Origin: Nitrospirota bacterium
GTDB lineage: Bacteria; Nitrospirota; UBA9217
Length of the DNA: 64,000 bases
Assembly (NCBI GenBank): GCA_963790205.1
Contig: CAWBNQ010000006.1
Location: forward strand, 63,152 to 127,151
Direction: 5' to 3'
The notes under the pieces were generated by a model that saw nothing but the letters and a program-made list of their open reading frames with translations, searched no databases and was not told where the DNA came from. Positions 1 through 64,000 of this stretch are shown here, in pieces (the stretch's first letter is position 1; every line of letters starts with the position of its first letter). The translations under genes were made by a program, and so were the position numbers.

Positions 1-413
1 TTGATACTGCTCTGAAAGTGCATCAAGGGCTGGGGCCGGGCTTGCTGGAGTCGGTGTATGAGAGCGTGCTTGCCAAGGCTCTCGAAAAGCGCGGACTGAA
101 GGTGGAAAGGCAGAAGCCCGTATCCTTTGTATACGATGATATTCCTTTCGACGAGGGCTTCCGGGTCGATCTGCTGGTCGACGACCGGGTAGTGGTGGAG
201 TTGAAGTCTGTGGAAAAAATTGCTCCGGTTCACAGCAAGCAACTCCTGACATACCTTCATCTCATGAACCTCTCGGTCGGTCTTCTCATTAATTATGGAG
301 CTTCCACACTGAAAGAAGGGCTCCATCGTATCGTGAACGACCTCCCGGCCTCCGCGGCTCCGCGGCTCCGCGTGAACCAGGGAAGGATTTCTGATGAAAG
401 GATTGGACAATGA
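1..413 (+). CDS. GxxExxY protein (PD-(D/E)xK nuclease-like), 5'-truncated by the window edge
   Basis: Motifs LGPGLLESVYE and RVDLLVDDRVVVELKSV. The frame is open to the window start (..DTALKVHQ). Confidence 0.9.
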   Translation, partial: DTALKVHQGLGPGLLESVYESVLAKALEKRGLKVERQKPVSFVYDDIPFDEGFRVDLLVDDRVVVELKSVEKIAPVHSKQLLTYLHLMNLSVGLLINYGASTLKEGLHRIVNDLPASAAPRLRVNQGRISDERIGQ

Positions 414-1075
414 TGCCGCGGGAACGGATCCTGATACTGTTTCTCGTCATACTCTGCGGCCTGCTCGTCGCAACGGCCGTCCATCCCTTTGATCGAAGCA
501 CCTGGATCATGGAGGTGGCTCCGGTGCTGATCGTTGTGCCTATTCTTGTCCTGACCTATCGCCGTCTTTCCCTGACGCCGCTCCTCTACTATCTCATTTT
601 TCTGCACGCGATCGTTCTGATCACGGGCGGAGCGTACACTTACGCGCGCGTTCCCCTCGGGTTCTGGCTTGAGCGCCTGTTCTCGTTCAGCCGCAACGAC
701 TATGACCGGATCGGCCACTTCTTCCAGGGGCTCGTGCCCGCTCTCCTGGCGCGGGAGGTCCTGCTCCGCCTCGGGTATGTGTCAAACCGCCGCATGGCTT
801 CATTCCTTGCAATCTGCTTTGCCATGGCGGTGAGCGCCTGGTACGAACTGATCGAATGGGCCGCATCCGTGTCCCTCGGAGCGAAAGCGGACGACTTTCT
901 GGGCACCCAAGGGGATCCCTGGGACACGCAATGGGACATGTTCATGTGCTTTATCGGCGCTGTCGTTGCCATGGCCGGCCTGACAGGGGTACAGGACCGG
1001 CAGATCGAACGCCTGGCGCCTGATTTAGGCTCACGCGGAGCCGCACCCTGCACTCGCGCAGGGCATAATACTTAG
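410..1075 (+). CDS. DUF2238/YjdF-like inner membrane protein
   Basis: Hydrophobic protein with RNDYDRIGHF, YELIEW and FLGTQGDPWDTQWDM motifs. Confidence 0.88.
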   Translation: MMPRERILILFLVILCGLLVATAVHPFDRSTWIMEVAPVLIVVPILVLTYRRLSLTPLLYYLIFLHAIVLITGGAYTYARVPLGFWLERLFSFSRNDYDRIGHFFQGLVPALLAREVLLRLGYVSNRRMASFLAICFAMAVSAWYELIEWAASVSLGAKADDFLGTQGDPWDTQWDMFMCFIGAVVAMAGLTGVQDRQIERLAPDLGSRGAAPCTRAGHNT

Positions 1076-1124
1076 ACCCATTGTCGTACCATCTCGCTGA
1101 GAATCGCGAGACGGGAATCAAGGG
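1071..1124. repeat. 54-bp structured dispersed repeat, copy A
   Basis: Matches 29915-29968 at 53/54 nt and contains the TCTCGC/GCGAGA stem. Confidence 0.85.
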
Positions 1125-1390
1125 CCTCGTAAACGCTGGGCGCAGGCGGAGAAGCGCGGAGGGAGTACCCTGCAGGACTAGAACCGCGGTTGTTGGAAGC
1201 TGTCATTTTGAAAAAAAGCTCACGTGGGGACATTTACTGTCAGGCATTTATCGTCAGCACTATTACCGCTTGTCCTAATATTAATATTATATTATAGAAG
1301 GGAATATCAAGAGCAAAGACCTGGCCTGTTGTTCCTTTGTGCAGTCATTACCCCGGCTGTTGAGCCGGTATCTTATTCGGGAGGGGATCG

Positions 1391-2083
1391 ATGAAGAGGA
1401 TCATCAGCGGAATTGCGGCGGTATTGCTGCTTGTGGTGATGAGCGGGGCGGCGCGCGCCGAGGAAGAAAAGGTCGGGGGCACTGTTCTCAAGGCGGGGAT
1501 TGAAACGTGGATGAACAGCTGGAAGCGCGAAGCCCCGGGCACGGAGAGCATGAAATCCAACACCATCCTGCTTATCGGCCCGTCGGTCGAAGCGGAGTTT
1601 CATGAGCGCTTTTTCGTGGAAGCGTCATACCTGCTCTCGGCCGCTGATTACAAGTTTACCGAAGCAGGCGTCACCACCGAGGTTGACCGCGGCGATCTGG
1701 ACCTGGCGCTGGGGGCGAACCTCAATCCTTATATCGGAGCGGTCATCGGATACCGCAACTCGGCGTTCAAGGAAAAAGAAACGGGCGCGAAGGAATCTTC
1801 CTATGGGTTGTTTTACAGCGTGCGCGGATCGGCCCCCCTGAACGAGGCCCTCTCCTTGTACGGAACGCTGACCTATCTGAGCACTCGTTTTAAAGCGGAA
1901 GGGGCGGCGAGGGAGGACGCCCCCGGCTGGATTGCCGAGGCCGGGATCAAGTATGCCTTTACCAGGGAACTTACCGGCGATCTGGGGTACAAATATGAAA
2001 CGACCAAGGGAAAGGATTCCAGCATCAAAGACACCTTCAGCGGGGTGACGCTCGGCATCCTATACGCCTTCGAGGGCCTCTAG
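1391..2083 (+). CDS. Outer-membrane beta-barrel protein
   Basis: Signal peptide, alternating amphipathic strands, C-terminal ..GILYAF, and a GAGGGG RBS upstream. Confidence 0.75.
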   Translation: MKRIISGIAAVLLLVVMSGAARAEEEKVGGTVLKAGIETWMNSWKREAPGTESMKSNTILLIGPSVEAEFHERFFVEASYLLSAADYKFTEAGVTTEVDRGDLDLALGANLNPYIGAVIGYRNSAFKEKETGAKESSYGLFYSVRGSAPLNEALSLYGTLTYLSTRFKAEGAAREDAPGWIAEAGIKYAFTRELTGDLGYKYETTKGKDSSIKDTFSGVTLGILYAFEGL

Positions 2084-2308
2084 TGCCGGGTTTTTTCGCC
2101 GGCCTTATTGCCGCGCCTCAAAATAACAGAAGGGCACATCAAGGGTCAGGGGTGAGGGGATGCTTTTGCTGAACAGGAGCGACGTAAAAATCCGGCATGA
2201 GAGAGGAGAAAAAATCCGTCTCGCAGACCGCGCTGAATCTTATCGGAGAGCTGCTCACCATTCGCTATTACTATTGATCCTGCTCAATTCGTGAAAGGGG
2301 AAATTATC

Positions 2309-2965
2309 ATGGGCATTAAGAAAAAGTGGTTGTCAATCATTCTCAGCATCGGCCTTCTGGCAACAGCGCATGTCGCCGTCGCCGAAACCAACGTCGACGT
2401 GCGGGTGAAGCTCGGCAGCGCCGCGGGAGTGGATCAAACTGAATTCGAGTCGACCGGCGACCTCGACACCTCGCGAGCGAACAGCGGCAATTTCCAGGTC
2501 GAGGCCGCTTTCACTCCCCGGCGGGATTCGGCGGTGAGTTTTGTCGGGACCATCGGGCTCTTCGGAAGGGACCACAAGGGCCATATCGACGACCTGTTCG
2601 CCCCCCCCACCGACGTGGAATACAGCGCGTCGGGACTGAGCGGGTCGGCCGGCGTCAGCATCAAGGCGAATGAGAAGTTCCATTTTGAGGGCAGGTTCGA
2701 GCTGGCGGTCGGCGAGGGAAAGCCCAAGCTGACGTCGCCCGTCGCCATATGGAACCCCGTCAAGGAGGGAGCCTATGCCGCAGGATCGCTCATCCTGGGA
2801 GGGTATTTTACGATCAGCAATCCCGGACTTCAGCTCGGCCTTGAGCTGGGGGCCCAGTCCTTTGTCGGGGACTTCCAGATATGGAACGACGTCTTCGGAT
2901 GGGAGGACGGGAAAGTAAGAGGCACCGGCGGCACGGCCAACCTGGTCCTGGGATATCATTTCTAG
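2309..2965 (+). CDS. Putative outer-membrane beta-barrel protein
   Basis: Signal peptide and the C-terminal LVLGYHF beta-signal. Confidence 0.72.
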   Translation: MGIKKKWLSIILSIGLLATAHVAVAETNVDVRVKLGSAAGVDQTEFESTGDLDTSRANSGNFQVEAAFTPRRDSAVSFVGTIGLFGRDHKGHIDDLFAPPTDVEYSASGLSGSAGVSIKANEKFHFEGRFELAVGEGKPKLTSPVAIWNPVKEGAYAAGSLILGGYFTISNPGLQLGLELGAQSFVGDFQIWNDVFGWEDGKVRGTGGTANLVLGYHF

Positions 2966-3036
2966 GCTCCGCGCGGACCGATCTGCGGGTCGAATGCAAG
3001 GGTCCCGCAACGGCCGCAACGATCGAGGATGAACCC

Positions 3037-3453
3037 ATGGCAGACGAGCGAAAAAAATCTGTTCCTGATCCGGAGCCTTCAAAGACCGGCTACGCAGTGC
3101 CCCGGCGGGAGCAGCGGCATCAGGTCCCCGCTGTGTACCAGCGCTATGTTCGCTTGAAAGTAAAAATAGACGACGTCTTCGTTCCCGTCGTTCTTCATGA
3201 CGTAAGCGGCAGCGGAGTTCTCTTTGAAAGCCGGGTCCCCTTCGAAATAAAAGCCCGGGCCGACTGTCTCATTTCGATATCCGAGTCTCTTTCAAGGGAG
3301 ATCGCCTTCGAGATCCAAGTGCAGCACTGCGAGGAGAAAAATAACACCTTCCTTGTCGGGGCGGAGATCGGGACGGCCGCCGATGCGACCTGGTTCCGTG
3401 TTTTCACGGCAGTGCACGATTTTATCATGCAGCGGCAGGGCGATGTATATTGA
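3037..3453 (+). CDS. PilZ domain protein
   Basis: RREQR and DVSGSG match the RxxxR and DxSxxG c-di-GMP-binding motifs. Confidence 0.75.
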   Translation: MADERKKSVPDPEPSKTGYAVPRREQRHQVPAVYQRYVRLKVKIDDVFVPVVLHDVSGSGVLFESRVPFEIKARADCLISISESLSREIAFEIQVQHCEEKNNTFLVGAEIGTAADATWFRVFTAVHDFIMQRQGDVY

Positions 3454-3594
3454 AACCGGTCTGGGCCGTATACCGGGAGCGCGCAGAATAACGCCTCCCT
3501 TGCCGCAAACTGCGCTATAATAATAGAAGGCAGGTAAAAGGGTATAATAAGGATTCAGCCCGCCCTTCGGGGCGGGAAGGGAAAGGAGCAGGTC

Positions 3595-4026
3595 ATGTTG
3601 AAAAAAAGGCATGTCATAATGATCACGATCGCGGCGCTGACCGCGCTGGTCCTCACCGGGTGTTACCGCCACACGCCGGAACAGCGGGCGGAGTACGTGG
3701 TAAAGCGCATGTCATCGGAGCTCGGCCTGAACGATACGCAAAAGGCCCAGCTGGAGAAGATCAAGAATGAATTTCTTGCCCGGCGTCCTGAAATGATCAA
3801 GTCGCGTGAAGAAACCGTGAAAGAGGCGAATGAGCTCATGAGAAGCACGGAGATCGACAAGGCACGGCTGAATGCTTTGGTGGAAAAGAACAAGGCCGAA
3901 GCGAACGATATGATCAGCTTTGTCAGCGCCAAGTTCACGGAGATCCACGATATGCTCACGCCGGGGCAGCGGGAGAAGCTTACCAAGGATATCGAGGAAC
4001 ATATGGAGCATGGCCATCACTGGTAA
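3595..4026 (+). CDS. Spy/CpxP (LTxxQ) family lipoprotein chaperone
   Basis: Lipobox LTGC, plus LGLNDTQK and LTPGQREK motifs. Confidence 0.85.
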   Translation: MLKKRHVIMITIAALTALVLTGCYRHTPEQRAEYVVKRMSSELGLNDTQKAQLEKIKNEFLARRPEMIKSREETVKEANELMRSTEIDKARLNALVEKNKAEANDMISFVSAKFTEIHDMLTPGQREKLTKDIEEHMEHGHHW

Positions 4027-4045
4027 GGGCGGAACGGGAAGCGCG

Positions 4046-4075
4046 AAAGGAGAGGAGAGATCCTCTCCTTTTTTT
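4046..4075 (+). terminator. Rho-independent terminator
   Basis: Stem AAAGGAGAGGA, loop GAGA, stem TCCTCTCCTTT, followed by a T run, 20 nt after the stop. Confidence 0.75.
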
Positions 4076-4269
4076 GTACAATGTTGGGTTCTTTGTTCCC
4101 TCCGCCGCATGCCCTCCGGAATAAGGCTTGCGGCAGAGGAAAGGCGGCCTACCCTACCGGGTCGGACTTAAGGATTGCCTTGACGCGCAGCTTCTGTCTT
4201 TCCAAAAAGTGACGAAATGTGTTATTATCGGGCTGACGTTTCAAATGCCGAAAAAACGAGGTCGCTCTC

Positions 4270-4866
4270 ATGTCCATACGCATGCAGGTCTTTTCCGATT
4301 ACATCTGACCCTTCTGCTACATCGGCGAAGGCATCGTCGAAAAGCTGAAGCAGGAGTTCGAGCTCGAGGTCGAATGGCGGGGCGTGGAGATCCATCCGGA
4401 AACGCCCCTTGAGGGGACCCCCATGACGAAGCGCTTTCGTCCCGAGGACATCAAGCGCATGATGGAGCACCTGCGGGGCATGGGCGCGCCGTTCGGGATC
4501 ACCTTTGTTGACCGGCCCCTTCTGTCCAACTCCCGCCCGGCCCTTCAGGCCGCTGAATTCGCCCGAGGGCAGGGCCTGTTCGAGCCGTTTCACGCGGCCC
4601 TGTTCGCAGCGTACTTTTCTCACGGCCTGGACATCGGAAATATAGACGTCCTCGCGCTGATCGCCAAAGACGCGGGCCTCGATGCCGGGGCGATGAAGCA
4701 GGCCCTGCAAGAGGGGAAGTACCTCCCCGGGCTCGAAGCGGTGAAGGAGGAAGCGGCTGTTCGGGGCGTGACCGGCGTGCCCGCGTTCTTTATCGGAGGC
4801 AAAAAGTCCGTGGTCGGCGCCCAGCCCCTCGAGGTGTTCCGGAAGGCCCTCCGTTCCGCGATTTAG
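4270..4866 (+). CDS. DsbA/FrnE-family oxidoreductase, probable selenoprotein (UxxC; TGA 4306-4308)
   Basis: Reads MSIRMQVFSDYI-TGA-PFCYIG, in frame with ORF 4384-4866. C-terminal GVTGVPAF..GAQP is present, with a SECIS-like hairpin at 4322-4340. Confidence 0.88.
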
Positions 4867-4868
4867 GC

Positions 4869-5019
4869 TCACGCGGAGCCGCGGAGCGCGCGGAGATAAA
4901 AAAGAGCAGGAACTGCATGACTTAGTATTTGGGTTTTCCCATTACTTCCGAAGCGTTACCCGAAAAGGGTCTCTCCCTCATATCATGAAAGACTATTCGG
5001 CCTCCGCGCCTCCGCGTGA
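4869..5019. repeat. Long imperfect palindrome with 8/9-bp periodic arms (CGCGGAG / CTCCGCG)
   Basis: Left arm TCACGCGGAGCCGCGGAGCGCGCGGAG and right arm CTCCGCGCCTCCGCGTGA. Confidence 0.7.
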
Positions 5020-5031
5020 AACGGCATTACG

Positions 5032-5879
5032 GTGAAAGCCTTTTTGGCGCTTGGATTGATGAGGTATCGATTGATGAGAAGGTTTATTTCCGTCGTCCTG
5101 GTCAGTCTCGTTCTTTCCTCCCCGGTTTTTGCCGAAGAGGAAGCGACCGAAACGTATACGGACACGGGTGTGCCCGCTCAGGGCCGGCAGGCGGCCCCTT
5201 CGGGTTTCCACGGCATTCTCGGCGCCGGGCTCTTCAGCGGGCAGAGGATCGTCGGCGATGACGGCAGAAGGACCGCGCTCTTTCCCCTTGTCCTGATGCG
5301 CTATAAGGACGTGGCTTACTGGAGCCTCGCGGGCGGGGGCGTATGGCTGATCCAGACGGGGGACCATTCGCTCCGCTTCGGGGCGGGCGTATCCACTCCG
5401 GGTGGCGCCAGGGAGACGACCCGGGTCTTGCCGGGATGGAGGCGCGCAAGAGTTCGCTCGACGGATATCTGAACGCCCTCTGGAGGACGTCCCTGGTCGT
5501 GATCGGCGCCCGTTATTACCACGATATCCTGAATGCAAACAGAGGCGATGCGGCCTCGCTCAGACTGTCGAAAAATTTCAATATGAACGAAGACCTGAGG
5601 CTGACGCCGAGCATCGGCGTTGAATGGCAGAACAGCGAGCGTGTGGACTACTACTACGGCGTGCGTCCCGGAGAGGCGTTGGCGTTCCGGCCGGCGTATG
5701 CCGGCACCGCCGCCGTCAATGCCAGCGCCGGCCTCGCCGGCGCTTACCGGCTGTCCCGTTCCTGGTCCCTGCTGGGAGGGGTCTTCACGACCCGCTACGG
5801 CAGCGGCATCGTCGACAGCCCCATCGTTACGCGGCGCTACTCGACGCTCGTCTATGGGGGAGCGGGATGGAGGTTTTAA
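5032..5879 (+). CDS. MipA/OmpV family outer-membrane protein (frameshift near 5390)
   Basis: Two overlapping ORFs with YVDYYYGV-like, IVDSPIV and C-terminal GWRF motifs. Confidence 0.8.
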
Positions 5880-5949
5880 AGGCGGCGAAGAAAACTGCCG
5901 CAGCCGGGAGCGTGCGGGCGAGCCCGGTTCACGCGCCCCGCATCAAAGG

Positions 5950-6258
5950 TCATTTGGCGGCCGGCAATTTCGCGAGGAGGACCGACGAGTAAAGGTAATT
6001 CCTTTTTTCCTCGTGCCACACCCTATTGTAAAAATCGCACTTCTCGCAGTGTTCGTACTTTCTGGCAAAGGTTCCCTGGACCGCGCCGTCGCACAGCGTT
6101 CCCGCGATGATCCAGCACGCCCGCCCGGCGTTTTTCCCGCCGTGGACGCCGTCCAATGCGGCCTCTTTTGCCGCAGGGCAGCTGCCGAGAAGGAAGTTCT
6201 CTCCCCCCGGCTCGCGGCCGCATTTTTTGAACTCCCAGCAATTGAGCTTCATACCCAT
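5950..6258 (-). CDS. Small Cys-rich two-CW domain protein
   Basis: NCWEFKKCGRE..CPA..GRACW..GTLC..CEKCDFY. Confidence 0.8.
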   Translation of the reverse strand: MGMKLNCWEFKKCGREPGGENFLLGSCPAAKEAALDGVHGGKNAGRACWIIAGTLCDGAVQGTFARKYEHCEKCDFYNRVWHEEKRNYLYSSVLLAKLPAAK

Positions 6259-6533
6259 CTCTCCTCTCTCTTCTCTTGATGGTTTTCCCTGGTGATCACT
6301 CCGTTCAATTTTTACACGGACGGCAGGGGCAAGTAAATACCCCTGCCGGGGTATTTACCGGGTATGCATGCCATATATTATATTGTTGCGCAGGCCGTGA
6401 ACTCCGGACTCACGGTCGGGGAACAGGCGCGGCCATGAAGTATTCCATGCCGCCCGGCTTCGATTTTTCCAGTTGACTTTTCGGCTCACTCACTTTAATC
6501 TGGCAGCATCTTGAACGTTCAAGCACCGCGCCC

Positions 6534-9500
6534 ATGAAAAAATTCATTTTCCTTCTCATGCTGATTTCTTCCCTGCTCCCGGCTGTTCTTCGGGCCGAGG
6601 AGGCCGCGCCCGCCGCGAAGCAGCCGGAGGGAGAATCAAAAGTCGTGGTGGAGATACCCCGGACGCAGTGGTGCCAGTGCGTGCGCGCGATCCTGGGCGT
6701 CGAAGGAGGCAACATCGCGGGGTGCGTTAAAAGCGGGGCCTCGGAGGAGAAATTAAAGATATTCAGGTCGCGGGGGGCCGGGGACGGGAGCTCGAATTCG
6801 GTGTCCTTTCTTCTGTCCTTTGCCGGTTGCGCTGAAAGCGAAAATGAGAATGTCGGGTCCCTGTCCTTCAACGTACAATGGCAGGGCCGGCCGGTCAGTT
6901 CGGCAACATCAACAGCAGGACCTCCGGAACAGGCATTGGCGCCGATCACCTGCGCGGCCGGCGGGATCGGCATTGTCGAGGCGACGTTATACCGTTCGTC
7001 CGGGGAAAAGCTCGCGGCGGCTGTTCCCTGGAATTGTTCCAACCCCGTCGGCACGCTCAATAATATTCCCGTCGGTTCGGGGATCAGGCTCGTGGTAACG
7101 GGCAAGAATGCGTCCGGCGCCGTGCTGTACCGGGGAGAACAGGCCGGGATAACGGTCACCTATAAGCAGACGACCGCGCTCGGGGCCATTGCGGCGCCGC
7201 CGTTTCCTCCGGTCCTCTCGGCGCCGGAGAATGCGGCGCTGCTCGGGAGCGGGCGCGTCCATTTTGCCTGGACCGGCGCCGCCGGCGCCACGTCATACCG
7301 GATACAGGTCTCGGACAACCCGGGTTTTGCCCCCGCGGTCGTGGACACCTCCGCGGCGGGCGCATCATTTGAAAGGGGCGCCGACCTGGCGTCCGGCGCG
7401 TACTTCTGGCGGGTAAAGGCAACGGACGCCTTCAACAACACCAGCGAATGGTCCGCTCCGGCGAGCATCACGGTCGATGCCGATCCCCCGATCAATACCA
7501 CGGCCAAAAATTTTATCAATAAGGGCGCCGTGGCGACGAACGCAGGCACGGTGTCGCTTGCGATATCGGCCACCAAAAAATCCGGCGTCGCCGGATACTA
7601 TATATCGGAGCGGCCGAAGAGACCGGAGGCAGACAAGGAGGGTTGGGTGGCAATACCCTCCATCGCCTCGTATGCAGCCGCCATTCCTTATACACTGAGC
7701 AAGCGCGACGGGAAAAAGACCATCTCCGTCTGGTTCAAGGACGCATTCGGACACGTGTCCAAGGTAAAAAGCGGCGCAATTGTTTTTGATACCAAGCTGC
7801 CCCATGTGACGATCACGGGTCATCCCGCTCATCCGACGAACTCGACGTCGGCGCATTTCACCTATACTTCCACGAAGGCCAGGTCGAAATTCCAGTGTCA
7901 GCTCGATGACGGCGCGTATTCCGCCTGTACCGGCACCACGTCGTACGAGGGGCTTTCCGACGGGTCGCACACGTTTATGGTCACCGCGTCCGATGCGGCA
8001 GGCAACACCAACCTGGCCCCCGCCAGCTTCACCTGGACCATCGACACCAAGCCGCCCGATACGGCCATCACGAGCCAGCCGCCCGGTTCGACGAGCTCGG
8101 CCTCTGCAACGTTCGGTTTTTCCTCCACGAAGACGGGCTCGACCTTTGAATGCCGGGTGGACGGCGATGGGTACGCGGTTTGCGCCGGTCCGCAGGAGTA
8201 TACCGGGCTTGCCGCGGGTCCGCATACTTTCATGGTCAGGGCGACGGATGCCCTCGGCAATGTAGACCCGACCCCAGCGCAGTATACCTGGACCGTTGCC
8301 GCCTCGTTCGAGGCGACCATCACGGACCATCCCTCCGACCCTTCGAATTCGGAGAACGCCAGTTTCAGTTTCACGTCCAACAGGGCCGGAGCAACATTCC
8401 AGTGCCAGCTCGATAGCGGCGGTTATTCGGCGTGCGCCTCCCCCCGGGCCTATTCCGGGCTTACGGAGGACCGTCATACGTTTTTCGTCAAGGCGAGTGA
8501 CGCGGCCGGGAACGAGGACAGCGAGCCCGCGCATTATACCTGGGCGGTCAGCCTGCCGGCGCCTGCGGCAAAAGCCGATATTGCAAAGACCTTTGAAGGA
8601 TTGCCGCTTGCCGAGTCTCCGGCCTTCACGATGCTCGGGGTGACCCCCGGGATCATCCGGCCTGCAAGCCCCCGCGGGCTGGCTCTGTCGCTTCTGGAAG
8701 GCCTCGATGTCAGAGGGAATGCTCAACTCGCAATCGCCGTGGATATGGCCCCCTATTTATTGTTCTCGGGAAAAGGACTTTCGCTGCAACAGTATCAGGA
8801 CGGCAAAAAGGAACGGGACCTGTCAAGGATACAACTTTCATTCGCCGTCTCGAAAGCTTCAAGCGACGAGGATAACGCCAGACGCGTTGGAGCGGCAGTT
8901 AACTGGACAATCTGGGATGACGGCGATCTCCGGCTCGACAAGGACCTCGTTGCCTGTCTTGACAGGGCTGCTTCGGGCGTCGCGACTGATGATGATTCGG
9001 AACCGGCGTCGGCCGGCGAGGGGGGGCCCAAGCAGGCCGCCTATTCCGAAGTAAGCGCCGCAAGGTGCCGCAAGGAAAGCCTCAAAAGGAATTGGAACAG
9101 ATCCGCCATGGATGTCGGTTTTGCGCCTGCCTGGATAGACCGGAGCGGAAGCGGAAACAGCTTCGGATGGGATGGCCTTGGTCTTTGGACGTCATGGTCC
9201 CGCGGGTTCGACAACGCCTGTTTAAAAGAAAATTCGCAGATAATCCTGCATGCCCGGTACCGCGGGGATGAAGCGGAGCCGTCCGGGAACAGGTTCGTCC
9301 CGTACTCCGACAGCGACACGCTGTCTTTCGGCGCCAAATACCGGTGCGGGAACCCGCAGCGTATGGTGTTCCTTCAGGGACTTCGCGTGGAGACAAAGCC
9401 CGACGGACAGACCGCAGGCGCCTCTTACCTGTTCTCAGTCGGAACGGAATTGGCGATCGGCGACAATTTGTGGCTCGAATTTGAACTGGGAACGATCAAT

Positions 9501-9581
9501 GGGCGCCGGAACGAGGACAATGCGGGCTTTATAACGGGGCAGATAAAAGGAGCGTTCCCGGAAGGCACTGCGACAAAGTAG
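6534..9581 (+). CDS. Large secreted protein with FN3/Ig-like repeats and a putative C-terminal beta-barrel
   Basis: Signal peptide and three repeats of TITxxP..FxCxLD..YSAC..HTFxVxAxDAxGN..TW, followed by an amphipathic C-terminal region. Confidence 0.7.
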   Translation: MKKFIFLLMLISSLLPAVLRAEEAAPAAKQPEGESKVVVEIPRTQWCQCVRAILGVEGGNIAGCVKSGASEEKLKIFRSRGAGDGSSNSVSFLLSFAGCAESENENVGSLSFNVQWQGRPVSSATSTAGPPEQALAPITCAAGGIGIVEATLYRSSGEKLAAAVPWNCSNPVGTLNNIPVGSGIRLVVTGKNASGAVLYRGEQAGITVTYKQTTALGAIAAPPFPPVLSAPENAALLGSGRVHFAWTGAAGATSYRIQVSDNPGFAPAVVDTSAAGASFERGADLASGAYFWRVKATDAFNNTSEWSAPASITVDADPPINTTAKNFINKGAVATNAGTVSLAISATKKSGVAGYYISERPKRPEADKEGWVAIPSIASYAAAIPYTLSKRDGKKTISVWFKDAFGHVSKVKSGAIVFDTKLPHVTITGHPAHPTNSTSAHFTYTSTKARSKFQCQLDDGAYSACTGTTSYEGLSDGSHTFMVTASDAAGNTNLAPASFTWTIDTKPPDTAITSQPPGSTSSASATFGFSSTKTGSTFECRVDGDGYAVCAGPQEYTGLAAGPHTFMVRATDALGNVDPTPAQYTWTVAASFEATITDHPSDPSNSENASFSFTSNRAGATFQCQLDSGGYSACASPRAYSGLTEDRHTFFVKASDAAGNEDSEPAHYTWAVSLPAPAAKADIAKTFEGLPLAESPAFTMLGVTPGIIRPASPRGLALSLLEGLDVRGNAQLAIAVDMAPYLLFSGKGLSLQQYQDGKKERDLSRIQLSFAVSKASSDEDNARRVGAAVNWTIWDDGDLRLDKDLVACLDRAASGVATDDDSEPASAGEGGPKQAAYSEVSAARCRKESLKRNWNRSAMDVGFAPAWIDRSGSGNSFGWDGLGLWTSWSRGFDNACLKENSQIILHARYRGDEAEPSGNRFVPYSDSDTLSFGAKYRCGNPQRMVFLQGLRVETKPDGQTAGASYLFSVGTELAIGDNLWLEFELGTINGRRNEDNAGFITGQIKGAFPEGTATK

Positions 9582-9628
9582 CATCTCTTCCTTGCCGGTT
9601 CGCCGTGTTCGTCCGCACCGGAGAGGGG

Positions 9629-10670
9629 TCAGACCGGCAAGACTTTTTTCAGCTCTTGCATAAACGTTTCTTTCGAGCCGCTCCGGAACATCCGCACGAT
9701 CCGCTCCCGCTCCGAAACAAACCGCGCATAGCCGGCCTCCCGGGCCTTTGCGATCGCGTCCCAGTCCCGGTTCCGCATAAATTCAGCATAGGCGTCCCTG
9801 AGCTCCGGAAAGAGCGCCCTCTGGAACCCTTCCAGGAGCGCGACCGAGAGGCCGAGGGCGCCCCGGTCCTTTGTCTCGACGATCCTCCTGAGCGGCCCGT
9901 GGTCCGATGTGTCGGCGATCAGGTCCTTCACCGCGCGGAGGTAATGCTCGTTCATCCGGTCGCCGGCAGCCGCAAGGATTTCGTTCCAGAGCGGAAGGGC
10001 TTCCTTGAACTCAGCGATCTCATGGCAGAGGACGATCCCGGAATAGCGGTCCGTCAACCCTTCGAGCCGCGCTGCGAGGGTGTCGTCCATGAGCTGCCGG
10101 TGCGGGAACCCGTACTGCGTGAAGGCGTCCTCGAGGGCCGTGCGGCCTTTGGCCTTCGATTCGGAGAGCTTGTACTGGAGGAGGATCGAGAGGGGTTCCC
10201 GTCTCAGGAAAACGGTGTTCCCCTGGAGCATGGCCGATGCGGTGAAGAGGTCCCTTACGTATTCGGTCCCCGAGGTATGGACAACCAGTCCCGATACCCT
10301 GTTCGTCGATCTCAGTTCGGCAAGAAAGAAGGTCGGCTTCATGTACATGCCGTACCCTGCGCCGTAAACGAGCCCCCGCGGTCCGATCAGCCGGTTGATC
10401 CCCGCGGCATCGAAGGGGTCGAAGGCCTTCCCGTCGACCATCAGGTCCCGGAACTCCTTCTGCTTCCAGCTCGGGCCAGCGCGATTCCTTGCCGTCGATC
10501 CACGCTGCGATGTCTTCGCGGCGGATATTCGCCCAGGGTTTCAGGTTGTTCTCGGAGCGGTAGAGGTCGCGGTAGCGCAGGAGCAGGCCGCAGATGGAGA
10601 AAAACCCCCAATATTTTGCATCGGAGACGTCGCAGTTGAATTTTATGTCTTCTTTTAAGGAAGCGTCCAT
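9629..10670 (-). CDS. Sfum_1244-like conserved protein (frameshift near 10455)
   Basis: N-terminal NCDVSDA..FSICGLLLRYRDLY continues into ORF 9629-10441 (YGAGYG..KPTFFLA, HE motif). Confidence 0.7.
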
Positions 10671-10924
10671 GTATTCCACGTCCCTGTCGATGAATGAAGG
10701 AAGAGGGAACCTTTTCGTTTTAGCGTCCCGTCGTCTCTCGTCCGTCGCAAGGATTTCCCCTATAGTACCACCTTCACGGCATTCTGTACACAGCCGAGCG
10801 GAGCTCGCGGCCTTCTCCCGGGGCAACGGGTAAATCACCCCGTGCTTCTTATCCCAAAAAGTCCTTGCAACTGCTTAAAAAATAAACTATAATTCGATAC
10901 TTACGCAAAGGCGGGCACGGCTTT

Positions 10925-11998
10925 ATGTCCATGGAAAAGATACAGGAACTCAGAAAAAAGATCGACGGGATCGACGACAAGCTGCTCGACCTGTTGAACG
11001 AGCGCGCCCGCATCGTCATCGAGATCGGCAACATCAAAAAGACCGGAAAGATGGATTTCCATTCGCCTTCCCGTGAACGGGAGATCATCGAACGCCTGAC
11101 CGCGCGCAACAGCGGCCCGCTCCCGCAGGACACCCTCAAGGCCGTTTTCCGCGAGATCATGTCCTCGTCGCTTTCCCTGGAACGCCCGCTCAAGATAGCG
11201 TACCTGGGGCCGCGCGCCACGTTCACCCACATGGCGGGGATGCAGCAGTTCGGCCTCGCGGCCCAGTACGTGCCGGTGGAGAACATCAAGGACGTCTTCA
11301 GCGAAGTGGAGCGCGGCCGGGCCGATTACGGCGTGGTGCCCATCGAGAACACCACGTCGGGGGCCGTGAACTATACCCTCGACATGTTCATCGATTCCGA
11401 CCTCAAGATCGCGGCGGAGATCATGCTCGAGGTTTCGCAGCACCTCATGAACAAGTCGGGCAAGATCGGGGACATCAAAAAAATCTATACGATCTCGCCC
11501 GCGGCGGCGCAGTGCAGGCAGTGGCTCGAGAAAAACCTCCCCGGCGTGCCGGTCCTCGACGCGCCGTCCACGGCCCGGGCCGCGGAAATGGCGGTGGATG
11601 ATCCCACTGCCGGCGCGATCGCCAGCGAGATGGCGGCCGTGCTCTACGGCCTTCAGATCGCGGGGAAGAAGATCGAGGACAATGCCAGCAACATTACCCG
11701 GTTCCTCGTCATAGCGCCGAAATCCCCCGGGAAGACGGGCCGCGACAAGACCTCCATCATGTTCTCGATCAAGGACAAGGTGGGCGCCCTCTATTCCATG
11801 CTTGCGCCCTTTGCCGAAAGCGGGATCAACCTCAACCGTCTCGACGCGCGGCCCTCGGGCAGAAAAGTGTGGGACTACGTGTTCTTCCTCGACATGGAAG
11901 GGCACATCGAAGACGAAAAGATCGCCCGGGCCATCGAAAGCCTCAGGAAGGACTCGATGTTCTTGAAGGTGCTGGGGTCGTACCCGAAAAGCCAGTAG
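10925..11998 (+). CDS. pheA: Chorismate mutase/prephenate dehydratase
   Basis: Chorismate mutase N-terminus, YLGPxATFT, GVVPIEN and TRF motifs, and an ACT domain. Confidence 0.95.
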   Translation: MSMEKIQELRKKIDGIDDKLLDLLNERARIVIEIGNIKKTGKMDFHSPSREREIIERLTARNSGPLPQDTLKAVFREIMSSSLSLERPLKIAYLGPRATFTHMAGMQQFGLAAQYVPVENIKDVFSEVERGRADYGVVPIENTTSGAVNYTLDMFIDSDLKIAAEIMLEVSQHLMNKSGKIGDIKKIYTISPAAAQCRQWLEKNLPGVPVLDAPSTARAAEMAVDDPTAGAIASEMAAVLYGLQIAGKKIEDNASNITRFLVIAPKSPGKTGRDKTSIMFSIKDKVGALYSMLAPFAESGINLNRLDARPSGRKVWDYVFFLDMEGHIEDEKIARAIESLRKDSMFLKVLGSYPKSQ

Positions 11999-12000
11999 CT

Positions 12001-12070
12001 GCGATTGCGGATTTTAGATTTCAGATTTCGGATTTTAAATTCCGCAATCCTCATTCCGCAATTCGAAATG
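12001..12070. repeat. Heptamer-periodic intergenic palindrome
   Basis: TTGCGGA-TTTTAGA-TTTCAGA-TTTCGGA facing ATTCCGC-AATCCTC-ATTCCGC-AATTCGA. Confidence 0.7.
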
Positions 12071-12075
12071 AAACT

Positions 12076-13153
12076 ATGATCACCGTTCCCGAACATATCA
12101 AAAATCTTATTCCCTACGTTCCGGGAAAACCGATCGAGGAGCTTGAGCGCGAGCTGGGCATCACGGGGAGCATCAAGCTCGCGTCGAACGAGAACCCGCT
12201 GGGCCCGTCGCCGAAAGCGGTCGCCGCGCTCAAGAAGGCCGCGGAGGGGCTGAACCGCTATCCCGACGGCAGCGGCTTTTACCTCTCCCAGGCGCTGGCC
12301 AAAAAATACGGGGTGGACCTCAGCCAGGTCGTCCTGGGCAACGGCTCGAACGAACTCATCGAGCTTGCGGTGCGCGCCTTTGTCCGGCCGGGCGACGAGG
12401 TGGTCTCGGCTGATCCATCCTTTGTCGTGTATGCGATGATCACCCAGGCCGCGGGCGGGACGAATGTCATCGTCCCGTGCAGGGAACACCGGCACGATCT
12501 CGACGCCATGGCGGAGCGGATCACGCCGAAGACGAGGATCGTCTTCATCGCCAACCCGAACAACCCGACGGGGACCATGAACACGAAGGCGGAGATGGAC
12601 CGGTTCATGGGACGCGTGCCGGACCACGTGATCGTGGCCGTGGACGAAGCCTACTTCGAGTACGTTACCCATGCCGATTACCCCGATTCCCTGGACTATC
12701 TGAAGGCGGGCAAGAACGTGCTCGCGCTCCGGACCTTCTCGAAGATCTACGGGCTCGCGGGGCTTCGGATCGGCTACGGCATCACGACGCCGGAGATCGC
12801 GGGGCTCCTGAACAAGGTGCGGCAGCCGTTCAATACGAATTCCCTGGGGCAGATCGGGGCCGTTGCGGCCCTGGCGGACCGGAAGCACGTCGAGAAGTCG
12901 ATCGCGAACAACAACGAAGGCAAACAGTTCCTCTATCAGACCTTCGGCCGGCTCGGCGTTTCCTTCATTCCGACGGAGACGAACTTCATTCTCTTCGAAA
13001 CGTCACGGGACGGAAGGGAACTGTACGCCGCGCTCCTGAAGCAAGGCGTGATCATCCGGCCCCATGGGCGGGAACAGGCTCAGGGTCACGATCGGGCTGC
13101 CCGAGGAAAACAAGCGGTTCGCGGACGAGTTGGAGAAGATCTTATCGTCCTGA
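12076..13153 (+). CDS. hisC: Histidinol-phosphate aminotransferase (+1 frameshift near 13060)
   Basis: KLASNENPLGPS, NPNNPTG and RTFSKIYGLAGLRIG motifs. The C-terminal LRVTIG lies in the shifted frame. Confidence 0.93.
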
Positions 13154-13182
13154 TCTTTGTCGCCGCGGAGAACGCGGAGAGC

Positions 13183-13304
13183 AAATTCGAAACTCGAAGC
13201 GCGAAATTCTAAATAATTTCAAAATTTCAAATTCCAATATCGAGAGTTTTTAATTTTGGTAATTTGCTATTGTTGAGAGTTTAGGATTTAGAATTTCGGA
13301 TTTG
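13183..13304. repeat. AT-rich heptamer-periodic intergenic palindrome
   Basis: AAATTCG-AAACTCG-AAGCGCG-AAATTCT facing TAGGATT-TAGAATT-TCGGATTT. Confidence 0.65.
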
Positions 13305-13315
13305 TAAGAGACATT

Positions 13316-14177
13316 ATGATTCTCTTTAACAACGTCACCATCATCGGCGTGGGGCTGATCGGCGGTTCCCTGGCCAGGGTCTTGAAGGCCAAAAACCTCG
13401 CCGCACGCATAACCGGCGCGGGCAGGAGCAGGACCACGCTCGAGCAGGCGCTCAAGCTCGGCGTGATCGACCGCCTGGGCAACGGTCCGGCGCAGTCCGT
13501 CGAGGACGCGGACCTCGTGGTCCTCGCATCGCCGGTCGGGACCTTCGAGAAGATCGTGAGTGAGATCGGGCCGCGCCTCAAGCCGGGCGCGATCCTCACC
13601 GATGTGGGGAGCGTGAAGGGCGCGCTCATCAAGAAAATCGAAAACGCCATTCCCTCGGGTTCGCACTATGTCCCGGCGCACCCCATCGCGGGCAGGGAAA
13701 AATCCGGCGTGGCCGAGTCCACGGAAACGCTTTTCCAGGGGCGCCGGTGCATCCTCACGCCCGACGGCGAGGACGGACCAGAAGGCCCTTGCGGCCGTGC
13801 GCGACATGTGGACCGCGGCCGGCGCCGAGGTGACCGTCATGGACGCCGACCTGCATGACAAGGTTTTTGCCGCCGTGAGCCACCTCCCGCATGTTGCGGC
13901 CTTCGCGATGATGTGCGCCGTAGCGGAATTGAACACGGGCACGGAGGACTATATCCAGTTCTCCGGCGCGGGCTTCCGGGATTTTACGCGCATTGCCGCG
14001 AGTTCCCCGGAGATGTGGAAGGACATCTGTCTCATGAACCGTGACAACCTCGTCCAGATGATCGACCGCTACCTGTTTTCGCTGAACCAGTTCAAGCGGG
14101 AGATCAGTTCGCGGGACGAGAAGCGGCTGGAAAAACACCTCAAGGAGTCGAGCGACGCGAGAAAGAGGTTGGGGTAA
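13316..14177 (+). CDS. tyrA: Prephenate/arogenate dehydrogenase (frameshift near 13761)
   Basis: GVGLIGGS, DVGSVK, HPIAG, HD..SHLPH and GFRDFTRIA motifs across two frames. Confidence 0.92.
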
Positions 14178-15481
14178 ATGGCCGACCTCACGGTAAAGCC
14201 CTCGCGCGGACTCCAGGGCGATACTGACGCTGCCGGGCGACAAATCCATGTCCCACCGGTCGGTGATCTTTGCCGCCATCGCCGAAGGGGACACGCTCAT
14301 CAACGGCTTCCTCGCCGGTGAGGATACGCTGAACACGGCCAGGGCGCTCGAGTCCCTGGGGATCGTCATAGACGGCCTCGGCAGCAGCCGTCTCATTGTT
14401 CGCGGAAAAGGCCTCGACGGCCTGACGGAGCCCGCGGGCGTGCTCGACCTCGGCAATTCAGGCACGGGCATGCGGCTCCTTGCCGGGCTGCTCGCGGGCC
14501 AGGATTTTTTTTCCATACTGACCGGCGACCAGTACCTGAGGAAGCGGCCCATGGCAAGGATCGTCGAGCCGCTCCGCCGAATGGGCGCAGCGATCGACGG
14601 CCGTTCGGGAGGCAGGCTCGCGCCGCTCTCGATCAGGGGCGGCGGTCCGAAGACCAGGGCGATCGATTATACCAGTCCCGTTGCCAGCGCCCAGGTAAAG
14701 TCGGCGCTGCTTCTTGCGGGGCTCTATGCTCGACGGCGAAACAACGGTGAGCGAGCCGTCGAAGTCCCGGGACCACACGGAGCGCATGTTCAGGTTTTTC
14801 AACGTCGAGGTCAGGGAACGGGGCACGGCGGTCACGCTCCGGGGGCGTCAGGCGCTGCGGCCGAAAGGCCCGCTCGAGATCCCGGCGGACATTTCCTCGG
14901 CCGCGTTCTTCATGGTCGCCGCTTGCATCGTTCCCGGCTCGGACCTCCTGATCAAAAACGTGGGGGTGAACCCCACGCGCACCGGCATCATCGACGTGCT
15001 CCTGTCGATGGGCGCCGATATTGCGCTCTGGAATCCGCGCGAGCAGGCCGGAGAGCCGGTGGCGGACATCAGGGTACGGCACCGGAAACTGCGGGCAGCG
15101 CGGATAGAGGGGGCGATGGTCCCGAGGGCCATCGACGAGATCCCGGTGTTGTCCGTCGCTGCTGCGTACGCCGGGGGCACGACGATCATCAAGGACGCCG
15201 CCGAGCTCCGGGTGAAAGAATCGGACCGTATCGCAACGATGGCCGCAGAGCTCAAAAAAATGGGAGCCACGGTCAAAGAGCTTCCCGACGGCATGGAGAT
15301 CACCGGGAGGGACTCGCTCGACGGGGCCGTGTGCGAGAGCCACGGCGACCACCGCATTGCCATGTCCCTGGCCGTGGCGGGGCTCGCGGCCCGGGGAGAG
15401 ACGGTAGTGCGCGATACGGAGTGGATAGACACCTCGTTCCCGGGATTCGAGCGGCTGCTGCGGCAAGCGGCGTATCGATGA
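14178..15481 (+). CDS. aroA: EPSP synthase (frameshifts near 14215 and 14730)
   Basis: PGDKSMSHR, GNSGTGMR, SAQVKSA, RVKESDR and DHRIAM motifs. Confidence 0.93.
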
Positions 15482-15487
15482 CAACAA

Positions 15488-15600
15488 AAATTTAAGCACG
15501 AAGCCTTAAACTCTAAACAATATTCAATTTAAAATGTTTTAAATTTTGCGTTTTGGTTATTCGATATTGTTTGGTATTTTGAGTTTCGGATTTAGAGTTT
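15488..15600. repeat. AT-rich heptamer-periodic intergenic palindrome
   Basis: AAGCACG-AAGCCTT-AAACTCT-AAACAATAT facing ATATTGTTT..TTTCGGA-TTTAGAG. Confidence 0.6.
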
Positions 15601-15633
15601 CCTGTGCCTTCTGCGGCACTTGTCTGAACGGGT

Positions 15634-16308
15634 ATGAAAAAAAGCGGTCTCGTAATAGCAATCGACGGCCCCTCGGGCGCGGGAAAGAGCACTGCTGCAC
15701 GGCGCCTTGCCGAACGCCTGGGGTATATCTATGTCGACACCGGCGCCATGTACCGCGCCATCGGCTGGAAGGCAAAACGAGAGGGGATCGACCCGGACGA
15801 TGAAGCACGGCTTTCGGACCTGTGCGGCCGCACCGAGGTCACGATCAAAAAGGACAACAGCGACCCCCGGTTCTCCGTTAACGGCATCGATGTGACGGGT
15901 GAGCTTCGCACCCCCGAGATGGGGATGATGGCGTCCGCGGTGTCGAAATCGCCGGCGGTCCGCGCCCGGCTCCTTACGCTCCAGCGGGAACTCGGCAGGC
16001 ACGGGGGCGTGGTGATGGACGGCAGGGACATCGGCACCGTCGTTTTCCCCGACGCGGACGTTAAGTTCTACCTCGAGGCAAACGCGGGAGAGCGGGGAAG
16101 GCGCCGCTATCTCGAGCTCAAGACAAAGGGCATGGACGTCGATCGCGCCCAAATCACGAAGGAGATCGAGGAGCGGGACCGGCAGGACAGCGGCCGCGCG
16201 CTCGCACCGCTCAAAAAGGCGGACGACGCGCACTTGATCGATTCGAGCGCGATGAGCATCGACGACGTGCTGAACAGGATGCTGTCAGAGATAAGGAAAG
16301 TGAAGTAG
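15634..16308 (+). CDS. cmk: Cytidylate kinase
   Basis: IAIDGPSGAGKST, DTGAMYR and DGRDIGTVVFPDA motifs. Confidence 0.96.
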   Translation: MKKSGLVIAIDGPSGAGKSTAARRLAERLGYIYVDTGAMYRAIGWKAKREGIDPDDEARLSDLCGRTEVTIKKDNSDPRFSVNGIDVTGELRTPEMGMMASAVSKSPAVRARLLTLQRELGRHGGVVMDGRDIGTVVFPDADVKFYLEANAGERGRRRYLELKTKGMDVDRAQITKEIEERDRQDSGRALAPLKKADDAHLIDSSAMSIDDVLNRMLSEIRKVK

Positions 16309-16456
16309 ACAAAGTCAAAAAATCCGGATATACCGCTGGGCGCGCTGAGGGCGCAGAGGTAAGGCAATAAATTTTAAGTTCTCTCCGCGAGCTCTGCGAA
16401 CTCCGGGGTGGACATTCTTTACGAAGCCATCAAGGTAAAAGATAAAAGTATAAGAT

Positions 16457-17305
16457 ATGGAAATATTATTAGCAGATAAAGCGGGTTTCTGCTTCGGCGT
16501 GAAGCGGGCGATCAATACGGCATTCGAGGCCGCTGTCGGGGGAAGGATCTTTTGTCTCGGTCCGCTCATCCACAACCCCCAGGAGGTGGAGCGTCTTCGC
16601 CGCGCCGGCGTGGAGACCGTTGACGATTTCTCGTCGCTCAAGGCGGGAGATTCTCTCATTATCCGTTCTCACGGCGTGCCTCCCCAGGTGCTCGCGCAGG
16701 CCCGTGACAGAGGCCTTACCATCATCGATCTTACCTGCCCCTTCGTGGGCAAGGCGCAGCGTGATGCCGAGGCCATGAAGAAAGAGGGCTACCAGGTCGT
16801 GGTTGTGGGAGAAAAAAAACATCCCGAGGTGCAGAGCATCCTCGGCTATGCCGGCGACAACGCTGTCGTGGTGGAGAAGGCGGAAGACATTGAGGGCCTC
16901 GAGTTTCAAGGCCGGGTGGGGATCGTCACCCAAACGACCCAAACATATGGTAATTTTTCGGAAATTGTGCTAACATTATTACGTCTTTGCAAGGAATTAA
17001 AGATTTTCAATACCATTTGCAGCTCGACAAAAGAGCGCCAGAATGCGGCGCGGGTCCTGGCCGGTCAGGTCGATGTCATGCTGGTGGTGGGGGGCCGCAA
17101 CAGCGCCAACACCAGCCGGCTGGCCGATCTGTGCAGGCAGGAAGGAAAGCCTACGTATCATATCGAGGTTGCTGATGAGATTCGGCGTGAATGGCTGAAA
17201 GGCGCAACCAGAGTGGGTGTCACGGCAGGGGCTTCGACGCCCGACTGGGTCGTGGAAGGGGTCATCAAAAAACTGACAACAGAAGGCGGAAAGGTCGGAC
17301 GTTAG
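16457..17305 (+). CDS. ispH: 4-hydroxy-3-methylbut-2-enyl diphosphate reductase
   Basis: GFCFGVKRA, IHN, TCPFV, NTIC..T..RQ, SANT and TAGASTP motifs. Confidence 0.96.
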   Translation: MEILLADKAGFCFGVKRAINTAFEAAVGGRIFCLGPLIHNPQEVERLRRAGVETVDDFSSLKAGDSLIIRSHGVPPQVLAQARDRGLTIIDLTCPFVGKAQRDAEAMKKEGYQVVVVGEKKHPEVQSILGYAGDNAVVVEKAEDIEGLEFQGRVGIVTQTTQTYGNFSEIVLTLLRLCKELKIFNTICSSTKERQNAARVLAGQVDVMLVVGGRNSANTSRLADLCRQEGKPTYHIEVADEIRREWLKGATRVGVTAGASTPDWVVEGVIKKLTTEGGKVGR

Positions 17306-17357
17306 CCGCACAGCGGCTGCCGGCCGACACTATATATTCGGGAGGTAGGCGATTTTA

Positions 17358-19065
17358 ATGAAGGATACGCGGGAAGACAACGATCGTGAAGAAAACGGCG
17401 CACCGGGCGGAGAAGAGCAAAACGAGTTTGAAAAGCTCTACGATCAGTCGCTCAAGAGCTTTAAATCGGGAACGGTGGTGCGGGGGCGGGTGCTGCAGGT
17501 CCGTACCGGGGTTTCCGGAGTGGTGATGCTGGACCTGGGATACAAGTCGGACGGCATTATCCCCGCGGAGCAGTTCACGGAAGAGGAACTCAAGGCCCTC
17601 AAGCCCGGCGATGAACTCGATGTTTTGCTCGAGGCGGCGGAAGACGCGAACGGCAATCTGCTGCTCTCGCGTGAAAAGGCCAAAAAACTGCAAGTTTGGG
17701 ACGTGTTGAACCGCGCCTATCAGACGGGCGCGCCGCTGCAAGGCAGGGTGATTTCGGTCATCAAGGGCGGCCTGACCGTGGACATCGGCGGCGTAACTGG
17801 CCTTCCTCCCGGGCTCCCAGATCGACATAAAACCCGTACATAACCTCAACCAGATGGTGGGGCAGGTGCTGGAGCTGAAGATCATCAAAATGAACTCCGG
17901 TCGCGGCAACATCGTTCTCTCCCGCAGGGTCCTGCTCGAGCACAAGCAGGGCGCGAAAAAAGAGGAAACTCTCGCTTCGCTGGCTGAAGGCCAGATCGTG
18001 AGCGGCGTCATCAAGAACATTACGGAATACGGAGCGTTTGTGGACCTCGGCGGCATCGATGGTCTGCTCCATATCACCGACATGTCCTGGGGCAGGATCA
18101 ATCATCCTTCCGACCTGTTGGCGATAGGGGACAAGGTCGAGGTAAAGGTCCTCAAATACGACCGGGAAAAGCAGAAAGTCTCCCTCGGCATCAAACAGAA
18201 AACACAGGACCCGTGGCTTACGATCGGCGAGAAATATCCGGTCGGAACGAAGGTCCGCGGCAAAGTCGTCAGCCTGACCGATTACGGCGCCTTCGTGGAA
18301 TTGGAGCACGGCATCGAGGGCTTGGTGCATGTCTCCGAGATGTCCTGGACCCAGAAGGTCAAACATCCGTCGAAGATCGTAACTGCCGGCGACATGATCG
18401 ATGCGCAGGTGCTTTCCATCGACCCGACGGGCAAGCGCATCTCGCTCGGCATCAAGCAGAGGGAGGCCAATCCCTGGCAGACCCTGGGCGAGCGTTTTCC
18501 CGTCGGCTCCACGATCGAGGGCAAGATCAGGACCATAACGGATTTCGGCGCCTTCGTGGGGCTGGAGGAAGGCATTGACGGACTCGTCCATATCTCCGAC
18601 CTGTCCTGGACCAAACATGTAAAGCACCCGTCGGAATTGCTCAAGAAAGGGCAGACCGTGAAAGCCATGGTGCTCTCCATCGATGCGCAGAAGGAGCGTA
18701 TCTCGCTCGGGATCAAGCAGCTCACGCCGGACCCCTGGGACAAGCTTATTTCCGAACGGTATAAGGTCGGACAGGATGAGAAGGTAAAGGTGACGAAGGT
18801 CGCTGACTTCGGCCTGTTCGTGGAGCTTGAGCACGGGATCGAGGGCCTGATACCCGCATCGGAGCTCGTGAAGGACGCCGAGCCCGCGAAGGAAGGCGAC
18901 GAGGTCACGGCCCGCGTCATCAAGGTCGACCGGGGAGACCGCAGGGTCGCGCTTTCGATCAAGGCCCATGCCAAGGGCAAAGACCGGTCGACCCTCCAGG
19001 AGTACATGAATCAGCAACCCAAGCCCGACACCACGCTCGGCGCGCTGCTGAAAGAGCGGAGCTGA
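17358..19065 (+). CDS. rpsA: 30S ribosomal protein S1 (frameshift near 17797)
   Basis: Repeated S1 domains (YGAFVDLGGIDGLLH..SW). The AFLPGSQID motif spans the shift. Confidence 0.95.
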
Positions 19066-19071
19066 TCCTTC

Positions 19072-19974
19072 ATGAAAAAGAACCCCGTGCTTATCATCCT
19101 CGTAACGGCGGCGGCGCTCGGCGCGCTCTTCTTTATTGTTCTATTCATCGGCGCGCGCCTGACCGGCGTAACCGCTTCAGCCGTGCTGCCGGTCGTCGGT
19201 TCAGGCCGGGTGGCGCTGGTAAGGATCGAAGGAGTGCTCGTCACGTCCGATAACGTTGTCGATGAACTGCGCGATTACGCCGAGGATTCTTCCATTAAGG
19301 CCATTGTTATTCGCATCGACAGCCCCGGCGGCGGCGTGGTCCCTTCCCAGGAGATCTACAACGCGGTGAAGTACGCGAAAAAAGAGGGTAAGAAGGTCGT
19401 CGTATCGATGGGCTCCGTCGCCGCGTCGGGAGGTTATTACGTGGCGTCCGCGGCCGACAAGATCGTCGCCAACCCCGGCACGCTCACCGGCAGTATCGGC
19501 GTGAAGATGGAATTCGCGAACTTTGAAAAGCTGCTCGAAAAGATCGGCGTTCAGGGCATGGTCGTGAAGTCGGGAGAGTACAAGGACATCGGTTCTCCCT
19601 TCCGCGCCATGACGGGGCCGGAGCAAAAACTGCTCCAGGGCGTTATCGACGACGTTCAGAGCCAGTTCGTCTCGGCGGTTGCCGAGGGAAGGAAGCTGCA
19701 GGAAGCGGACGTGAGGGCCATTGCGGACGGACGCATTTTCACCGGCCAGCAGGCGCTCGCCCTTAAACTCGTGGACCAGATGGGCGACCTCGCCGACAGC
19801 ATTCAGCTTGCCGGGAGCCTCGCGGGGATCAAGGGCAAACCGGCGGTAATAGAAAAAAGGAAAAAGATCCCCTTTTTTGAATATCTCAAGGAAGAGTCCG
19901 CAACGTGGATAGCGGACGTTATCACGAGCGGCGTTAACAGGAGTTCCGCAAAGCTCCAATATTTGTATCGCTGA
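19072..19974 (+). CDS. sppA: Signal peptide peptidase SppA (S49)
   Basis: RIDSPGG, AASGGYY and TGSIGV motifs. Confidence 0.93.
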   Translation: MKKNPVLIILVTAAALGALFFIVLFIGARLTGVTASAVLPVVGSGRVALVRIEGVLVTSDNVVDELRDYAEDSSIKAIVIRIDSPGGGVVPSQEIYNAVKYAKKEGKKVVVSMGSVAASGGYYVASAADKIVANPGTLTGSIGVKMEFANFEKLLEKIGVQGMVVKSGEYKDIGSPFRAMTGPEQKLLQGVIDDVQSQFVSAVAEGRKLQEADVRAIADGRIFTGQQALALKLVDQMGDLADSIQLAGSLAGIKGKPAVIEKRKKIPFFEYLKEESATWIADVITSGVNRSSAKLQYLYR

Positions 19975-19998
19975 CGGTATTATGAGGAGGGGGATTGC

Positions 19999-20283
19999 AT
20001 GACCAAGGCAGAGCTTGTCGATAAGATTTCCGAGAAAAAACTTAATCTAACGAGAAAACAGGTGGAAGTGGTCGTCAACACCGTGCTCGACGGCATCAAA
20101 GACGCTCTTTCGCGGGACGATAAGGTGGAGATCCGGGGTTTCGGGAGCTTCCGCGTCCGGCACCGCCGCGCCAAAGAGGGAAGAAATCCCAAGACCGGCG
20201 AGGCCGTTTCGGTTCCCCCGAAGAAGGTCCCCTTTTTCAAGGCGGGCAAGGAAATGCGCGAAATGGTGGACGGGAAGATCTAG
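19999..20283 (+). CDS. ihfB: Integration host factor beta / HU family protein
   Basis: MTKAELV, VEIRGFGSF and GRNPKTG motifs; located after rpsA-sppA. Confidence 0.88.
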   Translation: MTKAELVDKISEKKLNLTRKQVEVVVNTVLDGIKDALSRDDKVEIRGFGSFRVRHRRAKEGRNPKTGEAVSVPPKKVPFFKAGKEMREMVDGKI

Positions 20284-20293
20284 GAGGCCCCTC

Positions 20294-20959
20294 TCATCCG
20301 TCCATTTCTAGTTTGATAATTCCCTTCTGAATGGCAAACTTGATCAATCCCGCCCGCGTATGGACGCTGAGCTTGTCCCCGATATTTGTTTGATGGGCAA
20401 TGACCGTCTTGACGCTGATCGTGAGCATGTCGGCCACTTCCTTGTGCGTGTGGCCTTCGGCAACGAGTTTCAGCACCTGTTTTTCCCGATCGCTCAACTT
20501 ATCATAGGGGTTTTCCGTACAGACTTCCCGGCCCCCCTGGAGGTAGCCGGCCACCACTTCCGAGGCGATCGAGGAGTAGAGATAGAGCTCCCCTCTCACG
20601 ATTGCCTTGAGCGCCGCGATCAGGTCGCTCCCAACGGCCTTCTTCAGCAAATACCCCGAGACCCCCGCCTTGAGAAAGCGCGAAATATACTCCCGGTCTT
20701 CATATTGAGTAAGGACCAGCACCTTGATTTCGGGGTGCAGCCTCTTTACTTCGATTGTGGCCTCGAGGCCGCCGAGCTTCGGCATATTGATATCCATGAT
20801 GATGATATCGGGCCGGAACTTGGCGGTTTTCTCGAGGGCCTCAATCCCGTCCGAGGCCTCGGCGACGACCTCGACTTCATCGTACAATTTCAAAAATGCC
20901 GCGATCCCTTCCCGGACCAGCGCATGATCATCGGCTATGAGGACCTTTTTCTTAAGCAT
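20294..20959 (-). CDS. NarL/LuxR-family response regulator
   Basis: REC domain (ADDH, MDINMP) plus LuxR HTH (LSDREKQVL). Confidence 0.93.
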   Translation of the reverse strand: MLKKKVLIADDHALVREGIAAFLKLYDEVEVVAEASDGIEALEKTAKFRPDIIIMDINMPKLGGLEATIEVKRLHPEIKVLVLTQYEDREYISRFLKAGVSGYLLKKAVGSDLIAALKAIVRGELYLYSSIASEVVAGYLQGGREVCTENPYDKLSDREKQVLKLVAEGHTHKEVADMLTISVKTVIAHQTNIGDKLSVHTRAGLIKFAIQKGIIKLEMDG

Positions 20960-22811
20960 GGCCGACCTCCGCGTGCGCGAGGGGGATCCGTATGCCGACG
21001 CGCGTGCCGAGGCCGGGCATGGAACAGAGCTCGAACTTTCCTCCGATCAGGAGCACCCGCTCTCTCATCCCGAGGAGGCCGAGTCCCCGGCGGTCTTTGA
21101 CGTCACGCGATCCCGGCGTGAACAGCAGGCCGAGGTCAAACCCTTCCCCGTCATCTTCGATGTCGACGGTTACGATATTGTCCTCGATCCTGAAGCGAAC
21201 GAAAACATTTTCCGCATGGGCATGTCTCGCAATGTTCATGACGGCCTCCTGCACAATTCTGAACAGCGTGATTTCAACCTCGGGACGGAACCGTTTGTCG
21301 GAGACCCCTGCGGAGTTGATGAAGTAGTTGACGTTGTTCTCCGCGAGATGCAGGTCAAGGAGCGATTTGACCGCCGCGGCAAGCCCGAGGTCGTCGAGCA
21401 GCGTCGGTCTCAGGTTTTGGACGATGCCGAGCACGCCGTCCCAGGCGTTTACGACGATGCCGCGAAGTGTGTCGATCGTCTCCAGGGTGGCTTCCCCGGG
21501 ATGAAGCCGGCACAGGTCGATGCGCATGAGCGCAGCAGACAGTTCCTGGAGCGTATCGTCGTGCAACTCGCGCGCGATCCGCTTCCGCTCGTCCTCCTGG
21601 CTGGAGATGACCTTTTTTAACAGCTCCTCGGCCTTCCGCTGGCTTGCGTTGATCTGCCGCGTCCGCTCTTCAACGCGTGTCTCGAGCTCCTGGGTGTGGC
21701 GGTTGATGCTTTCCCTGGATTCGACGAGTTTTCCGCGCATGGATTCGAAACTCTGGCTCAAGGTCCCGATCTCGTCGCTCCCCTGCGGCGCTACCGGCTT
21801 TGAAAGCTCCCCCCGCGCAATGCGGTCCGTTCCGCGTATCAGCTCCTTCAGCGGGTCAACGATACTGCGGCTTATTCCTATCGTGAGAATGAACGCCGTC
21901 CCGATGAATATGACGGCAAGGGTCGCGAACGTCCCTATCAGCTTGCGGGCAGGCGCAAAAATGTCTTCCCGCGGCTCCTGGATCGAGATGCCCCAGGGCG
22001 CCATTTCGAGGGGGGCGAAGGCCAGGATCATGTCCCTTTTATCGCTTGCGTTGTTGGCGCTATGGCAATGATGGCACCTTGCAACGCGCTCTTTTTTTTG
22101 GGAGATGAGGGTGGTGAAAAAATTGTTCCGGTTGTACTGGGTCAACGTATGCGAGGGGTCCGACGACGAGATGACGACGCCGTTCGAGTCGACGATGTCG
22201 ATAAAGTTTTTTTTGCCCGTGTCGATCAATCCCAGCATCCGGGTCAGGGAGGGGTTCGTCGGATCTATCTCTCCGCCGACGATGCCGACGTCGTTGCCGC
22301 TCTTGTCCTTCAGCGGCACCAGCACGAAGAGCACCTTTTTTCGTGACGGTTCGATGGTGTAAATGCTGGAGACCACCGGCCGCCCCTGGGCGAGTATCCT
22401 GCCGATGGGCTCGATGCTCGTGACGTTGATGGCCGCGTCCCTGATCCTTTCCGGATAATTCAGGATTATATTGCCGTGCTTGTCCAGAAGAAAAATACCG
22501 TCGGTGAAGATGGAGTACCGGTAGGCCGTTCTGAGGGCGTCGCGCTCCGGGCCGAAATCATCGTCAGTCAGATCGATCTTGCCGGAAAGCGACAGGTCGT
22601 AGAGCCTGCTGATGTTGTCTTTTATGATATTGTCGATATTGTTCCTGATGAGGTGGGCCAGGTCCAGCTTCCTGTTCAGGGACTCCTCGATGTTCTTCTG
22701 GATGATATAGTAACTCGCGATGCCGAGGGTCAGAAGGATGATGGCTATCCCCGTCATGATGGTCAGGGTAATCCTCTTGCGCAGGCTTCCTTTTCGTTCG
22801 ACCATACTCAA
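20952..22811 (-). CDS. Sensor histidine kinase (Cache-like domain with CxxCH, HAMP, HisKA_3)
   Basis: Two TM segments, CHHCH in the sensor domain, ERKRIARELHD, DDGEGF and GLGLLGMRER. Confidence 0.92.
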   Translation of the reverse strand: MSMVERKGSLRKRITLTIMTGIAIILLTLGIASYYIIQKNIEESLNRKLDLAHLIRNNIDNIIKDNISRLYDLSLSGKIDLTDDDFGPERDALRTAYRYSIFTDGIFLLDKHGNIILNYPERIRDAAINVTSIEPIGRILAQGRPVVSSIYTIEPSRKKVLFVLVPLKDKSGNDVGIVGGEIDPTNPSLTRMLGLIDTGKKNFIDIVDSNGVVISSSDPSHTLTQYNRNNFFTTLISQKKERVARCHHCHSANNASDKRDMILAFAPLEMAPWGISIQEPREDIFAPARKLIGTFATLAVIFIGTAFILTIGISRSIVDPLKELIRGTDRIARGELSKPVAPQGSDEIGTLSQSFESMRGKLVESRESINRHTQELETRVEERTRQINASQRKAEELLKKVISSQEDERKRIARELHDDTLQELSAALMRIDLCRLHPGEATLETIDTLRGIVVNAWDGVLGIVQNLRPTLLDDLGLAAAVKSLLDLHLAENNVNYFINSAGVSDKRFRPEVEITLFRIVQEAVMNIARHAHAENVFVRFRIEDNIVTVDIEDDGEGFDLGLLFTPGSRDVKDRRGLGLLGMRERVLLIGGKFELCSMPGLGTRVGIRIPLAHAEVGHA

Positions 22812-22865
22812 GTATATACCAAGGAGCGCAAAAATGTAAGATGGGAGGCAATATTAGTCGGGGTA

Positions 22866-23624
22866 TCAGCCCCGGCGGCGGACCTCTTCGACCTCCGCTT
22901 CACGCTCACGGATTGCATCTTTCTGCATTTGTGTGCGGATCTCTTCGGGAGTACGATCCTCGATCCTGGCAAGTTCGTGGAGATGTTCACGGACCATGCG
23001 GTCCCTCGGTATATACCCGGTAAAAATGCTGACGTTCAGGGGAAAAACCTCCGGGCTGAAAATAGCGTTATAAATGTGCCATCCTGCAATAATAAGCAAT
23101 ACGACCAGGGCCTCCTCCGAGTGCAGCACCTTGGCGAGGGGCACGAGCTCGCCGGTCATGAACCGGGTAAAGAACACGGGCTGCCAGAGGACGGCGCCGG
23201 AGCCCATCATCATAAGGCCGCCGGTAAGAATGCCCCAGTACTCGAATTTCTGGGTGTAATTGTATTTGCCGCTTGCGGCGGGAAAATTTTCAATTCCCAA
23301 ATAGTACTTGATATTATGCACGGCGCTCGTAAAATCGTTCTTCGTGATGATGATGGAAGGCTGCCATTTTCTGATGATGGTTCCGTAGATGGCGGCGGCG
23401 ATGTGGACGACGGCCGCGATTGAAAAGAGAAGACCGGCACCGCGGTGTATGATCCGCGCATTATCGATTCCGCCGAGCTTGAGTATGAACCAGATCGAGA
23501 TATCGGAGGAATAAAATTTTTGAGACAAGCCGGTCGCAACCAGAACGCAAAAGGTCACGATCTGTACCAGGTGCTCTATGATGCGGGCTGTGCTGAATCT
23601 GCGGTATGTGTCCTTCATGGTCAC
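22866..23624 (-). CDS. Cytochrome b (FdnI/Ni-hydrogenase cytochrome b-like) membrane subunit
   Basis: EH..IHR..H..KYNYTQKFEYW..LHSEEA..WHIYN with TM helices. Confidence 0.85.
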   Translation of the reverse strand: MTMKDTYRRFSTARIIEHLVQIVTFCVLVATGLSQKFYSSDISIWFILKLGGIDNARIIHRGAGLLFSIAAVVHIAAAIYGTIIRKWQPSIIITKNDFTSAVHNIKYYLGIENFPAASGKYNYTQKFEYWGILTGGLMMMGSGAVLWQPVFFTRFMTGELVPLAKVLHSEEALVVLLIIAGWHIYNAIFSPEVFPLNVSIFTGYIPRDRMVREHLHELARIEDRTPEEIRTQMQKDAIREREAEVEEVRRRG

Positions 23625-23647
23625 TCTCCTTCGATTTCCGGCTCCGT

Positions 23648-25096
23648 TTACCGGTTGATGGCATAGCGCCAGATGTGCAAAAGGATCTGGAGCACCAGTC
23701 CGATGATCATGATGGGGATGAATATTTTAAAGACCATTCCGGCGATGAATACGAGCGGCGCGCGGGTAAGGCTCGGCTCGTAATGGGAGAGCCAGGTGTC
23801 GGGAAAACGCTCGTTCGCGTCAGGATGGCACGTTTGGCAGCGTTTCAACAGATTCTTCTTTACGATGGTCGCATCGGGCCCCACGGTGCTTGTTATATTA
23901 TGCCTCCCGTGGCAATCGGTGCAGACGGCGATCGGTTTTCCTAGTTTATAATTTTCTCCCCGCTGTATTTTATAAAGCCCCAGGGTAACTCCGTGAAAAT
24001 CCGACAAATAGGTTTTTACGACGTCCGTCGAGAGCCCGTATTTTCCGACGATCTCTTTCTTCGCATGACAGTTGCTGCACATCTCGGGGATCCGCTCGCG
24101 GTAATCCAGGGAAAAAGGGTCCAGGATGGTGTGCGCCGTATGGCAGTCCGCGCACACCGGCACGTCCTGGTTGTGCTCATTGAACAGGGCGTTGCCGTGA
24201 ACGCTTTTCGCATAGACGTCGTATTCCTTCGAGTGACAGCGCTGGCAGCGCTTTGCGCTGGCGGCCCGTTCCCTGCCCACGCGCGCGATTTCGTGAGAGC
24301 CGTGGCAGTCGATGCAGACCGGCGCGTTCATCTGTCCCTGGCTGAGGATCGCATAGTGGATGCTTTCGAGCGTCTTGGTGTATTTGTCGAAGTGGCAGCG
24401 TCTGCAGCTTTCCGAGGAAGCCAGCGTGAAATCCCTGGCGGTCCTGAAGTTTCTTTGCGGGTGCTCGTCCGAAGAAAAGCCGAAGTGGCAGTCCGAGCAG
24501 TCGAGCTTCCCGTGTACGGACGTCTTCAGCAGCAGGATGTCAACCTGCATTGCCCGGCGCTCGCCGTTTTTAAAGCGCAGCGTCGTTCGGCGCTCATGGC
24601 ACCGCATGCAGTACTGCTCCTCGCTCGCCGGAGCGCCTTTCCCCGATATGCGGACGATCGCATGGGAACCGTGGCAATTGGTGCATACCAGCGCCTTTCC
24701 CTGTTGCTCTTCCGCGAGCAGCTCGGCGTGGACGGAGCCTTTTTTTATCTGCTCGTCCGTATGGCAGCGCCTGCATATCAGGGCGGATTTAATGCGATAT
24801 TGCGCTTTGCTCTTGAACGTTCTTGCCGGATGTTTCCCGTCAGCAAAATCGGCATGGCAGGCTGAGCAAGCCAGCGAACCGTGAACAGACCCCTTGAATT
24901 TACCGGGGTCCACGGAGGCTGCCTGGGTCTCATTGTTTCGAAAGGACATGCTGAGCCCCGGCTTTGCGTGGCAGCCCAGGCAATGCCGGATCTCTCCGGA
25001 AGAGGGAAATTGTTCCGACCCGGCCAGGATGGGCAGGAGGAGGACCAGGATGAAAAACAGGGCCGCTGCAAACAGTTTTGCTCTCATTCCTCTCAT
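23648..25096 (-). CDS. Multiheme cytochrome c (13 CxxCH) with C-terminal membrane anchor
   Basis: Signal peptide, 13 CxxCH motifs counted, and a C-terminal TM segment. Confidence 0.92.
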   Translation of the reverse strand: MRGMRAKLFAAALFFILVLLLPILAGSEQFPSSGEIRHCLGCHAKPGLSMSFRNNETQAASVDPGKFKGSVHGSLACSACHADFADGKHPARTFKSKAQYRIKSALICRRCHTDEQIKKGSVHAELLAEEQQGKALVCTNCHGSHAIVRISGKGAPASEEQYCMRCHERRTTLRFKNGERRAMQVDILLLKTSVHGKLDCSDCHFGFSSDEHPQRNFRTARDFTLASSESCRRCHFDKYTKTLESIHYAILSQGQMNAPVCIDCHGSHEIARVGRERAASAKRCQRCHSKEYDVYAKSVHGNALFNEHNQDVPVCADCHTAHTILDPFSLDYRERIPEMCSNCHAKKEIVGKYGLSTDVVKTYLSDFHGVTLGLYKIQRGENYKLGKPIAVCTDCHGRHNITSTVGPDATIVKKNLLKRCQTCHPDANERFPDTWLSHYEPSLTRAPLVFIAGMVFKIFIPIMIIGLVLQILLHIWRYAINR

Positions 25097-25246
25097 GGCG
25101 AAGCCCTCTCAAAGTGCGGGGTCTTCCTGACGGGCGGCGTCAAGCCGGGACACGGGCGGCGGGGCATGATTGTTCCCAAAGCCGCGGCAGGCCGGACGCC
25201 ACCGTCAAGAAGGGTGCCCCTTGGATGACGGCTTTTCAATACCAGC

Positions 25247-26500
25247 CTAATGAGTCTCCCGGTAATCCGGGTGAGCGTGAAGCACGGGCATACGGTTCAA
25301 GATCCACCGGAAAAGCAGGATGTGGATCGTCGCGATCGCCATAACAACGGCGGCTTCCTTCCAGGGCGGAATGATGTGGTGGAGATGATGCGGAAGCTGC
25401 CAGTTCAATGCGATGATCGAGACATTGATCCTGTTGACGATGATCCCGAAAACAGCATAGAAGCCCGCAAACCGCACCGCAGCGACGCTCTGCTTCTTAA
25501 CGCCGTAGGTGAACAGGAGCGCTGGGGCCAGGACGAAGCCCAAAAGCTCGACGAGGAACCAGTATCCGTAGGGAGTGTTCAGGTAATGCCAGTTGTCGTC
25601 ATGGGCGATGCCGATGATCTTGAATACGAAGTATACATACATACCCACGGCGGCGCCCTGCCCCAGGCCGAGCGTCAGCTTGGGAAGGCTCTCGAGGAAC
25701 TCGCTGTCGCACCTTTTTTTCAGGAACCGGGCCGCGAGGGTGCTCACCATGATCACCATAGCAAGGGCCGCGTAGACGCTCGAGCTGAGGAAGAACACCG
25801 GGAGGTAGGAACTGTACCACAGCGGGTGCAGTTTCCCCGGGACCAACAGGTACATGGCGCCGAGTGCGGACTGGTGGAGCGTCGAGAGAATGATGCCGGC
25901 AATGGTCATGCCGATCGTGAGCATCACCGCCCATCTGCGCACCCTCTGTGACTTGAGCCATTCCAGTATGGCGGGGCTGAATTCAACGAACTGGACCGTC
26001 AGGTACGTGGCCACATGCCATGCCACCAGGAACAGCACCGATTGCGTGCCGAACCCGATCATCATGGGGTAGTAGATCCTCCACGGTCTGCCCAGGTCTA
26101 CGAGCAGATAGATCACCGCGAAGAGGTAGCCCAGGAAGCCGGTCAGGACGCCCAGCCTTAACAGCGGATGGTATCTCTTAAACCCGAAAATGTAATATGC
26201 CGTCGCCATGATAAAACCCGTGGCCGAAAGCGGCACCCCGCCGAAAAGCCCCCAGCCGAGGTACAGTCCCCAGGGGTATTCGTTCGAAGCATGAGTGGCG
26301 AATGCAAGTCCGTAATAGAACCGGAGCGCCAAAATGGGCAGTCCGACGCTCAGGATGATCGCAGCGACGATGTTGAAGGGAGTGAGCAGGCTCCGGAAGT
26401 AGTCGGGCCAGGTCATGCCCATCAGCAGTTTTCCCATGAACCAGGAGCGAAACTCCACCGGGGCCGCCTCCGGCCTTTTCATGACAATGTCCGTATTCAT
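25247..26500 (-). CDS. NrfD/PsrC-family (HmcC/HybB-like) membrane protein
   Basis: [23 protein letters not shown] and KLHPLWYS motifs. Confidence 0.9.
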
Positions 26501-27522
26501 TTTTTCACCTCCTCTTTTTTCTCCTCTTTTTTCTCCGCGCTTTTGTTTTCCTCATCGATCGCGTCCCGGTGACGCAAGGCCGCGTAGATGGTCCCGAACA
26601 GGGCGGGCCATGCCGTCAGCACGATGGGGACCGCCCCGAGGAACCCTTTCGTTTCTTCGATAAGCGGTTTTTTGGGAAGATTGGTCGGGAAGCCGAGCTG
26701 CTCGAAGGGAACGCCCGCGATGTACATCCAGTTCGTCCCGCCGACTTCGTTCTCTCCGTAAATGTGGTCTACATACTGGCCGGGATTGTCCGCTATCTTC
26801 TTCCGGGCGAGCTTCAGCAGGTCCTCGCGCTTTCCGAAGGTGAGCGCTCCCGTGGGACAGGCTTCCGCGCACGCGGTGATCTTGCCCTCCTTGATCCGGG
26901 AATAGCACATGGTGCACTTCTGGATCCGCGGCTCCAGGGCGCTCCAGTAATCGTAGGCCGGGATACCAAAGGGACAGGCGGTCATGCAGTACCGGCACCC
27001 GAAGCAGAGGTCCGGGTTGTACGTGACCGGGCCTTCCGGGGTCTTGGTATACGCGTGGATCGGACAGGACGTAAGACAGGCCGGCTCCTTACAGTGGTTG
27101 CATTGGACCTTGCGGTAGATAGGCTTGCTCTTGTCCTTGGGGTTTTCATACCGGTTGACCACGGTGTACGCCTTTTGCGTGGGCATCCTCGTTTCTTCGA
27201 ATACCGAGCTGTCGTCAAAAGGCTTGTCCGGCGCGGGCAGCTTGTTTGCCTCATTGCAGGCCTTTTCGCAGCTTCGGCATCCGACGCAGGCCGTCAGATC
27301 GGTCAGGACCCCATAGCTGTTCGGCCATCCGGAAAAGTCCGCGGACGCCCGCGCCACCCCCTGCGTGCCGACCAGGGTCACGCCGGTGATCGTTGCGACG
27401 GTCCCCAGGAATGCCCGTCTGTTCATTCCCTTGGTTTCCTGCCGCTCAGGACCGTCCCCGCCGGTTTTCTCCCCAACGGTTTCATCCTTCTTCTTGACGG
27501 GTTCATTCGGATTATGGTTCAT
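26497..27522 (-). CDS. Tat-exported 4Fe-4S protein (HmcB/HybA-like)
   Basis: NRRAFLG Tat motif and Cys clusters CVGCRSC, CNHC..C...[14 protein letters not shown] and KCTMC..CAEACP. Confidence 0.92.
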
Positions 27523-27566
27523 ACCGTTCTCCTTTGATGAAGTATTTTCCTTCCCCGCATCCCCCG

Positions 27567-28031
27567 CTATTTCCGTGCGTCCTGAGCGACGTTGCCGGTC
27601 TTTCTGGCATGGCATAGCTCCGTGCAGCCCTTGGGGTCCGTGCCGATGTCGCCCATGCCGCGATGACACTTGAAACACTGGCGGTGGTACGCGGTCTTGA
27701 GGCCGGGCATGGAGGCGTTGTCGCGGTCAAAGGTGCTGTGACAGTTTTTGCAGGGCATAAAGCTGTGGGTGACCGAATTCTTAAATGTTTCCGGGGACAA
27801 CTTATGACACTGCTTGCACGGCAGCCCGTCACCCACGCTGTGCTCGTGATGACAGGCAGCGCAACTGCCCGCGAGGGAGACATGTTTCGGGTGATCGAAC
27901 TTCACCGGGGTGTAGGCATCCTTGATGCTGTCCAGGATGCGCACCCCCGGCGCATCCGCCGCAGCGCCGATGAGCGCCGCGGCGAGAAGGCAAAAGCTTA
28001 TGACCACGGTGATGCCGAGTATTTTTCTCAT
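27567..28031 (-). CDS. Class III cytochrome c (c3-like)
   Basis: Signal peptide, VKFDHPKH, four CxxCH plus CTELCH. Confidence 0.9.
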
Positions 28032-28070
28032 TGATCCGTCCTTTCATCGAATATGCATCGGCAGAAGGCG

Positions 28071-28487
28071 TTATTTCTTCGCGTTCTTGCCTGCGTTGGC
28101 CTCTGTCTGCTTCTTTTGTTTGCCCGTGAAATAGGCTTCCATGGGCCGCCATTCAAAGGACACGTCCCTGCCCAGGAGCGTGGACACGCCCTTGACGAGC
28201 AGGTTCACGGCCTCGGACAACAATACAAAGAAGAAACCGACGGGCAGCATGACGATATACGCCAGCCCGATGAACGGGGCGGCGGCTATCTTGCCGGCGA
28301 ACTTCATGGTGTCCCGATAGCCGTTCTGTTTGAGGTGCTCAAGGTCCTCCTTGCCGGCGCTGACGACCGTGGCGAACGGCCGGGGCTTCAGGATCTCCCA
28401 GAACAGGAGAAATCCTCCGATGAACAGGATCGATAATATGTATTCAATTCCTTTTACCCGGGTTATGAAATCTACGAGTGTATGCAT
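28071..28487 (-). CDS. Small membrane protein with an HmcD-like N-terminus
   Basis: MHTLVDFITRVKGIEY.., TM segments, and an AGGAGG RBS. Confidence 0.65.
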   Translation of the reverse strand: MHTLVDFITRVKGIEYILSILFIGGFLLFWEILKPRPFATVVSAGKEDLEHLKQNGYRDTMKFAGKIAAAPFIGLAYIVMLPVGFFFVLLSEAVNLLVKGVSTLLGRDVSFEWRPMEAYFTGKQKKQTEANAGKNAKK

Positions 28488-28589
28488 GGTGTTCCTCCTT
28501 TGTGCCGGCGGCGCTGACGCCGCCGGGCAGGGTGAGTACGGTTCGCTTCGGCACACGAGGACCGCCCATCCGCCCATCCGCTTCGGCGG

Positions 28590-28934
28590 CTACTTCGCAT
28601 CTTTTTTGTCCTTTTTCTTTTTCCCGGCGAGGTACGCCGTTCTCGGCCTCCATCCGAAGGAAAGGCTTTTTCCGATCAGATTGAAGACTCCGCCGACAGC
28701 CTTCCGTCCTGCAACGGCCGCCACGGTGGCGATCCCGATGAACGGAAGGAGTACGACGTACAGCAGGCCGATGACCGGCCCCGCGAGCAGCATGAAGCCC
28801 GCGGAGATCCTGAGATAGGTCGACGAATTGCCTCCGCTCAGAATTGCCTCGTCTGCCACGTCGATCCGCTGTCCGCTCGACAGTTCCCAGTACGTGCCCT
28901 TTTCAACCTTGTTTCCGCCTTTGTACGTTAGCAT
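28590..28934 (-). CDS. Small membrane protein, paralog of the C-terminal half of 28071-28487
   Basis: Shares P.IGL.Y...LP and SF.WRP..AY..GK motifs; AGGAGG RBS. Confidence 0.7.
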   Translation of the reverse strand: MLTYKGGNKVEKGTYWELSSGQRIDVADEAILSGGNSSTYLRISAGFMLLAGPVIGLLYVVLLPFIGIATVAAVAGRKAVGGVFNLIGKSLSFGWRPRTAYLAGKKKKDKKDAK

Positions 28935-29242
28935 GATTTGTCACCTCCTTTCTTATTGTTGATTCGTTTATAGCACGGGCCGCGTCATTTGGAAATTGGA
29001 TGAAGTGCCTATTCGGATAGGTATTATGTCTTAGTGTGGCGCACGGGAACGGCGTTGAAAATCTTATACTAAAGTTGCAGACGAGGTTTGATGGGAAGAG
29101 CGCACTTTTGGATGGTTCCGCGATGGTAAGAAAAGCAGGGGGATGATTCATTCAGTTGTTGCTTGAAACAACGGCGATGGAGCTTGTTGAAGGGAAGGTC
29201 TTGACGCCGAAACTGCGGAGAGCGCGGCGTTTTAAGAGCCTA

Positions 29243-29776
29243 TCAGCGAAGCATGCTGCCGGCGATCTTGGTCAACTCAAAGGGCGCGGCCTTCATGAAC
29301 GCCGTGACGGTGTAAGGCCCTTCTTTCCAGGTTATCCCGCTGCAGGGCTCGTTCTTTGCGCACTCTCCGACAACGAGTACGGCATTCCGTCCTTTCATGA
29401 TAAAGGGAACTGTTTCTTTGATGGCGGTTAAAGCGATCGCACGTCCGGCCGGGAACGCTCCGCCCTGGGACTGGGAAAGCACGAGGACGATCTCACCGCT
29501 GCCCGCATCTTTGAACTCCATGACAACGGCGGGAAAGGGCCTGCCCTGGGCCAGGATCTCCGACGGCGGCCAGACGATGTGCTGCGGGAAATAGGACGGC
29601 ACATAAATATCACGAATGTTCAGGGAGGTCCTGACCTCCTCGATACTCCGGTATCGTCTGAGGGTGTCCTTCTGAAAGGCCATGGGGACCCAGTTCATGA
29701 CTGCCAGAAGGACGACGAGCGCCCCGATGGCAAGGGCAAAAGAGAGAAAGCCGGCGGTTCTGTTCATCGTTCTCAT
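29243..29776 (-). CDS. Hypothetical membrane-anchored protein
   Basis: N-terminal TM segment, YVPSYFP motif and RBS. Confidence 0.65.
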   Translation of the reverse strand: MRTMNRTAGFLSFALAIGALVVLLAVMNWVPMAFQKDTLRRYRSIEEVRTSLNIRDIYVPSYFPQHIVWPPSEILAQGRPFPAVVMEFKDAGSGEIVLVLSQSQGGAFPAGRAIALTAIKETVPFIMKGRNAVLVVGECAKNEPCSGITWKEGPYTVTAFMKAAPFELTKIAGSMLR

Positions 29777-29794
29777 GGTCTCCCCCTTGTACTG

Positions 29795-29968
29795 CTTAGA
29801 CCCATTGTTGTACCATCTCGCTTGGGTCAGAAGCGTAGACGCTTTGTCGTACCCTCGCACGAAGAAGCATGCGAGGGGAATCAATGACCGCAGAGACGGG
29901 AATCAAGGGTAATGCTTAGACCCATTGTCTTACCATCTCGCTGAGAATCGCGAGACGGGAATCAAGGG
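29795..29968. repeat. Tandem and nested copies (B, C, D) of the structured 54-bp repeat
   Basis: B 29795-29909 contains C 29844-29884; D is 29915-29968. Confidence 0.85.
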
Positions 29969-29970
29969 TG

Positions 29971-30957
29971 TCAAACGACAAAGTAGTTCAGGACCGTAAT
30001 GACCAGCAGCGTGATCACGAAGAGCGCCATTCCGCTTTCCCGGGTGCGCGGCGCTCCGCGCTCAAGCCTTGTGATCCTGCTTTCCAGATGCAGATTATGG
30101 CTGTATTCTTCGAGCGGGACTGCCGGGATCTTTCGTTCGTCCGTTTCGAGGCGCGCCTCAGGCTTGTGATAAAATTTCCCGAGCGCCCCGGCGAGCGCCT
30201 TCGGGTTCCCCGTCAGGGAAACGGCGATGTCGTCGCATATCTTTTCTTCATCCCTGACAGCGCGCCTGAACTTAACGAGCACCGCGGGATTAAAGAACAG
30301 AACGGCCCGAAGGACGAACACCGCGATCAGAAGGGGGCGCCTGCTTCGCGCGATGTGGGCGAGCTCATGCGCCAGGGCCGCATGCAGCTCGTCTTCCGTC
30401 AGCGTTTCCCTGAGGCCCGCGGATATGAAGATGACGGGGTCCCGCCCCGTCGACGAGAAGAGCACGGGCTCGTCCTCGTCGAGGATGAGGACCTCCGGCG
30501 CTTCCAGGGACAGGGCTTTGGAGGCCTTTTCCACGAACGGTTCCGGCGCGCACTGCGTCCCGTCGTGCTCGGCGTTTCCCGACTCCAGTGTATGCTTGAC
30601 GACCGGGATGGTCTCCTGGAACAGGAACACCAGGGACGTGGCAATGAGCACGATGAGGAACAGCAGGCCGAGCGGCACGGCCCCCCCGATTTCCCAGTTG
30701 AGCCATCGGTTCACGTCGAAGAGCGCGTCCAGTCTGAACTGCGCCGAAGACCTTTCTGCGTTGATCGCCTGATACAGGGGAAAAGAAAAGATCGGGAAGA
30801 TAACGGCGATGAGGTGAAAGCGCTGCTGCACCGCGGGATCGTCGATCTTCCACGCTTTCACTGCGCGCTCGGTGATGACGGCCGCAATAAGAGAGTGGCA
30901 GAACGACTGGGCCACGTACATGCCGGCGTAGGAATTGAAGAACGTCGATATACTCAT
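29971..30957 (-). CDS. M56/M48 (BlaR1-like) membrane zinc peptidase
   Basis: AHELAH, FFNP and EKICDD motifs with TM helices. Confidence 0.85.
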   Translation of the reverse strand: MSISTFFNSYAGMYVAQSFCHSLIAAVITERAVKAWKIDDPAVQQRFHLIAVIFPIFSFPLYQAINAERSSAQFRLDALFDVNRWLNWEIGGAVPLGLLFLIVLIATSLVFLFQETIPVVKHTLESGNAEHDGTQCAPEPFVEKASKALSLEAPEVLILDEDEPVLFSSTGRDPVIFISAGLRETLTEDELHAALAHELAHIARSRRPLLIAVFVLRAVLFFNPAVLVKFRRAVRDEEKICDDIAVSLTGNPKALAGALGKFYHKPEARLETDERKIPAVPLEEYSHNLHLESRITRLERGAPRTRESGMALFVITLLVITVLNYFVV

Positions 30958-31569
30958 AGCTCGGGAAACGCGGTACCTGCCCGGGTCAGCCGCTTCGCTC
31001 CGCCGCAGGGAGCGCCAGGCTGCTTTGCCCCGGTTCTACGGCTCATACACGGCTCCGCAACGCTTTGGCTCCGCGCGCGCTGCCCTGGTTGATGTGTCAT
31101 CATCTCGCGGCTTGCGGCGCGTTTTCCGCGCCTGTGCTCAGCGGTTGCCCTGCCGAGCAGTCACGGAACGCGGAAGGGAACTGGGACGCTCCTCTTCGCG
31201 GGAGGGAATTGCGGATATTATAGCGGAATAAGACATCCGTTGCCACAAAAAGATTATGCCGCGGTACTGTCGCATTCGCGTAAACACTCATAAGCGCTGG
31301 GTGCAGGCTCGTAAACGCTGGGCGCAGGCAGAGGGCACCGGGGAATACCGGGGTAAAACCCAAACGCGTTGAGTCTTATCAATAAGATGCTCTTGCTCTC
31401 GTGGTTTAATGACAAGACAAAGCAAACGGGGCTGGTAATAAAAAGAGCGCAGAAGGGGAGGGAGGACAGGGAGGAAGTTACCTCCCTGCATTCAAGACCT
31501 TCTCTGTGGTTAATTTTTGACATTACGCATGCCGCTGCGGGAAGCAACGCATGAAGAACTTCTATTGAC

Positions 31570-34047
31570 ATGCTTTACCGCGCCCTATATTATAGAGCCA
31601 GTACGGACCATCGTACGATGATGCGCCAAACGGGGCGGTACCGTATCATGTCGTTTCCTGAAAAGACCATCCTGATGTTTGTCTTTCTCTCCGTGACGGC
31701 CTGTGCCGCGGCGAAAACGCCGCCTCCCGGCATCGTCGCGGCCGTCCTGCCCGGCCCCGCATCGCCGGGGCCGGGCAGCGTTTCCTTTTCCGGTCCCGGC
31801 CGGGGGCTGAAGTCGGCCCTCGCAGCGTACAAAGCCGGGAAGTGGGACATGGCGCTGTCCCTCGCATGGCAGGTGCGGGAGCAATATCCGGACACGCCAT
31901 GGTACCAGCGGTCGCTGTTCCTGGCGGAGCGGACGCTCATCCAGATGGACCGGGTTTCCGAGGCGGACGCCGCCATGCTTCGGGTGCGGGACGAGTACCC
32001 CCTGATGGCCGACTACGCCTTGTTCGTCCTCGCTGAATACCATTATGCAAACAAGCGCTTCTCGCAGGCAGCTGTCCTGTATCAGCAGCTGGCGGAGCGC
32101 TATCCCCGGAGTTCGCTGGCAATCCGCGCCGCATACCGGAGCGCGCAGGCCCTCCTCGAGTCCAATGCCTTCGCTCCCGCGGCCGAGGCCTTTGAAAAAT
32201 TCCTCCAGGACAATCCCCGTTCGGAATTCTGCGCTGACGCAGGCATCGGCCTCGGAAAAGCGCTGACCGCTGATGCGCAGCCGGCGCGGGCCGTCCGCGC
32301 ATACCGTGACGTCCAGGTCAAATGTCCCGGGACCCCCGCGGAACCGGATGTGGAACAGGCCCTTGCCGGGCTCAGGAGCGGCGGCGTCGAAGTTCCCGAA
32401 CTTACCCCCGAAGAGCTGCATGAACGGGGAAAAAATCTCTTCCGGGCCGGCTTGTATGACAAGGCCGTGGAGGCCTTCACGAAACTTCTGGCGCTCGATC
32501 CATCGTATTCCGACAGGCCCGAGGTCCTTCTCCGCGCCGGCATCGCCTTGTTCAACCTGGGCAGGCGCGCGGAAGCGGCCGCAATGCTTGAAAAACTGGC
32601 GCAGGAATTTCCCCGCGACCAGCGGGTCCCCGAGGCCCTGTACTGGCTGGGCAAGTCATACAGCAAGTCCGGCGAGCGGGACAAGGGGGTCCAGGCCTTT
32701 CGCAAAATCCTCGATTCCTACGCCGGGAGCGAGTGGGCCGATGACGCGCTTTTCCTGACCGGAAACATCTATCGCGAAGCGGACGACTTGAAGAAGGCGC
32801 TTACGTTCTACGACCGGCTGGCAGCGGAGTACCCGGAGAGCAAGTTTGCGGACAGCGCGTTCTGGTGGAAGGCATGGGCCAGTTACGGCGCCGGCGACTA
32901 CCGCACGGCAGAGCAGACCCTGCAGGAGCTCGTCCTCCGCTATCCGAAATCTTTTTTGGTGAACCAGGCGCGCTACTGGCAGGGGAGAATATCGGAAAAA
33001 ACGGGCAGTACGGCAAAGGCCGTTGCTTATTACGGGAGCGTGCTCAAGAGGGCGCCCTATACCTATTACGGCTATCGCGCCGGCGAGCGCTTGATGAGCA
33101 TACAGGGTTCAGACGCAACGGTGAAGACGAATGAGGCCGTTGAGCCGGACCCGGAATGCGCAGACGGGCCCTGTCCGGACGATGCCGCGGGCGGTTCCGC
33201 TGCTGACGACGGTCCTCCGGTCTGGACCGGGGAGGCGCTCAAGACCCTTGCGGCGGAGCCGGCGTTCACCCGGTCCCTCGAACTTCTCTATCTTGACATG
33301 AAGACGGAGGCTGCCGCCGAGCTCTCGATGCTGCAGGCCCGGCTGCCGAGGAAGCGCGGCGCGCTCCTCGGCCTGAGCAAGACCTTCTTTGAGCTCGGCG
33401 ACTATTACCGCTCCCTGATGCTCGTGCTCACGAACTATGAACGCTATTTAGACGGAAAGGCGGGGGACGCGCCCCGGGATTTCTGGCTCCTGGCCTACCC
33501 CCAGGGATACTGGGACAGCATCGTTTCCTATTCCCGGAAGTACGGCCAGGACCCCTACTTTATCGCCGCGATCATCCGCGAGGAGAGCCAGTTCCGCGCC
33601 GAGGCGCTTTCGGCCGCGGGCGCCCGGGGCGTGATGCAGGTGATGCCGACGACCGGGGCGTGGGTGGCGCAGGCGGTCCGGGTGCCGGGCTTCGGTCCGA
33701 ACAAGCTCTTCGATTCCGACACGGCCATCAACATCGGCACGTGGTATATCGGCCATCTCATGAAGCGCTTCAAGGGCGACGCGCTTTTCACGGCTGCGGC
33801 GTACAATGCCGGCCCCGAGGCCGTCACCGCATGGCTTGCCAGGAACGGGCGCGGCACGGAGCGGGACGAGTTCGTTGAATCCATACCCTTCTCCGAGACG
33901 AGAAGCTATGTGAAAAAGGTGATGAGGAATTACGCCGAGTACAAGCGGATCTACGGCAGGACGGAAAAGAACGCGTCCCGGCCAACCACGCGGGACGACG
34001 AGACCCCCGGTCCCCTGGCCGGGGCGCCCAGGGTGCAAGCGCCGTGA
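31570..34047 (+). CDS. TPR-containing soluble lytic transglycosylase (start possibly 31648)
   Basis: TPR repeats and an SLT domain (IIREESQF, GVMQVM, AAYNAG, ETRSYV). Confidence 0.9.
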   Translation: MLYRALYYRASTDHRTMMRQTGRYRIMSFPEKTILMFVFLSVTACAAAKTPPPGIVAAVLPGPASPGPGSVSFSGPGRGLKSALAAYKAGKWDMALSLAWQVREQYPDTPWYQRSLFLAERTLIQMDRVSEADAAMLRVRDEYPLMADYALFVLAEYHYANKRFSQAAVLYQQLAERYPRSSLAIRAAYRSAQALLESNAFAPAAEAFEKFLQDNPRSEFCADAGIGLGKALTADAQPARAVRAYRDVQVKCPGTPAEPDVEQALAGLRSGGVEVPELTPEELHERGKNLFRAGLYDKAVEAFTKLLALDPSYSDRPEVLLRAGIALFNLGRRAEAAAMLEKLAQEFPRDQRVPEALYWLGKSYSKSGERDKGVQAFRKILDSYAGSEWADDALFLTGNIYREADDLKKALTFYDRLAAEYPESKFADSAFWWKAWASYGAGDYRTAEQTLQELVLRYPKSFLVNQARYWQGRISEKTGSTAKAVAYYGSVLKRAPYTYYGYRAGERLMSIQGSDATVKTNEAVEPDPECADGPCPDDAAGGSAADDGPPVWTGEALKTLAAEPAFTRSLELLYLDMKTEAAAELSMLQARLPRKRGALLGLSKTFFELGDYYRSLMLVLTNYERYLDGKAGDAPRDFWLLAYPQGYWDSIVSYSRKYGQDPYFIAAIIREESQFRAEALSAAGARGVMQVMPTTGAWVAQAVRVPGFGPNKLFDSDTAINIGTWYIGHLMKRFKGDALFTAAAYNAGPEAVTAWLARNGRGTERDEFVESIPFSETRSYVKKVMRNYAEYKRIYGRTEKNASRPTTRDDETPGPLAGAPRVQAP

Positions 34048-34268
34048 AGGACCTGGAAAATAAATTCCTCGAGGTCGAAAAGCGGGTAAAGGCCCTCGTT
34101 TCCGAGAACAGGGACCTGGCGAAGCGCGTCTCCGAGCTTACGCAGGAACTGTCCCGGGCCCGCCGAGAATCGCAGGAACTCGAGAACTTCCACGGGAAAA
34201 AAATGCATATCAGGGAAAAGCTCGAGCGCGTGCTGCAGGCCCTTGAGGCGGCCGGAGAAAAAAAGTGA
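34044..34268 (+). CDS. Small coiled-coil protein (ZapB-like)
   Basis: 74-aa heptad-rich protein overlapping the slt stop codon. Confidence 0.6.
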   Translation: MKDLENKFLEVEKRVKALVSENRDLAKRVSELTQELSRARRESQELENFHGKKMHIREKLERVLQALEAAGEKK

Positions 34269-34305
34269 GCGGTGTCGGCGCGAAGTCCTCCCTCCCCTCT
34301 TCCGC

Positions 34306-35208
34306 ATGATAAAAGACGACGATATATTTTATAAGACCCTTCTGGACAACCTCTACGACGGCGTCTACTTTGTCGACAAGGACCGGCGGATCACGTACTG
34401 GAACAAGGGCGCCGAGGGGATCACGGGGTACCCGGCCTCCGACGTCGTGGGCAAACACTGCTCGGACGACATCCTGGTGCACGTCGACCGTGAAGGGAAC
34501 AACCTCTGCCTGGGCATGTGCCCCCTGAGCGACACGATCAGCGACGGCAAGGCGCGCAGCTCGGACGTATACCTGCGGCACAAGGACGGCCATCGCGTGC
34601 ACGTCTTCGTGCGCGTGGCGCCCATACGCGGCGACGACGGCCGGATCGCGGGCGGCATCGAGGTCTTTACCGACAACACGCCCGCTGCCGAGGCCCTTGA
34701 ACGGTTTGCCGAGCTCGAGCGCCTGGCGTTCCTCGATTCCCTCACCGGGCTCGCCAACAGGCGGTATGCCGAGATCACCCTGAACGCCAGGATCGAGGAG
34801 CTGCAGCGGTACGGCTGGCGGTTCGGCGTCATTTTTATCGACATCGACCGTTTCAAGGCCGTTAACGACCGGCACGGGCACGACGCCGGCGACGAGGTAT
34901 TAAAGATGGTCGCCAAGACCCTCCAGAACAGCGTCCGCTCCTTCGACGTCGTCAGCCGTTGGGGCGGGGAGGAATACGTCGCCGTTATCGCGCACGTGGA
35001 AGGGGACGAACTCGCGGCCACGGCGAACCGGTGCCGGGCGCTCGTAGAACGGTCGAGCCTCCATGCCGAAACGCCCATCCATGTGACCATCTCGCTCGGC
35101 GCAACGCTTGCCCGCCAGGACGACACCGTGGCATCGCTTCTCAAGAGGGCGGACGGGCTCATGTACAAAAGCAAGGCCGCGGGCAGGAACGCCGTAACGA
35201 TGGACTAG
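34306..35208 (+). CDS. PAS-GGDEF diguanylate cyclase
   Basis: PAS domain, DSLTGLANRR, DIDRFKAVND and RWGGEEY. Confidence 0.92.
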   Translation: MIKDDDIFYKTLLDNLYDGVYFVDKDRRITYWNKGAEGITGYPASDVVGKHCSDDILVHVDREGNNLCLGMCPLSDTISDGKARSSDVYLRHKDGHRVHVFVRVAPIRGDDGRIAGGIEVFTDNTPAAEALERFAELERLAFLDSLTGLANRRYAEITLNARIEELQRYGWRFGVIFIDIDRFKAVNDRHGHDAGDEVLKMVAKTLQNSVRSFDVVSRWGGEEYVAVIAHVEGDELAATANRCRALVERSSLHAETPIHVTISLGATLARQDDTVASLLKRADGLMYKSKAAGRNAVTMD

Positions 35209-35283
35209 GGAGCGGAGCGCCGGTTTCCTGTCACGCTGCACGGCCTTCCGGCGCATAGATGCGCGCCTTGAGGACGGGAACGA

Positions 35284-36333
35284 TCACAACTCCTTGCCGA
35301 GCTCGATCAGGTCCGCCCGGCAGCTTCCGATCCGGGCCCCGAGCCACTCGATATGGCGTTCGAACCTGTTCTTCATCTCCCCGTAGTAACGCGAAAGTTC
35401 TTCCAGGCGATCGAGCGTTCCGAGCGTGCCGGTACCCGCGATATCGTGGAGCTTTGCGTCGAGCTCGCCGGACCTTTTCGTGAGCGTCGCCCTGTTCGCC
35501 TCATACGTTCTGATCGTACCCCTCAAGGCAGAGGCCAACGGGCCCGGTGCATCGCCGCCGATGACCCCGGCGAGCTCGTATAATTTCGCGAACTCGTCGG
35601 CCTTGATGAGCAGCCAGCCCTCCTCGTATTTTTCCAGCTCCGACAGGCACTCAAAATACTTCCGCTCTTCACCGAGCGATCTCAGCTCGTTCTGAAAATA
35701 GAAGACCTCTTCATCGGAAAGGTCCTTGTAGTGCGCCTCACGGCGGTCATACGGCCCGCTCCGGTACGCGGGCCAAAGCTCCCGGGCCAGTTCCAGGTCG
35801 TCCTTATCGACCGGGACGCGGCGCTCCACCACGGCGGCGTTCAGTTTCTGCCTGCGTGTTTCAAGCTTTTTCTTTTCTCCTTCCAGTTTCAGGACCCTTT
35901 CGCCGAGCTCACCTGCCAGCTTCCGGGAACCCTCGGCCAGCTCTTCATACCGGGCGGTCCGTCCGGCGTCAGCCTGTCCCAAAAAAAAGTTATTCACCGC
36001 GAGATCGAATTCAGAAGACATCCCCGAGGTCCAGTCGGCGTATTTTTGATACCATTCCAAAAGATCCTGGCGCTCGCCGGCCCTGTTGTCGGCCCCGTGG
36101 CCCGCCGCTTCGACCTGTTCGTTCAATAAAGCGGTGGTTTCCTTCACAAACGCAAGCGTCCTGCCGAGATCATCGGAGCCCATCAGAAGAAACGCCTTTT
36201 CCCGCTCGACCCGTTTTTTGAACGAATCCTGCGGACGAGTTCCGGGAGCGTCAGCCGCGCCGGCAGCCGATAAAGGGAGCAGAAGGAGCACTGCAGCGAA
36301 CAGACGGAGCCACGGTTGTTTCGGTAAATGCAT
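35284..36333 (-). CDS. Hypothetical secreted helical protein
   Basis: Signal peptide and coiled-coil composition. Confidence 0.6.
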   Translation of the reverse strand: MHLPKQPWLRLFAAVLLLLPLSAAGAADAPGTRPQDSFKKRVEREKAFLLMGSDDLGRTLAFVKETTALLNEQVEAAGHGADNRAGERQDLLEWYQKYADWTSGMSSEFDLAVNNFFLGQADAGRTARYEELAEGSRKLAGELGERVLKLEGEKKKLETRRQKLNAAVVERRVPVDKDDLELARELWPAYRSGPYDRREAHYKDLSDEEVFYFQNELRSLGEERKYFECLSELEKYEEGWLLIKADEFAKLYELAGVIGGDAPGPLASALRGTIRTYEANRATLTKRSGELDAKLHDIAGTGTLGTLDRLEELSRYYGEMKNRFERHIEWLGARIGSCRADLIELGKEL

Positions 36334-36545
36334 TTCGATCACCTTTCGCTTGCCTGATCCAGGCACGTTGTCCGGCCGGAGCGCACGGCGGCATTGTCGT
36401 AATGCCGGGGCTGAACCAGGGACCACGGGTCCCTTGGTCCCGGACGGCGGGTTGAAACGATCACGATGCTGTGCGGCGTAGCCGCCAGGAGATTTTTCCC
36501 GGGACGGTGTCGAGCAGCCGGTTGGATATCCCGTACTCTGTGAAG

Positions 36546-36857
36546 TCAGAGATTCAACGCAAAATTGACGGCGTCACGAATTTCACTCAGCTTTTCCTTT
36601 GATAGGGAGGTGATCATTGATCCGACGTTTGATTTTGACACCGTTTGCAGGTGGTCGCAATTAACGGCGCAATCATTCTGCATGCCGTCCCGGCGGGACA
36701 AGAGCACTTCGCTCGGGATATCCCTTATTGTTGAAGTTACCGGCGCGACAGTAACCTCACCCAAATATTCCAGGACGGAATTTCTCGTTAAAACAACCAC
36801 CGGACGTTTTTTATCGGGATGCTTGAACTTGTACCATCGCACCTCACCCCGCTTCAT
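36546..36857 (-). CDS. mazF: PemK/MazF-family toxin
   Basis: MKRGEVRW..KKRPVVVLTR..VTVAPVTS..NCDHLQTV. Confidence 0.9.
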   Translation of the reverse strand: MKRGEVRWYKFKHPDKKRPVVVLTRNSVLEYLGEVTVAPVTSTIRDIPSEVLLSRRDGMQNDCAVNCDHLQTVSKSNVGSMITSLSKEKLSEIRDAVNFALNL

Positions 36858-37087
36858 ACATCACCCCATTCTTGCTCTGACTCCCAGACGCTGAATTCCG
36901 TTTTGCCGGCAGGGTGTTGCCCATATCCTTTTTTGTGCTTTTTTTCGAGCTGGTTAACGGTAACCTGTTTGACGGCATTCCTTAATGCCATGCGCGCAAA
37001 AGCGGACCGGGTTGTTTTTAATTTTTTGACGACCTGGTCAACGGTTGCGACCAGTTCATCATCCAAGGTCATTTGTATGGTCTTCAT
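36854..37087 (-). CDS. Ribbon-helix-helix antitoxin (CopG family)
   Basis: MKTIQMTLDDELV..TRSAFARMAL; ATGA overlap with the toxin; AGGAGG RBS. Confidence 0.85.
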   Translation of the reverse strand: MKTIQMTLDDELVATVDQVVKKLKTTRSAFARMALRNAVKQVTVNQLEKKHKKGYGQHPAGKTEFSVWESEQEWGDV

Positions 37088-37149
37088 ACTGCCCCTCCTG
37101 TAATGTGGATACTTATAGCTATAATAATCCACATTGCATCCCGTGTCAA

Positions 37150-37292
37150 GGCTCAGACTTCGTATCCAGGCGCTGCCGGAAACAGCGGCACAGGGCGAAG
37201 AAGCGGATCGTCCTGGGCCTGTCGAAGGATGATCTCCGCGAGCCGCCCGGTGCGGCCCCGCACGCCGGGTGGTGCGGGGCTGGGGGCTAACC
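37150..37292 (+). mobile_element. Group IIC intron remnant (degenerate maturase tail, domain V and start of domain VI)
   Basis: GAGCCGCCCGGTGCGGCCCCGCACGCCGGGTGGTG hairpin with a CGC triad at 37240-37274. The upstream sequence reads RLRLRI/RRCRKQ..LGLSKD. Confidence 0.7.
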
Positions 37293-37618
37293 ATTAATGG
37301 TCTCTGTTGTAGCGTCAAAATGTACAGCGCATATAATCTATCTTTCACGTTCGGAAAAAAGGCTGCTACTCTCATTAATATGGCAATGCTAGCTAAAACG
37401 AGTGCAATTACGCGGCCCATTTGAGGGCGGTAATATAGGAGAACGCCTGATAGAATGCCAAGAGAAATATACCCGAAAGCTCTTATATATCCGGTAATGA
37501 ATTCTTCTCTGAATAAATCGGGAATTTTCTGGAATGGGGGTAGATAAACTAAGAGTGAAGCATAAATTACGGCTGTAATGATGCCAAAGCGATGAGTAGA
37601 CATTTTTATAGGATTCAT
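37293..37618 (-). pseudogene. Cassette membrane protein truncated by the intron remnant
   Basis: AT-rich TM ORF starting after attC 37633, switching abruptly to GC-rich sequence at about 37292. Confidence 0.6.
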
Positions 37619-37632
37619 ATTGTTCTCTTCTA

Positions 37633-37698
37633 AACTAACGCGCGGGTGTACCGCCGGGCGGGTTCATCGCCCGGACGGACACGACCCGCATGTTGGAT
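37633..37698 (-). other. attC site
   Basis: AACTAAC...GTTGGAT imperfect hairpin, 66 bp, directly after the cassette ORF stop. Confidence 0.85.
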
Positions 37699-37701
37699 TC
37701 A

Positions 37702-37989
37702 TCATTGTTTTATGGGGCGACATTTATCAGTGATGCAATATGTGACCTCACCGGTTTTCGTATCCAAGACATATGCCGCAGGAAATGCATTTGTACTTGC
37801 TGAAACTGCTTGGTAACGGTTTGAGGAATGCGATTGAACACCATAAGATATGACGGCCATGACAAATATAAGAGGCAGCACGATTAAGACGGCAATGCGC
37901 TTCATTTTGTTTTTGAAGATAATGTCGTGTGCCATAATGAAATCTTTGTCATTAAGTAACTCTTGAACAGTACCCGGAAGTTCTGGCAT
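37702..37989 (-). CDS. Cassette hypothetical membrane protein
   Basis: GGAGG RBS, one TM segment, ends beside an attC. Confidence 0.65.
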   Translation of the reverse strand: MPELPGTVQELLNDKDFIMAHDIIFKNKMKRIAVLIVLPLIFVMAVISYGVQSHSSNRYQAVSASTNAFPAAYVLDTKTGEVTYCITDKCRPIKQ

Positions 37990-38155
37990 TGGGCCTCCTT
38001 TGGGGATGAGGTTTTTATGACGCCACAAGAATTGATCGTGAAATGGGAAAATATAGCGCGACGCAAATGGTACGATGCCGAGCAAGAAGCGTCACCCATG
38101 GGAAAAAGGCTTATCGAGCATGGCGCTCTGTGTTATCAAAATTGTGCACGCGAAC

Positions 38156-38524
38156 TCAGGGAAGTCCTAATTTCAGTTTCGCCTCTGCCTTCAGCCACTC
38201 AAGAAGAAGGCCGAAAGTAATGGAGGCGCCAGGTTTCAATACGTTTTCTTTTGCTTTTTTCCATATGGTATCGTCCTTCGTGGCATCTAAGAAATCGTGG
38301 CCTTCCCAAGTTAGGCCTTTGATTATGACGCCGCCGATACCATGAGCCAATTTAACAGTTTTGCCATTAAGTAAGCCGGCCTCTACAAGAAGGTCTATGT
38401 GTTCATAAATGTCGGCATACTCGTATTCATGAAGCAAATAGTCAACATTGGTGTATTGTTTGCCAGCTGGCATATTTTCAATATCAAGCATGATGCGGCG
38501 GATAAGATCAAAATCACGTTTCAT
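38156..38524 (-). CDS. DUF2513 domain protein (cassette)
   Basis: MKRDFDLIRRIM..LTWEGHDFLDA..W.K. Confidence 0.85.
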   Translation of the reverse strand: MKRDFDLIRRIMLDIENMPAGKQYTNVDYLLHEYEYADIYEHIDLLVEAGLLNGKTVKLAHGIGGVIIKGLTWEGHDFLDATKDDTIWKKAKENVLKPGASITFGLLLEWLKAEAKLKLGLP

Positions 38525-38579
38525 GAGACACTCCATTCATATTTGTTGGCTATACAGCAGCGGCATAAGATTTTATAGA

Positions 38580-38637
38580 ATACAACGCGCGCGTGAGGAG
38601 CGTGTTTTTCGCGACTCACTCGACGCGCTTGTTAACA
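38580..38637 (-). other. attC site
   Basis: ATACAAC-GCGCGCGTGAGG...CTCGACGCGCTT-GTTAACA, 58 bp. Confidence 0.85.
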
Positions 38638-38647
38638 ACCAGCTTTA

Positions 38648-38929
38648 CTAATTTGTCTGTGGTGCTCTATCATCTGCATATTCTTTGATAGTATCCGATA
38701 GAAATTGAGCAACGGACTTCTCAACATCAGCATCGAGAATATAAGGCCGATTCTTTTGAGAGGATGAGATGCCAAAATCGACAGTTATGGCAGGCATTGA
38801 AGTATTCAGCAAAACATAATCGTAACTGCGCAGTAACTGGATGCAGCTGAAAAGATCTGATTCGCCTAATTTCTTCGAGATTGCACCTGCGATAGAAAGG
38901 CTTTCTTCGTGTTTATTGTCAGCCGACAA
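38648..38929 (-). CDS. Cassette hypothetical protein (probably 5'-truncated)
   Basis: Ends 10 bp from an attC; weak TTG start and no upstream attC. Confidence 0.45.
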   Translation of the reverse strand: MSADNKHEESLSIAGAISKKLGESDLFSCIQLLRSYDYVLLNTSMPAITVDFGISSSQKNRPYILDADVEKSVAQFLSDTIKEYADDRAPQTN

Positions 38930-39001
38930 AGCCGCTAATATCTCATTTAGTCCAGCTCTTTAAACGACCTGACGCCTGCTGAATTCAAGCTGCACGAGTT
39001 G

Positions 39002-39367
39002 TCAAAGATCGGTCAAAACCTCTAATTGCAAGTGGCACAACAAAGGGGGGTAGCTCACTCTATCTATGATGGTCTTTTCTACAAGGTCAAAGGCACCGTC
39101 TGGCGTTATCGTCCCTGAGAGGATAATTGGAGCTCCTATTTTAGCATACCGATAAGACCCAACCAATTGACCTTCACGGAGAGAACCAAGAATCATTGAA
39201 ATCTTACTGTTTTTCCCAAGGACACCATAATAATGATTTTGCCATAGAAAAGAATCCTGGGAAGGGCGTTTGGCAGCAAGCGCAGGCAGCACCACAGAGA
39301 AGGTCAGAAGTATTACGATAGAGAAACGCAATAATAATTCTAAAGCTCTCAGGCGCCTATTTGTCAT
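39002..39367 (-). CDS. Cassette secreted protein (probably 3'-truncated)
   Basis: Signal peptide and YYGVLG..GSYRY..I.LSG. No attC follows. Confidence 0.55.
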   Translation of the reverse strand: MTNRRLRALELLLRFSIVILLTFSVVLPALAAKRPSQDSFLWQNHYYGVLGKNSKISMILGSLREGQLVGSYRYAKIGAPIILSGTITPDGAFDLVEKTIIDRVSYPPLLCHLQLEVLTDL

Positions 39368-39385
39368 GATGTTCTCCATCTCCTG

Positions 39386-39437
39386 CACTAACGCGAAGAT
39401 GAGCCCCGTACCGTCGGGTTCGATCTTCTGGTTGGAT
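39386..39437 (-). other. attC site
   Basis: CACTAAC-GCGAAGATGAGCCC...GGGTTCGATCTTCTG-GTTGGAT, 52 bp. Confidence 0.8.
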
Positions 39438-39459
39438 GCTTTATTTCGCACCTCCGTCA

Positions 39460-39918
39460 TTATGGTTGTTTTGCGAATTTCAAAAGGGCATCGACATTCT
39501 TCCTGAAGTTATCATGATATGTTTTAGTTGTATCATGCGTTTCGATTAATTTGCCGTAGGAGTAGGATTGACCTTGCATAGGAACATACTGAAAATAATC
39601 CTTATTGTACTCCTGCCATGCATGGTTGAAGCGTTTTCTCTTGAACCAACCCAAATGGCGGCCAAACTCTGTGACGGCAATTTCAAGTTTAGGGAACTTA
39701 TCTTTCAGAATCTTGATGATGTCGATATCACGGGAAGGCCATTTGGCTGGAGTGGGATACAGTCCTTCGAGTTCCGTAAATACAGTGTTTCTGAATTTGT
39801 CGGCAGCTTCGATATAGCGTTTTTTGGTATAGATGCGCCACGTAATGTAGCCACCGAAACTCAAAGTAAGAACAGTACCAGCGATAGCGATGAAATATTT
39901 GTCGATCAGTTCACACAT
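39460..39918 (-). CDS. Cassette hypothetical protein with N-terminal TM segment
   Basis: AT-rich ORF between two attC sites. Confidence 0.65.
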   Translation of the reverse strand: MCELIDKYFIAIAGTVLTLSFGGYITWRIYTKKRYIEAADKFRNTVFTELEGLYPTPAKWPSRDIDIIKILKDKFPKLEIAVTEFGRHLGWFKRKRFNHAWQEYNKDYFQYVPMQGQSYSYGKLIETHDTTKTYHDNFRKNVDALLKFAKQP

Positions 39919-40024
39919 TGGATAATTTGGCTCAGCGCAATAGTGGGATTAGGTATTATGCTAGTTTTTCTTATTCTTCTAGACCGTTGAGCCGCTTGAC
40001 GGACTCGAACTGCTGGTTGGCAAA

Positions 40025-40083
40025 TTCCAACGCCGACGTGAGGAACGCGTCTCTCAGCGTTTCTCTCGACGGCGAGGTTATCA
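40025..40083 (-). other. attC site
   Basis: TTCCAAC-GCCGACGTGAGG...CTCTCGACGGCGAG-GTTATCA, 59 bp, abutting a stop codon. Confidence 0.88.
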
Positions 40084-40698
40084 TTACTTCGAAAGAATTT
40101 TTCCGGTATCATCTTCAACATGGACTTCTTTATCTGACCTGTCATCTTGGAATATTATTGTCTTTTCTTCTTTCTTAGGTAACTTAAATGAGTTGTAAAT
40201 GCCGGAGCCGCTAACGTAAAGGTCTCTATGTTGCCAAACTTTATTGCCGTCAATTAACTTTAACTTTGCAACCATGCCAATGCCACCAACATAGATATAG
40301 TTTGCCGAGATTAAAAGAGGTGAAATATTGAAAGCATTAACCTCCGTAGCCCACAGTAGGCGGTAATTAGTCGGGTCGAACTGTGCGATTATCGCGCTAC
40401 CAGCGTCATCATCTGTAATACCAAACGTAAATAGGATTTTATTTTCGTAAATTTGGTATTTAACACTTTCTATATAAAAGTATTCTGGCAGGTTGATCTT
40501 TGCCGTCGAAACTTTTCCAGAATGCTTAACTAACATATCTCCCTTGGTCTCGATATGATAGCTGTTACCGTTAATTTGAAGATCACACGGCTTATCAGTC
40601 CCCATCATGAAGCAGGTTTCTTCCGATGAGAAGGCTGCGTTCGCAATCAATAGCGATATAATCATTGCCACGGAAAGAACCTTCGAATTTACCGTCAT
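40084..40698 (-). CDS. Cassette secreted protein with PQQ-like beta-propeller motifs
   Basis: Signal peptide and SPLLI..YIYVG..L.DG.KVW. Confidence 0.65.
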   Translation of the reverse strand: MTVNSKVLSVAMIISLLIANAAFSSEETCFMMGTDKPCDLQINGNSYHIETKGDMLVKHSGKVSTAKINLPEYFYIESVKYQIYENKILFTFGITDDDAGSAIIAQFDPTNYRLLWATEVNAFNISPLLISANYIYVGGIGMVAKLKLIDGNKVWQHRDLYVSGSGIYNSFKLPKKEEKTIIFQDDRSDKEVHVEDDTGKILSK

Positions 40699-40715
40699 AG
40701 GTAATCCTCACAAAA

Positions 40716-40774
40716 AGATAACGCCGCCGTGAGGGGCGCGTTTCGCAGCGACCCTCTCGACGGCGTGGTTATAA
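40716..40774 (-). other. attC site
   Basis: AGATAAC-GCCGCCGTGAGGG...CCCTCTCGACGGCGTG-GTTATAA, 59 bp. Confidence 0.9.
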
Positions 40775-40775
40775 A

Positions 40776-41267
40776 TTATTGTTCCTTTCTTCGACGTACT
40801 ATTAACGATAATATCTTCTTTAATAATGGCCATCTTTTGGCAAAATCCTTTTTATTCTTTGACTCCGACCAAACTATATGGCCATTCAGTGCGGAGAAAT
40901 TTGACCACGATGACCATGTGTAATTGTTAACCCTTTTAGGCGTACGCGACCCATCCTGGACAAATAATATCTTATCCTCTCCGTCAACTCGTGGCGTTAT
41001 GTCGATGAGTACGCCCTGTCTCTTGACTACACCATGAAATTCGGCGACCATGCATGTTTGTTTTATGTCCGCCCAAATAATCCAACCGTAAACAATTTGG
41101 CAGCCCGTTCGCTTTTGTTCCAACTCACAATTATCCAAACAATAACTTGCCTTATAATCAGGTAACGCATATGTAAACTTGAGATATTGTGGTTGCTTAG
41201 ATAAACCAATGGCCTTAAGGAATTGCTTAATATTTGGCGATATTGCACTTGGTGTAGTCAGTTTCAT
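40776..41267 (-). CDS. Cassette hypothetical protein
   Basis: C..NC..VYGW.IW..AEFH.V..DITP motif; ends at an attC. Confidence 0.7.
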   Translation of the reverse strand: MKLTTPSAISPNIKQFLKAIGLSKQPQYLKFTYALPDYKASYCLDNCELEQKRTGCQIVYGWIIWADIKQTCMVAEFHGVVKRQGVLIDITPRVDGEDKILFVQDGSRTPKRVNNYTWSSWSNFSALNGHIVWSESKNKKDFAKRWPLLKKILSLIVRRRKEQ

Positions 41268-41279
41268 GCCGATAGCACC

Positions 41280-41334
41280 ATATAGCGCCGAGGTCAGACG
41301 TGCACCGTTGCGCGTCGGTACCCGTTGGTTATCT
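41280..41334 (-). other. Degenerate attC (R' GTT mutated to GCT)
   Basis: ATATAGC...GTTATCT, 55 bp, between two cassette ORFs. Confidence 0.55.
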
Positions 41335-41342
41335 TTCAGTAG

Positions 41343-41906
41343 TCATTTTGAATAGAAAAACGATTCCTTCGGGCTTACGATATCAAGCGTATACAAACGT
41401 TCTTCATCATTAGGTCCATTTGAGAAAGAATCAAGTTCGACGATGTTCTTTCCAAAGTCGAAGTCAAGTATCGTTCTTTTTTTGTAAGCGCGAGTAGGAA
41501 ATTGATTAACCTGAACGCCCAAGCTTTTATTTTTGGCGGACAGATCGGAAAGAATCCTTCTAAGCGTGGCAAACAGTGTAGCTGTATTTTGGTCGAGGTA
41601 GGAGTGATTGCCAATTGTAATTGATTTCTTATCTGGAATCTTGATAAAGACTTCTTTCTTTGAATCTTTTATGGAATTCAGGATGATTGAATCATTGTTT
41701 GTTTTACAAGATACTGGATCTTTCCCGAGCTTGCTGATTTCCTGATATAAGGCCTCGATTGCCTCAATAGTTGCGTAATCAGAAGCTTGGATGATTTGAG
41801 GATATTCCTGGTCAGCAGGACGATAAGCGTCTTTCACGTCCGCTGAAAACGCGGTCGATGTCATTATCAAAATGACGGAAAATGTTATCAAAAAGATTCG
41901 CATCAT
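41343..41906 (-). CDS. Cassette hypothetical secreted protein
   Basis: AGGAG RBS after an attC, and a signal peptide. Confidence 0.7.
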   Translation of the reverse strand: MMRIFLITFSVILIMTSTAFSADVKDAYRPADQEYPQIIQASDYATIEAIEALYQEISKLGKDPVSCKTNNDSIILNSIKDSKKEVFIKIPDKKSITIGNHSYLDQNTATLFATLRRILSDLSAKNKSLGVQVNQFPTRAYKKRTILDFDFGKNIVELDSFSNGPNDEERLYTLDIVSPKESFFYSK

Positions 41907-41927
41907 CACTTCCAACTTCTCCTTTAT

Positions 41928-41980
41928 AGATAACGCCGCCGTGAGGGACCGTAAGGTTCCTCTCGACGGCGTTGTTAGAA
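41928..41980 (-). other. attC site
   Basis: AGATAAC-GCCGCCGTGAGGGACC...GGTTCCTCTCGACGGCGTT-GTTAGAA, 53 bp. Confidence 0.9.
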
Positions 41981-41991
41981 TCATTGGCCGT

Positions 41992-42579
41992 TCACTTGTC
42001 CGCCAAGGCGATCACTCCATCTTCCGGTTTATACATAAAAATGCCTTTGTCGTCCTTCTGGTAAAAATATGAAATATCTGTAATGTCTACTTCCTTGCCG
42101 GCGAACTGCCCATCTAGTATTTCTGTATACGGCGTAAGCGTTTCTACATGACCGTAAAACCAACTGATGCCTGTATGCTTGTCGAGACGACTCGTACGTA
42201 ATCTTGTGCCTTTTCTTACGACGCCCACTACGTCAATCGGATACTCATAGTCGCCGGATTTTACAATAGAGGCAGCCCGCGGATTCTTTTAGTATTCTGC
42301 GATAGTGCGCGGAGAACTTTCGTGGCGTCCGCAGCCCCTGTCAAGAGAAGCTTCGGGTACCAGTACATACCTTCCATGTGGCGCCATCCCCTGCGAAGAT
42401 TTCTGAAGAAAAATGTCTCTCAATAAGACGTAATTGCGTTGATACTTGTATTCGCCCCACAGCTCAGGTTTGTTGGAAACATTTGATGTGTAGTCACAAC
42501 CGGCAACAAGGATATTCATAGCCAGCACGAGAATAGTTATGAATTTGGTGGAGATGAATGATTTGAGGAAGCGTGTCAT
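41992..42579 (-). pseudogene. Cassette lipoprotein with an in-frame TAA at 42289-42291
   Basis: Lipobox VAGC. ORFs 42289-42579 and 41992-42228 share a frame (..AEY*KNPR..). Confidence 0.65.
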
Positions 42580-43079
42580 AAGAACTCCAAACTAACGCGC
42601 GCCTGACGCGCCGCATGGCGCTTCCAGTCCACGGCCCGGCACTAATTGACAGTGCTTGTCCTAGACCAACAAGAATGATAGGTATTGAGCTAAGAAGCGT
42701 AGACATCATCCTGTTGCTAATCCTCGTTTTCTCGGCCATAGATAGTTCTCACTTGAAAAAGAATGAAACTAATGTTAAGGCTTCTTTCTGAACGCTTTAT
42801 TCAGAAAGAAGCTGGTTGGACTAAGCCGTTGCGCGCCACGTCGCTATGGGATTTCAAATGATTTGTCAGCTTAAAACGAAGTCCGCGGAGACAGCATTGG
42901 CAGGGGCGTGAGACTTGTTCGGGTGAAAAGCGGCGATTCCGGACTGCTCCGCAAGCCCCTTTCGTAAAAGACTATACAGGAAAAAGGGCTTTTGGGCAAT
43001 AGGGTATCGTTGCGAAAGACGTGACTTTTTTCGGGGATGGATGTCGGAGTCGGGTTGTTCATTTCAGTGCTTGTGGTAA

Positions 43080-44273
43080 TCATATTCGCGGCGGTCCTTT
43101 GCAGCGCGCGGGCTGCATGATCTCGATTGTGCGCATTCTGCGTTCGCCGCAGGCAGGGCATTTGGCCACGTCAATGCCGGCGATCCTGAGCAAAGCTTCC
43201 TGCCACGTCTCAGTCTTCTGCTCCGCCTCGTTCTGATCAACGCAGGCCAGAAGCTCTCTGCATTGGTCGAGTTTCTTTCTGCGGCATCTGTTTCCCAACA
43301 GACCGTAATGCCTGATTTTGACAAACCGGTCGGGCAGGACATGAAGCAGGAACCGCCGGATGAACTCATCGGCGTCCACGGTCATGATCTTGCTTTTGTT
43401 GCTGTCCGCGTAGTCGCGCCACCGGAAGGAGATCTTGTCGTCCATCATCTTCACGAGCCGGTGATTGCTGATCGCGATACGGTGGGTGTATCTGCCGAGA
43501 TACTCAAGAACGCCTTTTGTTCCGTCGAACGGCGGCTTACAATAGACGACCCACTGCTTCTTGTACAAATCGGCGATGAAGGCCTTGAAAACTCCCGGCG
43601 ACGCAAGATGGCTTACGACGCCGGGGTAGACAAGTTTGTTCTCGGCACGGAGTTTTTTCAGATAAGCGAGAAACTTCCCCCGAAAGAGTTTCGACATGAC
43701 CTTGACGGGAAGGAAAAAGCCATTCTTGCATGATTTCCATTTCCGTCCGCCCTTGGACAATCCGCCGCCGGTGACGATGTTGTGGAGATGCGGATGATCC
43801 ATAAGGTTCTGTCCCCAGGTGTGCAGGATCGAGATAAAACCGATTTCCGCGCCCAAGTGTTTCTGCGTATTCGAGAGTTCCGTCAGGGTTTCCGAAACGG
43901 CCTTGAACAGGATCCCGTAGAGGGCCTCCTGGTTCCGGAGCACAAGGGGATTGAGTTTATCGGGGATGGTAAAAACGACATGGAAGTAAGGAATGGGAAG
44001 CAGGTCTTCTTCCCGGGCCTCGATCCACTGCTCTTTTTTAAGGAACTGGCACTTGGGGCAATGCCGGTTTCTGCAGGAGTTGTACGAGATCACTTTTGTC
44101 CCGCAGTGCTCGCATTCGTCCACGTGACCGCCTTGGTCGGCGGTGCGGCAGGTCTCGATCGCCCGCATGGCGCGAAGACGATTCAAGGGCATGGGATGAG
44201 CGTTCCGGTAAAGAGGACCGTACCGGCGAAAGATGTCCGCGACTTCGATCTGTAGGCTATCTCGCGTGTACAC
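43080..44273 (-). CDS. IS91-family (Y2 HUH) transposase with Zn-binding domain
   Basis: CRT..C..C..YNSCRNRHCPKC, YFHVVFT, HTWG..HPHLH, YLGRYTHR and IRHYGLL motifs. Confidence 0.93.
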   Translation of the reverse strand: MYTRDSLQIEVADIFRRYGPLYRNAHPMPLNRLRAMRAIETCRTADQGGHVDECEHCGTKVISYNSCRNRHCPKCQFLKKEQWIEAREEDLLPIPYFHVVFTIPDKLNPLVLRNQEALYGILFKAVSETLTELSNTQKHLGAEIGFISILHTWGQNLMDHPHLHNIVTGGGLSKGGRKWKSCKNGFFLPVKVMSKLFRGKFLAYLKKLRAENKLVYPGVVSHLASPGVFKAFIADLYKKQWVVYCKPPFDGTKGVLEYLGRYTHRIAISNHRLVKMMDDKISFRWRDYADSNKSKIMTVDADEFIRRFLLHVLPDRFVKIRHYGLLGNRCRRKKLDQCRELLACVDQNEAEQKTETWQEALLRIAGIDVAKCPACGERRMRTIEIMQPARCKGPPRI

Positions 44274-44294
44274 CGCGGGTGTCGCGTGTGCAGG

Positions 44295-45152
44295 CTACGA
44301 GGTTTGTGGAGGATTTAAGAAGGGGCCTAAGTCCAGAGGGCTCACGATCTTTGAGAGGTTCTTTTTGCTCACGTGGAGATAAATAGTGGTCGTTCTCACC
44401 GACGCATGGCCGAGCAGAAGCTGAATATAGTGCAGATCAGCTCCCGACTCCAGCAGGTGTGTGGCGAAGCTATGCCGAAGCGTGTGACAACTTGCCGGCT
44501 TCGTGATGCCGGCTTTTTTCTTCGCGCGTTTGAACGCCTCTTGGACGGTGCTAATGGAAATGTAGTTTTCAGGCTTTTCTCCCGGAAAGAGCCAATGCGT
44601 CGGTCTATATTCTTTCCAGTATTCCCGAAGCGCTTCCAGCGCTACCTGGGATAAAAGGGTATACCGGTCTTTTTTGCCTTTGCCCTGGTCCACGCGTATC
44701 AGCATACGGCTGCTGTCGATGTCCGTGATCTTGAGCCGGGCGGTCTCGCTCGCCCGGAGCCCTGCCGAGTAGGTCACCATCAGCATCACGCGCTGCTTCA
44801 GGCTGGGAGTGGCTTCGAACATGGCCTGTACCTCCTCCCGTTCGAGAACGATAGGAAGTGTCTTGGTCGTCTTCGGATAGGGAATCTTGTCCATCACCCA
44901 ACCTTTGCCCAGCGTCGTTTCATAGAGGAACCGCAGCGCGCTGTAAGTTATCTTCAGGGTGGATAGCGATACCTTCTTATCCCGGACGAGGTAAAGCAGA
45001 TACGCTTTGACATCGCCGTCTTCCAAAAGGTCGGGCGGTTTTTTAAAATGGCGTTCCATATCGCGCGCCGCCCGGTGATACAATGATTGCGTCTTCGGGG
45101 CTAATCCTCGAAGCACCATGTCGCCCTGCATCTGTTCTTTGAACGTTTCCAT
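44295..45152 (-). CDS. Tyrosine recombinase (XerD/phage integrase family)
   Basis: YSAGLR, GKGKKDR, HTLRHSFATHLLE and LLGH..TTIY motifs. Confidence 0.93.
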   Translation of the reverse strand: METFKEQMQGDMVLRGLAPKTQSLYHRAARDMERHFKKPPDLLEDGDVKAYLLYLVRDKKVSLSTLKITYSALRFLYETTLGKGWVMDKIPYPKTTKTLPIVLEREEVQAMFEATPSLKQRVMLMVTYSAGLRASETARLKITDIDSSRMLIRVDQGKGKKDRYTLLSQVALEALREYWKEYRPTHWLFPGEKPENYISISTVQEAFKRAKKKAGITKPASCHTLRHSFATHLLESGADLHYIQLLLGHASVRTTTIYLHVSKKNLSKIVSPLDLGPFLNPPQTS

Positions 45153-45338
45153 TGCATAATCTCCTTCCGTTGAATCGAAATTCCAACGGCATGACGCCGA
45201 TGGTGATGCGAAAGAAGATTGTAGAACGGTCAGGATTATGAAGCAAGGAGCGAGACGAAGAAAATCTATCGAGATATGCGGGGATGAATTGTAGAGAGAC
45301 TTATTGGAATGCGAATAACACCGCCGCGCAGCGGCTTA

Positions 45339-45395
45339 GTTCAACAAGGAATTGTGTAGCCCCCTCTATAATTCTGGATTTCCGGAATTATAGAG
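45339..45395 (-). promoter_or_regulatory. Putative attI region with adjacent palindrome
   Basis: Minus-strand GTTGAAC core at 45339-45345 upstream of intI, next to the palindrome CTCTATAATTC..GAATTATAGAG (45364-45395). Confidence 0.5.
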
Positions 45396-45631
45396 TTTAG
45401 CAAAATACATGCCGTTTTGAGACTGCTGCATTCATTGCTTTTATTATGTTTTCAAGCACATCACGTACGAAAAATCCTAAAATATCCATCGTTTTTCCGC
45501 TCATAGGGGGAGTATATTTTATGCCTATACGCATGTCAAGATAATAAAAGTAATTGACCATTCAGTGGAATTCGATAAAATATGCCGGAATTTGGGTGCT
45601 CTATGCGAAAGCGAGGTTTACTCACTATCCT

Positions 45632-47233
45632 ATGGAACCTATCCCGAAAGATCTTCTCGTCCAATTTGACGACATTCTCAAGCAGCGGAATGTTCCCCTC
45701 TCCTCACACTCGGATTACCGGAAGTGGTTGCGATATTTTCTCGACTATCGCGCAAAATATTCGCCGCCCGATGCCAAGACCGATCAAGTGAGGCTGTTCG
45801 CCGAAAAGCTGCGGTCCAAGAATCAAACTGCGAAGCAACTGGAAGAGGCGGCGGATGCCGTTTCGCTCTTATTCGCGTTGCAGCAACGAAAGGATAAAGA
45901 GCCGGAAAAACAAGACATCGGGGAAACGGTACTCAAACAAACCCATCCCGAACTTAATTCTCCCCTTGGAGAGGAGGAAACCGGCAAATCGGAGAACATG
46001 CCGATTACTGGAGAAACCCGTGCTCAGAATGAACCCGGCATTGAATCTTCTTCGGCAGCATCTTTCGGGCCTTTTGCTCCCCGTTCAAGAGGGGGAAATC
46101 GCTATGATGAATGGCGCTGCCTGAGGAAAACCGAGTCTCCTGCCTGGGACAAAGTTATTGCAGACCTTGCGGCGGAGATTAACGGGCTGTTGCCCAAATC
46201 ACTTTGCGCCCAAAATGTCATTCTGAGCGCAGCGAAGAATCTCGCATTTACAATATGATTGCAGACCCTTCACTTTGCTCAGGGTGACAAAAAATAGTTT
46301 GGGCAACAGCCCCTTAAGCTGCGACACCTTGCGCGGAATACGCTGAAAGCGTATGCGAACTGGATCCGAAAGTTCCAAAACTACCTGAAAAACAAACCGC
46401 CGGACACTTTGTCACCGGTAGAGGTGAAGGCGTATCTTACCTATCTGGCTGTGGACTGCAAGGTGTCCTCCAGTCACCAGGACCAGGCGTTTAACGCTTT
46501 GCTGTTTCTGTACCGGCATGTTCTTAAACAGGATTTTGGAATTCTCAAAGACATTCCCCGCGCGAAAAAATCGAATTACATCCCCGTGGTCCTTTCCCGT
46601 CAGGAAATCGACGCCATTCTGGGGCATCTCTCGTATCCCTACAAGCTCATCGCTCAGCTCCAGTACGGCTGCGGACTTCGCGTCACTGAAAGCGTTACCC
46701 TGCGCGCAAAGGATTTTAATTTTGACGCCGGGATACTCACGGTCCGCGGGAAAGGCAATAAAACCCGCACCGTGCCCATCCCTAAAAAGATAACGCCGGA
46801 ACTACTGGCCCAAATGGAAGCTGTAAAAAAACTTCATGACAAGGACATGGAGGCGGGGTTCGCGGGAGTGTTTCTTGACGATCAGCTTGAAAAGAAGTAT
46901 CCAAGGGCCGCGAAGGAGCTTGTCTGGCAATGGTTTATGCCGCAAGAGTCCTTGACGTTCGTTGCTGAGACGAAGGAACGGCGGCGGTATCATATTCATA
47001 AAACGCATGTTCAGGATGCGCTGTATGCAGCAGTCAGGAAAACCAGGCTCACGAAACGCGTCACCCCTCACACCTTCCGCCATTGTTATGCAACGCACCT
47101 GCTTCAGGCAGGCTATGACCTTCGCACGATCCAGACGCTCCTCGGCCACGCGGACATCAGGACGACGATGATCTATCTGCACTGTATCCCGGGCAAACCA
47201 GAGAAAGAGGTAATGAGCCCGCTGGATTTCTGA
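45632..47233 (+). pseudogene. intI: Integron integrase (long N-terminal form) interrupted by a MITE
   Basis: Removing 135 bp restores EIKLRHLARNTLKAYANWIRKF. QAFNALLFLY, YGCGLR, the IntI patch KYPRAAKELVWQWFMP..RRRYH and HTFRHCYATHLL are present. Confidence 0.9.
46183..46313. mobile_element. 131-bp MITE with 15-bp perfect IR and TTAA target duplication
   Basis: TTAA 46179-46182, GGGCTGTTGCCCAAA ... TTTGGGCAACAGCCC, TTAA 46314-46317. Confidence 0.88.
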
Positions 47234-47418
47234 TCAGAACAAACAGCTTGAACCGCGAAGGCGCTAGGGACGCCAGGAAAGCAAAATAAGTTTGAGGTTT
47301 AAGTCGGATGACGGTGGTTTCCTCGCGACCTTTGCGGCCTGGCGGTAAAGTAAGTCATAGCACGTTTCGTTCAATCCTTCCACTTTTCGTTTGACCCTGC
47401 CACTATAAATGAATTATC

Positions 47419-49122
47419 ATGCTTCCCATGCATTCCTGGCACGGTAAAGCGCTGTACATCGACCTTTCTGCGCGGAAGACGTGGACTGAGAACCTCTCCG
47501 AAGAATTCCTGGCTCGGCACCTCGGCGGCAGGGGGCTCGGGGTTGCGCTGATGAAGGATTTCTTCAGGCTCGACCCTTATGATCCCCGCATGCCTCTGAT
47601 CTTCGCTGTCGGTCCGCTCTGCGGCACGCCGGCCCCGGCTTCGTCGCGCATGTCCGTGGTGTCCCGCTCTCCGCTCACGGGCACGATAACGGATTCATCG
47701 GTGGGCGGATCGTTACCGATAAAGCTGAAAAGCGCGGGTTACGATTGTCTCGTGGTTATTGGCAAGGCGTCATCGCCGGTCTATGTTTCTTTCAAGGACG
47801 ATGAGGTCCGGATCAAGGACGCGTCACATCTCTGGGGCAAGGGCTGCCAGGAAACGAACGCGCTGCTCGGGCCGGAGGGAACTTCCGCCTGCATCGGCCC
47901 AGCGGGGGAGCGGCTCGTCCGTTTTGCGAACATCATGATCGGCGAGGCGAATTCCGCGGGCCGCGGAGGGCTCGGCGCGGTCATGGGCGCTAAGAACCTC
48001 AAGGCAATCGTGGGGGAGGGGTCGAAGAAAGTCACGCTATCGGATTCCTCGGCGTTCAGGAAGGCGCAGGACGACGTGATGCGGCTCTTGCGCGCTTCTC
48101 CCGTGGTCATGGGGGAGCTGGGGCTGGGTGAATACGGGACCGCAACGCTCGTTGACATCGTGGGCCAGAGAAAGATGGCGCCCACGGAAAATTTCAAGAA
48201 GACCTTCTTCCCGGAGGCAAAGGCGTACTCCGGGCCGAGCTTAAAGAAAGAATTCGGCTTCAAGAAGCATGGCTGCGCGGCCTGTCCCATCCAGTGCAAG
48301 AAGGAAACGTCCTGCGGCAGGCCCGTGCCCGAGTACGAGACGCTTTCGCATTTCGGCGCTTTGAACGCGAACTCGGATGCGGAGTCCATTGTCAAGGCGA
48401 ACCTTCTGTGCAACAATTTCGGCATGGACACCATCTCGGCTGCTTCGACCTTTGCTGCGTATGGAGAGTCGCGCGGGAGATTCTTCACGGGCGATGAGAT
48501 CCTTGACATGCTCAGGAAGACGGCTTATCGCGAAGGAGAGGGGGACAAGATCGCGGAGGGCTCCAAGCGGCTTTGCGCGCTTCTCGGCAAGCCGCAATTC
48601 TCGATGAGCGTCAAAGGTCTCGAACTGCCGGCCTATGACCCGCGCGGCTCCTACGGCATTGCGCTTGCCTACGGAACGTCCACCCGCGGCGGGTGCCACC
48701 TCCGCGCCTATCCCATCAGCCAGGAGATCCTGAGAAAACCCGTTGCCGTGGACCGCTTCAGCTTCGACGGAAAAGCAAGGATGATCAAGATCGCGGAGGA
48801 CAACAACGCGATCGTGGACTCCCTTTCGATCTGCGCCTTCGCGTTCCTTGGGGCCTCGATCGAGGAGTACGCCCAGATGCTCGTCGCGGCAACGGGCATA
48901 CCCTTCACCGGGCAGGGCTTGATGAAAACCGGGGAAGAGATCATACTCGCGGAGCGGCGGTATAACAAGGAAAACGGTTTTACGATGGCTGACGACTTCC
49001 TGCCCGAGCGGTTCTACACCGAAGCCGGGACTTCCGGCGAAGGCATCAACATCCCTTTGATAGACAAAAAAAGGTTCACTGAGGAATTAGAGAAGTACTA
49101 CAGGATGAGGGGAGAAGGGTAA
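47419..49122 (+). CDS. Aldehyde:ferredoxin oxidoreductase family (W/Mo cofactor)
   Basis: LGGRGLG, SPLTG, IGPAGE, GRGGLGAVMGAKNLKA, CAACPIQC, GMDTIS and YDPR..RGGCH motifs. Confidence 0.93.
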   Translation: MLPMHSWHGKALYIDLSARKTWTENLSEEFLARHLGGRGLGVALMKDFFRLDPYDPRMPLIFAVGPLCGTPAPASSRMSVVSRSPLTGTITDSSVGGSLPIKLKSAGYDCLVVIGKASSPVYVSFKDDEVRIKDASHLWGKGCQETNALLGPEGTSACIGPAGERLVRFANIMIGEANSAGRGGLGAVMGAKNLKAIVGEGSKKVTLSDSSAFRKAQDDVMRLLRASPVVMGELGLGEYGTATLVDIVGQRKMAPTENFKKTFFPEAKAYSGPSLKKEFGFKKHGCAACPIQCKKETSCGRPVPEYETLSHFGALNANSDAESIVKANLLCNNFGMDTISAASTFAAYGESRGRFFTGDEILDMLRKTAYREGEGDKIAEGSKRLCALLGKPQFSMSVKGLELPAYDPRGSYGIALAYGTSTRGGCHLRAYPISQEILRKPVAVDRFSFDGKARMIKIAEDNNAIVDSLSICAFAFLGASIEEYAQMLVAATGIPFTGQGLMKTGEEIILAERRYNKENGFTMADDFLPERFYTEAGTSGEGINIPLIDKKRFTEELEKYYRMRGEG

Positions 49123-49136
49123 GACTTAAAAGCTGT

Positions 49137-49257
49137 CTCTCGCAAAGCTCGCAAAGGACGCAAAGGAGACCTTGAGTCGAATCTTTTTTTGGTTTAAAAC
49201 TAAAACCAAGCAGTAGCTTGATATTTTCTTGGCGTTCTTTGCGGGCTTTGCGAGAAA
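49137..49257. repeat. 9-bp periodic long palindrome between convergent genes
   Basis: TCTCGCAAAGCTCGCAAAGGACGCAAAG facing CTTGGCGTTCTTTGCGGGCTTTGCGAGA. Confidence 0.75.
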
Positions 49258-49278
49258 CCAGTTTTGGTTCTTATTGGT

Positions 49279-49929
49279 TTACGGATTTATCAGAAACTCT
49301 GCGCTCTTATCTTCCGGTCCTGTTACGAACACCCGCCTGCCTTTTACCGTCAATCTTCCTTCCGCATAAAGCTGTATGGCCCGCGAATAGATCTTGTGCT
49401 CCTGCTTCAGGATGCGCTCCGAGAGGCTGTCCTCGGTATCATTGTCCAGAACGGGCACCACGGCCTGGATGATGATCGGCCCGGTGTCCATTCCCTCATC
49501 CACGAAGTGTACGGTACAGCCCGAGAACTTCGCGCCGTGGTCGATGGCCTTTTTCTGAACGTGAAGGCCGGGGAACGCGGGGAGCAGGGAAGGGTGGATG
49601 TTCAGGATCCTGTTCGGGAATGATTTGATGAGTACTGGCGTGATGATCCGCATGAAGCCCGCGAGGCAGACGAGTTCCACGTTCCGTTTCTGAAGTTCCT
49701 TGACCAGCAGGGTGTCGTATTCGTCCCGTTTTCCCTTCAAGCCCCCGGCGCTTACGTGCACTGCCGGGATATTATGCTTCCGGGCGCGTTCGAGCGCATA
49801 AGCGTCGGCCTGGTCGCTGATCACCACGGCAAGCTCGGCTGAAAGCGTTCCCTTTGCGATGTTATCGATGATCGCCTGGAGGTTCGAGCCGCGGCCCGAG
49901 ACAAGGACGGCGAGTTTGGGTTTTCCCAT
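49279..49929 (-). CDS. purN: Phosphoribosylglycinamide formyltransferase
   Basis: SGRGSNLQA, LAGFMR, NIHPSLLP and GCTVHFV..DTGPII motifs. Confidence 0.96.
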   Translation of the reverse strand: MGKPKLAVLVSGRGSNLQAIIDNIAKGTLSAELAVVISDQADAYALERARKHNIPAVHVSAGGLKGKRDEYDTLLVKELQKRNVELVCLAGFMRIITPVLIKSFPNRILNIHPSLLPAFPGLHVQKKAIDHGAKFSGCTVHFVDEGMDTGPIIIQAVVPVLDNDTEDSLSERILKQEHKIYSRAIQLYAEGRLTVKGRRVFVTGPEDKSAEFLINP

Positions 49930-49993
49930 GAAAAACTCCGATAATTTACCGCAGAGACGCGGAGACAGCAGAGAATGGCAAATTCAAAGTCGT

Positions 49994-50119
49994 CTCTCGC
50001 GGAGCACGCAAAGGTCGCAAAGAAAAGCTGATAAATTAATTTTATTTAAAGAGTCGTTAAAGACAAAGCTAGGTTTTTTTTCTTTGGTTCCCTTGGCGTA
50101 CTTAGCGAGCTTTGCGAGA
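49994..50119. repeat. 9-bp periodic long palindrome between purM and purN
   Basis: CTCGCGGAGCACGCAAAGGTCGCAAAG facing CTTGGCGTACTTAGCGAGCTTTGCGAGA. Confidence 0.72.
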
Positions 50120-50127
50120 AATAGGTT

Positions 50128-51150
50128 TTAAGCGTACTTTACGACCTGCTTGCCCTTTACGACCTCGCCGATGTGATACGCTTTCTCACCGAGCTTTTTG
50201 GCCTTCTTCATCACTGCATCCGCCTGCTTCGCCGGCACCGCGAGGACCATGCCGATGCCCATGTTGAAGTCCCGGTACATCTCTTCATCATCCACGCCGG
50301 CCTTCTTCTGGATAAGTTTGAAGATGGGATGGATGTCCCAGGTCCCTTTGCGGATGAGGGCCGCCGTGCCTTTCGGGAGCATGCGGGGCGTGTTCTCGGT
50401 GATGCCGCCGCCGGTGATGTGCGCCATGCCGCGGATGTCGAATTCCTTCATCAGCGTAAGGGCGGTCTTTGCGTAGATCCTGGTCGGGGTCAGCAGCACC
50501 TCGCCCAGGGGCTTGCCGAGCTCGGACAGGACGTCGTTTATGCCGTATCCGGAGGCTTCGAGCAGGACCTTGCGCACCAGGGAATAGCCGTTGCTGTGCA
50601 GGCCCGACGAGGCGAGGCCGATGAGTTGGTCTCCCGGCTTGATCTTCGAGCCGTCGATGAGCTTTTTCTTTTCGACCACGCCCACGGCAAAGCCCGCGAG
50701 GTCGTATTCATCTTCACCGTAAAAAGAAGGCATTTCCGCGGTCTCGCCGCCGATGAGCGCGCAGCCCGACTGCCTGCAGCCCGCTGCGATGCCCTTGACG
50801 ATGTCGGAGTGTTCCCGCGGCTTGAGCCTGCCCGTGGCGAAGTAATCGAGGAAAAAGAGGGGTTCAGCGCCCTGGACGATGATGTCGTTGACGCACATGG
50901 CCACGAGGTCGATGCCCACCGTGTCATGCCTGTTGGTGAGGAAGGCTATCTTGAGCTTCGTGCCCACCCCGTCCGTGCCGGAGACCAGGACCGGGTCCTT
51001 ATACTTTTTGAGGGCAAAGAGCCCGCCGAAGCCGCCGATGTCGGTCAGGACCTCGGGCCTGAACGTGGCTTTTACGTAGGGTTTTATCTTTTGTACGAAG
51101 AGGTCCCCGGCGTCGATGTCGACGCCGGCGTCCTTATAGGTGATGGCCAT
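50128..51150 (-). CDS. purM: AIR synthetase
   Basis: [29 protein letters not shown] and HITGGG motifs. Confidence 0.97.
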
Positions 51151-51260
51151 ACGGGTTCCCTTCTGAAATTTTCGACGATAGTACCTGTAACGGGCTATGG
51201 TGTCAATATGTTTTAACGGATTTTGAGCCTGCACAACAGGGCTGGATTTTTGCCTCGTTG

Positions 51261-51725
51261 TTATTTGACCTTCTTCTGGATATCCTGTACTGTGGGATTG
51301 TTCAGGAGCTTCATGAACTGCGGATTTGACGTGAGCGCGGCCACGTCGCCCGCCTGGACCGCTTTCATCACCCCCGGGTCTTGCAGGAGTTTTTTGAACT
51401 CGGGGTCGTCCTTGAGCGACTCGATCATTGCCATGACCTCCTTGTTGCTCATCATCTTTTCCTGGATGGCGGTTACCTCGCTGCCCGTTCCCGGCGCCGC
51501 GCTCACGGCGGGAGCTTTTGACCTCATGGCGCGTATCTTCGTTTCCTCCAGTTTGATCGTGCCGAGGCTGTCGGACTTGATCGTGTAGATGCCGTTCGAG
51601 AGGGACAGGACCTCGCCGGTGATCACGCTGCCGTCTCTCAGCTCGATCTCCCGTATTTCCCCGGCAGCGGCAGTGGCGATCAAGAGGACAAGGCTTAACA
51701 TGCTCGAGATTATGATGGATTTCAT
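51261..51725 (-). CDS. Hypothetical secreted protein with a DP/NP-rich (STI1-like) C-terminus
   Basis: Signal peptide, LRDGSVITG and DPEF..DP..NP repeats. Confidence 0.65.
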
Positions 51726-51875
51726 GTCTTTCTCCTGTAAAAAGAGCTCAATGAGTATGGAGAATAGTAAGCTTATCCTGCTCTTCTGTCAAGTGGGATG
51801 CGGCGATGCCTGCCTGCTTCATGCCCGTAGATTCCCGGCCGATCCGGTGCTAGACTTATACTAAAAGGGCATAGG

Positions 51876-54800
51876 ATGAATATTGCGAACGACATATGCA
51901 GCCTCGAATACCTTATCGGAACGCTTTCTACGGCGTATAAGGGCGTGATTACCTCGCTCGCGGCCAAGGACTTCTGCATGACCGACGAGGGAGAAGCCAC
52001 TACGCTGAAAGGGACCCTCCTCTCCATACCCGAAGGTCGGTACGAGGCCTCTCTGATACGGAGCGGAATGGAACTGGCGCGCACAAAGCTTGAAAAGGGA
52101 CACTTCGAGCTTATGGCCGCCAGCGAGCGGGTAAAACAGGCAAAGGACCTGCAGATCGACATCATCCAGAGCGGAAGGCATGTCGGCACCTTTTTGCTGA
52201 AAAAGGAAAGCAGCGACGGGTTCTATATCTCCGCGGTGGAGCTTTCGGAAGAGCTCAAGGGGATGGATCTCAAGCGCCTTACGGTCCCGCTCCAGGACAA
52301 GGTCGGGCTGCTGCATAAGGCCGAGGAGATCATCACGAAAATACTTTCCACGAAAAAGGACTGGGCGGCCTTTTCCGAGCTGTTGAACGGCTTTGCTGCC
52401 GACCTTTTCTGGTCGGCGCGGGAGGCCTTTTACGGCTCGTTCCCGATCCTGGCCCGCTTTTCCTTGAAAGCCGCCGAAAGGACCGACATTTCCGTTACGG
52501 GCAAACCGGTTTCAAATCTTCTCGACTTGATAGCACGCCCCCTTGAGCATGAGACCGACGACCAGGTCCTTCGCCCCGCGGTCGCTCTCTGGCTGGCGGA
52601 GCTCACGGGTTCATCGGTTGATCTGTCCGGCCGGCTTCGCGCGGCGTCCCGTACGCTCGCCTCCATCCATGAAAAATTCCCCGATGCCGGACTCGCCCCC
52701 GTCATAACCGGGCTTCTGTCCTCGTTCAGGAAAAAGCTCGCTGCCATGCCCTTGCTGAGCGCGGCGACGCTGCTTCAATTGAAAGGACGCGTAACGGACG
52801 AGGAGTATGCAAGCCTCGCGCAATATGGCGACGCGAGACGAGAGGAGCTTGTGCGGGATCTTGCCGAAGCCGGGCGCGATCCGGGCAAAGGGGCGCCGGG
52901 CAGCGCCCTCGTCTTTCTGAGCAGCCTGGATGCCGATGTCCTCGATGACGGGAAAATGGTCACGGCCGTGTATGAGGCCGTTGCCCGGAATATTATTGCG
53001 GACTTTGCCGACGAGTTCACGGCGGCCTTGACCGGGATATTCCCATTGTTTCCCCGGCTGTCCGGCAGGGCGCTTGATGCCGTTCTCTCGAACGCCCCGC
53101 TGGTGATGGAAAAGCTGGTCTCCTTTGGCAGGGCTGATGCCTGCGCCAGGCTGCTCACCTCCATTGCCCAGGCAGGCCCGCCGATCACGGAGAAGATCGT
53201 CATGGACCCGGGGATGGCCGCGGCCATCCTTCGTTCCGAAGACGAGGAACTCGTCGCACAATACGTATCCGTCCTGGAGCGGATCATTATCCCGCCGGCG
53301 AAGGTAAAGGCGCTGTCAACGGAGACCTGGGCCGAGATCGTGGACCCGCTCCATCTTGAACGGCTTATAAAGTTCATGGATATTTTGCAGCTCGGCGGGG
53401 AGCGGCTCCGCAGCGTTCTCGTCCATGTGATCGCCAATCTTTCCGTAAGCGGAGTTTTTATTCCCGATGACCGGCTCTTCCAGCGGAACGTATCGTCCTA
53501 TCTGAACTCGGAGGCCATGCGCGGGGATTTCCTGCTGAACTTTCTTTTGCTGCAGAAGCTGCCGGTATACTTCAACGAAGTAGGGGCAGTGAACAGGGTC
53601 CGGGACTATTCCACGGAGCTCGATTCCTGGGGTGATGATCCGGTCCTGTATTTCGTTCGCAAGCAGGTGCACGTGAACGCGAGCAACTATAATGTCCGGC
53701 TCCTGGAAAAGGTCATGGCGTCCTGGGTGGACGAAGATCCCGGCATGGTCCGGGACGCCGTGCCCCGTGATGTCTTGCATGGCCTGAAACCGGGGCTTTT
53801 TAAACGATACGCGGCGTTCATAAGACCGTTTTTTGGATCTGTCGGCGTGCTCGACGCCGAGGGGCTTCATTTCGACAAGCTGCTCGCGCTTCCCGCCGAG
53901 ACATTCACGGCAACGCCTCGGGATGGAAAGCCCGATGAAATACCGGCCAAGGTCATGCTGCTCTGTAAACTCTACCGGGAGGTCGTCGGGAAATATTCTC
54001 TCGTAAGACCGGAAGTCGATCGCGGGGATGCTTACGGGGCGCTCAGGGAACAGCTGGACAAGGCGGGAAAGCTTGTCCACGCGGTGCTTGACCGGGAAAA
54101 GACCGTTGCCCGGGAAGCGCTCTACTTTAAACGGCATATCGCGTTCGGCATTCCCTCGGTCCTCGGGACCTATCACGAACCCAAGTTCGACGCCCTGGCC
54201 GGGCTCCTTCGAAACGATGCCGCGATCAGCGTGCTGTTTGAAGAAGCGCTGTCAAGGATCGGTGCGGGAGAGCGGAATTTTACAACGGCCCAGGCCATGT
54301 CGTGGCTTCGCACCCTTGGAAACGCGTATGAAGCGCTCAGGCTCCACGGCCTTGCAAACGCGCAAATGGAAGAGCTTGCCACGATCATGGATACGAACAA
54401 GCTTCACCTCTCCCAGGCCGTTGATCTGCTCAAGATGTGGCAGAAGGAACTTGCCTGGATCGTCGAGTTCTTTAACCGGACGTTCCACAAGCCGATCATC
54501 GACGTTCTCATCCAATTCCCGAAAGAAGACCTGCCCGAGTACCTTATCAATCTGGATATCGACGACCCCGATTTTGCGAACAAGGCCGCGGACATCGTCA
54601 TCAGGAACATGATAAGCAGCGTGCCCGGCCTTGTCGAAGCGGACAGGATGATCGAGCGCCTCATCGGCGCGTTCACAGCGCGCATGGAACTATCGGATGA
54701 GGATCTGAACGAACAGCAGCCCGGGGAAGACCGGCAATACTTCCTGCTTCATGAACTTTCGGATTCTGATGCGGCACGGCTTGGACCGATGCTCGGCAAC

Positions 54801-56252
54801 AAGGCCAGGAACCTGGTGAATCTTTTGAACCGGGGATTTCGCGTGCCGCCCGGCGTTGTGTTCTCAGCCGCAATGACCGACCACTATGAAACGTACGTCG
54901 GGAGCGCCGATTTCGAAGCTGCGCTCAAGCAGGCAATGAAACATCTTGAAGACAAGACCGGAACGCGCTTCGGCGGCGCAAGGAAACCGCTGTTCCTGTC
55001 GGTCCGAAGCGGCTCATACGTCTCCATGCCGGGCATTCTCTCGACCATCCTCTTTTGCGGAATGAACAGGGACACGCTCGCGGGGTTCATACAGGAGACC
55101 GGAGATCCGAGGCTCGGATGGGACTCCTACCGGCGGTTCATCGAACAGTACGCGACCGTGGTCCTCGGCCTCGGTGCCGGCATTCTCGAGAGCATAGCGG
55201 GCGATGTTCTGAAAAAATCCGGTCTGGCACGTCGAAAAGAATGTGAGGCCCGCCATCTGGAGGAGATCGTAAAACGGGAGCTCGCGCTCCTGTCCCGGAG
55301 AGGACTTTCGATACCGGAGGATGTCCATGAACAGCTCAAGCAGTCGATAGGCGCGATCTACGCCTCGTGGTTCAGCGAACGGGCGCGGCAATTCAGGAAG
55401 GCGACCCGGACCTCGGAGCATTGGGGCACGGCCGTGACGCTGATGCAGATGGTCCTGGGCAATGCGGCGGGATCCGGCGCTTCCATATTTTTCACGCGGA
55501 ATCCCTTCACCTCCGCGCGGGAACTTTACGGCGAAACGAAAGAGCAGGTCACGGGCGACGACCTGGTGTACGGGCGATACCAGGGCCGGCCTCTTTCGAG
55601 GAACCAGGCCGGAAACGGCGAAGAAAGCCTCGAAGAACGGGACCCCGATCTGTTCAGCCGACACCGGGAGCTTGCGGAAAGGATCGAGCGGGCAATGGGA
55701 GGGCTGCCCCAGGAAGTGGAGGCAGCCTATACGAGGGAGCCGGACGGAAGCAGGGTGATCTCCGTGCTCCAGACGCGCCGCATGGAATCCGGCGCCGGCT
55801 ATGTTTCAGCGTTCGACGAGATCTGCACCCTGGAGCCGCGGATCATCGGCAGGGGGGTCGGCGCCCACGGCGGGGCCGTGAGCGGCGTTGCCTCGTTTGC
55901 GCGGACCCCGGACGAGGCGCGGCGCCTGGCGCAAGAGAGCGGCATGCCCGTTGTTCTGCTGCGGACCATGGCGAGCACCGACGATGTCTCGCTCATGCCG
56001 GCGATCAAGGGCATCGTCACGTCGAGCGGCGGGGTCACCTCCCACGCGGCAGTGCTGGCGCAGAAGTTCGGCGTATCTGCAGTCGTGTCGTGCGCCGACC
56101 TGTCGATCGAGATCGACGATCAAGGCGCGAGCTTCGCAAGGATGGGGACGGTCATTATAAAGGAAGGCATGCCCATCAGCATCGACGGCGCAAGCGGCCT
56201 CGTCTTTTCCGGCGCCTGCCTGCACACGACCCGGACCGAACGCTATCAATGA
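51876..56252 (+). CDS. PPDK-like protein: long N-terminal region, ATP-grasp domain and phospho-His swivel domain
   Basis: LGNKA..VPPG, PLFLSVRSG..SMPG, GTAVTLMQMV and TSSGGVTSHAAVLA. No pyruvate-binding barrel. Confidence 0.85.
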   Translation: MNIANDICSLEYLIGTLSTAYKGVITSLAAKDFCMTDEGEATTLKGTLLSIPEGRYEASLIRSGMELARTKLEKGHFELMAASERVKQAKDLQIDIIQSGRHVGTFLLKKESSDGFYISAVELSEELKGMDLKRLTVPLQDKVGLLHKAEEIITKILSTKKDWAAFSELLNGFAADLFWSAREAFYGSFPILARFSLKAAERTDISVTGKPVSNLLDLIARPLEHETDDQVLRPAVALWLAELTGSSVDLSGRLRAASRTLASIHEKFPDAGLAPVITGLLSSFRKKLAAMPLLSAATLLQLKGRVTDEEYASLAQYGDARREELVRDLAEAGRDPGKGAPGSALVFLSSLDADVLDDGKMVTAVYEAVARNIIADFADEFTAALTGIFPLFPRLSGRALDAVLSNAPLVMEKLVSFGRADACARLLTSIAQAGPPITEKIVMDPGMAAAILRSEDEELVAQYVSVLERIIIPPAKVKALSTETWAEIVDPLHLERLIKFMDILQLGGERLRSVLVHVIANLSVSGVFIPDDRLFQRNVSSYLNSEAMRGDFLLNFLLLQKLPVYFNEVGAVNRVRDYSTELDSWGDDPVLYFVRKQVHVNASNYNVRLLEKVMASWVDEDPGMVRDAVPRDVLHGLKPGLFKRYAAFIRPFFGSVGVLDAEGLHFDKLLALPAETFTATPRDGKPDEIPAKVMLLCKLYREVVGKYSLVRPEVDRGDAYGALREQLDKAGKLVHAVLDREKTVAREALYFKRHIAFGIPSVLGTYHEPKFDALAGLLRNDAAISVLFEEALSRIGAGERNFTTAQAMSWLRTLGNAYEALRLHGLANAQMEELATIMDTNKLHLSQAVDLLKMWQKELAWIVEFFNRTFHKPIIDVLIQFPKEDLPEYLINLDIDDPDFANKAADIVIRNMISSVPGLVEADRMIERLIGAFTARMELSDEDLNEQQPGEDRQYFLLHELSDSDAARLGPMLGNKARNLVNLLNRGFRVPPGVVFSAAMTDHYETYVGSADFEAALKQAMKHLEDKTGTRFGGARKPLFLSVRSGSYVSMPGILSTILFCGMNRDTLAGFIQETGDPRLGWDSYRRFIEQYATVVLGLGAGILESIAGDVLKKSGLARRKECEARHLEEIVKRELALLSRRGLSIPEDVHEQLKQSIGAIYASWFSERARQFRKATRTSEHWGTAVTLMQMVLGNAAGSGASIFFTRNPFTSARELYGETKEQVTGDDLVYGRYQGRPLSRNQAGNGEESLEERDPDLFSRHRELAERIERAMGGLPQEVEAAYTREPDGSRVISVLQTRRMESGAGYVSAFDEICTLEPRIIGRGVGAHGGAVSGVASFARTPDEARRLAQESGMPVVLLRTMASTDDVSLMPAIKGIVTSSGGVTSHAAVLAQKFGVSAVVSCADLSIEIDDQGASFARMGTVIIKEGMPISIDGASGLVFSGACLHTTRTERYQ

Positions 56253-56445
56253 TATACTTATTGCTTCCGCGCCGGAAAAGGTACTTGTCAATGAGTGAGA
56301 TCCTATCCATTCGTAGATCTTTGTTATCGGGAGCGATTATACGAGCCTCATTCAGATTTAACCTTCATGATGATAAAATTTGCTATACTTTGTTTTTACC
56401 GGTAAATAGAACAAAAGCCTATTTCAATTGAAAAGGAGGCAAATT

Positions 56446-57174
56446 ATGAAGAAAGTAGCTGTTTTTATTAGCGTATTGACATTGTTATTTTGCTTCACGC
56501 CCGTTTCTTTTGCTTATGAAGCGATTCCTTTCAAAAATGGAGGGCATATCGAGGGCGTGGTCGAGTTTGCGGGGAATATCGTTCCGAAGGACAAGACCCT
56601 TACGATCAGTTCGGACGTAAAGTACTGCGGGAAGGAACTCCGTACGGAAAAATATCTGATAAATAAAGAGGGAGGGATAAAAAATGTGGTTGTTTATTTA
56701 AAGGAGATCAAAGCGGGAAAAGCGATCCCTGAAGAGACCCTGACGGTCGTTGATTCGCAGTGCTCTTTTATCCCCCATGTGAGCATCGGGTTCAAAGGAA
56801 ACAAGTTCATCCTCAGGAACGAAGACCCGGTACTCCATACCGCCCATATTTATTCTCATATTCGTGAAAAGACCATGTTCAATGTCGCCCTTCCCGGAAA
56901 AGGTTCGACCATAACGAGGACCCTGACGAAGACCGGCATCATGGAATTGAATTGTGATTGCCATCCCTGGATGGACAGTTTTGTGTATGTTTTCGACCAT
57001 CCCTACGCCGCGGTTACCGACGAAAATGGCGCGTTTGCGATTAAAGATATTCCACCCGGAGAATACACGGTCGAAGCCTGGCATGAGTCGCTGGGAACAA
57101 TCAGTATCTCGAATGTAACGGTACAGAGCGGGAAAACCAGCACAATAAAGCTGAAATATGCCGGCAGGGAATAG
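56446..57174 (+). CDS. Secreted cupredoxin-like / carboxypeptidase-regulatory-like domain protein
   Basis: CSFIPHV, NEDPVLH, CDCHPWM and HPYAAVTD..PPGEY..AWHE motifs. Confidence 0.75.
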   Translation: MKKVAVFISVLTLLFCFTPVSFAYEAIPFKNGGHIEGVVEFAGNIVPKDKTLTISSDVKYCGKELRTEKYLINKEGGIKNVVVYLKEIKAGKAIPEETLTVVDSQCSFIPHVSIGFKGNKFILRNEDPVLHTAHIYSHIREKTMFNVALPGKGSTITRTLTKTGIMELNCDCHPWMDSFVYVFDHPYAAVTDENGAFAIKDIPPGEYTVEAWHESLGTISISNVTVQSGKTSTIKLKYAGRE

Positions 57175-57489
57175 ACAAACACACTTAGCTCGTTCGCGGT
57201 ACTGTCAAAACTTTTATGAAAAAGAGAGGCAGGCATGAAACCACAGTGGGCACAGAGGAAAGGCATGGAGAAATCTGAATACGCAGAGCTTGATTTTTCA
57301 AGAATATACTCTGTGCACTCGCGGTTGAAGGACCAAGAAAAGAGTGAGAAACGCCGGTAAAAACAGAGGACACCGAGGGGGAGGAAAGCCAGGGATGAAT
57401 TTATTCCTCTTAATTCAGGATGTTCTCTGGGTTCTCTGTGGTTAGATTTAGATTTTGACAATACGTCGTTCGCAGAAAGGAGTCTTCCA

Positions 57490-57645
57490 ATGAAACCACC
57501 GAGGAATCTCGGCATGCTCTTGTTGGGTATCTGGCTCATCTTAATGGGGCTGATACCGCTGCTGAGTCTCAGTTTTTCGGGACTCCGTACGCTCATGGCC
57601 ATCCTCGCAATCGCTGCGGGCGCTTTGATCGCACTGGGGCGATAG
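57490..57645 (+). CDS. Small 51-aa two-TM membrane protein (not in the ORF track)
   Basis: AAGGAG RBS; MKPPRNLGMLLLGIWLILMGLIPLL..AILAIAAGALIALGR. Confidence 0.7.
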   Translation: MKPPRNLGMLLLGIWLILMGLIPLLSLSFSGLRTLMAILAIAAGALIALGR

Positions 57646-58390
57646 GCCGGAAGGATATGGGGACGGGTCTTGGAATAGAAGAAACTGTCTTTATCCTCAA
57701 AGTGAATTTGAAGAAAGAATAACTTTCATACCGAAAACAAAATTTCAACTGACATTCAATCCCTTCAGTGAGCATCCGATTGTAATGAAGCTGCGTGACT
57801 TGATCGGAATACAAAAACAATGAGACTCTGGATAACAGCTGAAAGCCGATAGATCAAACAGAAAATCCTACAACCAGCGCATCCACAGCGTCGCGCCCGA
57901 AGGCTGCTCGTGACCTCTTGTTGACGCGCATTACAACTGGTATTCCGCAACCTTTTTGTCACGCGCTGGTACATGATAGTAGATACTATTATCACAGCAT
58001 GCCGGGATATACCCGGCTTTTATAATTTCCCCCTTCTTTGTTCCTGCGACTGCTTCTCCCCGAGGAGCTTCACGATTTTTCATCATGGACTGATCGGATC
58101 TAATTCTGATTATGAGACGAAAGGGGCGGGAACAGGCAAGTTGAATTTTCCCACCCATCAATTTTAAAATCACCTGCTATAAAGAAACATCTCCTGCGGA
58201 CAAGCTCAGCATCGTGATCCGTCAATAAAATTCCATGAAAAATTTTTGATGCTAAACGGCACTCCGGGGTGTATATTAACGAGTTATTTAACGAGTCGAT
58301 CAAGCCTGCGGCGCCGTCATTTGCGAAGGATATGTCAAAGCTGAGTTGATTCGTTTAACACTAAACGGAAGGTGGCAGGGGGGGAAGAGC

Positions 58391-59377
58391 GTGAAGATCG
58401 ACTGCTATATATCACATGGGTGCGGTTCCGAGGAAGCGTTGAAAGAGAACATCGCCCGTGCGCTGGAAGCCGAAACGATCCATGCCGAAGTCGGCATTCA
58501 CCGGATCAATGATGAAAAAGCGGCGGAATTGAAGCTCAGCGGATCGCCCTCGGTCTTTATCGATGGAAAGGAATTGCAGCCGCAGGGCATTGCCGGGTTT
58601 TCCTGAAGGATGTTCGAGGACGAGTCGGGCAGGCTCGCCAATGTCCCGTCAGTGGACACGCTGCGCAAGGCGCTGAAGGTGCGGAGCCGCGGGACGGGGG
58701 ATGCGCCCAAGGAGGGGAAGACCTGTAAGAAAAGTCTCATGGACCGGATCGGAGAAACGGTACGGGGAAGACTGGCGGGAGCGCGCCTGAGCCGAACGGA
58801 AGACGAGACGCGCAAATATATCCTGAAGGAGTTCGCTAGGACCGGCAAGCCCCCGTCCGGGAAAGCGATCGCCGGGGCGATGAAGCTGCCGTCACCCGAA
58901 GCGGCGAACCGAATCACCGAAAAACTGCATGCCGCGGACATCCTGACGAAGGAAGGCGGCGACATTATTTCAGCGTACCCCTTTTCCGCAAAAGCGACCC
59001 GCCATAAAGTTATTTTTAAGGACGGGCACGAGGTATACGCGCTCTGCGCCACGGATGCCCTGGGCATCCATTTCATGCTCCACGAGGACATTGCCGTCCG
59101 GTCCCGTTGCCCGGAGTGCGAAAACGAAATGAAGATCGGAGTGCGGGACGGCACGATCGCCTCCTGTGTACCCGAAGGCGTGGTTGAATTCGTCAGCAGC
59201 CGGGAGCACTGCGGATGCACCGCAAAGACCTTTTGCCCGTTCATGAACTTCTTTTGTTCCCAAGAACATCTGGAGAAATGGCGGGAGAAGAACCCCGCCT
59301 CCGGAAAGGGAGAAATGTATCAGCTTTCTCAGGTGCTGGAGCATGGGAGAAAAATATTCGGGGATTTCTTGAAATAG
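58391..59377 (+). CDS. Thioredoxin-like domain + MerB (organomercurial lyase-like) fusion, probable selenoprotein (TGA 58604-58606)
   Basis: GSPSVFIDG..GFS-TGA-RMF is in frame with the MerB-like AYPFS..H, YALCATDALG and CPFMNFF motifs. SECIS-like hairpin at 58621-58637. Confidence 0.82.
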
Positions 59378-59667
59378 ACAGACTGCGATACGTGGAGGGC
59401 AAGGATGAACAGAATAACAAAAAACGATTATTTTCTTTTTGTTCCTGCGCCTATTTCTCACGGATGAGTTTCACGGTCCTTCACGGGATGGACTGATCGG
59501 GCCGAACCCGGATTGATGAGGGAGGGCTGGCCAGGGCAGTTATGATGAGGCCATCCAGGCATCGTCAGCCGAAAGGGACGGGCACTGACAAACCGACGGT
59601 GTATCAATGATCGTTGTAAATTTACGATCAAAATGCCACTATTGCCGCAATCGGACAGTGAACACGA

Positions 59668-59931
59668 ATGAAAAAAGCAGATAGCTTCATCCAGTTTCCC
59701 TGCTCTTTCCCGCTCAAAGCCATGGGTCTCAATACCGAGGCGTTTGCTACGGCGGTAACAGCCATTTTCGAGAAACACGCGGCCCCCGAACGGATATCTT
59801 ACTCCCGCCGCCTGAGCAGCGGCGGCAAGTACTTGTCCATCACAGCGACTTTCATGGCCCGGAGCAAGGACCAGCTGGACGCACTGTATCGGGAATTGAA
59901 CGATCATGATCTGGTCCTGATGACTCTTTAG
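59668..59931 (+). CDS. DUF493/YbeD family protein
   Basis: FPCSFPLKAMG..SSGGKYLSIT..QLDALYREL. Confidence 0.88.
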   Translation: MKKADSFIQFPCSFPLKAMGLNTEAFATAVTAIFEKHAAPERISYSRRLSSGGKYLSITATFMARSKDQLDALYRELNDHDLVLMTL

Positions 59932-60056
59932 GGTATTATGCCGGTATCAGCGACGAAGGATCGCCGATCATAAAATCGGGCCTTGCAGGAAACCAGGAAA
60001 ATGTACGCAAAGACGCTCAGTCCGCAAAGTAAAACCGGACGGAGAAAGGCAGGGAC

Positions 60057-60302
60057 ATGACCGGCCAAAAACCCGTAGATCCGCTTCACGGCGTCACCTT
60101 GGAAATGATGCTTACCCGGCTGGTGGAACAGTACGGGTGGGAGAAAATGGGAAGGGTCGTCGCGATCCGGTGTTTTAATAACGACCCGAGCATCAAGTCC
60201 AGTCTGCAATTTCTGAGAAAAACCCCCTGGGCCAGAGATAAAGTTGAGGCCCTGTACCTGAGGTGCGCAAGAGAGACCTTGAAAAAAAAGATCAGAAACT
60301 GA
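60057..60302 (+). CDS. VF530/DUF2132 family DNA-binding protein
   Basis: [37 protein letters not shown]. Confidence 0.9.
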
Positions 60303-60410
60303 GTCGATGGGGGGATCGTTCTGCCGACTACCAACTGAGATTCTGCTCACCGAGGGCAGACGACGGGAGACCCCGTCTGCCCTCTCAATTTATTTCGCCA
60401 ATGCGTGCGG

Positions 60411-61220
60411 CTAATTCCCCGGATATCCCGGCGGAACAGGCGCGTATTCATCCTCATCCCACAACCTGTTCCCCGTGTCCTGGCCGCAGCGCAGAAGACC
60501 CTTCCTGCAGAGAACGTCCCGCCATTCGTACTTGACGAGGATCTTCCGGACCGGGACGCGCTCCGGTTCGAATTGAACGTTTACCACGGGGGAGTACTGC
60601 GCATCGCCGAAGCCCGTGCCCGCGCTCTCGTCCGCGAGCATTTTACCCTTGCTCCGTGCGGCGCTTCCCGCTGACGGCGCGGCGGGCGCAACCTCGCTTT
60701 TGTTCCCCTCGTACAAGGACTTCGGCCGCTCTTGCTCCCGGTAGATCGCCACGGCAATGACGCCCATGGCCGACGAGTCCTCGAACGTCCTGACGCTGTA
60801 AGAATCGGCGGGTTCCGTGAAATAGAACTTGTGCACCTGGTCCTGGCCGGTCCTCCACCCGTCATACCGGGCGCTGTCATACCCGTTCACGATGTACATG
60901 ATCTCGCTGTTCTTGAGCTCGGATTTTTTGCCGGAAATGATGTTCCTTCCGTCCACGGCAATGACCGCGCCGATTCTTTCGGGCGTGTTGTTCCGGATCA
61001 CGATCCCGTAGTTCTCGCCCTTTCTCGCCTCGAGATAGCTCTTGAAGACCTGGGTCCCCTTCGTTCGGGAGCTTTGAAGGGGGATGGTCCGGAAAACGAT
61101 CCCGCTGTCCGAGACGATCTCGATGGCGACCTCTCCGGGCAGCGGCGCCCTGCTCCGGGCGAATGCCGGCGCCGTTGCTGCCATGGCGATGGTGACGATA
61201 CCGATGAGTGTGTAACGCAT
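60411..61220 (-). CDS. Conserved hypothetical secreted protein
   Basis: Signal peptide; YLEA..GE.Y, VDGRNIISG and GTGFG motifs. Confidence 0.7.
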   Translation of the reverse strand: MRYTLIGIVTIAMAATAPAFARSRAPLPGEVAIEIVSDSGIVFRTIPLQSSRTKGTQVFKSYLEARKGENYGIVIRNNTPERIGAVIAVDGRNIISGKKSELKNSEIMYIVNGYDSARYDGWRTGQDQVHKFYFTEPADSYSVRTFEDSSAMGVIAVAIYREQERPKSLYEGNKSEVAPAAPSAGSAARSKGKMLADESAGTGFGDAQYSPVVNVQFEPERVPVRKILVKYEWRDVLCRKGLLRCGQDTGNRLWDEDEYAPVPPGYPGN

Positions 61221-61433
61221 ACTGTTCCCCTTTCTGTCGCGCTTTTGCCCGTCAAGGAAGGATGTCAATAACGGTGCTTACTTCATGAGACAAGGGGAAA
61301 GAGGCTTTTGTTCCCGGAAAAACAATCTGGACAGGCGTGAAGGGACAGGTTATACTCCGGTAAGATGAAATTGCAGAAGGCCTCAACGGTCTTTCAGCGG
61401 TATGAGCCTAATTTGTCAGTAACGGAGGTCCCT

Positions 61434-62132
61434 ATGGCGGAGACTAAAAAACTCGGCGAGCTGTTGATCGAGGCAGGTCTGATCGACGATTTCCAGCTTC
61501 AGTCCGCACTCTCACAGCAGCGGAACTGGGGCGGCAAGCTGGGCTCCATCCTCATCGAGATGGAATTCGTCCGGGAGGAGGACGTGGCCCGGGTGATCGC
61601 GAAACAATTTCGAATGCCCTGGGCCAACCTCTTTGAACCGGAAATCTCCGAGACGATCCTCAGGATGATCAAAAAAGATATGGCCAAAAAATACAACGTG
61701 GTGCCGGTGAAAAAAGAGGCCGGGGGGCTCGTGGTCGCCATGTCCGACCCGCTGGACATCGATGTGATCGATGCGCTCCGGTTCGCCACCGGGTTCCAGA
61801 TAAAACCGGCCCTTGCCCTGGAATCCGAGCTCAAGGACGCTATCAGGAAGTACTACGACCACGAGGAGGTCGTGCGCAAGCCCTTCGCGCGGTTCCGGGA
61901 CATTGCCGGCAGCACAGCGGGGGAGGTTGAGATCATTCACAGCGCCGATATCACCGCCAAAAAAAGGGCGGAAGAGCCTTCTCCGGTCATTGCCCCGGAC
62001 ACGGCCCCGCAACAGGCAACGCCGGACAGGGAGGTCCGCATCGACGCGCTCATCAGCCTGCTGATCGAGAAGGGACTCATAACGCGGGACGAACTCGTCA
62101 GCATGGTCTACCAGAAGAAGATGGGATTGTAG
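61434..62132 (+). CDS. MshEN / T2SSE N-terminal domain protein
   Basis: KLGELLIEAGLI..QL..AL..Q..KLG.ILI and VAMSDP, with no ATPase domain. Confidence 0.85.
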   Translation: MAETKKLGELLIEAGLIDDFQLQSALSQQRNWGGKLGSILIEMEFVREEDVARVIAKQFRMPWANLFEPEISETILRMIKKDMAKKYNVVPVKKEAGGLVVAMSDPLDIDVIDALRFATGFQIKPALALESELKDAIRKYYDHEEVVRKPFARFRDIAGSTAGEVEIIHSADITAKKRAEEPSPVIAPDTAPQQATPDREVRIDALISLLIEKGLITRDELVSMVYQKKMGL

Positions 62133-62155
62133 AAAGAGATGACAGGGTATTCGTT

Positions 62156-62938
62156 ATGAGGGATCGTTCGCGTTCAAGCGTCAGGTTCCTGCCGAAAGGG
62201 CTCGCAATACTTTACGAGGATAAGGACCTCCTTGTCGTGGACAAACCAACGGGCCTTTTGACCGTGGCTACGGAGAGGGAAAAATCGCGCACGGCCCACT
62301 TCATATTAACGGATTATATCCGCAAGGGTTGCGGCAGGGCCCGAAAACGCCTGTTCGTCGTTCACCGCCTGGACAGGGACACATCGGGGACGCTTATTTT
62401 TGCAAAGAGCGAAGAGGCGATGCTTCGCTTGAAGGCCCAGTGGAAACAAACAGAGAAGAAATATCTTGCAGTGGTTCACGGCAGGTGCGGAAAGAGCTCG
62501 GGGACCATAACTTCATACCTGGCCGAAGACAGGGATTATAACGTGTATTCCACGCCTGACAGCACAAAGGGCAGGCTGTCCCAAACGGCTTATACCGTGC
62601 TCAGGGAGACGAAGAGCTTTTCCCTGCTGGAAGTGGTCCTGTTGACGGGCAGAAAGAACCAGATACGCGTGCACCTCGCCGGCATCGGATGCCCGATCGT
62701 AGGCGACACGAAGTACGGCAAATACGGCCGGGAGGATGAGTCCCAGCCCCGCCTGGCGCTTCACGCCAGATCGATCTCCTTTAAACACCCTTTCAGCGGC
62801 AAAAAGCTTGCCTTCGAAGCGGACGTGCCCGAATTTTTTACCGCGCTTGTCGGGCGCATTGACCGGGAGAACGGCCCCTCAGGACCCTCAACAGGACCGG
62901 CGAAATTTTCTCGACCACAGCTTCCAAAGACGGGTTAG
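62156..62938 (+). CDS. RluA-family pseudouridine synthase
   Basis: VDKPTGL, HRLDRDTSG, TGRKNQIRVH and PIVGD.KYG motifs. Confidence 0.93.
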   Translation: MRDRSRSSVRFLPKGLAILYEDKDLLVVDKPTGLLTVATEREKSRTAHFILTDYIRKGCGRARKRLFVVHRLDRDTSGTLIFAKSEEAMLRLKAQWKQTEKKYLAVVHGRCGKSSGTITSYLAEDRDYNVYSTPDSTKGRLSQTAYTVLRETKSFSLLEVVLLTGRKNQIRVHLAGIGCPIVGDTKYGKYGREDESQPRLALHARSISFKHPFSGKKLAFEADVPEFFTALVGRIDRENGPSGPSTGPAKFSRPQLPKTG

Positions 62939-63122
62939 ACACGAATTGCAGTATATATTTTTTATATTCGGTGAGCGAGATTACTTCCTGAACTACGCGG
63001 AAGTTGCATCATTTGTAAATTGAAGAGTACACATAGGAAATGTAAAATCAGTGGAAGCAGTCAGCAGGCTAATTTAGTTAGACATTTGAAGACACGACTC
63101 TCACAAGATGCAGGAGAAACAC

Positions 63123-64000
63123 ATGGAGGTTGAACATCATTTAATTCACCGTAATAGTTTGAATTGGCATGTAGTGACCGCTGGGCCAACGGACGCACCT
63201 CCCGTCTTGCTGCTTCATTGCTGGACCGGAAACTGGACCATGTGGCAAACTACCCTGGAGCGCCTATCGGGAAAATTCCGCTGCATCACTCCCGACCAAC
63301 TCGGTTTCGGGCGTAGTGATAAGCCGCGGGGCAATCACTATCAGATTGATTGGCAAGCCGAGCGAGCCAAATTCATTATGGAATATTTCGGATACGCACG
63401 TGCCCACATCCTTAGCCACAGTATGGGTGGTCAAATTGCACTCACGTTGGCAGCGCTATATCCGGAAATGGTAACGCGACTAGTCGTGGTGGATCCAGTA
63501 GTCACCAAACGCTTTCATCCGCTGTTCTATCCGATTATGCTGTATGCGAACCTGGCCGGCCGTGGCATCGAATTTCCATACCGATGGACCCATAAGATGG
63601 GAAGCCGATTCCCCTCGCTGGGCATTCAACTGATGCGGTTTTTATTTCCACACCCGAATCAGCAACGTGAAGCCGCGCTATACTGGTTAGGACAAATGGG
63701 AGCCGATGGGCAACTGAATTCTTCCGCCTCGGCTGGCAAAGCCATGGTGGAGTGGGATGTGAGGCCTCAGCTGAAAAATATCACCGCTCCAACGCTAGCC
63801 ATCTGGGGGATGAAAGACTGGTTAGTGCCCGTTAGACAATGTACCATCCTAGAGCAAGAGATTGCCAACTGCCGCATAGTACGCATCCCCGATGTCGGAC
63901 ACTTTCCGATGATTGAAGCATTTGAGATCTACATTAAAGAGATCGAGAGGTTTTTGGCAATGGACCCGGATTACAGCAGCATGCAGGATAATAAAGTTGG
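63123..64000 (+). CDS. Alpha/beta hydrolase, runs off the window end (not in the ORF track)
   Basis: AGGAG RBS; PVLLLH, DQLGFGRSDKP, SHSMGG, PTLAIWG..D and GHFP motifs. No stop before the window end. Confidence 0.88.
   Translation, partial: MEVEHHLIHRNSLNWHVVTAGPTDAPPVLLLHCWTGNWTMWQTTLERLSGKFRCITPDQLGFGRSDKPRGNHYQIDWQAERAKFIMEYFGYARAHILSHSMGGQIALTLAALYPEMVTRLVVVDPVVTKRFHPLFYPIMLYANLAGRGIEFPYRWTHKMGSRFPSLGIQLMRFLFPHPNQQREAALYWLGQMGADGQLNSSASAGKAMVEWDVRPQLKNITAPTLAIWGMKDWLVPVRQCTILEQEIANCRIVRIPDVGHFPMIEAFEIYIKEIERFLAMDPDYSSMQDNKV

Follow-up and report, generated by a model that had tools for sequence, protein, structure and literature searches.

In the window analyzed here, i.e., the whole 64,000-nt stretch of a Nitrospirota contig, a tyrosine recombinase gene and an IS91-family transposase gene lie together in the first position of an integron, which raises the question of what kind of mobile unit this is and which of its two enzymes integrates it. 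Judged from sequence comparison, the best explanation would be an integrative element of the IS91-plus-tyrosine-recombinase kind (ISAzo26-like) that is autonomous and built like a cassette.

Boundaries and conservation of the mobile unit

The unit and its parts, from the left to the right end, are as follows:

42773..45344, minus strand: mobile unit, delimited by seven full copies and by a joint 45342->42771, going back 2572, in run X1
45325..45344, minus strand: left end with R'-like box TTGAAC and outer-stem arm, the terminal arm of the inverted repeat (copy and end comparison)
44295..45152, minus strand: tyrosine recombinase, 285 aa (PF00589 and PF13495)
43080..44273, minus strand: IS91-family Y2/HUH protein, 397 aa, with zinc-binding domain, HLH motif and YxxxY (PF04986 and PF14319)
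42844..42860, minus strand: internal oriIS-like motif CATTTGAAATCCCATAG, with its CCATA stopping 72 nt short of the crossover
42815..42835, minus strand: internal inverted-repeat arm ending in the R''-like box GTCCAAC, which pairs with the left end once joined
42780..42812, minus strand: inner 13-bp stem with 7-nt loop, analogue of the L-box plus variable terminal structure (predicted fold)
42773..42779, minus strand: unpaired spacer plus the element's last base, CTTAACA, adjoining the crossover (copy comparison)

Seven full, near-identical copies exist in the genome, covering the same stretch with 0–1 differences, and their common sequence runs from 45344 down to 42771, beyond the right inverted repeat and across the entire hairpin. 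Because all seven share this sequence, the unit consists of 2,572 bp, carrying the tyrosine recombinase and Y2 transposase genes, plus a shared TT, and only its left repeat is terminal. The TT at 42771–42772 opens the next cassette, and counting it brings the length to 2,574. At each end a single crossover, R|TT, is seen, and the target duplication amounts to the shared TT and nothing more. Six further multi- or two-copy groups in which both ends are informative also back these boundaries.

A first-pass annotation had proposed a 2,531-bp unit bounded by 21-bp inverted repeats. These repeats are present (42815–42835 and 45325–45345; 19/21 identical; 2,531 bp outer to outer), but one arm lies 43 bp inside the right end, so that the right boundary was misplaced and the repeat-bounded unit is ruled out by the comparison of copies; the G at 45345 is an attI base outside the element. 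The 55-nt hairpin with a perfect 13-bp stem at 42767–42821 was likewise correctly seen, and had been called attC-like. Since it is identical in all seven full copies, an attC of the array is rejected and the hairpin is the element's own right end; the supposed far core mutated to ATT in fact combines an A, the invariant final base of the element, with the target TT.

The gene assignments were borne out by the domain matches listed above and by NF033538, on which the Y2 protein scores 471 bits (cut-off 125); as a Y2/HUH enzyme, it is the proposed rolling-circle initiator. The oriIS-like motif was found on the minus strand where it had been described, is similar to the terminal bases of IS91 and of an IS1294-like element, and occurs in 72/72 distinct right ends of homologous elements, 61–159 nt from the crossover. 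The cassette-like build and the conservation of the ends proved equally sound: homologues keep the inverted-repeat arms (one terminal, one sub-terminal) and show 42 distinct inner stems varying in sequence and loop length, and the recombinase gene lies upstream of the transposase gene in 76/78 homologous loci, as found with the transposase. The end caller imposed 3-nt and 8-nt registers, and 8/83 elements were left out because their register was uncertain. The homologous loci are labelled Nitrospirota, Bacillota, Alpha- and Betaproteobacteria, among others. An Rfam search of 35000–48000 gave no match.

The integron context

The surrounding locus comprises the following features:

45345..45395, minus strand: left part of attI, with an AA-N7 core reaching to the crossover G (45345–45353) and a 32-bp palindrome (45364–45395), from element-free relatives
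45511..45539, minus strand: candidate Pc promoter, TTGACA-17-TATACT, 11/12, facing the array (consensus match only)
45554..47233, plus strand: integron integrase gene, split by an inserted repeat; its C-terminal part scores 319 bits on TIGR02249 (cut-off 265)
46179..46317, no strand given: 138-bp multi-copy repeat interrupting intI, with four further genome copies of 97–99%
36546..42772, minus strand: cassette array downstream of the element, with R' of attC at 41934, 40722, 40031, 39392, 37639 and more

The element sits at the true attI crossover (G|TT), as had been presumed: element-free relatives (L080, L099, L087, L086, L095) place the crossover at the same point and carry different first cassettes. 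In array orientation the element begins with TTRRRY at this crossover and lies between the candidate Pc promoter and the cassettes, at whose far end a PemK/RHH pair is found. The element could be viewed as a parasite taking the integron's first, best-expressed slot, with promoter and cassettes 2.6 kb apart, which would presumably affect the cassettes. The earlier suggestion that its recombinase substitutes for a disrupted IntI is not supported: the local intI is indeed broken by the 138-bp repeat, which is missing from intI of L010 and L080, but an intact 463-aa intI is encoded on another contig (C5) of the genome.

Parasites that home to attC, e.g., group IIC-attC introns and IS1111-attC elements, likewise reside inside integron arrays, but these interrupt attC, whereas the present copy enters attI and brings its own hairpin.

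Target sites resemble recombinase cores

The five distinct target sites in this genome all carry AA-N7-TT (5/5), a layout which attI1 shares. Three of the seven copies lie at one attI family and four elsewhere, one of these near-matching the attI motif. Among non-redundant TT-type flanks, AA-N7-TT was present in 14/27 vs. 200/2,126 control sites (9%; p 3e-8), and AA at N6 or N7 in 18/27 vs. 15% of the controls, with 9/27 lacking it. In the sister WA subtype, where the crossover is G|WA and covaries with the subtype's own R'', targets carry T at -9 in 22/22 cases and arm symmetry peaks at spacer 7; a held-out distant family showed AA-N7 in 2/10 sites and A at -8 in 8/10. Target information flanks the crossover on both sides and extends 8–9 bp upstream in the form of inverted arms, and the 7-nt target spacers vary without regard to the spacer of the element itself. 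Taken by their sequence, the targets look like recombinase cores, not like IS91 tetranucleotides.

Homologues of this subtype are indeed enriched at attI-like sites, which account for 10/48 TT-type targets compared to 10/2,869 control sites (0.35%) and 0/32 targets of the WA subtype. Specificity for integrons is not supported, as four of the seven copies here lie off this attI family and 38/48 TT-type and 32/32 WA-type sites are not attI-like. The initial proposal of insertion at attI and attC cores is retained for attI; in the set analyzed, targets were seldom called as attC, in 1/30 cases forward and 0/30 backward (controls 0.9 and 0.4%) with a second attC caller that finds 4 of about 9 attC in the window. 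A first caller, which found two real window attC and called 0/54 targets, was too blunt. Downstream of the element and in its orientation, attC occurred in 7/23 TT-type cases (1/23 in the opposite orientation) and 1/20 WA-type cases, compared to 6/120 random genome windows. As a side observation, the R'' and L'' boxes of attC sites in the window give AA, seven bases, L box, and backward insertion at R'', seen in 0/30 cases of the set, would still fit the target rule.

A predicted attC-like structure at the joined ends

According to predicted folds and covariation, a conserved, attC-like two-stem hairpin arises only when the two ends of the element are joined. Such a junction (45342->42771) was found in a contig of the public run X1, with two ambiguous bases, depth 4.9 and 85% likeness, and a right end is joined to a left end in three assembled homologous loci (L010, L014, L119); the junction evidence thus comprises one contig of one run and three loci, and fits a tandem pair as well as a free circle. 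At least 14 other joints in run X1 (skips for which the sequence in between is not known) were treated as noise from relatives. The natural junction of L119 has a predicted fold of -32 kcal/mol (z -6.9), and covariation ties R'' to the left end (CAAC/GTTG, CTTC/GAAG, CAAT/ATTG).

The pairing further points to one particular strand. In outer stems (n = 30), wobble G-T pairs on the non-coding vs. the coding strand number 58 to 1 (9 positions to 1), and in inner stems (n = 42) 18 to 2, both counts being drawn from related sequences. For IS91, the active intermediate is a bottom-strand circle (PMC13181058), and the figure legend suggests that "bottom" there means the non-coding strand. Every junction seen runs from the hairpin into the left end; an oriIS-terIS circle junction was not seen in the contigs, where rare oriIS joints would not show.

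The element's recombinase and IntI

The catalytic column residues R-K-H-R-H-Y are conserved in the element's recombinase, whose best PDB match is IntI4. Its TIGR02249 score of 205 bits falls below the cut-off of 265, and it is without the IntI-specific insertion (a 36-column gap against the window's IntI). In a quick, midpoint-rooted tree of 64 rows, IntI and the element recombinases share one branch (SH-aLRT 93), with a sister and a nested position of IntI not separable; this grouping also appears in 10.1101/542381. With an IntI query, IntI was not found in 4/5 element-bearing genomes (MAGs), including G037 (99% complete, at least five copies) and G158 (eight copies). In the best explanation, the element would not need an integron.

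A proposed mechanism and its alternatives

We propose, with a probability of roughly 0.65, that the HUH enzyme acts as the source of single-stranded circles, whose folded junction the IntI-related recombinase integrates into double-stranded cores, attI included. The recombinase would free a circle through a one-strand exchange in which the folded right end recombines with the left junction, and replication would then complete the release, leaving the donor copy. The HUH protein could nick oriIS, either on this circle or within a tandem pair, and spool out the non-coding strand as single-stranded circles. Once folded, their junction would undergo a single strand exchange at the R box, by which the element's recombinase would join it to a double-stranded core with two inverted arms 6–7 bp apart, much as IntI does in attC x attI and XerC in CTX phage. 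As attI sites would be good cores, the subtype would therefore be enriched there and enter the first position in cassette orientation. Simple rolling-circle copy-out from the chromosome, as first suggested, is not supported, since copying that starts at oriIS, 72 nt in from the end, would omit the hairpin which every copy has. Counting against our reading, the recombinase is without the insertion that blocks the second strand exchange in integrons.

This point would suit a minimal integrative plasmid, with the intact recombinase performing ordinary double-stranded two-strand exchange at core-like targets, the HUH protein acting as replication initiator and the repeats serving as protein-binding sites without any fold, an explanation which we consider unlikely. 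Two-strand exchange tolerates differing spacers badly, and the target spacers are freely unlike the element's own. The double-stranded junction is furthermore without an AA-N6/7-TT core, the wobble bias favors one strand, and inner stems stay paired despite changed sequence and loop length. In favor of a plasmid, IS91-like proteins initiate replication in an archaeal virus, according to the title of a reference in PMC6563490.

A little less probable still is that cutting and joining at the junction hairpin are the work of the Y2 protein, in the manner of IS200/IS605 transposases, which use hairpins, and that the recombinase does no more than resolve multimers. HUH enzymes act on single-stranded hairpins, Y2 protein and ori motif are kept in all homologues, and the strand bias fits as well. 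The conserved motif, however, lies 61–159 nt off the crossover, unlike in IS91, where the cut falls directly at the motif; target information resides in inverted arms and no tetranucleotide is seen, and the crossover falls exactly where IntI cuts the R box.

The likeness to an integron cassette is extensive, including the TTRRRY start, the single R|TT crossover, R''/R' pairing, one folded strand, a variable loop and the orientation of attI entry, and the recombinase shares the branch of IntI. A passive gene cassette moved by IntI or host Xer via its attC-like end would agree with the exact attI position and orientation, the intact intI elsewhere in the genome, cassette insertion by IntI at GWT sites across genomes (10.1101/2022.09.11.507474) and ISShvi3, reported in PMC9229058 as a cassette-like unit adjoining attC in a Shewanella integron array. 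We regard this as very improbable: the element differs from cassettes by carrying its own recombinase, almost always present, and a rolling-circle enzyme, and occurs in multiple copies outside integrons and in genomes without an IntI match. Crossovers of the WA subtype covary with its own R'' at sites that are never attI-like (0/32), and the geometry is not that of attC, the window's sites included (R stem of about 21 bp, 3- and 7-nt spacers and neither bulge nor extrahelical L-box base in the inner stem, vs. 5–6-nt spacers and an extrahelical base). Scarcely credible, finally, is classical oriIS-terIS rolling-circle transposition to a tetranucleotide with the attI position due to chance, for although the NF033538 match and the ori-like motif would agree with it, all copies run past oriIS to a junction at R|TT, no CTTG/GTTC follows the motif and three of seven copies lie at one attI family; the copy boundaries contradict a classical IS91 identity.

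Relation to known systems

The proposed single-strand integration by the element's own recombinase has partial parallels. Canonical IS91, IS801 and IS1294 share the Y2/HUH enzyme (about 27% identical), a 3' ori-like motif and the lack of target duplication, and IS91 itself forms single-stranded circles; IS91, however, ends at oriIS beside CTTG/GTTC and is without inverted repeats or recombinase (PMC13181058), whereas the present element ends 72 nt past the motif, in a hairpin. In CTX phage and other IMEXs, as described in PMC4246890, a rolling-circle strand likewise folds, undergoes one-strand exchange into a double-stranded core and is resolved by replication, and tandem copies allow copy-out. 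CTX relies on host XerC/XerD and dif only, while the present element carries a recombinase of its own, enters many targets and is devoid of phage genes. SEs, according to PMC9345347, are also tyrosine-recombinase elements copying out one strand, but their four core genes include two recombinases, an HUH enzyme is absent and the target genes are fixed.

The closest relative considered, ISAzo26 of Aromatoleum EbN1 (L191), has the same gene pair (transposase 50% identical) and the same left end, ori motif, R'' box, inner stem and TT crossover; ISAzo26 and Rhizobium copies have a 6-nt target spacer, this element's clade mostly one of 7. ISShvi3 and ISWz1 are named in papers as IS91-family elements with an upstream tyrosine recombinase. 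The gene pair is already catalogued, and the papers found contain no description of these ends, the joined hairpin, the core-like targets or this mechanism; ISfinder, TnCentral or Figure S2 of the Shewanella paper may describe the ends.

Implications

Our reading would reassign roles in a widespread, catalogued group, the recombinase being the integrase and the "transposase" the source of single strands, and annotated ends of such elements, as well as some neighboring "attC" calls, may be misplaced. More tentatively, and with less than even confidence, IS91-plus-recombinase elements could form a class separate from rolling-circle transposons, i.e., autonomous single-strand integrators whose HUH initiator would provide the folded strand and whose IntI-like recombinase, despite lacking the IntI insertion, would join this strand to double-stranded cores. 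They would represent living intermediates between Xer-type recombinases and integrons, with IntI and attC derived from the recombinase and end hairpin of such an element and attI from a favored target. If true, this would answer the chicken-and-egg problem that PMC4792948 states for attC and the IntI insertion. The element would, moreover, offer a small two-gene system for how a folded single strand is dealt with by a tyrosine recombinase that lacks the IntI insertion, a question of direct relevance to how integrons arose.

Boundaries and Copies of the Element

The following features of the window are referred to below:

42773-45344, minus strand: element with a tyrosine recombinase gene and an IS91-family Y2/HUH transposase gene
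45554-47233: integron integrase gene (intI)
46179-46317: 138-bp repeat splitting intI
36546-37085: PemK/MazF-RHH toxin-antitoxin pair, at the far array end
1066-1151, 29789-29968 and 31287-31333: dispersed repeat families D1, D6 and D15 (26-59 nt), outside the integron

The first-pass annotation correctly located the two genes, the 19/21 inverted repeat as well as the hairpin of 55 nt and the ori-like motif. The genes encode a tyrosine recombinase of 285 aa and a 397-aa Y2 transposase of the IS91 family. In the source genome, we found seven full copies with 0-1 base differences among them and three right-end fragments of related elements. Since comparison of the copies revealed a common start at TTGAAC (45344) and a common end at CCTTAACA|TT (42773) in 7/7, the unit comprises 2,572 bp including the whole hairpin. 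The shorter unit bounded by the inverted repeats, as previously proposed, consequently has to be revised: the element extends 43 bp beyond its right repeat arm and 72 nt beyond the ori-like motif. Only TT is common to both ends, and there is thus a single crossover, R|TT. One fragment of a related element (C3:666990-667496) is followed by TTGGACTAAGCC, representing either a left-end stub or its own R'' arm copied in inverted orientation.

The neighboring integron is genuine, as the C-terminal part of intI passes TIGR02249 and a cassette array is present on the minus strand. The repeat breaking intI looks like a small non-autonomous element; four more near-identical copies and several shorter relatives occur in the genome, and an intact intI (463 aa) is located on contig C5 (72807-74198). 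The IntI of this family (window and C5 loci) is some 460 aa in length, and its long N-terminal extension features a second SAM-like domain. Using the left flank as query in 64 genomes of the family, we identified five element-free relatives (L080, with intI present, L099, L087, L086, and L095) in which the same G|TT passes into differing first cassettes. The window copy is therefore situated at the attI crossover, as initially suspected, in cassette orientation and flanked by a candidate Pc promoter and the array. Among the other six copies, two reside at further copies of this attI (C1:331877-334925 and C3:523299-526455), one is a single base off the relatives' attI 11-mer and three are found elsewhere. 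One of these two attI copies lacks intI and follows the right end of a related element; the other adjoins an intI that has lost a large internal segment.

Contigs from four public sequencing runs were placed on the stretch at 85% likeness. Among the 15 joints listed, one clean joint (run X1) leads from 45342 back to 42771, i.e., 2,572 bp with two ambiguous bases, and is the predicted end-to-end junction, originating from either a circle or a tandem pair. Right ends joined to left ends were also observed in the homologous loci L010, L014 and L119; the latter represents a single unit plus a 55-nt overlap, whose natural junction has a predicted fold of -32 kcal/mol (z -6.9).

Conserved Ends and Insertion Targets

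Our sample of 78 GTDB loci, 64 metagenome loci (recombinase query), family loci and six plasmid loci contained 158 transposase clusters, with both ends called in 83. The recombinase gene is upstream in 76/78 GTDB loci, which were found with the transposase query. Alignment of the homologue ends, as envisaged in the first-pass annotation, revealed one layout in the 83 elements: ori motif, repeat arm with terminal R''-like box, 3 nt, stem, variable loop, partner stem, 7 nt and R|TT or G|WA, the registers being imposed by the end caller and independently confirmed by multi-copy groups. The ends of ISAzo26 match this layout, as do those of a distant recombinase-Y2 family whose transposase is 35% identical; this family (L235-L244) has 10 copies of 2,434 bp in G037 and crosses over at A|TT. 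Elements of this kind with a recombinase are listed in ISfinder. The homologues L011 and L061 stem from bins labeled Bathyarchaeota and Nitrososphaerales, where binning errors are possible. All 72 distinct right ends (72/72) carry the ori motif, at a distance of 61-159 nt to the crossover. Fetched IS91 copies, by contrast, terminate directly at this motif beside CAAG or GAAC, as PMC13181058 also describes for IS91.

When joined, the element ends are predicted to form a long hairpin, and R'' covaries with the left end across subtypes. In 30 distinct outer stems (510 pair cells: 415 Watson-Crick, 36 other mismatches), 58 G-T pairs on the non-coding strand compare with 1 on the coding strand (9 vs. 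1 by position), and 42 distinct inner stems gave 18 vs. 2, counts which are inflated by relatedness and for which neutral transitions would yield equal numbers on both strands. Judged from this sequence pattern, the joined ends fold on one strand, the non-coding, and attC sites fold on the equivalent strand. IS91 uses the bottom strand as single-stranded circle, according to PMC13181058; if "bottom" denotes the non-coding strand, this would be the strand on which the element folds.

For the Nitrospirota-rich target set, 8 of the 83 elements were left out for uncertain register, 9 for short flanks and 7 as duplicates. At 25 non-redundant sites of the TT subtype (named, like WA, by the bases after the crossover), we observed a purine at -1 (25/25), TT-purine past the crossover and AA at -9/-8 (13/25). 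Including two extra left flanks, AA-N7 occurred in 14/27 vs. 200/2,126 control sites (p 3e-8), and an N6 or N7 spacer after AA in 18/27 vs. 15% of controls; the 5/5 distinct sites of the source genome follow this rule. The 22 WA-subtype sites share G at -1 and T at -9 (both 22/22), and arm symmetry peaks at spacer 7. ISAzo26 and Rhizobium copies have AA-N6-TT targets, and the distant family, held out from the set, fits more weakly (A at -8 in 8/10, AA in 2/10). By its base pattern, this layout corresponds to that of a tyrosine-recombinase core, as also found in attI1. Copies in Rhizobium and Sinorhizobium (L192, L194, L195) lie within palindromic repeats with TAA-N6-TTA cores and adjoining genes for other tyrosine recombinases; we take these repeats to be reminiscent of RIT ends or dif. 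A further homologue (L008:737) interrupts an intI gene in its 5' portion.

Flanks were counted as attI-like if they matched an 11-mer derived from element-free sites with 3 or fewer mismatches; this applied to 10/48 TT-type, 0/32 WA-type and 10/2,869 control flanks. An intI piece was located upstream on the opposite strand in 3/28 TT-type flanks of at least 1.5 kb. Backward insertion at attC was seen in 0/30 targets of our set, as judged with a weak attC caller. The expected enrichment at att sites is thus real for attI in the TT subtype, but does not extend to WA, and the majority of insertions lie outside integrons.

Discussion

The element recombinase is not an IntI: all catalytic columns are kept, but the IntI insertion is absent. 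Its best solved-structure match is IntI4, and in a quick 64-row tree IntI formed one clade (99) sharing a branch (93) with the element recombinases, as sister or nested group, apart from 10 other recombinases. In a preprint (10.1101/542381) and its journal version, IS91 recombinases are named as the closest homologues of IntI and an integron-like subgroup is retained, respectively. An IntI query gave no match in G037 (99% complete, at least 5 copies), G158 (8 copies), G159 and G161, and matched in G160.

Copying via the IS91 route from a chromosomal oriIS is ruled out for the observed copies, as the hairpin beyond oriIS would be lost. The simplest account covering all parts is that the recombinase would produce a circle of the element, from which the HUH protein would supply single strands; these would be integrated on one strand into double-stranded cores by the recombinase and resolved by replication. 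For each of these steps there is a precedent, in IntI-mediated attC x attI and attG recombination (PMC4792948; 10.1101/2022.09.11.507474) and in CTX at dif (PMC4246890). With the IntI insertion absent, the lopsided internal loop (3/7) may be what stops the second exchange.

A full-text literature search, covering openly accessible papers, retrieved no description of the ends or of the mechanism. The element is real, intact and recently active, with ends that mimic an integron cassette, while being neither a canonical IS91 nor a canonical cassette. In the proposed mechanism, it would act as a cassette that propels itself, or as a CTX that is self-sufficient, and there is a fair chance that it represents a mechanistically new class.

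What the first reader, a model, noticed from the sequence alone, without database searches (positions are those of the whole stretch)
58391..59377. Hidden selenoprotein: thioredoxin-like domain fused through UGA to a MerB-like lyase
Seen: ORFs 58346-58606 and 58610-59377 are in the same frame, separated only by TGA-AGG. Read through, they give about 328 aa: ..GSPSVFIDG..GFS-U-RMF.., then an HTH-like segment and a MerB fold (YALCATDALG, CPFMNFF). A hairpin CGAGTC-GGGCA-GGCTCG has its loop 20 nt after the TGA. Established: MerB uses Cys-x2-Asp plus a distal Cys, and related small thioredoxin-like proteins have Cys in an S-C-R motif at this position. Inference: a single-chain Sec-redox/organometal lyase. 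No merA, merR or merT is nearby, so the substrate may not be mercury.
Basis: partly seen in the sequence, partly recalled or inferred. Interest (0 to 1): 0.85.

Follow-up and report, generated by a model that had tools for sequence, protein, structure and literature searches.

The report
Selenocysteine-armed mercury lyase, orphaned from merA
What gene finders split into two small genes is very likely one selenium-containing protein, in which a thioredoxin-like domain is joined to a relative of the enzyme that cuts mercury-carbon bonds; it descends from a mercury-resistance operon whose reductase gene has decayed here, and the selenium domain is predicted to take the mercury off the enzyme.

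Summary
Observation confirmed. Window 58391-59377 reads through one UGA (codon 72) into 328 aa: a DF-family thioredoxin-fold domain plus a MerB with all four canonical signature residues. UGA stands at that column in 129 of 136 homologous loci and Cys in 6; a SECIS-type hairpin covaries; selA/B/C/D are present; all-Cys DF-MerB fusions exist on actinobacterial plasmids. A 67-nt relic of merA's 3' end lies 32 nt upstream, and 13 of 33 Sec fusions have merA, a merA relic, merR or a MerR-type operator upstream. DF domains also fuse to MerT-MerP and sit alone in mer operons, whose MerA lacks NmerA (4 of 4). Best reading: an organomercurial lyase with a tethered Cys11/Sec72 mercury relay; the relay is inferred. 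Sec72 is not the published DF Sec site (column 11). This genome has hgcAB and no MerA. No activity, expression or Se incorporation was shown. The scan noted the same fusion on two other genomes. New variant of a known kind; interest 0.6.

The parts
58292..58358 (+). Relic of the 3' end of merA; the terminal Cys-Cys codons are lost, one to a stop
   Evidence: 79% identity over 67 nt to merA of L048, E 1e-8, best hit in the whole genome; 14 of 20 residues match the MerA tail; alignment
58378..58384 (+). Shine-Dalgarno-like G run before the GTG start
   Evidence: sequence
58391..59377 (+). DF-MerB fusion gene, 328 aa with one in-frame UGA
   Evidence: 33 non-redundant Sec fusions among fetched loci
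58391..58678 (+). DF-family thioredoxin-fold domain (residues 1-96)
   Evidence: NF049942 E 5e-12, 45.6 bits, cut-off 70; profile hit to thioredoxin 1fo5 E 1e-7; model pLDDT 87, Foldseek neighbours are thioredoxins at E 1.5e-3 or weaker
58421..58423 (+). Cys11, aligned with the first Cys of thioredoxin CxxC; no second Cys
   Evidence: alignment; Cys in 131 of 134 aligned segments that cover the column
58604..58606 (+). UGA read as Sec72 (S-U-R)
   Evidence: TGA 129, TGC 6, TTA 1 of 136 loci; Cys in 75 of 79 database proteins that span the column
58621..58637 (+). SECIS-type hairpin (predicted lower stem extends 58608-58646)
   Evidence: meets the four consensus criteria quoted in PMC13188914, checked by hand
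58679..58735 (+). Variable linker, residues 97-115
   Evidence: least conserved part, 6-residue deletion in 2 of 10; pLDDT under 50 at 101-113
58736..59374 (+). MerB lyase domain with its N-terminal helical part
   Evidence: PF03243 108.9 bits, cut-off 27; Foldseek top 11 hits all MerB, best 5c17 E 3.6e-13
59045..59056 (+). Cys219 and Asp222 (MerB Cys96, Asp99)
   Evidence: invariant in 10 of 10 fusions
59108..59110 (+). Cys240 (MerB Cys117)
   Evidence: Asp in the 4 actinobacterial Cys fusions aligned
59234..59236 (+). Cys282 (MerB Cys159); followed by Pro, not Sec as in SaoL

Best explanation
The gene very likely makes one 328-residue selenoprotein whose MerB half likely cleaves mercury-carbon bonds and whose tethered thioredoxin-fold domain is predicted to use Cys11 and Sec72 as a pair of soft ligands that lift Hg(II) off the lyase site and pass it on. 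Step 1, shown by sequence comparison: UGA72 is a Sec codon with a SECIS hairpin, in a genome with selA, selB, selD and two tRNA-Sec. Step 2, inferred from homology and context: Cys219, Asp222 and Cys282 protonolyse R-Hg as in MerB. Step 3, inferred: MerB needs two outside thiols per turnover (PMC4525700), and the DF domain supplies a thiol and a selenol in cis. It would hand Hg(II) to MerA, which in these operons lacks its own N-terminal Hg shuttle. Step 4, shown: in this genome merA has been deleted down to a 67-nt relic while the fusion stayed intact; the acceptor here would be cell thiols or sulfide (inferred).
For: Read-through: (129 TGA of 136); stem codon choice is restricted (Glu78 GAG 122 of 122 against 317 of 884 elsewhere in the same genes; Ser79 0 AGY of 120 against 134 of 859; Arg81 0 CGY of 105 against 106 of 363); covariation; machinery, selA in 11 of 11 relatives tested; Cys fusions. 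Mercury: signatures; of 33 Sec fusions, 8 have merA within 720 nt upstream, 2 a merA relic, 1 merR adjacent, 2 a MerR-type operator (L067; L070 by eye); MerA of L040 is over the TIGR02053 cut-off. Relay role: DF homologs fused to MerT plus HMA (P0229), to a MerC-like stretch (P0265, E 2.6e-4, under cut-off) and to MerB (P0228); a stand-alone Sec DF gene between merR and merT-merP-merB (L082); merA upstream of 7 of 100 non-fusion DF loci; no HMA domain in 4 of 4 neighbouring MerA.
Against: No expression, Se incorporation, activity or binding data. The model gave no distance between Cys11, Sec72 and the MerB site, and the full-chain model is middling (pLDDT 72.9, pTM 0.61). The MerB half is far under NCBIfam's MerB cut-offs (58.1 of 200; 67.2 of 193). 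14 of 33 fusions show no mer sign upstream (5 of them with 3.8 kb or more in view) and 3 follow an ArsM-like methyltransferase. DF genes also occur with no mercury link: 20 of 100 beside a CMD gene, including this genome's paralog, and plasmid Cys forms beside Cu/Cd-type ATPases and ArsR. Close MerB relatives without a DF domain exist (L082, L083), so the domain is dispensable in cis. The loci were collected with this protein as query and are related, so the counts overstate independence.
Confidence: 0.55

Rival explanations
1. Single Sec chain and mercury lyase, but the DF domain is a thiol/selenol-disulfide oxidoreductase that keeps the Cys-rich MerB domain reduced, or repairs it, rather than carrying metal.
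For: Thioredoxin fold with Cys11 at the attacking position and Pro53 conserved; the fusion has many invariant extra Cys (5, 240, 243, 274, 276, 289); stand-alone Sec DF genes sit beside redox genes such as CMD.
Against: No CxxC; fusions to MerT-HMA and placement in mer and other metal-resistance operons favour metal handling; no reductase partner is conserved nearby.
Confidence: 0.2
2. The DF domain works upstream: its selenol captures R-Hg from thiols or from the MerT transporter and delivers substrate to the MerB site, raising affinity at trace methylmercury.
For: DF-MerT-HMA fusion; genome encodes HgcA (402.8 bits, cut-off 275) with hgcB adjacent, so substrate could be made inside the cell; high Se affinity for mercury (established knowledge, recalled).
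Against: This genome has no MerT or MerR hit; DF follows merA without merB in several loci, where no organomercurial step is encoded in view.
Confidence: 0.1
3. One reading: after loss of merA the protein acts on another organometal(loid), such as a methylarsenical.
For: No MerA in this genome; none found in 8 of 10 fusion genomes; ArsM-like gene directly upstream in 3 of 33; best NCBIfam score is to SaoL (86.1 bits, cut-off 140), for which a wider substrate range was suggested (10.1101/2022.07.06.499078).
Against: MerB domains of merA-linked and merA-less copies are 76-82% identical to the window's and are not separated in the tree; all four MerB signatures are kept; over half of MerB genomes lack MerA anyway (PMC8261052, section 11).
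Confidence: 0.12
4. UGA is a true stop and two proteins are made, a 71-aa fragment and a 255-aa MerB restarted at the ATG three bases later.
For: ATG at codon 74 in 31 of 32 fusions against 86 of all 129 Sec loci; 81 of the 120 listed database hits start there by pattern and none covers more than 78% of the chain.
Against: The stop would cut the domain, whose C-terminal part is conserved in stand-alone and Cys homologs; the codon is never TAA or TAG in 136 loci; SECIS covariation; one fusion has CTG there. Restart as a by-product under low selenium is not excluded.
Confidence: 0.03

Closest known systems
Actinobacterial Cys-form DF-MerB fusions (WP_065848419.1 Streptomyces, WP_149357616.1 Rhodococcus, WP_163738670.1 Mycobacterium, WP_006438313.1 Nocardia)
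   Same: Same domain order and length (324-335 aa), Cys11, S-C-R, Cys-x2-Asp and distal Cys invariant; MerR-family regulator adjacent
   Different: Cys not Sec; 30-33% identity; Asp at the Cys117 position; stem pairing weak (0-4 of 5). I found no paper describing their N-terminal domain. One or two origins unresolved.
DF family (seleno)protein, NCBIfam NF049942; 'hypothetical protein DF' of deep-Sep (PMC12013277)
   Same: Same domain over its whole length (E 5e-12)
   Different: Under the cut-off (45.6 of 70). The published protein has Sec at column 11 and its listed sequence ends just before column 72 (supplement file 4, compared by eye); here Cys11 and Sec72. The paper knew one organism, no UGA homologs, no fusion and no function.
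Organomercurial lyase MerB (PF03243; PDB 3F0P, 5C17)
   Same: Fold, Cys96/Asp99/Cys117/Cys159 equivalents, mer-operon context
   Different: About 22% identity; extra Sec domain; extra conserved Cys clusters; no MerA in this genome
SaoL, MerB-like selenoprotein (NF040728; 10.1101/2022.07.06.499078)
   Same: MerB homolog that is a selenoprotein in anaerobes and is truncated in databases
   Different: SaoL carries Sec in the lyase site (CU motif) within a nine-gene SAO locus; here the lyase site is all Cys and Sec is in a separate domain; 86.1 bits, cut-off 140
NmerA domain of MerA (functional analogue)
   Same: Proposed role: small two-ligand domain that removes Hg from proteins and delivers it to the reductase (title of Ledwidge 2005 seen in a reference list; mechanism otherwise recalled)
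   Different: HMA fold with CxxC, attached to MerA; here a thioredoxin fold attached to MerB. The analogy is untested.

Membership tests
Bacterial selenoprotein | In-frame UGA conserved in homologs and aligned with Cys | tested here: met
   129 TGA, 6 TGC, 1 TTA of 136; Cys in 75 of 79 spanning proteins
Bacterial selenoprotein | SECIS: loop 3-9 nt with G in first two positions, stem 4-16 bp, 16-37 nt from UGA, MFE at most -7.5 | tested here: met
   5-nt loop GGGCA, 6-bp upper stem, 20 nt, -11.9 kcal/mol; bSECISearch itself not available
Bacterial selenoprotein | selA, selB, selC, selD in the genome | tested here: met
   all over curated cut-offs
Bacterial selenoprotein | Selenium found in the protein | not testable with these tools
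   needs 75Se or mass spectrometry
DF family NF049942 | HMM score over 70 bits | tested here: not met
   45.6 bits, profile 2-96 of 96; Cys fusions also score under, 45-53 bits
DF family NF049942 | Conserved column-11 and column-72 Cys/Sec and G-S-P motif | tested here: met
MerB superfamily PF03243 | Score over gathering threshold and MerB fold | tested here: met
   108.9 over 27; Foldseek E 3.6e-13
Canonical MerB (Christakis 2021 signatures) | Cys96, Asp99, Cys117, Cys159 | tested here: met
   C219, D222, C240, C282 (signatures)
MerB equivalogs NF033555 / NF009710 | Score over curated cut-off | tested here: not met
   58.1 of 200; 67.2 of 193
MerB (function) | Lies in a mer operon with merA | tested here: inconclusive
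   Only a relic here; intact merA upstream in 8 of 33
MerB (function) | Protonolysis of organomercurials | not testable with these tools
   assay needed
SaoL NF040728 | CU motif at the distal lyase Cys and score over 140 | tested here: not met
   C282-P283; 86.1 bits
SaoL NF040728 | Nine-gene SAO neighbourhood | tested here: inconclusive
   None of 4 neighbouring ORFs scanned matched a Sao model; the rest of the genome was not searched for Sao genes
Classical thioredoxin/glutaredoxin | CxxC or CxxS dithiol motif with both Cys | tested here: not met
   first Cys only; PF13192 17.6 bits, cut-off 24.8

The most novel reading that the evidence does not exclude
In mercury-methylating Nitrospirota that have lost merA, the Sec domain is the end of the road for mercury: it strips Hg(II) from its own MerB as a mercury-selenolate sink, giving a MerA-free, selenium-based demethylation route inside cells that also carry hgcAB. 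DF domains in general are an overlooked mer component that replaces NmerA. HgcA is present in 10 of 10 fusion genomes (but also in 52 of 64 of the family), and no MerA was found in 8 of the 10.
Probability: 0.15. Interest if true: 0.85.

Novelty: new variant of a known kind. Interest (0 to 1): 0.6.

Why it matters
It gives a function-bearing context (mercury and other metal-resistance operons) to a selenoprotein family published as 'hypothetical', and adds a second Sec site that databases still truncate (GenBank HUK99735.1 is the 255-aa piece). It also makes an open question testable: how MerB turns over in the many genomes without MerA (906 of 1795 in PMC8261052, which also says none of its MerB-only genomes had hgcAB; this genome has MerB and hgcAB and no MerA). 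Selenium-mercury antagonism would here be built into a detoxifying enzyme, in a lineage that matters for methylmercury budgets in sediments.

Tried and rejected
TTG 58346 as start: inside the merA relic, homologs start at 58391. Longer-protein search with the DF alignment found nothing, a weak negative overturned by the plasmid search and the representative search. One search used a structure mis-set by one column (44.6% paired); corrected. The operator pattern was wrong and matched nothing; corrected (none in this genome; L070 escapes the strict pattern by one base). A perfect dyad after TTGATT at about 58346-58377 was rejected as a MerR operator: it overlaps the merA relic and has no -10 box. 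The hit of L042's upstream gene to the MerA cluster is another flavoprotein, not confirmed. hgcA co-occurrence is family background, not enrichment. The tree is only the quick version, with long branches meeting; it cannot tell one from two origins of the fusion. Rfam: no match at E up to 1 in 57200-60000. Promoter and terminator scans at chance level. RNA runs: no RNA holder listed. The language-model atlas gave no result for this protein and the wide structural search was not run, so distant look-alikes from those two remain unchecked. No complex prediction was run. Literature searches for the fusion found no description; subscription journals, bioRxiv supplements, BSepDB's records and RefSeq itself were not searched, so an annotation there is possible.

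Full report
Observation. The two ORFs are in frame and separated by TGA AGG ATG; reading TGA as Sec opens one frame to 59377. Homologs begin at the GTG at 58391, giving 328 aa. Residues 4-94 match NCBIfam's DF family (seleno)protein model across the UGA (E 5e-12, 45.6 bits, cut-off 70; the pre-UGA piece alone scores 35.1), and residues 198-324 match Pfam MerB (108.9 bits).

Read-through. Among fetched loci, 136 non-redundant matches cover column 72: 129 TGA, 6 TGC (all from actinobacterial plasmid records), 1 TTA; two further short matches that do not reach the column were dropped. In the 150 best database representatives (153 aligned segments), column 72 is Cys in 75, another residue in 4 and missing in 74, of which 56 end at or near the column, as truncation at UGA predicts. 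The hairpin meets the four consensus SECIS criteria quoted in PMC13188914 (passages). Its energy alone is modest, but in 26 chosen sequences 95.5% of cells pair and 4 of 6 pairs change on both sides (one search was mis-indexed). All five core pairs form in 111 of 129 Sec loci and in none of 6 Cys loci, and synonymous codons in the stem are restricted: Glu78 GAG 122 of 122, Ser79 never AGY (120), Arg81 never CGY (105), Leu82 CTC 115 of 127. Relatedness inflates these counts. The genome has selA and selB side by side, selD with its own TGA, and two tRNA-Sec; selA is present in 11 of 11 relatives tested. All-Cys proteins with the same two domains, 324-335 aa, lie beside MerR-family genes on Streptomyces, Rhodococcus, Mycobacterium and Nocardia plasmids and align end to end at 30-33% identity. 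Against this: codon 74 is ATG in 31 of 32 fusions, so restart under low selenium is possible.

Distribution. Of 401 phylum genomes, 87 match; 10 carry the full fusion (11 copies, each with one TGA) and most of the rest carry stand-alone DF genes with the same UGA. This genome has one MerB and one stand-alone Sec DF paralog. Databases hold the fusion in pieces: none of the 120 listed hits covers more than 78% of it.

Lyase half. C219, D222, C240 and C282 align with MerB C96, D99, C117 and C159, the four signatures used in PMC8261052 (passages). The model's top 11 Foldseek hits are MerB structures. Scores are far under the NCBIfam MerB and SaoL cut-offs, so it is a divergent member. It is not SaoL, whose Sec lies in the lyase site (10.1101/2022.07.06.499078, parts 1-3 of 8 read).

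Origin in a mer operon. Window 58292-58358 is 79% identical over 67 nt to the 3' end of a relative's merA (E 1e-8, best hit in the genome), with the terminal Cys-Cys codons lost. Of 33 non-redundant Sec fusions, 8 have merA within 720 nt upstream, 2 a merA relic, 1 merR adjacent, 2 a MerR-type operator, 3 only the SHOCT gene (or its tail) that separates merA from the fusion in 7 of those 8 operons, 3 an ArsM-like gene, and 14 nothing (6 with under 300 nt in view, 5 with 3.8 kb or more). This genome has no MerA: best hits are 30-32% identical, under the cut-off, without terminal Cys-Cys, and no MerR or MerT hit; it is 98% complete. It has hgcA with hgcB adjacent. HgcA is in 10 of 10 fusion genomes but also 52 of 64 family genomes. 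MerA was found in 2 of the 10 (the family search scored at most 21 candidates per genome). Nitrospirae genomes with both hgcAB and merB were reported before (PMC9948709, passages).

What the Sec domain does. It has a thioredoxin fold (no structural match better than E 1.5e-3) with Cys11 at the first CxxC position, no second Cys, and Cys or Sec at column 72 in an insertion. The published DF protein has Sec at column 11 and its listed sequence stops just before column 72 (PMC12013277, passages and supplement hits; compared by eye), so either position can be Sec, which suggests a working pair. The review of 119 families lists DF with one Sec and no MerB fusion (PMC13188914, section 7 parts 1-2 of 3). 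DF homologs are fused to MerT plus HMA, to a MerC-like stretch, to MerB and to a redoxin (17 longer or close representatives scanned). A Sec DF gene sits between merR and merT-merP-merB in L082. Among 100 non-fusion DF loci, 7 follow merA, 7-8 lie among genes I read by eye as arsenic-operon types (labels recalled), and 20 follow a CMD gene. Five of 7 further plasmid Cys forms lie beside metal regulators or pumps. MerB needs two thiols per turnover (PMC4525700, part 1 of 5) and is thought to pass Hg directly to MerA (PMC8261052 section 11 part 1). The four MerA proteins tested from these operons have no HMA domain. I therefore infer that the DF domain is a tethered mercury relay standing in for NmerA. 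This step is not shown; a redox role or substrate capture remain open.

History. In a quick tree of 44 MerB domains, DF-less MerB from L082, L083 and L085 nest among Sec fusions, which suggests later splitting; the position of the actinobacterial fusions rests on long branches and is unresolved.

Novelty. Architecture known in databases as Cys proteins; both domains belong to described families; the Sec72 form, its mer-operon origin and the mer link of DF were not found in eight literature searches nor in the BSepDB paper's text (term search). PMC9312934 was seen only as a listing. Two earlier notes of this scan describe the same fusion on other genomes; my reading was fixed before I saw them. 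Verdict: new variant of a known kind. Odds: read-through about 0.95, organomercury substrate about 0.8, relay role about 0.55 overall. Interest 0.6.

Noticed in passing
window 58037-58116 and 59438-59520: Imperfect direct repeat (75% over 83 columns, E 1e-10) flanking the gene and its merA relic; not found elsewhere in the genome or in other loci; no Rfam match. May mark how the gene was inserted.
   Followed up: partly
G000:C1:147147-148115 (L177): hgcA over cut-off with hgcB directly downstream; predicted mercury methylator; hgcA in 52 of 64 family genomes.
   Followed up: partly
G000:C3:668116-668406 (L008): Stand-alone Sec DF paralog in a conserved CMD-ferredoxin-DF-hydrolase neighbourhood seen in up to 20 loci (ferredoxin and hydrolase labels by eye).
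   Followed up: partly
G000:C1:656899-656993 and C8:121701-121799: Two tRNA-Sec genes in one genome; contamination estimate is 3.97%.
   Followed up: no
G000:C3:810978-812321 (L174): Flavin disulfide reductase with TGA in the redox motif (C-L-N-V-G-U-I-P), a probable further selenoprotein.
   Followed up: no
L038 (G024:C14:4656-5249): MerB-like gene with two in-frame TGA, apparently at both lyase Cys positions (Y-A-A-U-A-V-D and A-F-U-K-K); similar 2-TGA hits in several relatives. A possible double-Sec lyase.
   Followed up: no
L087-L089, just downstream of the DF gene: DsbA-like frame with D-Y-I-U-P-Y-C, a probable selenoprotein, after a close DF gene that lacks MerB.
   Followed up: no
L071:1689-2045 and homologs: Uncharacterised 119-aa protein directly downstream of 9 of 29 loci examined; no Pfam or NCBIfam match; not seen beside the window's gene.
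   Followed up: partly
L049:5917-6780: Methanocellaceae MerB, 52% identical to the window's lyase domain, with a different Cys-rich N-terminal extension, beside an ArsR-like gene and a ferredoxin (neighbour labels by eye).
   Followed up: no
L147 (G355:C34): merA followed by a DF-MerB gene truncated after about 130 residues.
   Followed up: no
window 51876-56252: 1458-aa protein with a C-terminal pyruvate phosphate dikinase-like region and about 960 N-terminal residues without a family match.
   Followed up: no
window 60411-61217 (-): 268-aa secreted-looking protein without Pfam match; homologs lie near the fusion in L066 and L074.
   Followed up: no
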